This document shows, one piece after another, positions 1 through 64,000 of a DNA stretch of 64,000 nucleotides. Positions within the stretch are counted from its first letter, which is position 1. Every line of letters begins with the position of its first letter. Location of the stretch: the NCBI RefSeq assembly GCF_003334385.1, contig NZ_QOWN01000020.1, one strand, 5' to 3'. A program made the translations under genes and the position numbers. The notes under the pieces were generated by a model. That model saw only the letters and a list, made by a program, of their open reading frames with translations. It did not search any database and was not told the DNA's origin. The DNA comes from Escherichia coli. Its GTDB lineage: Bacteria > Pseudomonadota > Gammaproteobacteria > Enterobacterales > Enterobacteriaceae.

Positions 1-11269: not shown

Positions 11270-12745
11270 ATGGCTAACTACTTCAATACACTGAATCTGC
11301 GCCAGCAGCTGGCACAGCTGGGCAAATGTCGCTTTATGGGCCGCGATGAATTCGCCGATGGCGCGAGCTACCTTCAGGGTAAAAAAGTAGTCATCGTCGG
11401 CTGTGGCGCACAGGGTCTGAACCAGGGCCTGAACATGCGTGATTCTGGTCTCGATATCTCCTACGCTCTGCGTAAAGAAGCGATTGCCGAGAAGCGCGCG
11501 TCCTGGCGTAAAGCGACCGAAAATGGTTTTAAAGTGGGTACTTACGAAGAACTGATCCCACAGGCGGATCTGGTGATTAACCTGACGCCGGACAAGCAGC
11601 ACTCTGATGTAGTGCGCACCGTACAGCCACTGATGAAAGACGGCGCGGCGCTGGGCTACTCGCACGGTTTCAACATCGTCGAAGTGGGCGAGCAGATCCG
11701 TAAAGATATCACCGTAGTGATGGTTGCGCCGAAATGCCCAGGCACCGAAGTGCGTGAAGAGTACAAACGTGGGTTCGGCGTACCGACGCTGATTGCCGTT
11801 CACCCGGAAAACGATCCGAAAGGCGAAGGCATGGCGATTGCCAAAGCCTGGGCGGCTGCAACCGGTGGTCACCGTGCGGGTGTGCTGGAATCGTCCTTCG
11901 TTGCGGAAGTGAAATCTGACCTGATGGGCGAGCAAACCATCCTGTGCGGTATGTTGCAGGCTGGCTCTCTGCTGTGCTTCGACAAGCTGGTGGAAGAAGG
12001 TACCGATCCAGCATACGCAGAAAAACTGATTCAGTTCGGTTGGGAAACCATCACCGAAGCACTGAAACAGGGCGGCATCACCCTGATGATGGACCGTCTC
12101 TCTAACCCGGCGAAACTGCGTGCTTATGCGCTTTCTGAACAGCTGAAAGAGATCATGGCACCCCTGTTCCAGAAACATATGGACGACATCATCTCCGGCG
12201 AATTCTCTTCCGGTATGATGGCGGACTGGGCCAACGATGATAAGAAACTGCTGACCTGGCGTGAAGAGACCGGCAAAACCGCGTTTGAAACCGCGCCGCA
12301 GTATGAAGGCAAAATCGGCGAGCAGGAGTACTTCGATAAAGGCGTACTGATGATCGCGATGGTGAAAGCGGGCGTTGAACTGGCGTTCGAAACCATGGTT
12401 GATTCCGGCATCATCGAAGAATCTGCTTACTATGAATCACTGCACGAACTGCCGCTGATTGCCAACACCATCGCCCGTAAGCGTCTGTACGAAATGAACG
12501 TGGTTATCTCTGATACCGCCGAGTACGGTAACTATCTGTTCTCTTACGCTTGTGTGCCGCTGCTGAAACCGTTTATGGCAGAGCTGCAACCGGGCGACCT
12601 GGGTAAAGCTATTCCGGAAGGCGCGGTAGATAACGGGCAACTGCGTGATGTGAACGAAGCGATTCGCAGCCATGCGATTGAGCAGGTAGGTAAGAAACTG
12701 CGCGGCTATATGACAGATATGAAACGTATTGCTGTTGCGGGTTAA
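11270..12745 (+). CDS. ilvC: Ketol-acid reductoisomerase
   Basis: ORF track begins 11135; trimmed to ATG 11270 ([14 protein letters not shown]), 491 aa. Confidence 0.95.
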
Positions 12746-12761
12746 TAGCGATTCAGAGTTC

Positions 12762-12786
12762 AAGGCCTTCTCCTGGAGAAGGCCTT
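12762..12786. terminator. Hairpin between convergent ilvC and ppiC (likely bidirectional terminator)
   Basis: AAGGCCTTCTCC-TGG-AGAAGGCCTT perfect stem between the two stop codons. Confidence 0.6.
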
Positions 12787-12790
12787 GCTA

Positions 12791-13096
<306 letters not shown>

Positions 13097-13270
13097 TCAG
13101 GCGGCGATTTTAGCATGATCCGCAGATGCTAACGTAATTGTCAGTCAGGGAGGGGCTGGTACATATATGGCAAAAGCCCGGAAAATCCGGGCTTCGCAGG
13201 TCCCTCAAGGGGAGAAAACTTAGGGCCTTTATGGGCTACAGAGTCATTATCGGGGATGGTGATTTTATTG

Positions 13271-13762
13271 TCAATTTATGAGCGATATGGCATTGATTGA
13301 CTTGATGACCGCCCTCTGTATGTCTGCAACCAACTCATGTGGCAAACATTGATTAAGATACCCTCTGTAAGTCCTTGCTCTGTTTAATCGGTTTCGACTG
13401 ACTTGTTGTACCAGGTCGGCTTTGGCCCAACGAATCTGCTGATCAAAGAATTGCAGGTCATTGATAACATTACTGGCTATTTCAACATGCATTCCACGAT
13501 TTAACTTGTCATGATCGCGAGTGGTTGATAATGGAACGACGATACATGCGTTGCCATTAATTTTTCCGTTGAGCACGACAACTAACCTGTTTTTTATCAT
13601 TTCAGGAGGAATGCGGCCATTATAATACGTGGTGCTGAACTGTCCATTCTGGCTAACAGGATAGTTACCAAAGTTGCATTCCAGTATTTCACCAACCTTA
13701 GGGCTGAAATTTATCGCCACGAGTAAACCTCTCCTTAGTAAACTCTGAAAAAGTAATAACAC
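13271..13762 (-). CDS. yifN: PemK/MazF-like toxin-fold protein (yifN-like), apparently intact; start uncertain (GTG at 13762 in ORF track)
   Basis: Motifs GEILECNF ... PEMIKNRLVVVL ... ACIVVPLSTT resemble MazF GDLIWVDF ... GHRPAVVLS ... CLCVPCTT; AT-rich segment between ppiC and rep. Confidence 0.55.
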   Translation of the reverse strand: MLLLFQSLLRRGLLVAINFSPKVGEILECNFGNYPVSQNGQFSTTYYNGRIPPEMIKNRLVVVLNGKINGNACIVVPLSTTRDHDKLNRGMHVEIASNVINDLQFFDQQIRWAKADLVQQVSRNRLNRARTYRGYLNQCLPHELVADIQRAVIKSINAISLIN

Positions 13763-13936
13763 AACGTTACGACCCGATATTTTCTAAGTCTAATGGATTC
13801 ACGATTAACTCCGGTTTCGGTCTTCCCTCTCTGATTTAAACATCCGCAGCCAACCGGTTAGCGGCTTACACGCGGTCACATTCAAATGCGATTCTGCTAC
13901 AATCCTCCCCCCGTTCGAAGATTGAGCAATACACCT

Positions 13937-15958
13937 ATGCGTCTAAACCCCGGCCAACAACAAACTGTCGAATTCGTTACCGGCCCCTGCCTGGTGCTGG
14001 CGGGCGCGGGTTCCGGTAAAACTCGTGTTATCACCAATAAAATCGCCCATCTGATCCGCGGTTGCGGTTATCAGGCGCGACATATCGCGGCGGTGACCTT
14101 TACCAATAAGGCGGCGCGCGAGATGAAAGAGCGTGTCGGGCAGACGCTGGGTCGCAAAGAGGCGCGCGGGCTGATGATCTCCACTTTTCACACGCTGGGG
14201 TTGGATATCATCAAACGCGAGTATGCGGCGCTTGGGATGAAAGCGAACTTCTCGTTGTTTGACGATACCGATCAGCTTGCTTTGCTTAAAGAGTTGACCG
14301 AGGGGCTGATTGAAGATGACAAAGTTCTCCTGCAACAACTGATTTCGACCATCTCTAACTGGAAGAATGATCTCAAAACACCGTCCCAGGCGGCAGCAAG
14401 TGCGATTGGCGAGCGGGACCGTATTTTTGCCCATTGTTATGGGCTGTATGATGCACACCTGAAAGCCTGTAACGTTCTCGACTTCGATGATCTGATTTTA
14501 TTGCCGACGTTGCTGCTGCAACGCAATGAAGAAGTCCGCGAGCGCTGGCAGAACAAAATTCGCTACCTGCTGGTGGATGAGTATCAGGACACCAACACCA
14601 GCCAGTATGAACTGGTGAAACTGCTGGTGGGCAGCCGCGCGCGCTTTACCGTGGTGGGCGATGACGACCAGTCGATCTACTCCTGGCGCGGTGCACGTCC
14701 ACAAAACCTGGTGCTGCTGAGTCAGGATTTTCCGGCGCTGAAGGTGATTAAGCTTGAGCAGAACTACCGCTCTTCCGGACGTATTTTGAAAGCGGCGAAC
14801 ATCCTGATCGCCAATAATCCGCACGTCTTTGAAAAGCGTCTGTTCTCCGAACTGGGTTACGGCACAGAGCTAAAAGTTTTAAGCGCGAATAACGAGGAAC
14901 ATGAAGCCGAGCGCGTTACTGGCGAGCTGATCGCCCATCACTTCGTCAATAAAACGCAGTACAAAGATTACGCCATTCTTTATCGCGGTAACCATCAGTC
15001 GCGGGTGTTTGAAAAATTCCTGATGCAAAACCGCATCCCGTACAAAATTTCTGGTGGTACGTCGTTTTTCTCTCGTCCTGAAATCAAGGACTTGCTGGCT
15101 TATCTGCGCGTGCTGACTAACCCGGACGATGACAGCGCATTTCTGCGTATCGTTAACACGCCGAAGCGAGAGATTGGCCCGGCTACGCTGAAAAAGCTGG
15201 GTGAGTGGGCGATGACGCGCAATAAAAGCATGTTTACCGCCAGCTTTGATATGGGCCTGAGTCAGACGCTTAGCGGACGTGGTTATGAAGCATTGACCCG
15301 CTTCACTCACTGGTTGGCAGAAATTCAGCGTCTGGCGGAGCGGGAGCCGATTGCCGCGGTGCGCGATCTGATCCACGGCATGGATTATGAATCCTGGCTG
15401 TACGAAACATCGCCCAGCCCGAAAGCTGCCGAAATGCGCATGAAGAACGTCAACCAACTGTTTAGCTGGATGACGGAGATGCTGGAAGGCAGCGAACTGG
15501 ATGAGCCGATGACGCTCACCCAGGTGGTGACGCGCTTTACTTTGCGCGACATGATGGAGCGTGGTGAGAGTGAAGAAGAGCTGGATCAGGTGCAACTGAT
15601 GACTCTGCACGCGTCAAAAGGGCTGGAGTTTCCTTATGTCTACATGGTCGGTATGGAAGAAGGGTTTTTGCCGCACCAGAGCAGCATCGATGAAGATAAT
15701 ATCGATGAGGAGCGGCGGCTGGCCTATGTCGGCATTACCCGCGCCCAGAAGGAATTGACCTTTACGCTGTGTAAAGAACGCCGTCAGTACGGCGAGCTGG
15801 TGCGCCCGGAGCCGAGCCGCTTTTTGCTGGAGCTGCCGCAGGATGATCTGATTTGGGAACAGGAGCGCAAAGTGGTCAGCGCCGAAGAACGGATGCAGAA
15901 AGGGCAAAGCCATCTGGCGAATCTGAAAGCGATGATGGCGGCAAAACGAGGGAAATAA
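13937..15958 (+). CDS. rep: ATP-dependent DNA helicase Rep
   Basis: ORF track begins 13886; trimmed to ATG 13937 ([13 protein letters not shown]), 673 aa, UvrD/Rep superfamily 1 motifs. Confidence 0.95.
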
Positions 15959-15963
15959 TCAAG

Positions 15964-15995
15964 GCCGGAGAAGATGCGTCAGCATCGCATCCGGC
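15964..15995. repeat. REP element
   Basis: GCCGGAGAAGATGCGTCAGCATCGCATCCGGC palindromic unit between rep and gppA. Confidence 0.6.
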
Positions 15996-16004
15996 ACTTA
16001 CTCA

Positions 16005-17489
16005 TTAATGCACTTCTAGCGACCAGTGGACATAGCTCTGCCACTGGCTTTCCTGAGCAATAATCTCTTTACCCAGCGGATGTTGGGTTAGCCAACCTTG
16101 CGGAAGCGTCAAGGTCAACAGTTCATGGTTAGCCTGTAATGTCATCTCTGGCACGAGATCGTCACGGCGACGGCTGGCAAAAATGATGGCCAGGCGGAGT
16201 AAACGGCAGAGTTGTTCTGCGACGCGCGGCGGTACGGCATTTTGCTGATGCAGCGATGAGAGATCGACCGGATTAGTCTGGTTGAGCAGTAGCGTCGCCA
16301 GCAATTTTTTCTGTGCGGGGGTAAAACCGGGAAGATCCAGATTACGCACCAGATAAGCAGCGTGTTGCGGCGCTTGTTTGAAGTCAACGCTCAGGCCGAT
16401 TTCATGAAGCTGACAGGCGCTGATGAGCAAATCGCGGCTTATTGCTTCAAGATGCCATTCCTTTTCCACCTGATCGAAGAAGTTAGCCGCAACTTTGGCT
16501 ACGCGCTGCGCCTGATCAATATCGATCATAAAGCGGCGCTGAATATTACGCAGCGTACGGCTGCGAATATCCTGCTCGACGGCCAGATGCAACATGCCGT
16601 AGACCAGGCCTTCACGCAGCGCACCGCCCGCCAGGGTCATACACTGAATATTCAGTTCGGTAAAAATGGCGATCAGGATCGCCAGACCACTCGGGAACAC
16701 TAACGCACGTTCCAGCGTCAGCCCGTCAATCTCCAGTTCCTCCAGCCGACCGCAATGAATGGCTCGCTGTTTCAATTGCTGCAACTTTTCCAGGGTAATG
16801 CGTTCATCCATCCCCTGTGCCATCATGATTTCCTGTAACGCCTGCACGGTGCCGGAAGCACCAACGCACACTTTCCAGCCGTGATACCGTAATTCATCGG
16901 CAACCGGACGTAACACTTCGCGTGCCGCTTTTTCTGCAGCATCAAAATTTTCCTGCCCCAGATTACGATCGGCAAAATAGCGTTCCAGCCAGGTGACGCA
17001 GCCCATCGACAGGCTGAACAACGAGGTGGTTTGTGCACCCGTGCCGGTTACCAGTTCAGTACTGGCACCGCCTATATCCACCACCAGGCGCTGATCGGCA
17101 CCGCCAGTTGTGTGAGCAACGCCCTGATAAATCAGACGTGCTTCCTCTTCACCGCTGATCACCTGTACCGGACAACCGAGGATTTCCTGCGCTTTGGCAA
17201 TAAAATCACCCGCATTGACGGCAAGACGTAATGTCGCCGTAGCGACAACGCGAATTTGCGAGGGAGGGATATCTTGCAGACGTTCAGCAAACAGGCGCAG
17301 ACATTGCCAACCGCGCTCCATTGCTTCATTAGACAGGGCATTTTCGCTATTCAGGCCAGCAGCCAGACGCACTTTGCGTTTTATTCGCGTCAGCGTCTGG
17401 ATGCTTCCAGCCACCTCGCGCACAACCAGCATATGAAAACTATTCGAACCGAGATCAATGGCTGCATACAGCGACGAGGTGGAACCCAT
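16005..17489 (-). CDS. gppA: Guanosine pentaphosphate phosphohydrolase
   Basis: ORF track extends to 17498; trimmed to [19 protein letters not shown], 494 aa, Ppx/GppA family. Confidence 0.9.
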
Positions 17490-17622
17490 ACTCTTCATCC
17501 TTCAATCTGTCTCTGTGTTGGCTGCATTCTTTCACCTGAATCACTTACTACAGTATGCTCATCGGGATTCATTCTCTTGCCATCTTGATACAGTTTGAAT
17601 GATTTTGAGTATGACATTTTAT

Positions 17623-18888
17623 TTAACCTGAACGACGACGATTACGCGGAGCGCCAGTACGACGCGGACCATTGCCTGTACGTGGGCGCGTGAGGCGCAG
17701 CGGTTTTGGCAGATCGGTCATCAATGCGTCCGGATTGTATTTGCTTACCGGAATTGAGTGACCAATATAGGTCTCAATAGCAGGCAAATTCAATGCATAC
17801 TCTTCACACGCCAGGCTGATAGAGTGACCGCTTGCGCCTGCGCGACCTGTACGACCAATACGGTGAACGTAATCTTCACAGTCATCGGGTAAATCGTAGT
17901 TAAAGACGTGCGTCACTGCCGGAATATGCAAACCACGCGCGGCAACGTCGGTGGCAACCAGAATATCCAGATCGCCACGGGTAAATTCATCAAGAATACG
18001 CAGACGTTTTTTCTGCGCGACATCGCCTGTCAATAAACCGACACGATGACCATCTGCTGCCAGGTGGCCCCAGATCTCTTCACAACGGTGTTTGGTGTTG
18101 GCGAAAATAATCGCTCTGTCTGGCCACTCTTCTTCGATCAGCGTTTGCAGCAAACGCATTTTTTCTTCGTTAGAAGGGTAGAAAAGCTCTTCTTTAATAC
18201 GGTGGCCCGTTTTCTGTTCCGGTTCCACTTCAATATATTCGGCATTGTTCATCTGCTCGAACGCCAGTTCACGTACCCGGTACGAAAGCGTGGCGGAGAA
18301 CAGCATGTTGAGGCGCTGGTTTGCAGGCGGCATACGGCGGAACAGCCAGCGGATATCTTTAATAAAGCCCAGATCGTACATGCGATCGGCTTCGTCCAGT
18401 ACCACCACCTGAATGGCACCGAGGTTAATGTGGTTCTGCTTGGCGTAGTCAATTAAACGCCCCGTGGTGCCAATCAGAATGTCAACGCCGCTTTCCAGCA
18501 CTTTCAGCTGTTTGTCGTAGCCATCACCACCGTAAGCCAGACCCAGCTTCAGGCCAGTAGCTTCCGCCAGCGGTTCTGCGTCGGCATGGATCTGCACGGC
18601 AAGTTCACGCGTCGGTGCCATAATTAAGGCACGCGGCTGATTCACCTTGCGATCGGCAATCGCAGGATGAGAGAGAAGATAATGAAACGTTGACGTAAGA
18701 AACGCCATCGTTTTCCCGGTACCGGTTTGCGCCTGCCCGGCTACGTCACGACCCGCCAGCGTCAGCGGAAGGGCCAGTGCCTGAATGGGCGTACAGTTAT
18801 GAAACCCTTTTTTTTCAAGGGCTTCTACAACCTTCGGATGCAGGGCGAAGTCGGAAAACTTCTGTTCTGTTAAATGTGTTTTGCTCAT
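17623..18888 (-). CDS. rhlB: ATP-dependent RNA helicase RhlB (DEAD-box)
   Basis: 421-aa ORF with DEAD-box motifs (GTGKT, DEAD, SAT). Confidence 0.95.
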
Positions 18889-19018
18889 AGTGTGGTAGAA
18901 TATCAGCTTACTATTGCTTTACGAAAGCGTATCCGGTGAAATAAAGTCAACCTTTAGTTGGTTAATGTTACACCAACAACGAAACCAACACGCCAGGCTT
19001 ATTCCTGTGGAGTTATAT

Positions 19019-19348
19019 ATGAGCGATAAAATTATTCACCTGACTGACGACAGTTTTGACACGGATGTACTCAAAGCGGACGGGGCGATCCTCGTCGATT
19101 TCTGGGCAGAGTGGTGCGGTCCGTGCAAAATGATCGCCCCGATTCTGGATGAAATCGCTGACGAATATCAGGGCAAACTGACCGTTGCAAAACTGAACAT
19201 CGATCAAAACCCTGGCACTGCGCCGAAATATGGCATCCGTGGTATCCCGACTCTGCTGCTGTTCAAAAACGGTGAAGTGGCGGCAACCAAAGTGGGTGCA
19301 CTGTCTAAAGGTCAGTTGAAAGAGTTCCTCGACGCTAACCTGGCGTAA
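19019..19348 (+). CDS. trxA: Thioredoxin 1
   Basis: ORF track begins 18914; trimmed to ATG 19019 ([13 protein letters not shown]), WCGPC active site. Confidence 0.95.
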
Positions 19349-19488
19349 GGGAATTTCATGTTCGGGTGCCCCGTCGCTAAAAACTGGACGCCCGGCGTGA
19401 GTCATGCTAACTTAGTGTTGACTTCGTATTAAACATACCTTATTAAGTTTGAATCTTGTAATTTCCAACGCTTCCCGTTTTATCTTAA

Positions 19489-19590
19489 ATGCGAAGTGAA
19501 CAGATTTCTGGCTCGTCACTCAATCCGTCTTGTCGTTTCAGTTCTGCGTACTCTCCTGTGACCAGGCAGCGAAAAGACATGAGTCGATGA
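19489..19590 (+). CDS. rhoL: rho leader peptide
   Basis: 33-codon ORF MRSEQISGSSLNPSCRFSSAYSPVTRQRKDMSR in the rho 5' leader. Confidence 0.6.
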   Translation: MRSEQISGSSLNPSCRFSSAYSPVTRQRKDMSR

Positions 19591-19674
19591 CCGTAAACAG
19601 GCATGGATGATCCTGCCATACCATTCACAACATTAAGTTCGAGATTTACCCCAAGTTTAAGAACTCACACCACT

Positions 19675-20934
19675 ATGAATCTTACCGAATTAAAGAATAC
19701 GCCGGTTTCTGAGCTGATCACTCTCGGCGAAAATATGGGGCTGGAAAACCTGGCTCGTATGCGTAAGCAGGACATTATTTTTGCCATCCTGAAGCAGCAC
19801 GCAAAGAGTGGCGAAGATATCTTTGGTGATGGCGTACTGGAGATATTGCAGGATGGATTTGGTTTCCTCCGTTCCGCAGACAGCTCCTACCTCGCCGGTC
19901 CTGATGACATCTACGTTTCCCCTAGCCAAATCCGCCGTTTCAACCTCCGCACTGGTGATACCATCTCTGGTAAGATTCGCCCGCCGAAAGAAGGTGAACG
20001 CTATTTTGCGCTGCTGAAAGTTAACGAAGTTAACTTCGACAAACCTGAAAACGCCCGCAACAAAATCCTCTTTGAGAACTTAACCCCGCTGCACGCAAAC
20101 TCTCGTCTGCGTATGGAACGTGGTAACGGTTCTACTGAAGATTTAACTGCTCGCGTACTGGATCTGGCATCACCTATCGGTCGTGGTCAGCGTGGTCTGA
20201 TTGTGGCACCGCCGAAAGCCGGTAAAACTATGCTGCTGCAGAACATTGCTCAGAGCATTGCTTACAACCACCCGGATTGTGTGCTGATGGTTCTGCTGAT
20301 CGACGAACGTCCGGAAGAAGTAACCGAGATGCAGCGTCTGGTAAAAGGTGAAGTTGTTGCTTCTACCTTTGACGAACCCGCATCTCGCCACGTTCAGGTT
20401 GCGGAAATGGTGATCGAGAAGGCCAAACGCCTGGTTGAGCACAAGAAAGACGTTATCATTCTGCTCGACTCCATCACTCGTCTGGCGCGCGCTTACAACA
20501 CTGTTGTTCCGGCGTCAGGTAAAGTGTTGACCGGTGGTGTGGACGCCAATGCCCTTCATCGTCCGAAACGCTTCTTCGGTGCGGCGCGTAACGTGGAAGA
20601 GGGCGGCAGCCTGACCATTATCGCGACGGCGCTTATCGATACCGGTTCTAAAATGGACGAAGTTATTTACGAAGAGTTTAAAGGTACAGGCAACATGGAA
20701 CTGCACCTCTCTCGTAAGATCGCTGAAAAACGCGTCTTCCCGGCTATCGACTACAACCGTTCCGGTACCCGTAAAGAAGAACTGCTCACTACTCAGGAAG
20801 AACTGCAGAAAATGTGGATCCTGCGCAAAATCATTCACCCGATGGGCGAAATCGATGCAATGGAATTCCTCATTAATAAACTGGCCATGACCAAGACCAA
20901 TGACGATTTCTTCGAAATGATGAAACGCTCATAA
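19675..20934 (+). CDS. rho: Transcription termination factor Rho
   Basis: ORF track begins 19603; trimmed to ATG 19675 ([15 protein letters not shown]), 419 aa. Confidence 0.95.
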
Positions 20935-20953
20935 ATTTGTCTTATGCCAAAAA

Positions 20954-20983
20954 CGCCACGTGTTTACGTGGCGTTTTGCTTTT
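20954..20983 (+). terminator. rho intrinsic terminator
   Basis: CGCCACGT-GTTT-ACGTGGCG hairpin followed by a T-rich tract. Confidence 0.7.
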
Positions 20984-21173
20984 ATATCTGTAATCTTAAT
21001 GCCGCGCTGGCGATGTTAGGAAAATTCCTGGAATTTGCTGGCATGTTATGCAATTTGCATATCAAATGGTTAATTTTTGCACAGGACTGGTGGGTTCGGA
21101 ACGGACTTTCCCTTCTGAATAAAGGTCTTCGTGGTTATACTTCTGCTAATAATTTTCTCTGAGAGCATGCATT

Positions 21174-22277
21174 GTGAATTTACTGACAGTGAGTACTGAT
21201 CTCATCAGTATTTTTTTATTCACGACACTGTTTCTGTTTTTTGCCCGTAAGGTGGCAAAAAAAGTCGGTTTAGTGGATAAACCAAACTTCCGCAAACGTC
21301 ACCAGGGGTTGATACCACTCGTTGGGGGTATTTCGGTTTACGCAGGGATTTGCTTCACGTTCGGAATTGTCGATTACTATATTCCGCATGCATCTCTCTA
21401 TCTCGCTTGTGCCGGTGTGCTTGTTTTCATTGGCGCGCTGGATGACCGTTTTGATATCAGCGTAAAAATCCGTGCCACCATACAGGCCGCTGTTGGCATT
21501 GTTATGATGGTGTTTGGCAACCTTTATCTCAGTAGCCTGGGTTATATCTTTGGCTCCTGGGAGATGGTGCTCGGACCGTTTGGTTACTTCCTGACGCTAT
21601 TTGCCGTCTGGGCGGCCATTAATGCGTTCAACATGGTTGATGGCATTGATGGCTTGCTGGGCGGGTTGTCCTGCGTCTCGTTTGCAGCAATCGGTATGAT
21701 TTTGTGGTTCGACGGGCAAACCAGCCTCGCAATCTGGTGCTTTGCGATGATCGCCGCCATCCTGCCATATATCATGCTTAACCTTGGTATCCTGGGTCGC
21801 CGCTACAAAGTCTTTATGGGTGATGCGGGCAGTACGCTGATTGGTTTTACCGTGATCTGGATCCTGCTCGAAACGACCCAGGGCAAAACCCATCCCATCA
21901 GCCCGGTTACCGCTTTGTGGATAATCGCCATTCCGCTAATGGATATGGTGGCGATTATGTACCGTCGCCTGCGTAAAGGCATGAGCCCATTCTCTCCTGA
22001 CCGTCAGCATATTCACCATTTGATCATGCGTGCCGGGTTTACTTCCCGTCAGGCGTTTGTGCTGATTACCCTTGCCGCAGCACTGCTCGCTTCCATTGGC
22101 GTGCTGGCAGAATATTCTCATTTTGTCCCGGAGTGGGTCATGCTGGTGCTCTTTTTGCTAGCATTCTTCCTCTATGGATATTGCATTAAGCGTGCCTGGA
22201 AAGTTGCTCGCTTTATTAAGCGCGTAAAACGCAGACTGCGTAGAAATCGTGGTGGCAGCCCCAATTTAACCAAATAA
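21174..22277 (+). CDS. wecA: UDP-GlcNAc:undecaprenyl-phosphate GlcNAc-1-phosphate transferase
   Basis: 367-aa polytopic membrane ORF, GTG start at 21174; first gene of the ECA cluster. Confidence 0.9.
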   Translation: MNLLTVSTDLISIFLFTTLFLFFARKVAKKVGLVDKPNFRKRHQGLIPLVGGISVYAGICFTFGIVDYYIPHASLYLACAGVLVFIGALDDRFDISVKIRATIQAAVGIVMMVFGNLYLSSLGYIFGSWEMVLGPFGYFLTLFAVWAAINAFNMVDGIDGLLGGLSCVSFAAIGMILWFDGQTSLAIWCFAMIAAILPYIMLNLGILGRRYKVFMGDAGSTLIGFTVIWILLETTQGKTHPISPVTALWIIAIPLMDMVAIMYRRLRKGMSPFSPDRQHIHHLIMRAGFTSRQAFVLITLAAALLASIGVLAEYSHFVPEWVMLVLFLLAFFLYGYCIKRAWKVARFIKRVKRRLRRNRGGSPNLTK

Positions 22278-22288
22278 ATGAGGATGTG

Positions 22289-23335
22289 ATGACACAACCA
22301 ATGCCTGGGAAACCGGCCGAAGACGCTGAAAATGAACTGGATATTCGTGGGTTGTTTCGTACCTTGTGGGCTGGGAAGCTATGGATTATTGGCATGGGGC
22401 TGGCGTTTGCGTTAATCGCGCTGGCGTATACGTTTTTTGCTCGTCAGGAGTGGAGCTCGACGGCGATTACCGATCGTCCAACGGTGAATATGCTGGGGGG
22501 ATATTACTCGCAGCAGCAATTTTTGCGTAACCTGGATGTCCGTTCAAACATGGCTTCTGCCGACCAACCATCGGTCATGGACGAAGCCTATAAAGAGTTT
22601 GTTATGCAACTGGCCTCGTGGGATACCCGCAGAGAGTTCTGGCTGCAAACCGACTATTACAAACAGCGGATGGTGGGCAACAGCAAAGCCGATGCGGCGT
22701 TGCTGGATGAAATGATTAACAACATCCAGTTTATCCCCGGAGACTTTACCCGCGCGGTCAATGACAGCGTGAAGCTTATTGCCGAAACCGCGCCTGACGC
22801 TAATAACCTGTTACGTCAGTATGTTGCTTTTGCCAGCCAGCGTGCAGCCAGCCATCTGAATGATGAGCTGAAAGGCGCATGGGCGGCGCGTACCATCCAG
22901 ATGAAAGCTCAGGTGAAGCGTCAGGAAGAGGTGGCGAAAGCCATCTACGACCGCCGGATGAACAGCATTGAGCAGGCGCTGAAAATTGCTGAGCAGCATA
23001 ATATTTCGCGCAGTGCGACAGATGTACCTGCCGAGGAATTACCTGATTCAGAAATGTTCCTGCTTGGGCGTCCAATGCTTCAGGCTCGACTGGAAAATTT
23101 ACAGGCCGTCGGTCCGGCCTTTGATCTCGACTATGATCAGAATCGGGCCATGTTAAACACCCTGAATGTTGGTCCAACCCTGGATCCGCGTTTTCAGACC
23201 TATCGCTATTTGCGTACGCCGGAAGAACCGGTAAAACGCGATAGCCCACGTCGTGCCTTCCTGATGATTATGTGGGGCATTGTCGGGGGGCTGATCGGGG
23301 CTGGTGTCGCATTAACCCGCCGTTGCTCGAAATAG
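22289..23335 (+). CDS. wzzE: ECA polysaccharide chain-length regulator
   Basis: 348 aa from ATG 22289 (MTQPMPGKP); TM helices at both ends. Confidence 0.9.
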
Positions 23336-23390
23336 CAACACTGCTGCGGTGAGCGCAAAGGCGCTCGCCGCTTATTCGAAGAGAATCGAT

Positions 23391-24521
23391 GTGAAAGTAC
23401 TGACTGTATTTGGTACGCGCCCGGAAGCCATCAAGATGGCGCCGTTGGTGCATGCGTTGGCAAAAGATCCTTTTTTTGAGGCTAAAGTTTGCGTCACTGC
23501 GCAGCATCGGGAGATGCTCGATCAGGTGCTGAAACTCTTTTCCATTGTACCTGACTACGATCTCAACATAATGCAGCCAGGACAGGGCCTGACAGAGATA
23601 ACCTGTCGGATTCTGGAAGGGCTAAAACCTATTCTTGCCGAGTTCAAACCAGACGTCGTGCTGGTTCACGGCGATACGACGACGACGCTGGCAACCAGCC
23701 TGGCGGCGTTTTATCAGCGTATTCCTGTTGGTCACGTTGAGGCTGGTCTGCGCACGGGCGATCTCTATTCGCCGTGGCCGGAAGAGGCTAACCGTACATT
23801 GACCGGGCATCTGGCGATGTATCACTTCTCTCCAACCGAAACTTCCCGGCAAAACTTGCTGCGTGAAAACGTTGCGGATAGCCGAATCTTCATTACCGGT
23901 AATACAGTCATTGATGCACTGTTATGGGTGCGTGACCAGGTGATGAGCAGCGACACGCTGCGTTCAGAACTGGCGGCAAATTACCCGTTTATCGACCCCG
24001 ATAAAAAGATGATTCTGGTGACCGGTCACAGGCGTGAGAGTTTCGGTCGTGGCTTTGAAGAAATCTGCCACGCGCTGGCAGACATCGCCACCACGCACCA
24101 GGACATCCAGATTGTCTATCCGGTGCATCTCAACCCGAACGTCAGAGAGCCGGTCAATCGCATTCTGGGGCATGTGAAAAATGTCATTCTGATCGATCCC
24201 CAGGAGTATTTACCGTTTGTCTGGCTGATGAACCACGCCTGGCTGATTTTGACCGACTCAGGCGGCATTCAGGAAGAAGCGCCTTCGCTGGGGAAACCTG
24301 TGCTGGTGATGCGCGATACCACTGAGCGTCCGGAAGCGGTGACGGCGGGTACGGTGCGTCTGGTAGGCACGGATAAGCAGCGAATTGTCGAGGAAGTGAC
24401 GCGTCTTTTAAAAGACGAAAACGAATATCAAGCTATGAGCCGCGCCCATAACCCGTATGGTGATGGTCAGGCATGCTCTCGCATTCTGGAAGCGTTAAAA
24501 AATAATCGGATATCACTATGA
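23391..24521 (+). CDS. wecB: UDP-N-acetylglucosamine 2-epimerase
   Basis: ORF track begins 23349; trimmed to GTG 23391 ([18 protein letters not shown]), 376 aa. Confidence 0.9.
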
Positions 24522-25780
24522 GTTTTGCGACCATTTCTGTTATCGGACTGGGTTATATCGGGCTGCCAACGGCAGCAGCGTTTGCCTCACGGCAAAAACA
24601 GGTAATTGGTGTCGATATCAACCAACATGCGGTTGATACCATCAATCGTGGCGAAATCCATATCGTCGAACCTGATTTGGCGAGTGTAGTAAAAACTGCC
24701 GTAGAAGGCGGTTTTTTACGAGCGAGCACGACGCCAGTTGAAGCGGATGCCTGGCTGATTGCTGTACCCACGCCGTTTAAGGGCGATCATGAGCCAGATA
24801 TGACCTACGTTGAATCGGCTGCTCGCTCCATTGCGCCAGTGCTGAAAAAAGGCGCGCTGGTGATCCTTGAATCCACCTCGCCGGTGGGGTCAACCGAGAA
24901 GATGGCAGAATGGTTAGCAGAGATGCGTCCGGATCTCACTTTCCCGCAGCAGGTGGGCGAGCAGGCGGACGTCAACATTGCTTACTGCCCGGAACGCGTG
25001 TTACCAGGACAGGTAATGGTCGAGCTGATTAAAAACGATCGCGTGATTGGTGGTATGACGCCGGTTTGTTCGGCCCGCGCCAGCGAACTGTACAAAATTT
25101 TCCTCGAAGGTGAGTGTGTCGTCACTAACTCGCGGACGGCGGAAATGTGTAAGCTCACCGAAAACAGCTTCCGCGATGTGAATATCGCTTTTGCTAATGA
25201 ATTGTCGCTGATTTGTGCCGATCAGGGGATTAACGTCTGGGAACTGATTCGCCTGGCGAATCGTCACCCTCGCGTTAATATTCTTCAGCCTGGCCCTGGC
25301 GTGGGCGGTCACTGCATTGCTGTTGATCCGTGGTTTATCGTGGCACAGAACCCCCAGCAGGCGCGGCTTATCCGTACCGCGCGCGAAGTGAACGATCACA
25401 AACCGTTCTGGGTTATCGATCAGGTGAAAGCGGCGGTGGCTGATTGCCTGGCGGCTACCGATAAACGCGCCAGTGAACTGAAAATCGCCTGCTTTGGTCT
25501 GGCGTTTAAACCGAATATTGATGACCTGCGCGAAAGCCCGGCGATGGAAATCGCTGAACTGATCGCCCAGTGGCATAGCGGCGAAACTCTGGTTGTTGAG
25601 CCTAACATCCACCAGTTGCCGAAAAAACTGACCGGGCTTTGTACTCTGGCGCAGCTTGACGAGGCGCTGGCAACGGCAGACGTGCTGGTGATGCTGGTCG
25701 ATCATAGTCAGTTCAAAGTTATCAATGGCGACAATGTCCATCAGCAGTATGTCGTCGATGCCAAAGGAGTCTGGCGCTGA
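24518..25780 (+). CDS. wecC: UDP-N-acetyl-D-mannosamine dehydrogenase
   Basis: 420-aa ORF with N-terminal Rossmann GxGxxG; ATGA overlap with wecB. Confidence 0.9.
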
Positions 25781-26847
25781 TGAGAAAAATTCTGATAACA
25801 GGTGGTGCCGGGTTTATTGGCTCGGCGCTGGTGCGTTATATCATCAACGAAACGAGCGACGCGGTGGTAGTGGTCGATAAGCTGACCTACGCCGGAAACC
25901 TGATGTCGCTGGCACCGGTCGCGCAAAGCGAGCGCTTTGCCTTTGAGAAAGTTGATATCTGCGATCGGGCAGAACTGGCACGCGTATTCACTGAGCATCA
26001 GCCAGACTGTGTCATGCATCTGGCAGCCGAAAGCCATGTTGACCGTTCTATTGACGGCCCGGCAGCGTTTATTGAAACCAACATTGTCGGGACTTATACA
26101 TTGCTTGAAGCGGCGCGGGCTTACTGGAATGCGCTGACGGAAGATAAAAAATCAGCGTTCCGTTTTCATCATATCTCCACTGACGAAGTATATGGTGACC
26201 TGCACTCGACGGATGATTTCTTCACCGAAACCACGCCGTATGCGCCGAGCAGCCCTTATTCCGCGTCAAAAGCCAGCAGCGACCATCTGGTGCGCGCCTG
26301 GCTGCGGACCTATGGTCTGCCGACGCTTATCACCAACTGCTCGAATAACTACGGCCCTTACCACTTTCCGGAAAAACTGATCCCGCTGATGATCCTCAAC
26401 GCGCTGGCGGGTAAATCGCTGCCGGTATATGGCAACGGGCAGCAAATCCGTGACTGGCTGTATGTGGAAGATCACGCCCGCGCGCTGTATTGCGTGGCGA
26501 CCACCGGGAAAGTCGGTGAAACCTATAATATTGGTGGTCACAACGAGCGTAAGAATCTCGATGTTGTGGAAACCATTTGCGAGCTGCTGGAAGAACTGGC
26601 TCCGAACAAGCCGCACGGCGTGGTGCACTATAGTGAATTGATCACCTTTGTCGCTGACCGTCCGGGGCATGATCTGCGTTATGCCATTGATGCTTCGAAA
26701 ATTGCCCGTGAACTTGGCTGGCTGCCGCAGGAAACCTTTGAAAGTGGAATGCGTAAAACGGTGCAGTGGTATCTGGCTAATGAAAGCTGGTGGAAGCAGG
26801 TGCAGGACGGCAGCTATCAGGGCGAGCGTTTAGGTCTGAAAGGCTAA
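25780..26847 (+). CDS. rffG: dTDP-glucose 4,6-dehydratase
   Basis: 355-aa [14 protein letters not shown]-binding motif. Confidence 0.9.
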
Positions 26848-26865
26848 TTTTCAGCGGAGGCAAAC

Positions 26866-27747
26866 ATGAAAGGTATTATCCTGGCGGGCGGTTCCGGCAC
26901 CCGATTGCATCCTATTACGCGCGGCGTATCGAAGCAACTGTTGCCGATTTACGATAAGCCAATGATTTACTATCCGCTGTCGGTGCTGATGCTGGCCGGT
27001 ATCCGCGAAATTCTCATCATCACTACGCCGGAAGATAAAGGTTATTTCCAGCGCCTGCTGGGCGATGGTAGTGAGTTCGGTATCCAGCTGGAATATGCCG
27101 AACAGCCCAGCCCGGACGGTCTGGCGCAGGCCTTTATCATCGGTGAAACCTTCCTTAATGGTGAACCTTCTTGTCTGGTGCTGGGCGATAACATCTTCTT
27201 CGGTCAGGGCTTCAGTCCGAAGCTGCGTCATGTTGCGGCGCGCACCGAAGGGGCGACGGTTTTTGGCTATCAGGTGATGGACCCGGAACGCTTTGGCGTG
27301 GTGGAGTTTGACGACAATTTCCGCGCTATCTCGCTGGAAGAAAAGCCAAAACAGCCGAAGTCAAACTGGGCGGTGACCGGGCTTTATTTCTACGACAGTA
27401 AAGTCGTGGAGTACGCAAAGCAGGTGAAGCCGTCGGAGCGTGGTGAACTGGAGATTACCTCCATCAACCAGATGTACCTCGAGGCGGGCAACCTGACCGT
27501 TGAACTGCTCGGGCGCGGATTTGCCTGGCTGGATACCGGCACTCACGACAGCCTGATTGAAGCCAGCACCTTTGTACAGACGGTGGAAAAACGCCAGGGC
27601 TTTAAGATTGCCTGCCTGGAAGAGATTGCCTGGCGTAACGGCTGGCTCGATGACGAGGGTGTGAAGCGTGCTGCCAGTTCATTAGCGAAAACTGGCTACG
27701 GCCAATATCTGCTGGAGTTACTTCGTGCCCGTCCGCGCCAGTATTGA
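26866..27747 (+). CDS. rffH: Glucose-1-phosphate thymidylyltransferase
   Basis: 293-aa ORF ([14 protein letters not shown]). Confidence 0.9.
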
Positions 27748-28399
27748 GCCACTAACCTGGGAAAACGCCTTCTTTGGTGTTAACAGCGCCATCGTGCGCA
27801 TTACGTCTGAAGCACCGCTCCTGACGCCAGACGCGTTAGCGCCGTGGTCACGGGTGCAGGCCAAAATTGCGGCATCAAATACGGGTGAACTGGATGCCCT
27901 GCAACAGTTGGGATTCTCCCTGGTAGAAGGTGAAGTTGATTTGGCGCTACCCGTGAACAATGCCAGTGATAGCGGTGCTTTAGTGGCACAAGAGACCGAT
28001 ATTCCCGCATTACGTCAGTTAGCCAGCGCCGCATTTGCGCAAAGCCGTTTTCGTGCGCCGTGGTATGCGCCTGACGCCAGCAGTCGCTTTTATGCACAGT
28101 GGATTGAAAATGCCGTGCGCGGCACCTTTGATCATCAATGTCTGATTTTACGTGCGGCGTCCGGCGATATTCGCGGCTATGTCTCTTTACGGGAACTCAA
28201 TGCGACAGATGCGCGAATTGGCCTGCTGGCTGGACGCGGTGCAGGTGCTGAGCTGATGCAAACGGCGCTAAACTGGGCGTATGCTCGCGGTAAAACAACT
28301 TTGCGGGTGGCGACCCAAATGGGCAACACCGCCGCGCTTAAACGATACATACAAAGTGGTGCGAATGTAGAAAGCACCGCGTACTGGTTATACAGGTGA
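27725..28399 (+). CDS. wecD: dTDP-fucosamine acetyltransferase (GNAT); start uncertain
   Basis: 224-aa ORF from GTG 27725, overlapping rffH by 23 nt. Confidence 0.8.
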
Positions 28400-28403
28400 T
28401 CAC

Positions 28404-29534
28404 ATGATTCCATTTAACGCACCGCCGGTGGTGGGAACCGAACTCGACTATATGCAGTCGGCAATGGGTAGCGGCAAACTGTGTGGCGATGGCGGTTTTA
28501 CCCGTCGCTGCCAGCAGTGGCTGGAGCAACGTTTTGGCAGCGCCAAAGTGTTACTGACGCCGTCCTGCACCGCTTCGCTGGAGATGGCGGCGCTGCTGCT
28601 CGATATCCAGCCTGGCGATGAAGTGATCATGCCGAGCTACACCTTTGTCTCCACCGCCAATGCCTTTGTGCTGCGTGGCGCAAAAATCGTTTTTGTGGAT
28701 GTTCGCCCGGACACCATGAACATCGACGAAACGCTGATTGAAGCGGCGATCACCGACAAAACGCGCGTTATCGTGCCGGTCCATTACGCGGGTGTGGCCT
28801 GCGAAATGGACACCATTATGGCGTTGGCGAAAAAGCATAATTTGTTTGTGGTAGAAGATGCCGCTCAGGGCGTGATGTCCACTTACAAAGGGCGTGCACT
28901 GGGAACCATTGGTCATATTGGCTGCTTTAGCTTCCATGAAACCAAAAACTACACGGCGGGCGGTGAAGGCGGCGCGACGCTGATTAACGATAAAGCGTTA
29001 ATCGAACGAGCCGAGATCATCCGTGAAAAGGGCACTAACCGCAGCCAGTTCTTCCGTGGTCAGGTCGATAAATATACCTGGCGCGATATTGGCTCCAGCT
29101 ATTTGATGTCCGATCTGCAAGCTGCATACCTGTGGGCGCAACTGGAAGCAGCGGATCGTATCAACCAGCAACGTCTGGCGCTGTGGCAAAACTACTACGA
29201 TGCGTTAGCGCCTCTGGCGAAAGCCGGGCGTATCGAGCTGCCGTCGATTCCCGATGGCTGCGTGCAGAACGCGCATATGTTCTACATTAAACTGCGGGAT
29301 ATTGATGACCGGAGCGCGTTGATTAACTTTCTGAAAGAAGCGGAAATCATGGCGGTGTTTCATTACATTCCGCTGCACGGTTGCCCTGCGGGGGAACACT
29401 TTGGTGAGTTCCACGGTGAAGATCGCTACACCACCAAAGAGAGCGAGCGCCTGCTGCGCCTGCCGCTGTTCTACAACCTGTCGCCCGTCAATCAGCGTAC
29501 GGTAATTGCGACTTTGTTGAACTACTTTTCCTGA
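28404..29534 (+). CDS. wecE: dTDP-4-keto-6-deoxy-D-glucose aminotransferase (DegT family)
   Basis: 376-aa ORF, PLP-dependent aminotransferase signature. Confidence 0.9.
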   Translation: MIPFNAPPVVGTELDYMQSAMGSGKLCGDGGFTRRCQQWLEQRFGSAKVLLTPSCTASLEMAALLLDIQPGDEVIMPSYTFVSTANAFVLRGAKIVFVDVRPDTMNIDETLIEAAITDKTRVIVPVHYAGVACEMDTIMALAKKHNLFVVEDAAQGVMSTYKGRALGTIGHIGCFSFHETKNYTAGGEGGATLINDKALIERAEIIREKGTNRSQFFRGQVDKYTWRDIGSSYLMSDLQAAYLWAQLEAADRINQQRLALWQNYYDALAPLAKAGRIELPSIPDGCVQNAHMFYIKLRDIDDRSALINFLKEAEIMAVFHYIPLHGCPAGEHFGEFHGEDRYTTKESERLLRLPLFYNLSPVNQRTVIATLLNYFS

Positions 29535-29535
29535 T

Positions 29536-30786
29536 ATGTCGTTGGCAAAAGCGTCCTTGTGGACGGCGGCCAGTACACTGGTCAAGATTGGTGCCGGGTT
29601 ACTGGTCGGTAAGTTGCTGGCGGTGTCATTTGGTCCGGCGGGGCTTGGGCTGGCGGCAAATTTCCGCCAGTTGATTACCGTGCTCGGCGTGCTTGCCGGG
29701 GCTGGCATCTTTAACGGTGTAACCAAATACGTTGCCCAGTACCATGATAATCCGCAACAGCTGCGCCGCGTGGTCGGCACTTCATCAGCGATGGTACTTG
29801 GTTTCTCTACGCTGATGGCGCTGGTTTTTGTGCTGGCAGCTGCGCCAATCAGCCAGGGATTGTTTGGTAATACCGACTATCAGGGGCTGGTGCGTTTAGT
29901 GGCGCTGGTGCAAATGGGGATCGCCTGGGGCAACCTGTTACTGGCGCTGATGAAAGGCTTTCGCGATGCCGCAGGTAATGCGTTATCGCTGATTGTCGGC
30001 AGCTTGATTGGCGTTCTCGCGTACTACGTCAGTTACCGTTTGGGCGGTTATGAAGGGGCGTTGCTGGGTCTGGCGCTGATTCCCGCGCTGGTGGTAATTC
30101 CTGCCGCCATCATGTTGATCAAACGTGGTGTCATCCCGTTAAGCTATCTGAAACCCAGCTGGGATAACGGTCTGGCAGGGCAGTTGAGCAAATTTACGCT
30201 CATGGCGTTGATTACGTCGGTGACCTTGCCTGTTGCTTACATCATGATGCGTAAACTGCTGGCGGCGCAGTATAGCTGGGATGAGGTGGGGATCTGGCAA
30301 GGGGTGAGCAGTATTTCCGATGCCTACCTGCAATTTATTACGGCATCGTTCAGCGTATATTTGCTGCCCACGTTGTCGCGGCTAACGGAAAAGCGCGATA
30401 TCACCCGGGAAGTGGTTAAATCGCTGAAATTCGTCTTACCGGCAGTGGCGGCGGCGAGTTTTACCGTCTGGCTGCTGCGTGATTTTGCTATCTGGCTGCT
30501 GTTGTCGAATAAATTTACCGCTATGCGCGATCTCTTTGCCTGGCAGTTAGTGGGTGATGTGTTAAAAGTGGGCGCTTATGTCTTTGGTTATCTGGTGATC
30601 GCCAAAGCGTCACTGCGGTTTTATATTCTGGCGGAAGTCAGCCAGTTCACTTTATTGATGGTATTTGCCCACTGGCTAATCCCTGCGCATGGTGCACTGG
30701 GCGCGGCGCAGGCATATATGGCAACTTATATCGTCTATTTTTCTCTTTGTTGTGGCGTGTTTTTACTCTGGCGTAGGCGGGCATGA
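29536..30786 (+). CDS. wzxE: ECA lipid III flippase
   Basis: 416-aa polytopic membrane ORF. Confidence 0.9.
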
Positions 30787-31862
30787 CTGTACTGATTCAC
30801 GTACTGGGATCGGATATCCCTCACCATAACCGAACCGTTTTGCGGTTTTTCAATGACGCGCTGGCCGCGACGAGCGAGCACGCGCGCGAGTTTATGGTTG
30901 TTGGCAAGGACGACGGCTTAAGTGATAGCTGTCCGGCGCTTTCTGTGCAATTTTTCCCTGGGAAAAAATCGCTGGCGGAAGCGGTCATCGCGAAAGCAAA
31001 AGCTAACCGTCAGCAGCGTTTTTTCTTCCACGGTCAGTTCAATCCCACACTGTGGCTGGCTCTGCTGAGTGGTGGCATTAAGCCCAGCCAGTTTTTCTGG
31101 CATATCTGGGGGGCAGACCTGTATGAGCTTTCCAGTGGCTTGAGATATAAGCTTTTTTACCCACTACGTCGCCTGGCGCAAAAGCGAGTCGGCTGTGTAT
31201 TTGCCACCCGCGGCGATTTGAGCTTTTTTGCCAAAACGCACCCAAAGGTGCGGGGCGAACTGCTGTACTTCCCGACGCGGATGGACCCTTCGCTCAATAC
31301 GATGGCGAACGATCGGCAACGTGAAGGGAAAATGACCATTCTGGTGGGGAACTCCGGCGACCGCAGCAATGAGCATATTGCTGCCTTGCGCGCCGTTCAT
31401 CAGCAATTTGGCGATACGGTAAAAGTGGTGGTGCCGATGGGATATCCGCCTAATAACGAAGCGTACATTGAGGAAGTTCGTCAGGCGGGGCTGGAGTTAT
31501 TCAGCGAAGAAAATCTACAAATTCTGAGCGAAAAACTGGAATTTGACGCCTATCTGGCGCTACTTCGTCAGTGCGATCTTGGTTACTTTATTTTTGCCCG
31601 CCAGCAGGGCATTGGTACGCTGTGCTTACTGATTCAGGCGGGCATTCCTTGTGTGCTTAACCGGGAAAATCCGTTCTGGCAGGATATGACGGAACAACAT
31701 TTGCCGGTGCTGTTTACTACCGACGATCTCAACGAGGATATTGTGCGTGAAGCGCAGCGCCAGTTGGCGTCGGTGGATAAAAACACCATTGCCTTCTTTA
31801 GCCCTAACTATCTACAAGGCTGGCAGCGGGCGTTGGCGATTGCCGCCGGGGAGGTCGCATGA
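30783..31862 (+). CDS. wecF: TDP-Fuc4NAc:lipid II Fuc4NAc transferase
   Basis: 359-aa ORF; ATGA overlap with wzxE. Confidence 0.85.
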
Positions 31863-33211
31863 GTCTGCTGCAATTCAGTGGCCTGTTTGTTGTCTGGCTG
31901 CTCTGCACGCTGTTTATTGCCACGCTGACCTGGTTTGAGTTTCGCCGTGTGCGCTTTAACTTCAATGTCTTCTTTTCATTGCTGTTTTTGCTCACCTTTT
32001 TCTTCGGCTTCCCGCTGACCAGCGTGCTGGTATTTCGCTTTGATGTTGGTGTCGCGCCGCCAGAAATCTTGTTGCAGGCGTTGCTTTCTGCGGGCTGCTT
32101 CTACGCGGTTTACTATGTCACCTACAAAACCCGCCTACGCAAACGCGTTGCTGATGTACCGCGCCGTCCGCTGTTTACCATGAACCGCGTGGAGACCAAT
32201 CTTACGTGGGTGATCCTGATGGGTATCGCGCTGGTAAGCGTCGGCATCTTCTTCATGCACAACGGCTTTTTGCTGTTCCGGCTTAACTCCTACAGTCAGA
32301 TCTTTTCCAGTGAAGTCTCCGGCGTGGCGTTAAAACGCTTCTTTTACTTTTTCATCCCGGCGATGCTGGTGGTCTACTTTCTGCGCCAGGACAGCAAAGC
32401 GTGGCTGTTTTTCCTCGTCAGCACGGTCGCCTTTGGCTTGCTGACTTATATGATTGTCGGCGGCACTCGCGCCAATATCATCATCGCATTCGCTATCTTC
32501 CTGTTTATTGGCATTATTCGCGGCTGGATTTCGTTGTGGATGCTGGCGGCGGCGGGCGTGCTGGGGATTGTTGGCATGTTCTGGCTGGCACTAAAACGCT
32601 ATGGAATGAATGTGAGCGGCGATGAAGCGTTCTATACGTTTCTCTATCTCACTCGCGACACCTTCTCGCCGTGGGAGAATCTGGCGTTGCTGTTGCAGAA
32701 CTACGACAACATCGACTTCCAGGGCCTGGCTCCAATTGTCCGCGATTTCTATGTCTTTATCCCTTCCTGGCTGTGGCCGGGTCGCCCGAGTATGGTGCTG
32801 AACTCAGCCAACTACTTTACCTGGGAAGTGCTGAATAACCACTCCGGACTGGCGATCTCGCCTACGCTTATAGGCTCACTGGTGGTGATGGGCGGCGCGT
32901 TGTTCATCCCGCTCGGGGCGATCGTGGTTGGTCTGATCATCAAATGGTTCGACTGGCTGTATGAGCTGGGCAACCGCGAGCCTAATCGCTATAAAGCTGC
33001 GATATTGCACAGTTTCTGCTTTGGGGCGATCTTCAATATGATCGTGCTGGCGCGTGAAGGGCTGGATTCGTTTGTCTCACGCGTGGTCTTTTTTATCGTG
33101 GTCTTCGGCGCATGTCTGATGATCGCAAAACTGTTGTACTGGCTTTTTGAAAGCGCCGGACTCATTCATAAACGTACAAAATCATCGCTCCGGACGCAGG
33201 TTGAAGGATAA
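31859..33211 (+). CDS. wzyE: ECA polymerase
   Basis: 450-aa polytopic membrane ORF; ATGA overlap with wecF. Confidence 0.85.
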
Positions 33212-33213
33212 CA

Positions 33214-33954
33214 ATGAATAACAACACCACGGCACCAACCTATACGCTGCGTGGCTTACAGTTGATTGGTTGGCGTGATATGCAGCACGCCCTCGATTAT
33301 CTGTTTGCTGACGGGCAGCTTAAGCAGGGAACGCTGGTTGCCATTAATGCTGAAAAAATGCTGACTATTGAAGATAACGCCGAGGTCAGGGAGTTAATTA
33401 ACGCTGCCGAATTTAAATATGCGGATGGCATCAGCGTTGTACGTTCAGTACGTAAAAAGTACCCGCAGGCGCAGGTTTCCCGCGTTGCCGGTGCCGATCT
33501 CTGGGAAGAGCTGATGGCGCGCGCAGGCAAAGAAGGGACGCCGGTATTTCTTGTGGGCGGTAAACCTGAAGTGCTGGCGCAAACTGAAGCTAAACTGCGC
33601 AACCAGTGGAATGTGAATATCGTTGGCAGTCAGGATGGTTATTTTAAACCCGAGCAGCGTCAGGCGCTGTTTGAACGCATTCATGCCAGCGGTGCGCAAA
33701 TCGTCACCGTTGCGATGGGATCGCCAAAGCAGGAGATCATCATGCGCGACTGCCGTCTGGTACATCCAGATGCGCTGTATATGGGCGTTGGCGGGACTTA
33801 CGATGTTTTCACCGGTCACGTAAAACGCGCACCGAAAATCTGGCAAACGCTGGGGCTGGAGTGGCTCTACCGCCTGCTTTCGCAGCCGAGCCGCATTAAG
33901 CGTCAGCTTCGTTTGCTGCGTTATTTACGCTGGCACTACACCGGCAACCTATGA
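33214..33954 (+). CDS. wecG: UDP-ManNAcA transferase
   Basis: 246-aa ORF, last gene of the ECA cluster. Confidence 0.9.
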
Positions 33955-33972
33955 TTTTCCTCTCTTTGTAAA

Positions 33973-34010
33973 GCGACGGAGTGGTCACTCCGTCGCCTGT
34001 CTGCTTTTTT
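33973..34010 (+). terminator. Terminator-like hairpin after wecG
   Basis: CGACGGAGTG-GT-CACTCCGTCG hairpin followed by CTGCTTTTTT. Confidence 0.55.
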
Positions 34011-34144
34011 ATTACACAAAGCATTCAAATTTTTAATGCTTTATTTGCCATTTCTCCTGAATTACGAAAACATTTGCAACACTCGATGTACCCATAACGA
34101 TAACCGGTAACACCGGAAAGCATGCAAACACAACACGAGGATTT

Positions 34145-35530
34145 ATGGCAGATAACAAACCAGAGCTACAGCGTGGGCTGGAAGCTCGACATATCGAACT
34201 CATCGCCCTGGGGGGCACCATTGGCGTCGGCCTGTTTATGGGGGCCGCCAGTACCCTGAAATGGGCCGGGCCATCCGTATTGTTGGCCTATATCATCGCC
34301 GGGCTGTTCGTCTTTTTCATCATGCGTTCAATGGGCGAAATGTTGTTCCTCGAACCGGTTACCGGTTCGTTCGCCGTTTATGCGCATCGTTATATGAGCC
34401 CGTTCTTTGGCTATCTCACCGCCTGGTCTTACTGGTTTATGTGGATGGCGGTGGGGATCTCTGAAATCACCGCCATTGGCGTTTATGTCCAGTTCTGGTT
34501 CCCGGAGATGGCGCAGTGGATACCCGCATTGATCGCAGTGGCGCTGGTGGCGTTGGCGAATCTGGCGGCGGTGCGGTTGTACGGCGAAATCGAGTTCTGG
34601 TTCGCGATGATCAAAGTCACCACGATTATCGTGATGATTGTCATTGGCCTGGGCGTGATTTTCTTTGGCTTTGGCAATGGCGGGCAGTCGATTGGTTTTA
34701 GCAATCTCACAGAGCATGGCGGTTTCTTTGCGGGTGGCTGGAAAGGGTTCCTGACCGCTCTGTGTATTGTGGTGGCGTCCTACCAGGGCGTGGAGCTGAT
34801 TGGCATTACTGCCGGTGAAGCGAAGAATCCGCAGGTGACGCTGCGCAGTGCCGTAGGCAAGGTGCTGTGGCGGATCCTGATTTTCTACGTAGGCGCGATT
34901 TTCGTTATCGTCACCATCTTCCCGTGGAATGAAATAGGCAGCAACGGCAGCCCGTTCGTACTGACTTTTGCCAAAATCGGTATTACCGCAGCGGCGGGCA
35001 TTATCAACTTTGTGGTGCTGACGGCTGCGCTCTCTGGCTGTAACAGCGGCATGTACAGTTGCGGACGTATGCTCTACGCACTGGCGAAAAACCGTCAGTT
35101 ACCGGCGGCAATGGCGAAAGTTTCCCGTCACGGCGTACCGGTTGCGGGTGTGGCAGTATCTATTGCTATTCTGCTAATTGGCTCATGCCTGAACTACATC
35201 ATTCCCAATCCGCAGCGTGTGTTTGTCTACGTCTACAGTGCCAGCGTGCTTCCGGGGATGGTGCCATGGTTTGTGATATTGATAAGCCAGCTGCGTTTTC
35301 GGCGTGCACATAAAGCGGCGATTGCCAGCCATCCGTTCCGCTCAATCCTGTTCCCGTGGGCCAATTACGTAACAATGGCATTCCTGATTTGCGTTTTGAT
35401 CGGCATGTACTTTAATGAAGATACGCGTATGTCGCTGTTTGTTGGCATCATCTTTATGCTGGCGGTGACGGCGATTTATAAAGTTTTTGGCCTTAATCGC
35501 CACGGGAAAGCGCATAAACTGGAGGAATAA
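34145..35530 (+). CDS. yifK: Amino acid permease (APC family)
   Basis: 461-aa ORF with 12 predicted TM segments. Confidence 0.9.
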
Positions 35531-35632
35531 GCAGCAAAACGCACAAACCGTAACCAAACGCGCAATTTATTTAAAAAGGGACTAGACAGAGGGGTGGGAA
35601 GTCCGTATTATCCACCCCCGCAACGGCGCTAA

Positions 35633-35709
<77 letters not shown>

Positions 35710-35766
35710 TTTAGTCCCGGCGCTTGAGCTGCGGTGGTAGTAATACCGCGTAACAAGATTTGTAGT

Positions 35767-35843
35767 GGTGGCTATAGCTCAGTTGGTAGAGCCCTGGATT
35801 GTGATTCCAGTTGTCGTGGGTTCGAATCCCATTAGCCACCCCA
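35767..35843 (+). tRNA. hisR: tRNA-His (anticodon GUG), with extra 5' G
   Basis: GGTGGCTATAGCTCAGTTGG...GCCACCCCA, anticodon loop ATTGTGATT. Confidence 0.95.
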
Positions 35844-35863
35844 TTATTAGAAGTTGTGACAAT

Positions 35864-35950
35864 GCGAAGGTGGCGGAATTGGTAGACGCGCTAGCTTCAG
35901 GTGTTAGTGTCCTTACGGACGTGGGGGTTCAAGTCCCCCCCCTCGCACCA
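35864..35950 (+). tRNA. leuT: tRNA-Leu (anticodon CAG), long variable arm
   Basis: GCGAAGGTGGCGGAATTGG...CCCTCGCACCA, 87 nt. Confidence 0.95.
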
Positions 35951-35992
35951 CGACTTTAAAGAATTGAACTAAAAATTCAAAAAGCAGTATTT

Positions 35993-36069
35993 CGGCGAGT
36001 AGCGCAGCTTGGTAGCGCAACTGGTTTGGGACCAGTGGGTCGGAGGTTCGAATCCTCTCTCGCCGACCA
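35993..36069 (+). tRNA. proM: tRNA-Pro (anticodon UGG)
   Basis: CGGCGAGTAGCGCAGCTTGG...TCGCCGACCA, anticodon loop TTTGGGA. Confidence 0.95.
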
Positions 36070-36074
36070 ATTTT

Positions 36075-36100
36075 GAACCCCGCTTCGGCGGGGTTTTTTG
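36075..36100 (+). terminator. Terminator of the four-tRNA operon
   Basis: GAACCCCGC-TTCG-GCGGGGTT hairpin followed by TTTTTG. Confidence 0.8.
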
Positions 36101-36215
36101 TTTTCTGTGCATTTCGTCACCCTCCCTTCGCAATAAACGCCCGTAATAACTCATTGCCCCACGGTATGATTTCGCCCTTAACGTATTGAAGGATGACTTC
36201 AGGCAAGGAGTGACC

Positions 36216-37451
36216 ATGCTGCAACAGGTTCCAACGCGTGCTTTTCATGTGATGGCGAAACCGAGTGGTTCCGATTGTAATCTGAACTGTGACTACTGTT
36301 TTTATCTCGAAAAACAATCCCTTTACCGCGAAAAGCCAGTCACGCATATGGACGATGACACGCTGGAAGCGTATGTCCGTCACTATATCGCTGCCAGCGA
36401 ACCGCAAAACGAAGTGGCTTTTACCTGGCAGGGCGGCGAACCAACGCTACTCGGGCTGGAGTTTTACCGCCGTGCCGTAGCGCTACAGGCGAAATATGGT
36501 GCTGGCAGGAAGATAAGTAACAGCTTCCAGACTAACGGCGTGCTGCTGGATGACGAATGGTGCGCGTTTCTCGCGGAGCATCATTTTCTTGTTGGTTTAT
36601 CGCTGGATGGCCCGCCTGAGATCCACAATCAATATCGCGTGACTAAAGGTGGCAGACCCACGCATAAGCTGGTGATGCGTGCCCTGACGTTCCTGCAAAA
36701 ACATCATGTCGACTATAACGTGCTGGTCTGCGTTAATCGCACCAGCGCGCAGCAACCGTTGCAGGTATATGATTTTTTGTGCGATGCGGGAGTGGAATTC
36801 ATCCAGTTTATTCCGGTGGTCGAGCGCCTGGCTGATGAAACGGCTGCCCGCGAAGGACTGAAATTGCATGCGCCTGGTGATATTCAGGGTGAGCTAACGG
36901 AATGGTCTGTGCGCCCCGATGAATTTGGTGAATTTCTGGTGGCGATTTTTGACCACTGGATCAAACGCGACGTCGGCAAGATTTTCGTGATGAATATCGA
37001 ATGGGCGTTTGCCAATTTTGTCGGTGCGCCGGGTGCGGTTTGCCATCATCAGCCAACCTGTGGGCGCTCGGTGATTGTTGAGCACAATGGCGACGTTTAC
37101 GCCTGCGATCACTATGTTTATCCGCAATATCGGCTGGGGAATATGCACCAGCAAACAATTGCAGAAATGATCGATTCCCCGCAACAGCAGGTGTTTGGTG
37201 AAGATAAATTTAAGCAGTTACCGGCGCAGTGTCGTAGTTGTAACGTGTTAAAAGCGTGCTGGGGAGGCTGCCCGAAACACCGCTTTATGCTCGATGCCAG
37301 CGGCAAGCCTGGGCTGAATTATTTATGTGCCGGGTATCAGCGTTATTTTCGCCATCTGCCGCCGTATCTTAAAGCAATGTCTGATTTGCTGGCGCATGGC
37401 CGCCCGGCCAGCGACATTATGCATGCGCATTTGCTGGTGGTGAGTAAGTAA
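36216..37451 (+). CDS. aslB: Anaerobic sulfatase-maturating enzyme homologue (radical SAM)
   Basis: ORF track begins 36186; trimmed to ATG 36216 (MLQQVPTRAFHV); CxxxCxxC motif CNLNCDYC. Confidence 0.9.
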   Translation: MLQQVPTRAFHVMAKPSGSDCNLNCDYCFYLEKQSLYREKPVTHMDDDTLEAYVRHYIAASEPQNEVAFTWQGGEPTLLGLEFYRRAVALQAKYGAGRKISNSFQTNGVLLDDEWCAFLAEHHFLVGLSLDGPPEIHNQYRVTKGGRPTHKLVMRALTFLQKHHVDYNVLVCVNRTSAQQPLQVYDFLCDAGVEFIQFIPVVERLADETAAREGLKLHAPGDIQGELTEWSVRPDEFGEFLVAIFDHWIKRDVGKIFVMNIEWAFANFVGAPGAVCHHQPTCGRSVIVEHNGDVYACDHYVYPQYRLGNMHQQTIAEMIDSPQQQVFGEDKFKQLPAQCRSCNVLKACWGGCPKHRFMLDASGKPGLNYLCAGYQRYFRHLPPYLKAMSDLLAHGRPASDIMHAHLLVVSK

Positions 37452-37486
37452 AAAAGCGGCCATTTTGTGGCCGCCTGCGGTTGATT

Positions 37487-37590
<104 letters not shown>

Positions 37591-37618
37591 AAAGGCAGAT
37601 CTCAGCGATAGCGCCGGC

Positions 37619-39274
37619 TTAGTCAGATTTAATCTGCGCGCGTGGTGGATATTTTTTCAGGATCTCCATATACGCGTGCATTTCGGTCTGTAGCGGTACA
37701 CCCATCGGAATATGGCGCACGCCGATGGAGTCGCTTTCCTGCGGATCGGTGTAGAGGTTAAACACCGACGATCCCGCCGTTTGCATTACTGTGCCGGTGA
37801 ATCCACCCTGATATCCGCTCTGGGTATAAGCGTAAGGTTGCTGAATCAGGACGTGATACTTGAACTCATCCATACGCACAGCAGCGAGTTTACCGTTGAG
37901 GAAGTAGTGCTCGGCCTTACGGTTAGACTGACCATTTGTTCCCAGGAAGAAGGATGTCTGGTCCACACCATCGATAAAGGTGGTTTTCGGCACTAAATTC
38001 GCCACTTTCGCTCCAGGATGCCCTGCCAGATCCAGCGCGGTAGGGAAGAGATCTGCCAGATCGACAATACCGTCAGATTTACGCGGTTGGATCATCCCTT
38101 TCCAGTAAACGAAAGTCGGTACGCGAACGCCGCCTTCCCAGGTCGAACCTTTCGCACCACGGAACGGGGTGCGTCCGTGCGGCGGTACTTCGGCTTCCGG
38201 TCCGTTATCGGAGGTAAAGACGATCAGCGTGTTATCAAGCTGACCGTTTTTCTCCAGTGTTTTATACAGATTAGCGAACACATCGTTCATCTCCACCATG
38301 CAGTCGCCATACGAGGTGCGTGCCGGAGAGCTACCCGCATATTTAGCGTTCGGGTAGTTATCGAAGTGACAGCCGCGAGTGCCGTAATAGAGGAAGAAAG
38401 GCTTATCGCTCTTCGCCATCTTGTCGAGGAACTTAACGCCATATTCCATCCAGCGTTGATCCAGATCTTCCATATATTTCGGCGTAATGTCGGCAATGGC
38501 CTGTTGTTCGCCGCCGCGCACTGCATGAACATCATCTTTGCTGAACGGTAATTGCTTGATGTATTCAGAACGGTCCGGACTCAGGGCCACTTCCGGATTG
38601 ACGTGAACGTCGCGCCATTCGGTGTACATATCAGACACCGAGTTAAAGCCACGGAAATCATCAAAGCCAACGTTCTGCGGCTGCGACTCTTTGTTTTCCC
38701 CCATATGCCATTTCCCGATAGCCTGGGTGACGTAACCTTGGTCGTGCAGCAATTGCGGCAGGGTGGTTAACCCTTGCAGACCTCCCGGTTGCCCGTACAT
38801 TGGCGGCATCAGAATGCCGTGGTGGATGGAGTATTGTCCGGTGAGAATGGTGGCGCGGGTTGGGGAAGAGCTTGGTTGAGAATACGCCGACGTTAAAATC
38901 AGCCCCTGGCTGGCAACTGCATCGATATCTGGTGTAGGGTTACCCACCGCCACGCCGCCACCGTTAAAACCGACGTCCATCCAGCCCACATCGTCCAGCA
39001 GGAAGATAACCACATTGGGCTTCTTACCGGTTTTTTTCTCAAGTTCTGCCAGCTTCTGCTGGGTTTCTTTATCCTGCGCCGGATGCTGCATTACTGGCAT
39101 CATGTTGTCGGCAATAGTGGTCGCCGGTTTAACCAGATACTGGTTTGGGTGATCGTATCCGGCAAAGCCTTTGCGTGCGGTGGCAGTTGACGGGGTATCT
39201 GCTGCGCTGGCCATGAGAGGAAGAGCGGCGGCGACAGCAACAACAAGACGTTTGGGTGAAAACGAAATTTCCAT
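37619..39274 (-). CDS. aslA: Arylsulfatase (periplasmic)
   Basis: 551-aa ORF with signal peptide and sulfatase motif. Confidence 0.9.
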
Positions 39275-39698
39275 GCAAAATGCTCCGGTTTCATGTCATC
39301 AAAATGATGACGTAATTAAGCATTGATAATTGAGATCCCTCTCCCTGACAGGATGATTACATAAATAATAGTGACAAAAATAAATTATTTATTTATCCAG
39401 AAAATGAATTGGAAAATCAGGAGAGCGTTTTCAATCCTACCTCTGGCGCAGTTGATATGTAAGGCAGGTTTATTATATCGCGTTGATTATTGATGCTGTT
39501 TTTAGTTTTAACGGCAATTAATATATGTGTTATTAATTGAATGAATTTTATCATTCATAATAAGTATGTGTAGGATCAAGCTCAGGTTAAATATTCACTC
39601 AGGAAGTTATTACTCAGGAAGCAAAGAGGATTACAGAATTATCTCATAACAAGTGTTAAGGGATGTTATTTCCCGATTCTCTGTGGCATAATAAACGA

Positions 39699-39905
39699 GT
39701 AGATGCTCATTCCATCTCTTATGTTCGCCTTAGTGCCTCATAAACTCCGGAATGACGCAGAGCCGTTTACGGTGCTTATCGTCCACTGACAGATGTCGCT
39801 TATGCCTCATCAGACACCATGGACACAACGTTGAGTGAAGCACCCACTTGTTGTCATACAGACCTGTTTTAACGCCTGCTCCGTAATAAGAGCAGGCGTT
39901 TTTTT
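39699..39905 (+). ncRNA. glmZ: Small RNA GlmZ
   Basis: Recognised GTAGATGCTCATTCCATCTCTTATGTTCGCC...; ends in hairpin GCCTGCTCCGTAATAAGAGCAGGCG plus T7. Confidence 0.85.
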
Positions 39906-39952
39906 ATGTGTCAGGAAGGCCCCGGAGGTGCTTGCCCCCGGGTGAGAAGGAA

Positions 39953-41149
39953 CTACTGTGGTGGGTTGTTCTGCAACGTTAACATCAAACCGTCGTGACG
40001 CATCGCTGCAGCTTCTTCCGGCTTGTGCAGTCTGTCCAGCGCGTCGGCAAGCCATGCGTAATCGTAGGCGTCCGGACGTTGTTTCAGCGCTGCGCGGAAG
40101 GCGAGCGATGCTTCCTGCCATTCTCCGTGCTTCATCAGTGACTGGCCCAGTGTGCTCCACAACAGCGGGCGATCGCCGACGTTTTTGATCTGCTGGCGCA
40201 GCACTTTTTCCAGCTGTTCCGGATTGTTGGTTTTCAGTCGAGGAATCGGCAGCAGTAGGCGATCGTCGTACTGGCGTTTCAGGCCATCGATGATAATTTG
40301 CTGGGCAGTATCATGATCGTCACATTCAATAAGATGTTCCGCCATTGCCACCTGCAACGCTACCTGATGACGCGTTTTCCGGCTTTGGTTTTTCCACCAG
40401 TTACGCAAACCTTCACTACCGTTATCGGCACGCGCCTGATCCATCAGGCCAATCCATGCCTGTTGTTCCAGCATTGCACGATGTTCTTCATCACCAACAT
40501 GGGCTTTCGCCATTGATGGGATGATATCCAGCAGAGAACTCCATGCACCTGTGCGGATATACGCCTGTTCCGCCAGACGTAATACTTCCGGATGGCGTGG
40601 CGTAACTTCCAGCAGCTTATCCACGCCGTGGCGTGCAGCATGGTTTTCATTACGGGCCAGTTGCAGACGTACACGGGTGATTTCTACCGGAATGGTGTCA
40701 TTGCCGGCCAGCTCCGCTGCGCGTTCCAGATGTTGGTTGGCGCGCGCTTCATCACCACGTTGTTGCGCGGCTTCGGCAGCCAGTAGATAGTTCACCACCG
40801 GTTGTTCAGCGTGATCGGCATTTTTCGCCATCAGCTTTTCAACTTGCTGATAATCGCCTTCCGCCAGTTTCAGCAGCGCCTGTTCGGTCTGCTTACGTGC
40901 ACGGCGACGCTTACGCCCGACAAACCACCCACGGGTGTGCGCGCCAGTGCGGAAGATCCGCCGCAGTAGCCACTCAATGGCAAACAGCACTACCATCGCC
41001 AGAATCAATATGATCGCCAGGCCCGTGACGCTGGTTTCGATATTGTAGTTGTCGGTCTGGATCAGCACATAACCCTGATGACCGGCAATCATCGGGCCAA
41101 CCACTATCCCCGCAATCAGCAACACAAAGAGTAATAACACTTTTAGCAT
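39953..41149 (-). CDS. hemY: HemY (TPR-containing inner membrane protein)
   Basis: 398-aa ORF with N-terminal TM helices. Confidence 0.9.
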   Translation of the reverse strand: MLKVLLLFVLLIAGIVVGPMIAGHQGYVLIQTDNYNIETSVTGLAIILILAMVVLFAIEWLLRRIFRTGAHTRGWFVGRKRRRARKQTEQALLKLAEGDYQQVEKLMAKNADHAEQPVVNYLLAAEAAQQRGDEARANQHLERAAELAGNDTIPVEITRVRLQLARNENHAARHGVDKLLEVTPRHPEVLRLAEQAYIRTGAWSSLLDIIPSMAKAHVGDEEHRAMLEQQAWIGLMDQARADNGSEGLRNWWKNQSRKTRHQVALQVAMAEHLIECDDHDTAQQIIIDGLKRQYDDRLLLPIPRLKTNNPEQLEKVLRQQIKNVGDRPLLWSTLGQSLMKHGEWQEASLAFRAALKQRPDAYDYAWLADALDRLHKPEEAAAMRHDGLMLTLQNNPPQ

Positions 41150-41151
41150 GG

Positions 41152-42387
41152 TTATTCTCCTTGCGGCGCGGCTGCCGGAGTATCACCTTGCGGTGCAGGT
41201 GCAGGTGCAGGTGCAGGTGCAGGTGCAGGTGCAGGTGCAGGTGCAGGTGCAGGTGCAGGTTTAGCTTCCGTTGTCCCTGCTGCCGGTTGTGCCAGCAGGT
41301 TACGCACGCGAGTCTGCATCAGTTTTTCCAGCATCGCCTGGCTTTGCAGGGTTTCCGGAAGATCCATCGAGATATTTTGCTGGCTTAACTGGTCCACCTC
41401 GTCGAGGAACGCTTTGGTGGTGGCATCATCAGTATCGTAGTAAGCACGTACCCAGGTGGAGACGTTCTCCAGCGCCTGGCGATAAGTCTCTTCCTGGTGA
41501 CGCGGTACAGCTTGTGCTGCGACCAGCAGGCGAGAGCGAATATTTTCGCGCAGATAGATATCCTGATTTGGCGCTAACAGCGGTACGGCGGTGTCATCAC
41601 GACGGCGAATCGTAATGAAGTTGTCCATAAAGTTCTGCCAGCTTTTTTGCAGATTGATACGCCATTCGCTGATGGAACTGGAAAGCTCTTCACCGTCTGA
41701 ATCCATCGGCGAACCATCGCTGTCATTATCGGCCAGACGCAGGTTATCTACCTGATTTGAAAGCTGATTAAGCTTAAGGATGATGCCGTCATAATCCACC
41801 TGCGATACTGCAGAAAGGCTGGCGATATCATCGGTAATTGCCCGACGAACGGTAATCAGACTCGGGTCATTCATATCCGCCAGGCTGGCGTCTGCACTTT
41901 TCAGCAACGCTGCAGCGGTCGTGACGTCCTGATCGCTCCACAGCTTCCGTCCGGCGAGTTTCACCAGAAAATCGGCCTGAGCCAGCAGCCAGGTTTTAGC
42001 ATCGCTGCCGGAAATGGTGGCGACCTTTTGTTGGACCTCATCCAACTGTTTTGCCAGCGTTTCTTGCTGACGATTCGCCTGCTTAAGCTGTGCAGCTTGT
42101 TGCTTAATAATGCCTTCCAGCTCGGCTTTTTGGCTCTCCTGGGCTTTTTGCAATGCCGTCAGTTGGTTAGCCAGGGCATCGCTGGTGGCGGTCTGATTGA
42201 CGGCCTGTTGTTTACCCCAGCCATACAAACCGACGCCCGCCGCCAGAGCAATAGCGATAGCCACCGCGCTGAGAATCAATGCGGTATTGTTCTTACTCTT
42301 TTTTTCTGTTGCGACAGGTTGTGACGTGGTGTCCACGGCCTCCCTGGTCTCTTCAACCACGGCGGAGGTTTTTTCTTGTTCCGTCAT
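41152..42387 (-). CDS. hemX: HemX (membrane-anchored coiled-coil protein) with extended Pro-Ala repeat
   Basis: 411-aa ORF; C-terminal K(PA)11[13 protein letters not shown]. Confidence 0.9.
41194..41259 (-). repeat. Perfect hexanucleotide tandem repeat (CCTGCA)x11 within hemX
   Basis: Eleven uninterrupted copies read directly; in frame, encoding (Pro-Ala)11. Confidence 0.95.
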
Positions 42388-42408
42388 TATGGCTTCCTGT
42401 TATGAGAG

Positions 42409-43149
42409 TTATTGTAATGCCCGTAAAAGCGCATCGTTGTCAGCGTTATCGGCGACCTTAATGTCTTGCCAGCCCAGTTCCCGGGCGAGTTTCGCCAAAC
42501 GCTCACTGACGACCAATAGTCGACAGTGTAGTAACCAGTGCTCACGATACCATTGTGGGATCAGCGACCAGAGTTGCTGCAACATTTCACCGCTGGTAAC
42601 AACGACCGTCGTCACCTCGCGGGATTGCCAGCGCATCGCTTCTTCTGCACCATCGTAATGGATTGCGCATCGTTGATAACATTCACAAAAAGTGACCTCA
42701 GCACCGCGCGCCGTCAGGGTATCCCCAATTAGCTCACGACCACCATTGCCACGTAATATCAGCGCACGTTTGCCCGCAATATTTTGTAATTCAGGTAATT
42801 GTAGCAAGACTTCGCTGATTTCCCGATCCTGCGGGTAGAGAATCTTCTGTCCGCTTACGGTATGTAGTGCCAGTGCGGTGGTGCGTCCAATGGCGAAATA
42901 ATCAGGTAGTCGGGGCCATTTACGATCTTGCTGATGCAGCTGTGATTGGGCAAAAGCAACCGCGTGTTGCGAGAGGGCAAACAACAGATCGCTCTCCCCC
43001 AGCGCTGCCAGTTGATCAGCAAGTTGCGGTAATTGTTGACCCGGAGAAAACTCAATCAGCGGAAAATGCCAGGCCACCTGCCCCAGTGTGCGCAGACGGC
43101 TCACTAACTCTTCTCCAGCGGGAGACGGGCGGGTGACAAGGATACTCAT
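42409..43149 (-). CDS. hemD: Uroporphyrinogen-III synthase
   Basis: 246-aa ORF; 4-nt overlap with hemC stop. Confidence 0.9.
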
Positions 43150-44087
43150 GCCGGGGCGTCTCCGTTATAGACTTCAGCGAGGATCTCGCGCGCGCCGTTA
43201 TTCAGTAGCTCTTCTGCCAGCGAAATCCCCATTTGTTCGGCATCTTGCGGCGCACCGCGGCGTTCACCGCGAATAATCTGCGAACCGTCCGGCGCGCCGA
43301 CCAGCGCACGCAGCCAGATTTCGCCATCAATAAGCTCGGCGTAGCTACCAATTGGCACCTGACATCCGCCTTCGAGACGGGTATTCATGGCGCGTTCTGC
43401 GGTAACGCGCAGTGCAGTTTCGTGGTGATTCAGCGCGGCAAGCAGCTCGCGAGTGCGTGAATCATCAAGGCGGCATTCAATACCCACCGCACCTTGTCCT
43501 ACCGCCGGAAGAGAAATCTCGGGTGGCAACGCGGCGCGAATACGTGACTCCAGACCTAAACGTTTTAGTCCGGCTACGGCAAGAATGATGGCATCGTATT
43601 CGCCGTTATCCAGTTTGCTCAGGCGAGTGCCGACGTTGCCGCGCAGGGAGCGGATAATCAGATCCGGACGGCGTTCAGCCAGTTGGCACTGGCGACGTAA
43701 ACTGGACGTCCCGACGATACTGCCTGCCGGTAACGCATCCAGACTGTCATAGTTATTGGACACAAAGGCATCGCGAGGATCTTCACGCTCACAAATAGTG
43801 ACCAGTCCCAGACCTTGCGGGAATTCAACCGGCACATCTTTCATTGAGTGTACGGCGATATCGGCGCGATTTTCGAGGAGCGCGACTTCCAGCTCTTTTA
43901 CAAATAAGCCTTTTCCGCCTACTTTCGCCAGCGGCGTATCAAGAATCACATCGCCGCGCGTCACCATCGGTACCAGTTCAACGACCAGGCCCGGATGGCT
44001 CGCCATCAACTTGTCTTTGACATAGTGTGCCTGCCAGAGTGCAAGTGGGCTTTGGCGTGTGGCAATTCTTAAAACATTGTCTAACAT
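43146..44087 (-). CDS. hemC: Porphobilinogen deaminase (hydroxymethylbilane synthase)
   Basis: ORF track extends to 44108; trimmed to [20 protein letters not shown], 313 aa. Confidence 0.9.
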
Positions 44088-44473
44088 GCTTGTTACCGTC
44101 ATTATCATCCGTGGTCCATCCTAACATCCTTGCCAGAGTGATGTCAGTGTTGTGGTGAAACGTAGACGCCTGCGCAAACCGTAAAATGAGGTCTGGCAGT
44201 GGATCCTGACAGGCGTTTCACGCCGTTGTAATAAGGAATTTACAGAGAATAAACGGTGCTACACTTGTATGTAGCGCATCTTTCTTTACGGTCAATCAGC
44301 AAGGTGTTAAATTGATCACGTTTTAGACCATTTTTTCGTCGTGAAACTAAAAAAACCAGGCGCGAAAAGTGGTAACGGTTACCTTTGACATACGAAATAT
44401 CCCGAATGCCGCGTGTTACCGTTGATGTTGGCGGAATCACAGTCATGACGGGTAGCAAATCAGGCGATACGTC

Positions 44474-47020
44474 TTGTACCTCTATATTGAGACTCTGAAA
44501 CAGAGACTGGATGCCATAAATCAATTGCGTGTGGATCGCGCGCTTGCTGCTATGGGGCCTGCATTCCAACAGGTCTACAGTCTACTGCCGACATTGTTGC
44601 ACTATCACCATCCGCTAATGCCGGGTTACCTTGATGGTAACGTTCCCAAAGGCATTTGCCTTTACACGCCTGATGAAACTCAACGCCACTACCTGAACGA
44701 GCTTGAACTGTATCGTGGAATGTCAGTACAGGATCCGCCGAAAGGTGAGCTTCCAATTACTGGTGTATACACCATGGGCAGCACCTCGTCCGTAGGGCAA
44801 AGTTGTTCCTCTGACCTGGATATCTGGGTCTGTCATCAATCCTGGCTCGATAGCGAAGAGCGCCAATTGCTACAACGTAAATGTAGCCTGCTGGAAAACT
44901 GGGCCGCCTCGCTGGGTGTGGAAGTCAGCTTCTTCCTGATTGATGAAAACCGCTTCCGTCATAATGAAAGCGGCAGCCTGGGGGGCGAAGATTGTGGCTC
45001 CACCCAGCATATACTGCTGCTTGACGAATTTTATCGTACCGCCGTGCGTCTCGCCGGTAAGCGTATTCTGTGGAATATGGTGCCGTGCGACGAAGAAGAG
45101 CATTACGACGACTATGTGATGACGCTTTACGCGCAGGGCGTGCTGACGCCAAATGAATGGCTGGATCTCGGTGGCTTAAGCTCGCTTTCTGCTGAAGAGT
45201 ACTTTGGTGCCAGCCTTTGGCAGCTCTACAAGAGTATCGATTCCCCATACAAAGCGGTACTGAAAACACTGCTGCTGGAAGCCTATTCCTGGGAATACCC
45301 GAACCCACGTCTGCTGGCGAAAGATATCAAACAGCGTTTGCACGACGGCGAGATTGTATCGTTTGGTCTCGATCCATACTGCATGATGCTGGAGCGTGTT
45401 ACTGAATACCTGACGGCGATTGAAGATTTTACCCGTCTGGATTTAGTACGTCGCTGCTTCTATTTAAAAGTGTGCGAAAAGCTCAGCCGTGAACGCGCCT
45501 GCGTAGGCTGGCGTCGCGCAGTGTTGAGCCAGTTAGTGAGCGAGTGGGGTTGGGACGAAGCTCGTCTGGCAATGCTCGATAACCGCGCTAACTGGAAGAT
45601 TGATCAGGTGCGTGAGGCGCACAACGAGTTGCTCGACGCGATGATGCAGAGCTACCGTAATCTGATCCGCTTTGCGCGTCGCAATAACCTTAGCGTCTCC
45701 GCCAGTCCGCAGGATATCGGCGTGCTGACGCGTAAGCTGTATGCCGCGTTTGAAGCATTACCAGGTAAAGTGACGCTGGTAAACCCGCAGATTTCACCCG
45801 ATCTCTCGGAACCGAATCTGACCTTTATTTATGTGCCGCCGGGCCGGGCTAACCGTTCAGGTTGGTATCTGTATAACCGCGCGCCAAATATTGAGTCGAT
45901 CATCAGCCATCAGCCGCTGGAATATAACCGTTACCTGAATAAACTGGTGGCGTGGGCATGGTTTAACGGCCTGCTGACCTCGCGCACCCGTTTGTATATT
46001 AAAGGTAACGGCATTGTCGATTTGCCTAAGTTGCAGGAGATGGTCGCCGACGTGTCGCACCATTTCCCGCTGCGCTTACCTGCACCGACACCGAAGGCGC
46101 TCTACAGCCCGTGTGAGATCCGCCATCTGGCGATTATCGTTAACCTGGAATATGACCCGACAGCGGCGTTCCGCAATCAGGTGGTGCATTTCGATTTCCG
46201 TAAGCTGGATGTCTTCAGCTTTGGCGAGAATCAAAATTGCCTGGTAGGTAGCGTTGACCTGCTGTACCGCAACTCGTGGAACGAAGTGCGTACGCTGCAC
46301 TTCAACGGCGAGCAATCGATGATCGAAGCCCTGAAAACTATTCTCGGCAAAATGCATCAGGACGCCGCACCGCCAGATAGCGTGGAAGTCTTCTGTTATA
46401 GCCAGCATCTGCGCGGCTTAATTCGTACTCGCGTGCAGCAACTGGTTTCTGAGTGTATTGAATTGCGTCTTTCCAGCACCCGCCAGGAAACCGGGCGTTT
46501 CAAGGCGCTGCGCGTTTCTGGTCAAACCTGGGGGTTGTTCTTCGAACGCCTGAATGTATCGGTACAGAAACTGGAAAACGCCATCGAGTTTTATGGCGCG
46601 ATTTCGCATAACAAACTGCACGGCCTGTCAGTGCAGGTTGAAACCAATCACGTCAAATTACCGGCGGTGGTGGACGGCTTTGCCAGCGAAGGGATCATCC
46701 AGTTCTTTTTCGAAGAAACGCAAGACGAGAATGGCTTTAATATCTACATTCTCGACGAAAGCAACCGGGTTGAGGTATATCACCACTGCGAAGGCAGCAA
46801 AGAGGAGCTGGTACGTGACGTCAGTCGCTTCTACTCGTCATCGCATGACCGTTTTACCTACGGCTCAAGCTTCATCAACTTCAACCTGCCGCAGTTCTAT
46901 CAGATTGTGAAGGTTGATGGTCGTGAACAGGTGATTCCGTTCCGCACAAAATCTATCGGTAACATGCCGCCTGCCAATCAGGATCACGATACGCCGCTAT
47001 TACAGCAATATTTTTCGTGA
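44474..47020 (+). CDS. cyaA: Adenylate cyclase (class I), TTG start
   Basis: 848-aa ORF beginning with TTG at 44474 ([19 protein letters not shown]). Confidence 0.95.
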
Positions 47021-47059
47021 TGAACGTGCCGGAAAGCGAGGCTTATCCGGCATGCAATC

Positions 47060-47380
47060 TTAGCGGAAACTGACTGTTTCACCCGCCTGCTGCGTCGCCG
47101 CCTGTTCCAGCAAATCCCAGAAGGTTTCGCCGCTGCGATCACAAATCCACTCATCGCCTTTCAGGTCAAAATGGTAGCCGCCCTGTTTGGTTGCCAGCCA
47201 TACCTGGTGCAGCGGCTCCTGGCGGTTGATAATGATTTTGCTGCCATTCTCAAAGGTAATGGTCAGTACGCCGCCGTTGATTTCGCAGTCGATATCGCTG
47301 TCGCCATCCCAGTCGTCCAGGCGTTCTTCAATGGTCAGCCAGAGTTGATCAGCCAGGCGATGAAATTCACTGTCGTTCAT
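47060..47380 (-). CDS. cyaY: Frataxin homologue CyaY
   Basis: 106-aa acidic ORF. Confidence 0.9.
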
Positions 47381-47842
47381 TGTTGTATCCTGTTTTTAAG
47401 TGATGGCGGCAGTATAGCGGCATGGGGTCAGGGCTTCAAAGTTTGCACCTCTGCGGCTGCGTTCCGGCACGATTCATCCGTCACCGGAATAATGATGTCT
47501 CTGTGTAGCGAAAGATTTGTCTCTTCATTAGGGCGCAGTTACACCACGTCTTTCCCTGTTTCTGGTAAACATTATGATCAGGTTTACCGAGCGAGCATCC
47601 TCACGCTGACGGAACTAAAAAAGACAACAAACAAACCACATTGCGATAGTGCATAAAGCCATCCTGGCGCGAGGTGCCGATCACGAAACTACCAGCAAAA
47701 CATAAATCCCCACGAGTAAGCGTTATACTCGCAGCATTTCCTCACTTTTCAGACTTCATAAAGAGTCGCTAAACGCTTGCTTTTACGTCTTCTCCTGCGA
47801 TGATAGAAAGCAGAAAGCGATGAACTTTACAGGCAATCCATA

Positions 47843-48046
47843 ATGAAAAACGTGTTTAAGGCACTCACTGTATTACTTACTCTCTTCAGCCTGACGGGCT
47901 GCGGTCTGAAAGGTCCGCTCTATTTCCCGCCTGCAGATAAAAACGCACCGCCGCCGACCAAACCGGTAGAGACGCAAACGCAATCCACGGTGCCGGATAA
48001 AAACGATCGCGCCACTGGCGATGGTCCATCCCAGGTGAATTACTAA
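47843..48046 (+). CDS. lptM: Small lipoprotein LptM (YifL)
   Basis: 67-aa ORF with lipobox LTGC after signal peptide; Pro-rich tail. Confidence 0.85.
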   Translation: MKNVFKALTVLLTLFSLTGCGLKGPLYFPPADKNAPPPTKPVETQTQSTVPDKNDRATGDGPSQVNY

Positions 48047-48082
48047 AAGTCAGTTTCTGTACCCGCGTGATTGGAGTAAATG

Positions 48083-48907
48083 ATGCAGTTCTCGAAAATG
48101 CATGGCCTTGGCAACGATTTTATGGTCGTCGACGCGGTAACGCAGAATGTCTTTTTTTCACCGGAGCTGATTCGTCGCCTGGCTGATCGGCACCTGGGGG
48201 TAGGGTTTGACCAACTGCTGGTGGTTGAGCCGCCGTATGATCCTGAACTGGATTTTCACTATCGCATTTTCAATGCTGATGGCAGTGAAGTGGCGCAGTG
48301 CGGCAACGGTGCGCGCTGCTTTGCCCGTTTTGTGCGTCTGAAAGGACTGACCAATAAGCGTGATATCCGCGTCAGCACCGCCAACGGGCGGATGGTTCTG
48401 ACCGTCACCGATGATGATCTGGTCCGCGTAAATATGGGCGAACCCAACTTCGAACCTTCCGCCGTGCCGTTTCGCGCTAACAAAGCGGAAAAGACCTATA
48501 TTATGCGCGCCGCCGAGCAGACAATCTTATGCGGCGTGGTGTCGATGGGAAATCCGCATTGCGTGATTCAGGTCGATGATGTCGATACCGCGGCGGTAGA
48601 AACGCTTGGTCCTGTTCTGGAAAGCCACGAGCGTTTTCCGGAGCGCGCCAATATCGGTTTTATGCAAGTGGTTAAGCGCGAGCATATTCGTTTACGCGTT
48701 TATGAGCGTGGGGCAGGAGAAACCCAGGCCTGCGGCAGCGGCGCGTGTGCGGCGGTTGCAGTAGGGATTCAGCAAGGTTTGCTGGCCGAAGAAGTACGCG
48801 TGGAACTCCCCGGCGGTCGTCTTGATATCGCCTGGAAAGGTCCGGGTCACCCGTTATATATGACTGGCCCGGCGGTACATGTCTACGACGGATTTATTCA
48901 TCTATGA
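48083..48907 (+). CDS. dapF: Diaminopimelate epimerase
   Basis: 274 aa from second ATG ([17 protein letters not shown]). Confidence 0.95.
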
Positions 48908-49611
48908 AGCAACCAGGGGAAGAACTGCAGGAAACACTCACGGAGCTTGATGACCGGGCGGTTGTCGATTATCTGATTAAAAATCCTGAGTTTTTTATCC
49001 GTAATGCGCGCGCAGTAGAAGCGATACGTGTGCCGCATCCGGTACGCGGCACCGTTTCGTTGGTCGAGTGGCACATGGCCCGCGCACGTAATCATATTCA
49101 TGTTCTGGAAGAGAACATGGCGCTGTTGATGGAACAGGCTATCGCCAACGAAGGCCTGTTTTATCGCCTACTCTACCTGCAGCGCAGTCTCACCGCCGCC
49201 AGCAGTCTCGACGATATGCTGATGCGCTTTCACCGCTGGGCGCGCGATCTCGGCCTGGCAGGTGCGAGTCTGCGCCTGTTTCCGGATCGCTGGCGCTTAG
49301 GTGCGCCGTCGAACCACACTCATCTGGCATTAAGCCGTCAGTCTTTCGAACCGCTGCGTATTCAGCGTTTGGGGCAGGAACAGCACTATCTTGGGCCGCT
49401 TAACGGACCAGAGCTGCTGGTGGTGCTACCGGAAGCGAAAGCGGTGGGATCGGTGGCGATGTCGATGCTGGGAAGCGATGCTGATTTGGGTGTCGTGCTG
49501 TTTACCAGTCGCGATGCCAGTCACTATCAACAAGGGCAAGGAACGCAGTTACTTCATGAAATTGCGCTGATGTTGCCGGAGCTTCTGGAGCGTTGGATTG
49601 AACGCGTATGA
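48904..49611 (+). CDS. yigA: DUF484-family protein YigA
   Basis: 235-aa ORF; ATGA overlaps with dapF and xerC. Confidence 0.85.

Positions 49612-64000: not shown

Follow-up and report, generated by a model that had tools for sequence, protein, structure and literature searches.

We identified positions 19350-19680 of a 64,000-nt stretch of Escherichia coli DNA (hereafter the window; GCF_003334385.1 NZ_QOWN01000020.1, positions counted from its first letter) as the already known and annotated leader of rho, lying in an ordinary E. coli locus. The interval is very probably the 5' leader of the E. coli rho mRNA acting as a classic autoregulatory attenuator, with selection on the RNA and not on the encoded peptide or on an obligatory upstream ORF (uORF). 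A first-pass annotation made from the sequence had placed a rho leader between trxA and rho, and the leader and all the sequence features that it named are present there. The gene order in the window is rhlB (minus strand), trxA, rhoL, rho and wecA, with the following coding features around the leader:

19019..19348, + strand: trxA CDS, the upstream neighbour (RefSeq annotation transfer)
19489..19590, + strand: rhoL, an ORF of 33 codons labelled 'rho operon leader peptide' (exact match to RefSeq rhoL, and NCBIfam NF007433)
19675..20934, + strand: rho CDS (ORF list and RefSeq annotation)

The trxA CDS ends with a TAA stop codon at 19346-19348. The 421-nt segment 19300-19720 matches many complete E. 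coli genomes with 100% identity. A search of 5,426 complete E. coli genomes found it in every one, in 5,380 of them with an identity of at least 99%, and RefSeq names the genes there trxA, rho and 'rhoL: rho operon leader peptide RhoL'. Coordinates of MG1655 (NC_000913.3) were related to the window with a verified offset of 3,946,742; the two sequences have zero mismatches from 18858 to 20228 of the window, and 11 synonymous-looking differences further into rho. The rhoL-rho leader and attenuator of E. coli K-12 (b3782-b3783) is the same locus in another strain, identical in leader sequence and sharing gene order, ORF, and mapped 5' and 3' ends with the window locus.

An ORF scan recovered the 33-codon, Ser- and Arg-rich ORF at 19489..19590 that the first-pass annotation had described, and confirmed its placing of the ORF end about 85 nt before the rho ATG, with 84 nt measured between the rhoL stop codon and the ATG at 19675. 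Compared with annotated rhoL, the ORF coincides exactly: RefSeq rhoL (2690-2791 of locus L001) equals 19489-19590 base for base, MG1655 b3782 (3966231-3966332) maps onto the same positions, and the product aligns over residues 1-33 of 33 to NCBIfam NF007433 (rho operon leader peptide RhoL) with 95.2 bits, above the curated cutoff of 85, the ORF lying between trxA and rho on their strand. The product, MRSEQISGSSLNPSCRFSSAYSPVTRQRKDMSR, contains 9 Ser and 5 Arg, a richness that follows from the translated RNA being YC- and CG-rich. When the 256-nt leader was shuffled with its dinucleotides preserved, 21% of the sequences contained an ATG-initiated ORF of at least 33 codons, and across 111 Enterobacterales rho leaders such ORFs were present in 19% of real versus 22% of shuffled sequences; the length of rhoL is thus no greater than chance allows. 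Because neither the ORF nor the promoter hexamers discussed below exceed chance expectation, identification of the locus rests on synteny and on identity with annotated E. coli.

Using the same coordinate offset, we placed published transcript ends on the leader, with the following features:

19419, + strand: transcription start site of the rhoL-rho mRNA (SMRT-Cappable-seq, as listed in a single data set, PMC6131387)
19385..19413, + strand: putative promoter fitting the mapped start, with -35 TGGACG at 19385-19390, a 14-nt gap, and extended -10 TG-c-TAACTT at 19405-19413
19418..19446, + strand: the hexamers TTGACT (19418-19423) and TATTAA (19441-19446) of the first-pass annotation, separated by a 17-nt spacer and located within the transcribed leader

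Supplementary file 3 of PMC6131387 lists a primary transcript at 3966161-3967722 covering b3782 and b3783 (NC_000913.3), which therefore sets the rhoL-rho start site at 19419 and the 3' end at 20980 of the window. A start at 19419 gives a 256-nt leader with the rhoL AUG at +71. Matsumoto reportedly mapped a start about 255 bp upstream of rho, in agreement with the SMRT-Cappable-seq start. The elements TGGACG and TGcTAACTT have the correct spacing from 19419, and an alignment of about 30 Enterobacteriaceae contains two almost invariant blocks, CTGGACGCCCGG and TGCTAAGTTA; the distance to the start and the conservation of the blocks suggest that 19385-19413 would be active as a promoter. The same table also contains read-through transcripts of trxA-rhoL-rho (3965649-3967722 and 3965690-3967722, covering b3781, b3782 and b3783) from two trxA starts, as well as a trxA-only RNA ending at window 19399 (PMC6131387).

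The first-pass annotation had proposed TTGACT and TATTAA as the rho promoter. Both hexamers exist as it described them, but the mapped start at 19419 falls inside its -35 element, and the 5' ends listed in the published table include none near 19453 and so none 5-9 nt past its -10 element. That the pair is a real second promoter, giving a leader of roughly 222 nt, appears quite improbable, even though 9 of its 12 positions agree with the consensus, its 17-nt spacer is ideal and TTGACT is conserved in relatives, since that conservation is equally explained by TTGACT occupying leader positions +1 to +5. TATTAA is without the invariant final T and lies in an indel-rich, non-conserved stretch, being present only in Escherichia and Citrobacter among the approximately 30 Enterobacteriaceae aligned, so that the two hexamers are not conserved together. 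The consensus promoter scan did not include the pair among the sites that it reported, and found 1 promoter-like site in the region versus a mean of 3.1 in shuffled sequences.

We then retrieved from the published supplements the RNA 3' ends and Rho-sensitive regions of the locus and combined them with a terminator scan, resulting in three termination features:

19725..19762, + strand: Rho-dependent (bicyclomycin-sensitive) zone of premature termination, 50-88 nt into rho (PMC7815308 supplement)
19580, + strand: Term-seq RNA 3' end in codon 31 of rhoL, 95 nt before the rho ATG (3966322, from two other growth conditions, listed without a Rho score; PMC7815308)
20950..20980, + strand: intrinsic terminator of rho (placed at 20950-20977 by the terminator scan, with a 12-bp stem followed by a T run) and mapped mRNA 3' end, with which the prediction agrees

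Adams et al. (PMC7815308) reported a Term-seq 3' end at 3966467 (window 19725; LB, OD 0.4), 50 nt into rho, with a Rho score of 7.07, a Rho-dependent flag of 'Yes', and an intrinsic-terminator score that, at 1.2, does not reach the threshold of 3. Their bicyclomycin-sensitive region peaks at 3966504 (window 19762; score 7.82, p = 1.3e-215), with a downstream coverage of 297 without the drug versus 2,386 with bicyclomycin (PMC7815308). Baniulyte and Wade found that, with the rhoL region as reference, RNA polymerase occupancy in rho rose 12-fold in a rho R66S mutant, and that tetracycline had no significant effect on occupancy in rho. The terminator scan found no terminator-like site on the + strand from 18850 to 20949, so that no intrinsic terminator stands behind the premature 3' ends; the mapped rho mRNA 3' ends themselves are at 3967721 and 3967722 (window 20979 and 20980; PMC6131387, PMC7815308). 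Present in multicopy, a fragment that carries rhoL has an effect like that of Rho inhibition, as would fit an RNA titrating Rho, and an IS2 insertion in rhoL brings Rho down to about 40%; both observations are consistent with an RNA-level role for the rhoL segment. Relief of termination by inhibition or mutation of Rho is taken here from the literature (bicyclomycin, PMC7815308; rho R66S), and from these two lines of data it follows that autoregulation of rho by attenuation is well supported, as is the trxA-rho spacer as its site. The first-pass annotation had anticipated this autoregulation; it had placed it in 19350-19680, and the measured ends lie mostly inside rho, past that interval.

To compare the leader among relatives, we fetched 120 Enterobacterales loci with a degenerate DNA pattern for the N-terminus of Rho, a procedure that avoids a bias towards rhoL. 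Wherever the flank was long enough, trxA preceded rho, with spacers of 308-585 nt. A tblastn search with RhoL against 110 fetched loci returned no match outside Enterobacteriaceae, and within this family the ORF was usually not intact in the RhoL-similar sequence. The codon aligned to the rhoL ATG was ATG in 4 of 48 Enterobacteriaceae (E. coli, E. albertii, Enterobacter sp. R1 and Dryocola boscaweniae); in the last two it lies in the hypervariable loop, which aligns poorly, and is not followed by an ORF through the conserved core. The column reads ACG in Salmonella and GCG in Citrobacter, and in both the frame is free of stop codons. Frame-breaking net indels were found in 23 of the 48 leaders, and in 31 of the 48 species none of the frames offers an ATG-initiated ORF across the conserved core; among the others, frame 0 is used in 8 species, frame 1 in 10 and frame 2 in 1. 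Among loci retrieved through an identical TrxA protein, the Escherichia-type ones keep the 33-codon ATG ORF, and in the Salmonella-type ones (418-nt spacer) the ORFs proposed by gene callers start at ATC or ATT only. E. albertii and a divergent E. coli strain carry 32-residue versions of RhoL, one residue shorter and with Ser-to-Leu and Pro-to-Leu changes. Variability by codon position was 0.151 at the third position versus 0.095 and 0.120 at the other two, a difference that is not significant (permutation p = 0.09). From this alignment the ATG-initiated rhoL ORF appears confined to Escherichia, and neither its start codon nor its frame is conserved among relatives.

A search for Shine-Dalgarno motifs (GGAG, GAGG, AGGA or AAGG, at most 16 nt upstream) found none before the rhoL ATG or in the leaders of 48 species, and RNA folding placed the rhoL AUG base-paired inside a hairpin of -10 kcal/mol, so that rhoL appears to lack the functional translation initiation region of a uORF-controlled attenuator. 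The role that the first-pass annotation had implied for the 33-codon ORF is therefore left unsupported: its ATG occurs in Escherichia only, most Enterobacteriaceae have a broken or startless frame, and the AUG is paired and without a Shine-Dalgarno sequence.

Using folding, composition and the alignments, we delimited four elements in the leader RNA:

19469..19498, + strand: stem-loop with a hypervariable loop and with arms that other genera retain (folding, and alignment by eye)
19505..19597, + strand: pyrimidine-rich core conserved within Enterobacteriaceae, a candidate auxiliary Rho-binding or sRNA-binding segment
19600..19617, + strand: small hairpin GGCA-U-GGA/UCC-UGCC, with an outer stem kept across Enterobacterales and a variable loop (alignment and fold)
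19611..19694, + strand: C-rich, G-poor tract spanning the rho start codon, the best candidate for the main rut site (composition and conservation)

The stem-loop (-10 kcal/mol, z = -3.5, 87% of the ensemble) pairs the rhoL AUG (19489-19491) in its inner stem, and by eye its arms change in ways that preserve pairing, to CTGCTTC/GAAGCAG in Superficieibacter and CCTCT/AGAGG in Kluyvera. The core has a column variability of 0.04-0.2 and holds 13-14 YC dinucleotides per 78 nt with a C/G ratio of 1.2-1.6; RNAalifold closes it with a long-range helix between 19510-19517 and 19586-19592 that includes compensatory pairs at 19512:19590 and 19516:19587, and the z-score of its fold is only -1.7. In the small hairpin, 74% of cells are paired and covariation is weak, a score as high as the observed one arising in 7 of 500 shuffles. 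The fold of the whole leader is not unusually stable (z = -1.4). An in-frame ATG at 19603 was considered as the start of a longer Rho isoform and rejected.

Conservation is widest at the end of the leader, where the last 80 nt or so before rho are conserved across all families of Enterobacterales, with the near-invariant sequence CAUACCAUUCAC ... GUUCGAGAUUUACCCCGAGUUUAAGAACC..CACCAYUAUG following the 19600-17 hairpin. The tract 19611-19694 is near-invariant in 56-60 Enterobacterales and reaches a C/G ratio of 2.9 in 78-nt windows, versus a 99th percentile of 2.04 for the whole 64-kb window. RNAalifold predicted zero consensus pairs for this tract and the last part of the leader, and no Shine-Dalgarno sequence precedes the rho start codon. 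From the end of the tract it is 30-70 nt downstream to the Rho-dependent 3' ends that were measured, and a rut-like RNA (C-rich, G-poor and weakly structured) accordingly lies upstream of them, as is usual for a Rho-dependent attenuator. Judged from the alignments, the conserved unit appears to be the leader RNA, most strongly so at the C-rich tract downstream of rhoL, and the composition of 19611-19694 makes it the leading candidate for the principal rut, where Rho would load, although this role could instead fall to the pyrimidine-rich core under rhoL.

We propose the following mechanism, in which loading of Rho on its own leader and early termination in rho are the known part and the choice of the main platform is our addition. 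Transcription starts at 19419, probably from the extended -10 promoter overlapping the end of trxA, with some read-through from trxA, and the resulting 256-nt leader RNA would serve as a loading platform for Rho, mainly through 19611-19694. The pyrimidine-rich core under rhoL might contribute to this loading, and could be an auxiliary rut, a structural element or an sRNA-binding element. Once loaded, Rho stops transcription early in the rho ORF, after 50-90 nt (19725-19762); since Rho is terminating its own transcript, more active Rho would mean less full-length rho mRNA, a negative feedback. Ribosomes initiating on rho would cover the 19611-19694 tract and oppose Rho, so that with this tract as the main platform the two would be rivals for one stretch of RNA. 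Selection has probably acted on the leader RNA, and neither on the RhoL peptide nor on an obligatory uORF, and translation of rhoL would be dispensable.

The ORF itself can be read in other ways. rhoL would be a genuine regulatory uORF if its translation remodelled the leader, set Rho loading and coupled rho to the translational status of the cell (in Mg2+ starvation, for example), with ribosomes on rhoL covering the pyrimidine-rich core and the 19510-17/19586-92 helix. Initiation-site ribosome profiling is reported to detect rhoL in E. coli, at least 3-fold induced in low Mg2+ (PMC11429745), and from this reported signal rhoL is probably translated at least sometimes in E. coli, so that a lineage-specific role for its translation there is possible. 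The ORF also overlaps the conserved pyrimidine-rich segment and the 3' end at 19580, and it is kept in E. coli, E. albertii and the divergent Escherichia strain; deletions and insertions in rhoL have phenotypes, though such changes also destroy the RNA. We consider this role unlikely: in addition to its paired AUG without a Shine-Dalgarno sequence and its length within chance, the ORF is absent, frame-shifted or startless in most Enterobacteriaceae including Salmonella, it ends about 20 nt before the strongest C-over-G tract and 135-170 nt before the termination zone, and tetracycline left RNA polymerase occupancy in rho without significant change.

Far less likely still is that RhoL works in trans as a functional 33-residue peptide, with Rho or stress-response pathways among its conceivable targets. 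RefSeq and NCBIfam annotate RhoL as a peptide, and deletion of rhoL has been described in the literature to lower an RpoS-dependent reporter transiently, a phenotype that altered expression of rho would explain. The peptide is low-complexity (Ser/Arg rich) and unconserved beyond Escherichia, while the DNA underlying it is conserved there, and its versions in E. albertii and the divergent strain are one residue shorter and have Leu in place of Ser and of Pro. Selection on the leader RNA can also be read in a more specific form, to which we give not quite an even chance: rhoL would be an accidental frame specific to Escherichia and, in evolutionary terms, no leader-peptide gene, and the device shared by Enterobacterales would be a C-rich platform of about 80 nt across the rho start codon, free of a Shine-Dalgarno sequence and of consensus structure, on which Rho and the initiating ribosome would compete directly. 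If so, the cell would set its Rho level by weighing Rho activity against translation capacity, and the conserved platform of about 80 nt would be an element without an Rfam family.

Short uORFs in long leaders with premature Rho-dependent termination downstream are known from tnaC-tnaA and mgtL-mgtA. The toiL-topAI leader is built in the same way, with a short uORF in a long 5' leader and a downstream gene under premature Rho-dependent termination, as in rhoL-rho. The uORFs of all three (tnaC, mgtL and toiL) have a ribosome-binding site, conserved ligand- or stress-sensing codons, and a defined link from stalling to exposure of a rut, whereas rhoL has no Shine-Dalgarno sequence, is not conserved outside one genus, and does not overlap the strongest rut-like tract. 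We know of no stalling signal in rhoL. Because E. coli cannot live without Rho and a large part of its transcription is terminated by it, it matters how the level of Rho is set. The locus is textbook material and nothing about it is categorically new; the only mildly new angle is that the 'leader peptide' label is probably an accident of a conserved regulatory RNA. The annotation 'rho operon leader peptide' passes on a function for which the comparative data give no support. Promoter and termination points now have exact positions relative to the conserved RNA blocks, and the location of the best-conserved part of the leader, downstream of rhoL and across the rho start codon, suggests where the real rut and the competition between ribosome and Rho may lie.

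The leader is also described as a target of the sRNA SraL. In the reviews concerned, rho of Salmonella is under both leader attenuation and SraL control, with SraL pairing upstream of the ribosome-binding site, where it is thought to occlude a rut site, and one review has the SraL binding site overlapping a putative rut. The Salmonella leader is the same one, its orthologous sequence being about 90% similar over the last 256 nt, and control by SraL would belong to the same class as that of rpoS by DsrA, ArcZ and RprA, in which sRNAs modulate Rho attenuation in 5' leaders. We searched the E. coli leader for a site of SraL (RyjA) by windowed duplex prediction and found no duplex better than those of shuffled leaders (best energy -22.2 kcal/mol, shuffle mean -22.4); the predicted pairing of 19524-19547 with SraL 76-106 is only a lead.

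We also compared the leader with the cis-regulatory RNA families of Rfam, which it resembles in being conserved at the level of family and order independently of a coding frame. A search of 19350-19680 against Rfam 15 matched zero families, even at E <= 1, the rho leader thus differing from those families in having no entry of its own, and the only significant match nearby was the TrxA thermometer, upstream of trxA.

We considered the possibility that Rho is initiated upstream of its annotated start; a 2025 review (PMC12258240) poses as a question whether a longer Rho starting at an upstream ATG is an isoform or a misannotation. This extension and three further features of the region are as follows (window coordinates):

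18949-19048, + strand: match to TrxA_thermometer (Rfam RF02773), 78.8 bits, E = 3.6e-13
19363-19403, + strand: GC-rich hairpin 3' of trxA (CGGGTGCCC ... GGACGCCCG), identified by eye
19603-19674, + strand: upstream ATG in frame with rho, adding 24 residues to Rho if used
19857-19964, + strand: second strong tract of C over G, within rho (approximately codons 61-97), identified by composition

Any in-frame ATG upstream of rho was found in only 34 of the 111 Enterobacterales, and in 44 of the 111 a stop lay four codons ahead of the rho start, despite the conservation of the nucleotides. These comparisons favour misannotation over an isoform as the origin of the 24-residue-longer Rho. Another ATG of the leader, at codon 31 of rhoL (GACATGAG, window 19579-19590, + strand), was kept in most Enterobacteriaceae, and the tiny frame that it opens was 2-5 codons long (e.g. 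MS*, MSRWP* or MSDGR*); its conservation is probably a by-product of that of a helix arm.

The conserved GGCA...UGCC hairpin, whose counterpart in the window lies at 19600-19617, has in Serratia silvae (L032) an insertion of about 43 nt placed precisely within its loop, with both flanks intact. Longer loops of this hairpin were also found in Providencia and Hartigia.

Within rho, the tract at 19857-19964 contained 19-22 YC dinucleotides in every 78 nt, at a C/G ratio of 2.1-2.5. As a candidate intragenic rut, it could provide further attenuation when rho is poorly translated.

At the 3' end of trxA, the 3' arm of the hairpin detected by eye overlapped the rho promoter at its -35 box, and mapped trxA RNA 3' ends fell at window 19399-19403 (MG1655 3966141, 3966142 and 3966145). 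The trxA terminator is leaky, since full trxA-rhoL-rho transcripts are listed too. In six Salmonella-type loci (L111, L126, L129, L130, L132 and L133), the trxA-rho spacer measured 418 nt, versus 326 nt; the added sequence lay directly 3' of the trxA stop codon, and in that stretch it did not align with the blocks that form the terminator and promoter in E. coli. Upstream of the gene, the RF02773 match in the trxA 5' UTR exceeded the gathering score of the family (58) and reached into the first trxA codons.

Searching 5,426 complete E. coli genomes with window 19300-19720 yielded 5,430 matching places, one of them plasmid-borne, and the trxA-rhoL-rho junction was present in two copies in at least one genome.

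Follow-up and report, generated by a model that had tools for sequence, protein, structure and literature searches.

[quoted passage not shown]

Within a stretch of 64,000 nucleotides of Escherichia coli DNA (contig NZ_QOWN01000020.1, called the window in what follows), four tRNA genes lie in a row on the + strand, each of them called by both ARAGORN and Rfam: argX, tRNA-Arg(CCG), at 35633..35709; hisR, tRNA-His(GUG) and the sole tRNA-His gene, at 35768..35843; leuT, tRNA-Leu(CAG), at 35864..35950; and proM, tRNA-Pro(UGG), at 35993..36069. Their names are taken from the annotation of K-12 MG1655, in which the order reads thrP (formerly yifK), argX, hisR, leuT, proM, aslB, and they bear out the operon that a preliminary description of the window had placed downstream of a promoter. 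Between the thrP stop (35530) and the first tRNA there are 102 nt, and the promoter is found in this gap. Deletion of the transcription unit was not possible, the unit being essential, and the tRNA-Pro encoded by proM is itself essential (PMC11480407); its polycistronic precursor is visible on northern blots (PMC2190699).

The locus could be compared directly with MG1655 (NC_000913.3; window coordinates equal MG1655 coordinates minus 3,946,742). Although the segment 35400-36250 as a whole differs from MG1655 at some bases, its promoter part is free of differences, with 35560-35640 identical to MG1655 3982302-3982382. Used as a query, the 851 bp of 35400-36250 were matched in every one of 5,426 complete genomes of E. 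coli, and the 106-bp promoter region (35535-35640) was found at an identity of at least 99% in 5,407 of the 5,426 records, at a median of one copy. In one E. coli genome this 106-bp region has as many as 19 matching places, and one match is plasmid-borne; such cases could be amplifications, assembly artefacts or mobile copies. At the very start of the window (170-330) lie a tRNA-Asp(GUC) and a tRNA-Trp(CCA), which fit the distal end of rrnC (gltU-aspT-trpT; PMC11480407), so that the window would span from rrnC to past aslA. Two groups of candidates were set aside: Rfam hits to rsmX, PrrF, SpF41, STnc180 and anti-hemB, which score far under the gathering thresholds, overlap proM and the terminator and are ascribed to chance, and short open reading frames on tRNA and promoter DNA (e.g. 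35582-35710 on the minus strand, 42 aa).

The operon closes with an intrinsic terminator (36075..36104, + strand), identified by folding and by comparison between species. Its hairpin, GAACCCCGC-TTCG-GCGGGGTTT (36075-36096), has a 9-bp stem with six G-C pairs and a TTCG loop and is followed by TTTTTTGTTTT; the folding energy is -16.6 kcal/mol (z = -3.7 relative to shuffles), and hairpin and T-run together form the sole terminator-like site within 34500-37000. A hairpin of -10 kcal/mol or lower with a T-run follows proM in 64 of the 69 distinct orthologous downstream sequences, with differing stems, confirming the terminator previously given at 36075..36100.

The promoter itself is built from four contiguous elements on the + strand, assigned from the sequence and from an alignment of 71 orthologous sequences: a -35 hexamer TAGACA (35583..35588, four of six bases matching TTGACA); a 17-bp spacer GAGGGGTGGGAAGTCCG (35589..35605), variable at its centre and conserved at its 3' end (AAnTCCG); a -10 hexamer TATTAT (35606..35611, five of six matching TATAAT), whose second base is the A and whose sixth the T that sigma-70 recognition calls for; and a discriminator CCACCCC (35612..35618), six of whose seven bases are G or C and which is pyrimidine-rich on the non-template strand. 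The spacing lies within the 17±1 bp of sigma-70 promoters, at exactly 17 bp in the window and in all 71 orthologues. All elements of the TAGACA-17 bp-TATTAT promoter described earlier were thus found at 35583..35611, and the G+C-rich discriminator said to follow directly is present as CCACCCCCG (35612-35620); we restrict the discriminator proper to the 7-bp CCACCCC, which is C-rich and not of the GCGCCNCC type. Counted from CCACCCCCG, the promoter elements (TAGACA, spacer, TATTAT, CCACCCCCG) are placed 21 nt upstream of tRNA-Arg(CCG), with the twelve bases CAACGGCGCTAA separating CCACCCCCG from the start of the tRNA at 35633.

The same promoter is already in the literature as pArgX (older name, argT promoter; in Salmonella, hisR promoter). 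The window shares with it both sequence (identical over 35560-35640) and context (flanked by thrP and aslB), and Lyzen et al (2016) cloned it with primers that align to 35335-35369 and 35748-35772 and differ only at their engineered SmaI and HindIII sites. The comparison with the mapped argX promoter that the preliminary description had suggested therefore comes out in its favor, with the published start, a C, falling 8-10 nt past TATTAT. Transcription has been reported to begin with C, the two initiating nucleotides being given as 'CG' and three as 'CGA' (Lyzen et al, 2016, PMC5137449); these nucleotides fit CGCAACGG (CGCAA...) read from 35619, so that the start is most likely C35619 (MG1655 3982361), from which C and G would yield CGC, and the further addition of A an 11-mer stalling before U35630. 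The -265..+135 numbering of the 400-bp SmaI-HindIII insert in the same paper agrees exactly with the cut sites only if +1 is C35621, and this second position is possible (start site, 35619..35621, + strand); the two readings of PMC5137449 make the start either the 8th (35619) or the 10th (35621) base past the -10 hexamer. A T7 template of GGG+AACGGCGC (Kime et al, 2014, PMC3985628) is compatible with both. With +1 at 35619, the discriminator comprises the 7 bp CCACCCC and the leader 14 nt, CGCAACGGCGCTAA (35619..35632, + strand), the initial transcribed sequence, which RNase P removes by cutting at 35632/35633.

We traced the promoter through related bacteria by a pattern scan of species-representative genomes (argX 3' end, gap, hisR 5' end), which returned 80 loci from Enterobacterales, Tolumonas and Gallibacterium, with none from Salmonella; 76 had usable upstream sequence, giving 71 distinct sequences from Enterobacterales and Tolumonas. 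The order Arg-His-Leu-Pro is kept in 18/18 loci scanned, the Tolumonas locus, which ends inside tRNA-Leu, showing it as far as that gene. In Erwinia psidii (L008, 5838-6058) a second tRNA-Pro(UGG) directly follows proM, making five tRNAs rather than four.

Across the 71 sequences the -35 element is TAGACA (51) or TGGACA (20), with five of six positions invariant, and the -10 element is always TAnTAT, where the third base alone is free, being G in 33 sequences, C in 18, A in 13 and T in 7. The columns at the spacer centre (35590-35598) are only 30-72% conserved, those at 35599-35600 and 35603-35605 85-100%. The divergence of the spacer centre indicates that neutral positions have had time to change, and hence that the invariant positions are under selection. 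The discriminator occurs in 18 variants, all of them C-rich, 7 bp long in 63 of the 71, with a mean G+C content of 0.79 and 13% purines, and only C35613 (the second base past the -10 hexamer) and C35618 are invariant; the sequence varies while the composition is kept, a pattern expected from selection on base composition or melting energy and not on a specific motif. Directly downstream, the leader columns 35619-35629 are 92-100% conserved in Enterobacterales and differ in Tolumonas. The essential nature of the unit fits both the near-perfect conservation of the promoter in 5,426 genomes and this clear footprint in the Enterobacterales.

Upstream of the -35 hexamer, the alignment delineates two further conserved regions. 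The first is an A/T-rich tract (35565..35581, + strand) containing AAAAAGGGA (35573-35581), which resembles a proximal UP subsite, occupies -46..-38 if +1 is 35619 and ends 1 nt before the -35 hexamer. The A+T content of 35560-81 is 0.68 against 0.48 window-wide, and columns 35574-35577 are 96-99% A. The proximal subsite consensus, reportedly given by Estrem (1999) as AAAAAARNR, has 8 specified positions; of the 70 distinct orthologues, 67 match it at 7-8 of these in the corresponding 9 nt. The full UP consensus, by contrast, has no match within three mismatches at the argX promoter, and its matches in the window occur at chance level. The second region is a block GCACAAACCGTAACCAAAC (35541..35559, + strand; TGCACAAAGCGTAAnCAAAC as consensus in relatives), lying at about -78 to -60, whose columns are invariant or nearly so and beyond which the sequence has fully diverged between genera. 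From its position and conservation this block is probably part of the upstream activating sequence (UAS) that Hsu (1991), so far as quoted in PMC5137449, assigned to the promoter. Short A-runs recur about one helical turn apart (35536-39, 35545-47, 35556-58 and 35573-77). A Fis site or an intrinsic bend in the block are possibilities that we mention as speculation and do not claim.

The promoter has been under study since at least 1991 (Hsu et al, 1991, cited in PMC5137449; Maitra et al, 2005; Lyzen et al, 2016, PMC5137449). RNA polymerase holoenzyme binds and protects pArgX and initiates there, as reported from gel shifts, DNase I footprints and transcription in vitro, and a minimal fragment spanning -40..+5 is transcribed and regulated likewise (PMC5137449). 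Alone, ppGpp inhibits pArgX by ~30-50%, and DksA alone stimulates it ~2.5-fold through better polymerase binding; the two together bring transcription down to ~10% in vitro, and in vivo the down-regulation by ppGpp needs DksA (PMC5137449). Stringent control of the promoter had been demonstrated earlier (Rowley, 1993, in the form in which PMC5137449 cites it). The assignment to the stringently controlled stable-RNA promoters, made in the preliminary description, is thus upheld both in vivo, by inhibition in the stringent response, and in vitro, by inhibition with ppGpp and DksA; the ppGpp/DksA-dependent in vitro transcription that it proposed as a check had been published in 2016, with DksA and ppGpp together inhibiting (PMC5137449). 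Taking these data together with the identity of the DNA, we are in very little doubt that a sigma-70 promoter, TAGACA-17-TATTAT, drives argX-hisR-leuT-proM under stringent control, and that it is the published pArgX.

We then considered how far the argX promoter resembles its better known counterparts. For this we took, besides rrnB, 18 further tRNA operons of MG1655 and represented each upstream region by its best consensus match and not by a mapped start. On this consensus scan, near-consensus hexamers and G+C-rich discriminators precede most of the 19 operons, roughly half of the spacers are 16 bp and roughly half of the discriminators begin GCGC (GCGCCNCC type), examples being GCGCCACC at rrnB P1, GCGCCCCG at tyrT, metT and proK, and GCGCCTCC at glyV and leuQ. 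Beside these other E. coli tRNA promoters (tyrT, metT, leuQPV, glyVXY, proK and others) argX is a variant, with a discriminator beginning CC and a 17-bp spacer.

Also to be weighed is the relationship with rrnB P1, the archetypal rRNA promoter, of which argX might be a kinetic copy, forming a short-lived open complex that ppGpp and DksA shorten further. Several features agree with this: an A/T tract upstream of the -35 hexamer, a G+C-rich discriminator (CCACCCC, 6/7 G+C), the invariant C35613 at the second base past the -10 hexamer, a start unusually far from that hexamer (8-10 nt) and inhibition by ppGpp with DksA. A suboptimal 16-bp spacer is a defining property of rrn P1 promoters, whereas the argX spacer is 17 bp in 71/71 sequences. 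The elements themselves also differ, rrnB P1 being TTGTCA-16-TATAAT with discriminator GCGCCACC and an A start, and argX TAGACA-17-TATTAT with CCACCCC (beginning CC and not of the GCGCC type) and a C start. The rrnB P1 class has been defined by an A+T-rich UP element at -60 to -40, a G+C-rich discriminator and a start 9 nt past the -10 hexamer (Shin et al, 2021, PMC7822876), and stringent control in vivo (PMC5137449) is what a member would show. The kinetics, however, already contradict the idea in vitro: rrnB P1 open complexes are short-lived and decay in minutes, whereas those at pArgX are reported to be very stable, with only a small fraction decaying over 3 h of heparin challenge in like conditions, and DksA on its own activates (PMC5137449). 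ppGpp and DksA lower this stability only moderately, and the authors of that study proposed that inhibition proceeds via inactive dead-end complexes and not via open-complex decay (PMC5137449). Long-lived open complexes and activation by DksA alone mark pArgX as a stringent promoter that is no kinetic copy of rrnB P1, and we regard full kinetic equivalence as doubtful. Lyzen et al (PMC5137449) instead liken pArgX to phage lambda pR, both for the stability of its open complexes and for the way in which DksA activates it by improving polymerase binding. With ppGpp added, DksA goes on activating lambda pR, whereas the two factors together strongly inhibit pArgX (PMC5137449), and the two promoters have neither related sequence nor a related biological role.

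Another parallel is the hisR promoter of Salmonella enterica (Bossi and co-workers), the orthologue that serves this four-tRNA operon in that species. Its G+C-rich discriminator determines how sensitive it is to supercoiling: according to Forquet et al (2021, PMC8422995), this sensitivity is lost step by step when one or five of the discriminator's C/G positions are changed to A/T; the five-fold mutant moves the start 3 nt upstream (Figueroa-Bossi, 1998, as relayed in PMC8422995), and the title of that 1998 paper, quoted in the same place, states that supercoiling sensitivity parallels responsiveness to stringent control.

Conservation around the start might also have its cause in the RNA, with the C-rich stretch and the leader kept for leader structure or for processing by RNase P or RNase E. 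The leader segment CGCAACGGCGC is nearly invariant, its GGCGC is complementary to the GCGCC of the tRNA 5' acceptor strand, and without the segment upstream of argX, RNase E cuts site E1 ~8-fold less; the same work shows that this segment aids cleavage in the argX-hisR spacer (PMC3985628). More precisely, GGCGC (35625-29) is complementary both to the tRNA-Arg 5' acceptor GCGCC (35633-37) and to a GCGCC near the 3' end, and when the leader and tRNA are folded together in silico it is paired with either of these two. Against such an account of the whole region stand the position of the discriminator (35612-18), which lies upstream of the start and is untranscribed, and its varying sequence with retained composition, which points to a constraint on DNA melting and not to an RNA motif. 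An RNA-level explanation is thereby limited to 35619-35632, where it is compatible with our main explanation; as an alternative to it, we judge it improbable.

The invariance of the start-proximal sequence invites another, tentative thought, that the first ten transcribed bases CGCAACGGCG (35619-28) by themselves form an element that functions at the start site; we hold this to be unlikely but worth recording, for they are near-invariant in Enterobacterales beside a freely varying discriminator, and a related sequence, AACGNCG, recurs in four operons. This motif, defined post hoc after inspection of the data, begins 10-12 nt past the best -10 hexamer in 4 of the 19 sampled tRNA operons (promoters again by consensus scan), as AACGGCG in argX (within 35619-35629), AACGCCG in metT (locus L082), AACGACG in glyV (L084) and AACGGCG in glyW (L090). 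Leader lengths in these operons run from 21 to 73 nt, and the background density of the motif in the window is 0.00049 per nt. A near-match, CGCAGCGACG, occurs at serV (L095), and CCCGCAACG is common to argX and metT. If the proposal holds, CGCAACGGCG could set the choice of start site or promoter escape, could favor the ppGpp/DksA-dependent dead-end complexes reported for pArgX, and would give stable-RNA promoters a means of control distinct from the discriminator.

The hexamers, taken by themselves, carry little weight. A 10/12 match is not rare (two sites in a local scan, against 2.0±1.2 expected from shuffles); on both strands of the 64-kb window there are five sites of at least 10/12 against 8.3±3.2 in first-order Markov simulations, and one such site whose next eight bases include at least seven G or C, against 0.5 expected. 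We therefore rejected the hexamer match as significant in itself, its counts being at chance level. Three promoter-like sites in the window even outscore the argX promoter at 11/12: TTGGCA-16-TATAAT (51194, +), TGGACA-16-TATAAT (13646, -) and TTGACA-17-GATAAT (13274, -). What raises the promoter call above chance is its position in the 102-nt gap, the phylogenetic footprint and the published biochemistry on identical DNA.

Some transcription does enter the operon from thrP/yifK, since a search between the thrP stop and the tRNA promoter (35531-35582) found no terminator. In Salmonella the same arrangement holds: no terminator lies on the way from yifK to the tRNA operon, and a 2.0-kb yifK-tRNA read-through RNA is processed to a 1.4-kb mRNA (PMC3879156), so that processing at the tRNA operon probably generates the thrP mRNA's 3' end. 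According to Yang et al (2014, PMC3879156), a strong promoter just upstream of argX supplies most of the Salmonella operon's transcription. We consider it extremely improbable that the hexamers match by chance and that most transcription of the operon begins at another place, such as the promoter of thrP (yifK) 1.5 kb upstream: consensus matches this good are indeed as frequent in the window as chance predicts, and the open path from the thrP stop (35530) to argX and the 2.0-kb Salmonella RNA speak for read-through, but yifK mRNA is undetectable from its own wild-type promoter (PMC3879156), RNA polymerase footprints and transcribes at the site in vitro, even on the -40..+5 fragment (PMC5137449), and across Enterobacterales neither the hexamers nor their 17-bp spacing vary, loci with another gene upstream included.

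The sequence of events at this stringently controlled sigma-70 promoter may then be pictured as follows. Sigma-70 would recognize TAGACA and TATTAT over the fixed 17-bp spacer, with the A-tract just upstream of the -35 hexamer offering a proximal UP-like contact to the alpha C-terminal domain; as judged from their sequence and placement, A-tract and upstream block together would raise basal strength. Melting would pass from the -10 hexamer through the C-rich CCACCCC to a start at C35619 (±2 nt). By analogy with the Salmonella orthologue, the discriminator would couple initiation to negative supercoiling and to ppGpp/DksA; only its G+C-richness, and not its exact sequence, is conserved. The primary transcript, ~480 nt long, ends at the terminator (36075-36104), and RNase E and RNase P then cut it into the four tRNAs.

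The promoter and its response to ppGpp and DksA were already known, and it is the comparative footprint and the start-proximal motif that are mildly new. The long-lived open complexes reported for pArgX conflict with the textbook link from a G+C-rich discriminator to an unstable complex; on the published kinetics, this promoter is a counter-example, bearing the sequence hallmarks of stringent control without the usual unstable open complex. The comparative data presented here (a discriminator whose composition is kept and whose sequence is not, next to an invariant initial transcribed sequence) could guide mutagenesis to resolve this conflict at a promoter on which E. coli relies for its sole tRNA-His gene and for a tRNA-Pro gene that is essential.

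Follow-up and report, generated by a model that had tools for sequence, protein, structure and literature searches.

The intergenic DNA between the divergent aslA and glmZ genes of Escherichia coli contains a palindrome composed solely of A and T, and the locus raises the question of which of the two genes, if either, this palindrome serves. An earlier note on a 64,000-nucleotide stretch of an E. coli genome (contig NZ_QOWN01000020.1; referred to here as the window, with coordinates counted from its first nucleotide) had proposed that the palindrome is shared between the aslA and glmZ promoters and could be a binding site for a nucleoid protein or a dedicated regulator. The region is the known, well-studied glmZ locus of E. 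coli, and glmZ, its promoter and the dispensability of the DNA upstream have already been published. A 751-bp query around glmZ and the palindrome matches all 5426 complete E. coli genomes. The features of the locus are collected in Table 1.

Table 1. Features of the aslA-glmZ region, in window coordinates.
Feature	Coordinates	Strand	Remarks
aslA CDS (arylsulfatase-like protein AslA)	37619..39274	-	ATG 39274..39272; ORF list; K-12 b3801 at matching position
aslA-glmZ intergenic spacer	39275..39698		424 bp, 32.5% GC; same sequence as K-12 MG1655
Short dyad GTCATCA-AAA-TGATGAC	39295..39311		possible aslA leader hairpin or operator; 21-37 bp upstream of aslA ATG
Inverted repeat ATAAATAAT (39361-39369) / ATTATTTAT (39384-39392)	39361..39392		variable 14-bp spacer; repeats I7/I19
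Palindrome AAATAAAT-T-ATTTATTT	39378..39394		perfect 8-bp arms; -321..-305 from glmZ +1
Most conserved non-coding block ATCAGGAGAGCGTTTTCAATCCTACC	39416..39441		invariant runs 39416-39426 and 39428-39441, five Escherichia species
Second inverted repeat CAATTAATA-N7-TATTAATTG	39515..39539		perfect 9-bp arms; -184..-160 from glmZ
Tandem 15-bp direct repeat TATTCACTCAGGAAG / TTATTACTCAGGAAG	39592..39621	+	family D1; 78-107 bp upstream of glmZ
glmZ sigma70 promoter	39663..39692	+	-35 ATGTTA (39663-39668), N15, extended -10 tggCATAAT (39684-39692); exact match to PMC3045617
glmZ small RNA gene including intrinsic terminator	39699..39905	+	Rfam RF00083, terminator scan, K-12 identity

The glmZ gene and its promoter

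We found that glmZ is readily recognisable from its sequence and its terminator, just as the earlier note had reported. The gene matches Rfam family RF00083 (GlmZ_SraJ) with a score of 218.4 bits against a gathering score of 60, the match covers model positions 1-214 of 214, that is, the full covariance model, and 207 of 207 nucleotides are the same as in K-12 glmZ. A terminator scan places the stem at 39871..39900, followed by a T-run. The conserved position of glmZ is beside the divergently oriented hemCDXY cluster (PMC3045617), and in the window hemY (39953..41149, - strand) adjoins the gene, which places it in that neighborhood. On the other side, E. coli genome annotations name the divergent ORF aslA. 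In model match, K-12 sequence, synteny (divergent from aslA, by hemY) and terminator, the gene agrees with the GlmZ (SraJ/RyiA) system of RF00083; we observed no difference, and the window's gene is glmZ itself. Given this identity over all 207 nucleotides, the window copy probably has the properties that two reports describe for K-12 GlmZ (PMC4152352, PMC7073468). By Rfam match and terminator the gene is 207 nt long, as compared with 172 nt in the K-12 RefSeq annotation (2933..3104 of the K-12 locus, corresponding to window 39699..39870), which stops just before the terminator hairpin.

A side observation concerns the DNA downstream of glmZ. In E. coli R14, 1448 and the LS992180 strain (hits H27-H29), an ORF encoding a hypothetical protein of 196 aa lies between the glmZ terminator and hemY. 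In R14 this ORF occupies positions 2205..2795 of the extracted locus (L003), and the insertion point is directly after window position 39909. Two hydrophobic segments are predicted near the N terminus of the hypothetical protein, its C-terminal part is acidic, and it matched no NCBIfam or Pfam family.

The E. coli glmZ promoter has been defined by mutagenesis as ATGTTA-N15-tggCATAAT, and mutation of either the -35 or the -10 element abolishes its activity (Gopel et al., Nucleic Acids Res 2011, PMC3045617). In the window this promoter ends 6 nt before glmZ +1, and five Escherichia species show no substitution in the blocks that carry its -35 and -10 elements (39661-39673 and 39684-39694). The E. 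coli glmZ fragment used by Gopel et al., -424..+32, takes in exactly the whole spacer, and a series of 5' truncations of it indicated that everything upstream of -40 is dispensable, with full activity retained, in plasmid lacZ fusions examined under standard growth conditions only (PMC3045617). Likewise, GlrR did not bind to the -424..+32 fragment, deletion of glrR or rpoN had no effect, and glmZ in E. coli was found to have one constitutive sigma70 promoter that is unregulated under the conditions tested (PMC3045617). Lying 270 bp away and beyond the -40 limit, the palindrome falls outside the glmZ promoter. The published truncations show that transcription from this promoter does not require it, at least for fusions on plasmids in standard growth, and the proposal that it is common to the divergent aslA and glmZ promoters is not supported.

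Two other promoter assignments were considered and rejected. Shimada et al. listed a glmZ promoter, TTGAGA-17-GATGAT, that falls at 39330..39357 (+ strand) and an aslA promoter, TTAACA-18-TGTAAT, that falls at 39659..39630 (- strand); both are computational picks near a genomic SELEX peak (PMC3946193), neither matches the position of the real glmZ promoter, and the former lies 340 bp from the real glmZ start.

Upstream DNA across enterobacterial glmZ loci

The GlrR/sigma54-dependent glmZ promoters of groups I and II have three TGTCN10GACA sites together with TGGCAC-N5-TTGCA at -24/-12 (Gopel et al. 2011, PMC3045617). We detected no GlrR-like site (TGTCN10GACA with at most one mismatch) in the 450 bp upstream of glmZ in the window and no sigma54 -24/-12 element upstream of the gene, where the best match has 5-6 mismatches, and inspection of the spacer by eye revealed no good IHF consensus. 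The window matches the group III promoter of the same study (Escherichia/Klebsiella), in which the GlrR, IHF and sigma54 elements have been lost, and does not differ from it in any respect that we noted. The extended -10 sequence TGGCAT (39684..39689) resembles the -24 half of a sigma54 promoter (TGGCAC), the -12 half of which is gone; such a relic fits the gradual loss of sigma54 dependence proposed by Gopel et al.

We surveyed glmZ loci with a degenerate pattern for the glmZ 5' end and one genome per species, which yielded 120 loci, 110 of them with at least 300 bp of upstream sequence. Of the 110 loci, 69 combine two or more GlrR-like TGTCN10GACA sites with a sigma54 -24/-12 element, and 25 have neither GlrR-like sites nor a sigma54 element. 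Only in Escherichia, Kluyvera, Pseudocitrobacter and one Enterobacteriaceae genome (L112) does aslA adjoin glmZ (12 loci). These 12 loci have the lowest upstream GC content, 31-35%, and are the only ones among the 110 that are so AT-rich; the remaining loci of the sigma70-only type, which include Klebsiella, Raoultella and some Citrobacter, have an upstream GC content of 46-53%. Very AT-rich upstream DNA is thus found only where aslA is the neighbor, and the AT-rich spacer therefore belongs to the aslA side. In the window, the description of the roughly 420 bp upstream of glmZ as strongly AT-rich proved accurate (424 bp, 32.5% GC), with individual 100-bp windows of the spacer falling to 24-28% GC between flanking genes of about 50-51% GC. 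This survey shows that the AT-rich spacer is tied, functionally and evolutionarily, to aslA and not to glmZ.

In the genera that carry this AT-rich DNA on the aslA side, glmZ has lost its ancestral GlrR sites and its sigma54 promoter. Compared with group III as it was defined in 2011, Kluyvera, Pseudocitrobacter and L112 are also without GlrR and sigma54 elements, and the survey of 110 loci adds Kluyvera and Pseudocitrobacter to the class of sigma70-only promoters that are independent of GlrR. Since sigma70-only loci occur in further genera, the class is broader than the two genera named at that time. The glmZ loci of several Citrobacter and of Raoultella, Pluralibacter and Superficieibacter are likewise without GlrR-like sites and sigma54 elements and carry an extended -10 of the form TGTGnnATAAT; loci of this kind include L004, L026, L042, L047, L062, L086 and L094, among others.

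Repeats and conservation within the spacer

The palindrome is 17 bp long (8+1+8, with one central base) and lies 104-120 bp upstream of the aslA ATG. The earlier note had quoted a 15-mer from it, AATAAATTATTTATT (39379..39393), and had called it near-perfect; its existence and position are as described, and its 8-bp arms are in fact perfect. When the aslA-glmZ spacer was shuffled 5000 times with its dinucleotide counts preserved, 3.4% of the shuffles contained arms of 8 bp or longer separated by 0-1 bases, and 12% did when the separation could be 0-10. A palindrome built solely of A and T in a spacer that is 67% A+T is thus only marginally unexpected. Seven perfect palindromes of comparable size, including this one, are present in the 64-kb window; the others with arms of at least 8 bp are 12761..12787, 34351..34369 and four more, and the longest, CAAGGCCTTCTCC-T-GGAGAAGGCCTTG (12761..12787), has 13-bp arms.

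The spacer contains further repeats. When each combination of centre and spacer length (0-20) with arms of 8 or more was counted separately, there were 6 inverted repeats, which overlap one another, compared with 0.35 in shuffles; the source of this excess is the recurrence, in either orientation, of ATAAAT(A/T)AT-like words within 39358-39396. The inverted repeat at 39515..39539 is longer than the reported palindrome and went unmentioned in the earlier note. Arms of its length arise in 2.4% of shuffles, and its symmetry is gone outside E. coli, where 4-7 of the 9 pairs remain. The short dyad at 39295..39311 sits just upstream of the aslA Shine-Dalgarno sequence. A two-sided change in E. albertii (39296 T>A together with 39310 A>T) preserves its pairing, and one-sided changes in other lineages break it down to 5-6 of 8 pairs. 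The copy number of the 15-bp direct repeat differs among E. coli strains (MMC-J-0091 has one copy), and the direct-repeat region is poorly conserved in other Escherichia species.

Conservation of the palindrome was assessed first within E. coli and then beyond it. Nine E. coli, drawn from identity bands of 100%, 98%, 96% and 94%, all have the same 17-mer, although about 9 of the 34 positions that flank it within a 51-mer vary. In representatives of five Escherichia species, AslA is 97-98% identical and the spacer only 75-82%. Of the 17 columns of the palindrome, 15 do not vary across these species, compared with a spacer mean of 10.4, and 16% of the 17-bp windows in the spacer are at least as conserved. 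Conservation above the spacer average, together with invariance in the sampled E. coli, leaves room for sequence-specific constraint. As for the pairing itself, E. coli and E. albertii retain all 8 pairs; the three remaining Escherichia species have 7/8, 7/8 and 6/8, with no compensating change. In Pseudocitrobacter the palindrome is absent, with 3 of 8 pairs in the aligned sequence, even though flanking blocks align: the aslA-proximal leader and the blocks around 39434-39503 are alignable and the palindrome region is not. Kluyvera spacers are AT-rich but cannot be aligned. The earlier note had held that its reading would be refuted if the palindrome were unconserved in close relatives that conserve the glmZ and aslA promoters, and on this count the reading is partly refuted: the glmZ -35 and -10 do not vary in the five Escherichia species, the symmetry of the palindrome is eroded in three of these species, and Pseudocitrobacter is without the palindrome.

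The overlapping repeat ATAAATAAT-N14-ATTATTTAT behaves differently from the palindrome. All 9 of its pairs are kept in 6 sequences from the five Escherichia species, with a variable 14-nt spacer, and invariant runs cover 39361-39368 and 39384-39392. On comparison of these sequences, it is the ATAAATAAT/ATTATTTAT dyad, and not the 8+1+8 palindrome, that appears as the conserved symmetry in Escherichia. Three blocks of the spacer (39416..39441, 39455..39474 and 39483..39491) are invariant in the five species and better conserved than the palindrome. The first of these is unique in the window, and its distal end, from about 39434, is alignable in Pseudocitrobacter. None of the three blocks contains an ORF, an Rfam hit or a known site, and they are candidates for aslA regulatory DNA.

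Several other readings of the spacer were rejected. A nested dyad of about 110 bp with conserved ends invites comparison with a MITE or other repeated element; the 124-bp stretch concerned is single-copy, with a median of 1 place per genome in 5423 E. coli genomes, and its arm is unique in the window. Two small ORFs, 39371..39493 (+ strand, 40 aa) and 39417..39554 (- strand, 45 aa), are both interrupted by stops in sister Escherichia. A DnaA-box-like sequence, TTATCCAGA (39391..39399), has one mismatch to the DnaA-box consensus and is not conserved in sister species.

H-NS binding and the role of the palindrome

H-NS prefers AT-rich DNA with TpA steps, and a high-affinity H-NS motif, TCGATAAATT, was reportedly described by Lang and colleagues in 2007. 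The spacer has 14 matches to this motif (at least 7 of 10 positions), 6 of which fall within 39358..39405. Shuffled spacers have 9.7 +/- 3.1 matches, and 11% of them reach 14. In genomic SELEX, the aslA-glmZ spacer was classed as type-A, bound by RpoD holoenzyme, and it was marked as holding one of 987 H-NS SELEX sites (Shimada et al., PLoS One 2014, PMC3946193, Table 1); this H-NS evidence was obtained in vitro and has the resolution of the whole spacer. We found no H-NS footprint or ChIP peak at the palindrome itself in the literature searched. Thus, a nucleoid-protein site, as suggested in the earlier note, is plausible for the spacer as a whole on the basis of the SELEX listing (PMC3946193), and no such site was found at the level of the palindrome. 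The spacer shares a GC content of 32.5%, the SELEX listing and clustered ATAAAT-type motifs with H-NS-bound AT-rich spacers of the xenogeneic-silencing type. It differs from H-NS-silenced regions in that aslA itself is not AT-rich and the motif density is not above that of shuffles.

Less is on record for the aslA side. The literature searched, including the supplements of PMC4782308, PMC10301672 and PMC3064808, yielded neither a mapped aslA promoter or transcription start nor an in vivo H-NS peak in the spacer, and the literature searched contained no report of H-NS dependence of aslA. The adjacent gene aslB, which has its own, different promoter, is 13-fold up in an hns mutant (PMC2984483). 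There is no good sigma70 consensus match near aslA, which would fit a weak or activator-dependent aslA promoter.

Since the palindrome lies in DNA that is dispensable for glmZ, it is most likely just part of the H-NS-bound spacer in front of aslA. With moderate confidence, we regard it as a low-complexity, low-information portion of the H-NS-bound, AT-rich DNA on the aslA side, with no role in glmZ transcription. According to this reading, glmZ would be transcribed from its single sigma70 promoter, which on the published evidence does without the remaining ~380 bp of the spacer. The palindrome would be no discrete operator, representing one of several overlapping copies of ATAAAT(A/T)AT-type low-complexity motifs that run in both orientations through 39358..39396. 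Together with the rest of the spacer it may contribute to cooperative binding of H-NS, by which the presumably weak aslA promoter region would be silenced in laboratory culture, and the strong extended -10 glmZ promoter at the far end would continue to fire.

The palindrome could, on the other hand, have no function whatever and be a chance by-product of an A+T-only stretch that persists through close relationship among lineages and slow mutation at A/T sites, a possibility that we take seriously while judging it unlikely overall. The frequency of such arms in shuffles, the seven comparable palindromes in 64 kb, the uncompensated decay of the symmetry in other Escherichia and the absence of the palindrome from Pseudocitrobacter and Kluyvera are all what would be expected of a chance structure. 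So is the tolerance of the spacer to natural IS insertions and to engineered ones. In E. coli 65COLEC (L127), an ISApl1-family transposase gene starts a few bases after the palindrome, at about window position 39398; strain C9 carries an IS1 between 39200 and 39950 (hit H1); and the match of E. coli PSS-16 (hit H30) to the query is confined to the glmZ-side 300 bp, with the aslA-side half missing. The natural insertions fit the practice of several laboratories, for which the aslA-glmZ spacer, or aslA itself, serves as a neutral site for integration. Complete lack of function is less easily reconciled with the 15 of 17 columns that are invariant in five species, above the spacer mean, with the constancy of the 17-mer in E. 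coli while about 9 of 34 flanking positions vary, or with 6 inverted repeats compared with 0.35 in shuffles, although these counts overlap. A dedicated dimeric factor controlling aslA through the 8+1+8 palindrome or the ATAAATAAT-N14-ATTATTTAT dyad, about 105-140 bp upstream of the ATG and possibly in response to a sulfur-source or host signal, is a further reading, which we consider improbable. The palindrome shares a perfect 17-bp dyad and a plausible distance upstream of a gene with the palindromic operators of dimeric bacterial transcription factors, and the position would suit an upstream activator or repressor site. Moreover, the N14 dyad keeps 9 of 9 pairs in all of the Escherichia sequences, the 17-mer is invariant within E. 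coli, and expression of aslA in E. coli K1 has been reported to respond to conditions, with RpoE and LL-37 as the indirect route (PMC9147696). Unlike such operators, the palindrome is composed entirely of A and T, has a low information content, exceeds chance marginally, does not maintain its 8+1+8 symmetry across Escherichia, and has no known cognate regulator and no regulator gene nearby, the neighbors being aslB, hemY and hemX. No regulator site was found here in the full-text literature searched, and Pseudocitrobacter and Kluyvera, which do conserve aslA together with the leader blocks closest to it, do not conserve the element.

An effect at the RNA level was also weighed. The palindrome, together with the nested dyad of about 110 nt at 39329..39437 that encloses it, might fold into a structured RNA, carried by a long 5' leader of aslA or by some unannotated transcript, that acts on aslA once transcription has begun. 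RNAalifold predicts a long stem (39329-39350 / 39416-39437) that encloses an inner ATAAAUAAU/AUUAUUUAU stem, the arms of the nested dyad are the most conserved blocks of the spacer, the alignment-fold energy is far below that of column shuffles (z of about -4.4), and two pairs show two-sided changes. Nevertheless, we rejected a structured or riboswitch-like leader (39322..39445) and judge any such RNA very unlikely: single-sequence folding is ordinary, with z of -0.46 in the aslA sense and -1.51 on the + strand against dinucleotide shuffles, covariation is negligible (a term of only -0.52 kcal/mol, with nearly all pairs invariant), no transcription start on record places 39329..39437 in an RNA, and Pseudocitrobacter is without most of the element. 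Rfam families other than that of glmZ gave no hit in the spacer even at E<=1, the only others being chance-level hits inside glmZ. The reading of the earlier note, in which one site would co-regulate both genes, draws on the divergent arrangement of aslA and glmZ about a common spacer and on the argument that H-NS filaments can in principle spread across the whole of it (PMC3946193). The 270 bp that separate the palindrome from the glmZ promoter, the full activity of fusions truncated to -40 and the constitutive expression, unregulated under the conditions tested (PMC3045617), render it exceedingly improbable.

It is conceivable, though doubtful, that 39278-39334, the ATAAATAAT-N14-ATTATTTAT dyad and 39416-39441 together constitute an undescribed cis-regulatory module of the cryptic sulfatase gene aslA in Escherichia, which would act as a set of operators or as a leader structure. 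The palindrome itself adds little to a locus at which glmZ, its promoter and the dispensability of the upstream DNA were already published. On the aslA side, however, the gene is cited as virulence-associated in E. coli K1, and the conserved blocks of the spacer are starting points for work on the aslA promoter and its regulation.

Follow-up and report, generated by a model that had tools for sequence, protein, structure and literature searches.

Within the 64-kb window, the whole stretch of Escherichia coli DNA that was analyzed, minus-strand open reading frames of 320, 246, 411 and 398 aa follow one another in an order that corresponds to the hemC-hemD-hemX-hemY arrangement, the 320- and 246-aa frames upstream of hemX being presumably hemC and hemD, as recognized from their sequence. 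The 411-aa frame had been called hemX in the original prediction, and this call is borne out both by a match to the Pfam HemX family (PF04375, E = 4.2e-108), which covers residues 130-363 of the protein and positions 2-235 of the 236 in the model, and by RefSeq, which annotates hemX upstream of hemY at the matching place. A hydrophobic segment lies near the N-terminus of HemX, at approximately residues 36-57, and is followed by long helices. RefSeq names the product uroporphyrinogen-III C-methyltransferase, but the Pfam scan of HemX returned just the HemX family and weak coiled-coil or membrane noise, with no methyltransferase domain; this enzymatic assignment was rejected since the tetrapyrrole methylase catalytic domain is absent from the scan, and the enzyme name is a legacy label. 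Just 2 nt separate the hemX stop codon from the hemY start codon, in a junction reading CAA GGA GAA TAA CC ATG, and the repeat array described below ends 44 nt upstream of that start. The same window also contains the GlmZ sRNA, at 39699-39905. The main features of the locus are as follows.

41152..42387, minus strand: hemX coding sequence, 411 aa plus stop (open reading frame list, Pfam, RefSeq annotation at the matching place)
39953..41149, minus strand: hemY coding sequence, 398 aa (open reading frame list, RefSeq annotation)
41157..41162, minus strand: putative hemY Shine-Dalgarno sequence AAGGAG, inside the last hemX codons (motif read directly)
41155..41298, minus strand: C-terminal tail of HemX, residues 364-411, past the end of the Pfam domain (alignment and structural model)
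41192..41260, minus strand: perfect hexanucleotide array, the variable part of typing locus CVN014 (Tandem Repeats Finder and direct reading)

Direct reading of the sequence places a perfect 6-nt array, with plus-strand unit GGTGCA, at window positions 41192-41260, and Tandem Repeats Finder describes it as having period 6 and 11.5 copies, with 100% matches, no indels and a score of 138. The runner-up in the window scores 60, and all other arrays have at most 3.1 copies. In gene sense the array reads (CCTGCA)11, from 41259 to 41194, in the frame of hemX. Counting codons from the TAA stop (41152-41154), it encodes (Pro-Ala)11, corresponding to HemX residues 377-398, with AAA (Lys376) before it and CCG CAA (Pro399, Gln400) after it, so that the protein reads TEAK(PA)11 and then continues for 13 residues to its C-terminus. 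The coordinates, unit, copy number and peptide originally predicted for the array all agree with direct reading, Tandem Repeats Finder and the open reading frame list. A chance origin of an 11-copy array is excluded in 64 kb, as it would involve 60 matching bases past the first unit, with a probability of approximately 4^-60 per position. Stems of the type TGCA·TGCA can form on both strands of the array (-17.5 and -14 kcal/mol). Their z-scores against shuffled sequences are merely -1.3 and -1.5, however, and slipped hairpins, while possible, were therefore discarded as an exceptional feature of the array and are not relied upon here.

The Pro-Ala tract falls outside the conserved part of HemX, as the Pfam domain stops at residue 363 and the tract begins at residue 377. 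When 12 enterobacterial HemX proteins are aligned, the invariant columns are unbroken up to P368 and reappear just at P397, A398, Q400, P404, A405 and P408-E411; between genera, residues 369-396 are unconserved and the last approximately 15 residues are conserved. The HemX tails of Salmonella have no PA repeat, and those of Citrobacter species have between one and four PA units, or else follow a PAA pattern. An AlphaFold2 model of HemX using the 12-sequence alignment as input was poor (mean pLDDT of 43) and was used solely to locate where secondary structure ends and where confidence falls off in the tail. The modeled helices end at residue 365, with no helix or strand beyond, and the pLDDT means of 10-residue blocks, ranging from 55 to 82 over residues 281-370, fall to about 30 over residues 371-411, which DSSP assigns to coil. 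The tail is accordingly predicted to be disordered, mainly on account of its composition and of the confidence drop after residue 367. The original prediction had interpreted the tract as a flexible linker, a reading that does not hold: with 13 residues after the tract and no domain downstream, this is a terminal tail and not an inter-domain linker. An inter-domain Pro-rich spacer of the TolA/TonB type was rejected on the same grounds, given that the Pfam match ends at residue 363 and that there is no second domain in the 13 residues past the tract. Alternating Pro-Ala runs are, moreover, usually regarded not as flexible but as extended and fairly stiff. We also observed a suspicious duplication of 85 residues, beginning at the repeat, in a metagenome-derived HemX protein of 485 aa (P0001).

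The distribution of repeat number was analyzed by searching a 351-bp query around the array against 5,426 complete E. coli genomes, and the locus was found in every one of them (5426/5426). Allele frequencies were estimated on two systematic samples of 60 genomes, taken as evenly spaced rows of the results, and hence refer to a collection biased toward clinical and laboratory strains. In both samples, the difference between match span and query is a multiple of 6 in 59 of the 60 genomes, the exception being NCTC11023. Spans for the 351-bp query (60 rows) range from 297 bp (K-12 XL1-Blue, MC4100) to 369 bp, with the remaining row at 270 bp. Bands of sequence identity (e.g. "≥99%: 247 genomes") were discarded as allele counts and match spans used instead, because BLAST alignments split in two pieces conceal the gap: genome H2, for instance, is 99.7% identical and yet carries 6 units. 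With a synthetic query of 25 units, the ranking of matches follows copy number, and evenly spaced rows therefore approximate quantiles. The 60-genome sample obtained with this query shows the following numbers of units.

0 units: 1/60 genomes (weakest match, last row by construction)
2 units: 10/60
3 units: 2/60
4 units: 5/60
5 units: 8/60
6 units: 10/60
7 units: 5/60
8 units: 4/60
9 units: 5/60
10 units: 3/60
11 units: 3/60
13 units: 1/60
15 units: 1/60
18 units: 2/60

The median of this sample is 6 units, the 11 units of the window stand at about its 90th percentile, and the most frequent allele reaches approximately 17%. Across the whole collection, 3,871 of the 5,426 genomes have at least 5 units, as determined by a coverage of at least 80% of the 25-unit query. 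The longest allele, with 18 units, is a lower bound on the maximum. In addition to the window, the following alleles were fetched and read.

K-12 XL1-Blue: 2 units, HemX of 393 aa
MLI023K1: 3 units, 395 aa
ZH193, which we take to belong to ST131: 5 units, 399 aa
REL606: 6 units, 401 aa
O157 Al Ain: 7 units, 403 aa
C9: 11 units, identical to the window, 411 aa
FDAARGOS_944: 14 units, 417 aa
2014EL-1343-2 and 13E0780: 18 units each, 425 aa
NCTC11023: tract deleted, 384 aa

The ten arrays that were read (nine fetched alleles and the window) consist of 100% pure CCTGCA and differ in unit number alone. In NCTC11023, the whole array and nine further codons are gone and the frame is kept, so that an open frame ending in PQGE and a stop codon is present in all ten arrays and in the tract-deletion allele. 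That the array would be variable in copy number while preserving the reading frame had been anticipated from the window, and is confirmed here by the reading of alleles with 2, 3, 5, 6, 7, 11, 14 and 18 units, with match spans implying a range of 2-18. Tabulation across strains in the 60-genome samples likewise yields no uniform copy number, but 2-18 units and one deletion. The K-12 protein, given in the same prediction as having about 393 aa and fewer units, does have 393 aa and 2 units, and its nine units fewer account exactly for the 18-aa difference with the protein of the window.

The array coincides with a locus that has long been used for strain typing. The primer sequences of CVN014, a 6-bp VNTR of generic E. 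coli MLVA, were taken, together with the sizing formula (product - 111)/6, as reproduced in Table 1 of PMC8143711, and both primers match the window on either side of the array.

41107..41130, plus strand: CVN014 forward primer site TCCCCGCAATCAGCAAMACAAAGA, in the first codons of hemY (0 mismatches, 0 matches expected by chance)
41264..41283, minus strand: CVN014 reverse primer site GCAGCRGGGACAACGGAAGC, in hemX just upstream, in gene sense, of the array (0 mismatches, 0 matches expected by chance)

The primer pair delimits a 177-bp amplicon, for which the formula returns (177-111)/6 = 11 repeats. The integers that it returns also equal the counted pure units in the seven other fetched alleles harboring both primer sites (2, 3, 5, 7, 11 and 14 units). 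Given the exact primer matches and the 111-bp offset that yields 11.0, the array of the window is CVN014, in its 11-repeat allele. PMC8143711, PMC5217547 and PMC3877011 trace the generic E. coli MLVA to which CVN014 belongs (GECM-7/GECM-10) to Lindstedt et al. 2007 and Løbersli et al. 2012. It is present in every isolate and is the most variable locus of the scheme, with 2-12 repeats (PMC5217547; PMC3877011). Its published frequencies, with 2 repeats in 13% of isolates, 5 in 13%, 6 in 20%, 9 in 17% and 11 in approximately 5% (PMC5217547), resemble the profile that we sampled. At the DNA level, the two loci are therefore identical, sharing primers, 6-bp unit, 111-bp offset, universality, allele range and frequency profile, and the complete genomes extend the published range to 18 units and to a full-deletion allele. 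CVN014 is the commonest single-locus variant within ST131 and other clones (PMC3407997); it has 5 or 6 repeats in ST131, and its 11-repeat allele has been described in a specific non-ST131 strain type (PMC3877011). The hemX repeat, being an established typing marker, is thus already known, and has served for E. coli fingerprinting since 2007, an identity that the original prediction had not made.

A literature search did not return any E. coli paper coupling hemX by name with a tandem repeat, MLVA or VNTR. Searches on the gene name miss CVN014 because MLVA papers use locus codes, and the connection was made here through those codes and the primers. In the MLVA papers examined, CVN014 appears as an anonymous locus, with no mention of its location in hemX or of the Pro-Ala tail. 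Separately, a Salmonella paper (PMC5183578) names hemX for a SNP alone.

The allelic pattern of the array, taken together with the behavior of other 6-bp VNTRs, suggests that its length changes by slippage during replication. In a perfect (CCTGCA)n array, the nascent strand would mispair out of register with its template, leading to the gain or loss of whole CCTGCA units. Mismatch repair is without effect on repeat units longer than 5 bp (PMC3477136, discussion). The six-base loops that would result escape its range of 1-4 nt, and the changes in array length would hence persist. Recombination between units may also contribute, by analogy with the 15-bp repeat of tolA, whose contractions are RecA-dependent (PMC3477136). 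The unit spans two codons, and its gain or loss therefore adds or removes Pro-Ala dipeptides without ever breaking the reading frame or the coupling to hemY. The tract lies in a low-complexity tail past the conserved HemX domain, with 13 residues following, and its length is for this reason apparently little constrained. Near-neutrality of repeat length is likewise suggested by the flat distribution of alleles and by the lack of conservation of the tract. CVN014 is, very probably, a nearly neutral, in-frame and fast-evolving length polymorphism generated by replication slippage, and not a functional switch.

Several observations bear on the dynamics of this process. The flank haplotype of the window (GCAGCAGGG / CAAGGTGAT) carries 3, 11 and 18 units in different genomes, while 14 and 18 units occur on a second haplotype and 2 and 7 units on a third. 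This variation of array length within flank haplotypes, together with the typing data, speaks for rapid and recurrent change at the locus. Nine of the ten 2-unit alleles sampled share one common flank haplotype, as is expected if very short arrays are stable. The codon pair in the array is invariably CCT-GCA, whereas neighboring prolines are encoded by CCG, a uniformity that points to amplification at the DNA level and not to selection on the peptide. The rates available for 6-bp VNTRs of E. coli O157 range from 1e-5 to 1e-3 per generation, and serial passage recorded changes, almost all of whole units, at 4e-5 to 2e-3 per generation (PMC3777172).

These O157:H7 VNTRs (TR1-TR7, Vhec, O157-n) resemble the hemX array in repeat class, in changing by whole units and in their use for typing. 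The hemX array is nonetheless not one of TR1-TR7, whose units are AAATAG, TGGCTC, TATCTT, TGCAAA, AAGGTG, an 18-mer and GACCAC (O157-37 was left out of this comparison), none of which can be obtained by rotating CCTGCA or its complement. The hemX locus is, furthermore, universal in E. coli, unlike several of the O157:H7 loci, which are specific to O157 or present null alleles. With phase-variable contingency loci the array shares the presence of hypermutable simple repeats within a gene and a dependence on slippage. In contrast to them, its unit is a multiple of three, the frame is always kept, the gene is not switched on and off, and HemX is no surface antigen. The array was therefore rejected as a phase-variable contingency locus, since 6 nt make two codons and the frame is open in every allele that was read. 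The repeat of tolA (Zhou, Michiels & Aertsen 2012, PMC3477136) resembles that of hemX in being in-frame and variable in copy number, in belonging to an E. coli envelope protein that crosses the inner membrane once, and in changing on short time scales. The tolA repeat, however, has a 15-bp unit located between functional domains, a predominant allele (13 units, 66%) and measured phenotypes (PMC3477136), as opposed to the 6-bp unit, terminal tail and flat allele distribution of hemX.

The likeness to tolA also underlies the first alternative to a nearly neutral polymorphism, which is that the Pro-Ala tract would be a selected, tunable spacer, with approximately 4 to 36 extended residues altering the reach of the conserved C-terminal end. 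This alternative, which we regard as unlikely, presupposes that HemX is a single-pass inner-membrane protein with its bulk in the periplasm, as is probably the case. The number of tolA repeats alters tolerance to deoxycholate, SDS, osmolarity and phage fd (PMC3477136), providing a precedent in the same species, and a role in the envelope is plausible for HemX, which has been described as a distant homologue of Mic60 that is devoid of the mitofilin domain and widespread in Gammaproteobacteria (bioRxiv 10.1101/2022.06.14.496148), and, among the interactors of YhcB/ZapG, as the one that E. coli, Yersinia and Vibrio have in common (PMC8163987), in two papers that do not discuss its tail. That alleles stay within 0-18 units could also mean that selection, and not just mutation, limits their length. 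Yet no single length predominates in the broad, flat allele distribution of hemX, in contrast to that of tolA. The tract, moreover, is missing in Salmonella, short or otherwise patterned in Citrobacter and naturally absent, with the frame intact, from E. coli NCTC11023. The occurrence of 3, 11 and 18 units on a single flank haplotype is what drift is expected to produce at a fast locus. Conservation of the last approximately 15 residues between genera might seem to favor a spacer, but that of the terminal PQGE is probably explained more simply by the overlap of the hemY ribosome-binding site with the last hemX codons than by protein function. A narrower form of this proposal, less likely still, is that 0 to 18 units (approximately 0 to 110 Å if extended) would tune the reach of a Mic60-like HemX to a periplasmic or outer-membrane partner. 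If true, lineage- or niche-specific optima would be anticipated, and CVN014 would be a contingency-like locus under selection and not a neutral marker. Should tail length affect the function of HemX, it would offer a way into the study of an envelope protein that is poorly understood; nothing that we found points that way.

A second alternative places the effect of the repeat on RNA, with its length changing mRNA folding at the hemX stop and hemY start and thereby tuning hemY expression. The proximity of the array to the hemY start, the location of the Shine-Dalgarno sequence within the last hemX codons and its full pairing in the folding model all leave room for an effect of local structure on hemY translation. 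When the hemX 3' end was folded together with the hemY start in a partition-function calculation, however, every allele from n = 0 to n = 25 had the same probabilities of being unpaired (0.00 for the Shine-Dalgarno sequence and 0.64 for the AUG), and the array pairs with itself in the model. Ribosomes completing hemX would, in addition, unfold the region at any repeat number, and we hence consider this alternative very improbable. Lastly, repeats can be mis-assembled, and the duplication in P0001 does start at the repeat, but an assembly or sequencing artefact, which the original prediction had named as a possible refutation, is scarcely credible for the 11-copy array, given that its 66 bp are shorter than ordinary reads, that the independent complete genome C9 (L008) has an identical 11-copy allele with identical flanks, that 11 copies are likewise found in other independently assembled complete genomes of the samples, and that published PCR sizing reports the 11-repeat allele of CVN014 both among isolates at large (PMC5217547) and in the non-ST131 strain type mentioned above (PMC3877011).

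A nearly neutral length polymorphism is therefore the reading that we retain for CVN014. The tabulation of its copy number and its sizing by PCR across strains have been routine for years. What the present analysis adds is the connection of an anonymous marker with the hemX gene and its Pro-Ala tail, and an allelic range of 0-18 units in complete genomes. For HemX, this connection means that the differences in protein length between strains (384-425 aa) come from the repeat and not from annotation errors. For E. coli, it assigns a gene to the most discriminating locus of generic MLVA, which serves to track outbreaks and clones, for instance within ST131.

One length variant was the hemX allele of E. 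coli NCTC11023, in which the entire Pro-Ala array and the nine codons that follow it are gone with the reading frame kept.

NZ_LS483297.1 4601237-4601706: NCTC11023 hemX allele (locus L003), equivalent to the stretch at about 41176-41256 of the window

As read from the locus sequence, this is a natural allele encoding a HemX of 384 aa, which also carries a T-to-I change. The deletion junction reads AAACC|GGCAGCC, which suggests that the sequence was lost between short CC/GCA microhomologies. The reverse-primer site of CVN014, the VNTR locus that corresponds to the array in E. coli MLVA, is missing from this allele, and NCTC11023 would therefore be scored as a null allele if typed by this scheme.

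Variants were also seen among other HemX proteins in the protein comparison. A 485-aa protein from an ENA metagenome contig (P0001) contains an internal 85-residue duplication (HQEETYRQ...TEAKPA repeated) that starts at the Pro-Ala repeat, and its Pro-Ala tract is interrupted (PAPAPAPTPAPAPAP); the duplication is either real or a misassembly at the VNTR. In a Citrobacter-like HemX of 435 aa from JGI (P0086), the Ala/Pro tail slips out of frame (…AAAPAGRAPPPLPLKHRRQ…) and continues into the hemY region, the result of a sequencing error or of a frameshift within the low-complexity tail. The 413-aa HemX of Salmonella Berta (P0057) carries a tandem duplication (24 residues, twice) covering the end of the transmembrane segment, and is a separate length variant with no relation to the Pro-Ala tract.

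The RefSeq product name for HemX, shared by the matching loci L001-L010, is 'uroporphyrinogen-III C-methyltransferase'. No methyltransferase domain was found by a Pfam scan of the window HemX (41152-42387, minus strand), whose sole hits were the HemX family, helices of coiled-coil-like character and a membrane segment. The product name appears to be a mis-annotation carried over from older records.

In the search of complete E. coli genomes, the hemX/hemY junction was matched at two places in at least one genome; a single match among 5,430 was plasmid-borne, and is a stray second copy of the chromosomal hemX/hemY region.

Rfam matches placed several RNA elements in the window, including GlmZ, which lies between aslA and hemY just as it does in K-12.

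1-327 (window start): 5S rRNA, then two tRNAs
3546-3838: 'Rev39 5'UTR' element
18949-19048: trxA 5'-UTR thermometer
35633-36066: four-tRNA cluster
39699-39905, plus strand: GlmZ (SraJ) sRNA, full-length match, 218 bits

For the junction between the two genes, an RNA comprising the 3' end of hemX and the start of hemY was folded computationally.

41110-41165, minus strand: hemX stop / hemY start region

The hemY Shine-Dalgarno sequence (AAGGAG) was predicted to be fully paired in every allele (probability of being unpaired, 0.00), its partner, judged by eye from the predicted fold, being hemY codons about 6-9 (UUACUCUUUG). Since the Shine-Dalgarno is completely paired in this predicted fold, the model suggests that hemY translation may rely on coupling with ribosomes that finish hemX.

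Follow-up and report, generated by a model that had tools for sequence, protein, structure and literature searches.

Conservation of the UUG start of cyaA and of its weak initiation context points to low translation initiation as a limit on adenylate cyclase in Escherichia coli

The stretch of Escherichia coli DNA analyzed here (64,000 nt, hereafter the window) contains, at positions 44474..47020 on the forward strand (+), a cyaA coding sequence that is recognized both by RefSeq and by Pfam, encodes a class I adenylate cyclase of 848 amino acids, and in the ORF analysis is opened by a TTG codon at 44474-44476. The protein carries PF12633 (Adenyl_cycl_N) over residues 5-200 (E = 6.7e-79) followed by PF01295 (Adenylate_cycl class-I) over residues 228-825 (E = 3.8e-258), and with this succession of domains CyaA is a class I adenylate cyclase. 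A sequence search of the PDB with CyaA returned no solved relative and hence offers no structural view of residues 1-26. The gene order is the enterobacterial arrangement of the E. coli chromosome: hemC and cyaA are divergent, and downstream of cyaA lies the convergent cyaY. In Vibrio-like, Photobacterium, and Aeromonas loci, too, hemC lies upstream of cyaA. Between cyaY and lptM, RefSeq records a frameshifted “DKNYY family protein” pseudogene fragment in the reference strain (L001 6957-7135, approximately 47506-47684 of the window).

The region surrounding the start is highly conserved within the species: the 601 nt around it are present in all 5426 complete E. coli genomes (5426/5426), at an identity of at least 99% in 4748 of them, and the annotations beneath these matches are hemC and cyaA. 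The inner 71 nt (44440-44510) have at least 99% identity in 5418 of the 5426 genomes, and in the single divergent genome examined, the mismatch falls at 44442 and leaves the TTG intact. The hemC-cyaA junction has a plasmid-borne copy in one E. coli record and occurs twice in at least one genome. Elsewhere in the window, Rfam and ARAGORN identify the GlmZ sRNA (39699-39905), the trxA 5′ UTR thermometer (18949-19048), a “Rev39 5′ UTR” match upstream of the ilv operon (3546-3838), a 5S rRNA with tRNA-Asp and tRNA-Trp (1-330), and the argX-hisR-leuT-proM tRNA cluster (35633-36069), all of which are expected for this region of E. coli.

The initial annotation read cyaA as an 848-codon frame that begins at TTG 44474 and has its first in-frame Met at codon 27 (44552-44554), a reading borne out by the sequence and by the RefSeq coding sequence, and it proposed a comparison with the characterized cyaA start. 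In a strain identical to the window over the 601 nt around the start, the RefSeq cyaA coding sequence (locus 3925-6471) corresponds to 44474-47020, so that the RefSeq start coincides with TTG 44474. An in-frame TAG at 44453..44455 (+), 21 nt 5′ of the TTG, bars any upstream start in E. coli, and TTG 44474 is the first ATG, GTG, or TTG 3′ of this stop. That a TTG heads an entry in an ORF list is, by itself, mechanical. The assignment of 44474..44476 (+) as the initiation codon derives instead from the RefSeq start, from conservation, and from a Pfam match that begins as early as residue 5, which together uphold the initial view of this TTG as the start.

To examine conservation, we compared one genome per species at 80 loci, all from Enterobacteriaceae and with protein identities of 92-99%, of which 79 were usable. 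The aligned start codon is TTG in 79/79 species, and a near-invariant AACATCAGGCGATAYGTC directly precedes it. Upstream of approximately position -18, the sequences diverge, acquire indels, and contain in-frame stops at differing places, and neither the 79 species nor an alignment of 13 genera keeps any longer frame. Downstream, the only amino acid change within residues 2-26 is a conservative D21E replacement, seen in two of the 79 species, and the sequence is identical in the remaining 77; apart from this replacement, codons 2-26 vary only synonymously and with a strict 3-nt periodicity. All four codons for Thr7 are in use among these species, and there is synonymous variation at Leu8, Ile15, Asn16, Leu18, Arg19, Val20, Ala23, Leu24, Ala25, and Ala26. 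Because codons 2-26 bear the signature of translated sequence, initiation must occur at or before about codon 4-7, and because nearby Leu codons vary synonymously while every lineage has a stop or a frame-breaking indel upstream, the invariance of the TTG is not mechanical. Taken together, these comparisons identify UUG as the only canonical start that is compatible with the conserved, translated N-terminus.

This pattern extends to more remote relatives. Of seven more distant homologues whose DNA we analyzed, five have TTG at the aligned position: two from Enterobacterales (80% and 71% identity), one from a Vibrio-like locus, and those of Photobacterium sanctipauli and Aeromonas veronii. In these five, in-frame stops precede the TTG by 12-48 nt. 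The remaining two, from still more distant lineages, start with ATG and have a slightly different N-terminus. Roy et al. reportedly assigned the UUG start in 1983 by means of a cya-lac hybrid protein. UUG has been described as beginning cyaA in many Enterobacterales and other Gammaproteobacteria (PMC5499595), with which the distant loci agree. The TTG start of cyaA is, in short, already known: it is annotated in reference genomes and was shown by mutagenesis in 1985, and the cyaA UUG is a classic example of a non-AUG bacterial start codon that limits expression. Among start-site data sets, the TRAINSPOTTER N-terminomics, TetRP, and ribosome-signature supplements have no entry for cyaA.

Within the frame, there are three further candidate starts: ATG codon 27 at 44552..44554 (+), and the TTG of codon 18 (44525) and the GTG of codon 20 (44531), which together span 44525..44533 (+) and were absent from the initial annotation. 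Were translation to begin at any of these, TTG 44474 would be merely the mechanical head of the frame, a reading to which we give almost no credence. ATG27 is invariant in the 79 species, but this is uninformative given that Met has a single codon, and the Term-seq 3′ end that falls at 44552 is probably a coincidence. Neither codon 18 nor codon 20 is conserved as a start codon, the former being CTG in 55 of the 79 species and the latter GTC or GTA in 29 of 79. For ATG27, there is no Shine-Dalgarno (SD) sequence at a proper spacing (the best value, -3.1 kcal/mol, comes from pairing far upstream), and codons 2-26 are constrained at the protein level. More generally, an internal start conflicts with the near identity of residues 2-26 amid synonymous, 3-nt-periodic codon change, with a Pfam N-terminal domain that already aligns from residue 5, with an N-terminal alignment that reaches Vibrio and Aeromonas, and with a published change of UUG to AUG that raises expression (Reddy et al., 1985, in the form quoted in PMC5499595). 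We also considered codons 1-26 as a noncoding leader and rejected this possibility, since the amino acids are essentially invariant and changes fall at synonymous sites (D21E in 2/79). As judged from the alignments, ATG27 is excluded as a conserved start, although an additional, minor CyaA isoform may arise from it. The argument from synonymous-only change over codons 2-26, which excludes the internal ATG without an experiment, is one gain of the present analysis.

Another is a corrected boundary for the intergenic region. The initial annotation had treated the sequence upstream of cyaA as a long regulatory region beginning at 44109; its regulatory character is supported by an invariant promoter-like block and a CRP-like site, but the boundary is not, and the region instead occupies 44088..44473 (386 bp, with no strand assigned) and is common to the divergent hemC and cyaA. 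The annotated hemC start is the ATG at 44087, which is conserved in 77/77 species and yields a protein beginning MLDNVLRIA; the longest hemC ORF begins at ATG 44108 (MIMTVTSM...) and was the source of the 44109 boundary.

Within this region, a block at approximately 44271-44325 is invariant in the 13-genus alignment. It contains a candidate promoter at 44285..44313 (+), consisting of a -35 hexamer TTTACG (44285-90), a 17-nt spacer, and a TGn-extended -10 hexamer TAAATT (44308-13). From this arrangement, we infer that it would be the main cyaA promoter, with a 5′ UTR some 150 nt long. A consensus promoter scan made no call at the conserved block; its only hits were two marginal ones close to hemC. 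A CRP-like site, TGTTAAATTGATCACG at 44305..44320 (+), has two mismatches and overlaps both the candidate -10 hexamer and the +1 position. Matches to the CRP consensus number 15 in the window against 26 expected and so are not above chance; the CRP-like match is uninformative alone and becomes meaningful through the conservation data, the site departing from invariance across the 13 genera by one A/G change only. Aiba in 1985 reportedly described a promoter, P2, that is repressed by cAMP-CRP.

The near-invariant sequence can be followed in the 13 genera over 44258-44325, where a palindrome, GCTACA-N6-TGTAGC (44258-75), accompanies the candidate extended -10 promoter and the CRP-like site; the left arm of this palindrome is lost in Cedecea and Buttiauxella. 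A second conserved block of the leader, GGTAACGGTTACCTTTGACATAC at 44371-44393, contains both a palindrome, GGTAAC-G-GTTACC, and a TTGACA hexamer, which is perfect but has no conserved -10 hexamer at 17 nt; this block may represent another promoter or a site for protein or RNA. Beyond it, from approximately 44394 to 44455, the 5′ UTR is rich in indels in the 13-genus alignment. An Rfam scan of 43900-44800, which takes in the leader and the start region, gave no match at E <= 1.

In E. coli, an upstream ORF (uORF) of 17 codons, from ATG 44445 to TGA 44498, runs across the cyaA TTG in another reading frame and could in principle control cyaA initiation through translational coupling or occlusion. 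The uORF is real as an ORF, and its start codon is better than that of cyaA itself, as is, by a small margin, its SD sequence (-4.8 kcal/mol). Its frame, however, is not kept, because in E. albertii, Salmonella, and several Citrobacter, a 1-nt indel brings the ATG into frame with cyaA at -30, and in most genera, including Klebsiella, Enterobacter, Kosakonia, and Cedecea, the ATG is missing altogether; the 5′ UTR around it is the indel-rich segment described above. With neither its presence nor its frame conserved, we reject the uORF as a means of controlling cyaA and regard such control as very improbable. The in-frame ATG at -30 could nonetheless mislead gene callers into adding a 10-residue extension in the species that have it.

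The context of the UUG is itself weak. Upstream of it, a weak SD-like AGGCGA at 44462..44467 (+), with its AGG at -12 to -10, lies within a conserved AUCAGGCGA that is invariant in 9/9 aligned Enterobacterales and 13/13 aligned genera and near-invariant across the 79 species (78-79 of 79). The best pairing with the anti-SD at the 3′ end of 16S rRNA, sought over positions -20 to -4, amounts to -2.9 kcal/mol at cyaA and involves this AGGCGA; the element is weak, though its spacing is workable. Among the 56 coding sequences annotated in the surrounding 64 kb of the reference strain, cyaA ranks 46th in SD strength, and just two of these 56 start with TTG.

Around the start codon, positions -18 to +20 (44456..44493, +) form a near-invariant initiation region that includes even the synonymous sites of codons 2-6. 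These codons read TAC CTC TAT ATT GAG, and their silent sites are nearly frozen across the 79 species: the mean synonymous entropy over cyaA codons 2-6 is 0.034, compared to 0.93 for codons 7-300, and is the lowest of 233 five-codon windows. As a control, we examined hemC in the same genomes, in which codons 2-6 again constitute the lowest window, although less extremely so (0.45 versus 1.23). Conservation at the cyaA start would thus seem to be mostly the constraint that applies to gene starts in general, stronger here than at hemC.

Such strong conservation raises the question of whether the UUG is kept for conditional regulation, either because initiation at it resists ppGpp, cold, or starvation, as proposed in PMC5499595, or because a trans-acting sRNA or protein acts on positions -18 to +20. 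The excess of conservation over the hemC start (0.034 of 0.93 at cyaA and 0.45 of 1.23 at hemC) and the extension of the UUG beyond the Enterobacterales are consistent with this explanation, as are the argument that UUG mRNAs compete well under stress (PMC5499595) and the repression of cyaA mRNA by Qrr sRNAs in V. cholerae. Reduced synonymous change at gene starts is, however, general, as the hemC control indicates, and codons 2-6 do vary silently in relatives at 71-80% identity. Moreover, the start region yields no Rfam match and no significant structure (its RNA fold is no more stable than those of shuffled sequences; z = 0.05), and we found no E. coli regulator of the -18 to +20 site in the literature searched. 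We therefore consider conditional regulation an unlikely reason for the retention of the UUG.

The explanation that we prefer, and hold with high confidence, is that cyaA is translated from UUG 44474 and that a weak start codon together with a weak SD sequence results in low initiation and keeps adenylate cyclase low whatever the rate of transcription. Under this model, the UUG at 44474 would serve as the translation start, its weakness, compounded by the weak and somewhat distant AGGCGA, would impose a low rate of initiation, and low initiation would in turn hold adenylate cyclase at a low level independently of how much transcript is made. That weak initiation limits adenylate cyclase was also asserted in the initial annotation and is the published conclusion from mutagenesis of the cyaA start: UUG, GUG, and AUG supported adenylate cyclase synthesis in the ratio 1:2:6 (Reddy, Peterkofsky, and McKenney, PNAS 1985, as quoted in PMC5499595).

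Published data on transcript ends add a possible second stage. Adams et al. (2021, PMC7815308) found that Rho terminates cyaA transcription prematurely, and the effect of Rho is lost in a fusion containing only the 5′ UTR, which locates termination inside the cyaA coding sequence; these authors regard a connection between termination of this kind and regulated translation initiation as probable. In the supplement to that study, one cyaA 3′ end is placed 78 nt from the start, at MG1655 3991231 (44552 of the window), and another at 3991346 (44667), with a Rho region at 3991343 (44664). A 3′ end that lies 78 nt from the start means that the start annotated in PMC7815308 is the TTG. The first of these ends coincides with the first base of ATG codon 27 (44552), and the second, together with the Rho-termination region, marks 44664..44667 (+) in the early cyaA ORF.

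A second patch of suppressed synonymous change occurs at 44636-44683, covering codons 55-58 (GGT AAC GTT CCC) and 64-70 (TAC ACG CCT GAT GAA ACC CAA), and coincides with the Term-seq 3′ end at 44667 and the Rho region at 44664. A hairpin, AAAGGC-AUUU-GCCUUU, can be drawn just before the 3′ end at 44667, but we discounted it because it is not conserved, codons 59 and 63 varying in the amino acid that they encode.

The preferred model of low initiation and Rho termination inside cyaA together suggest how the translational limit could be strengthened further, in a way that can be tested: sparse loading of ribosomes at the UUG would leave the early ORF exposed, and exposure of the early ORF could promote Rho termination about 190 nt into cyaA, so amplifying the limit set by translation. 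This link between the UUG and Rho termination is our own inference. A bolder version of the idea, which we regard as doubtful and less likely still than conditional regulation in general, is that the 38 nt from -18 to +20 form a docking site for an sRNA or protein that tunes initiation at the UUG and, as a consequence, the Rho termination at around nucleotide 190 of cyaA; if true, docking at -18 to +20 would constitute a post-transcriptional layer of control on cAMP synthesis in E. coli.

With respect to known systems, the gene described here is that of E. coli K-12 (cyaA, b3806; Roy et al. 1983, Reddy et al. 1985): the gene and the codon are the same, and nothing differs. In the study that reported Rho-dependent premature termination of cyaA, termination tied to translation initiation was also described for cfa, eptB, mdtJ, and sugE (PMC7815308); for mdtJ, both a uORF and a ligand have been identified (PMC7815308), whereas no regulator is known for cyaA. 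Among unusual start codons, the AUU of infC acts as the sensor of the IF3 autoregulatory loop, a form of feedback that is not known for the cyaA UUG. The infC AUU nevertheless belongs, with the UUG of spoT and the GUG of hupB (PMC5499595, Table 1), to the conserved weak starts found on dosage-sensitive regulatory genes, and the UUG of cyaA is likewise a start of this kind.
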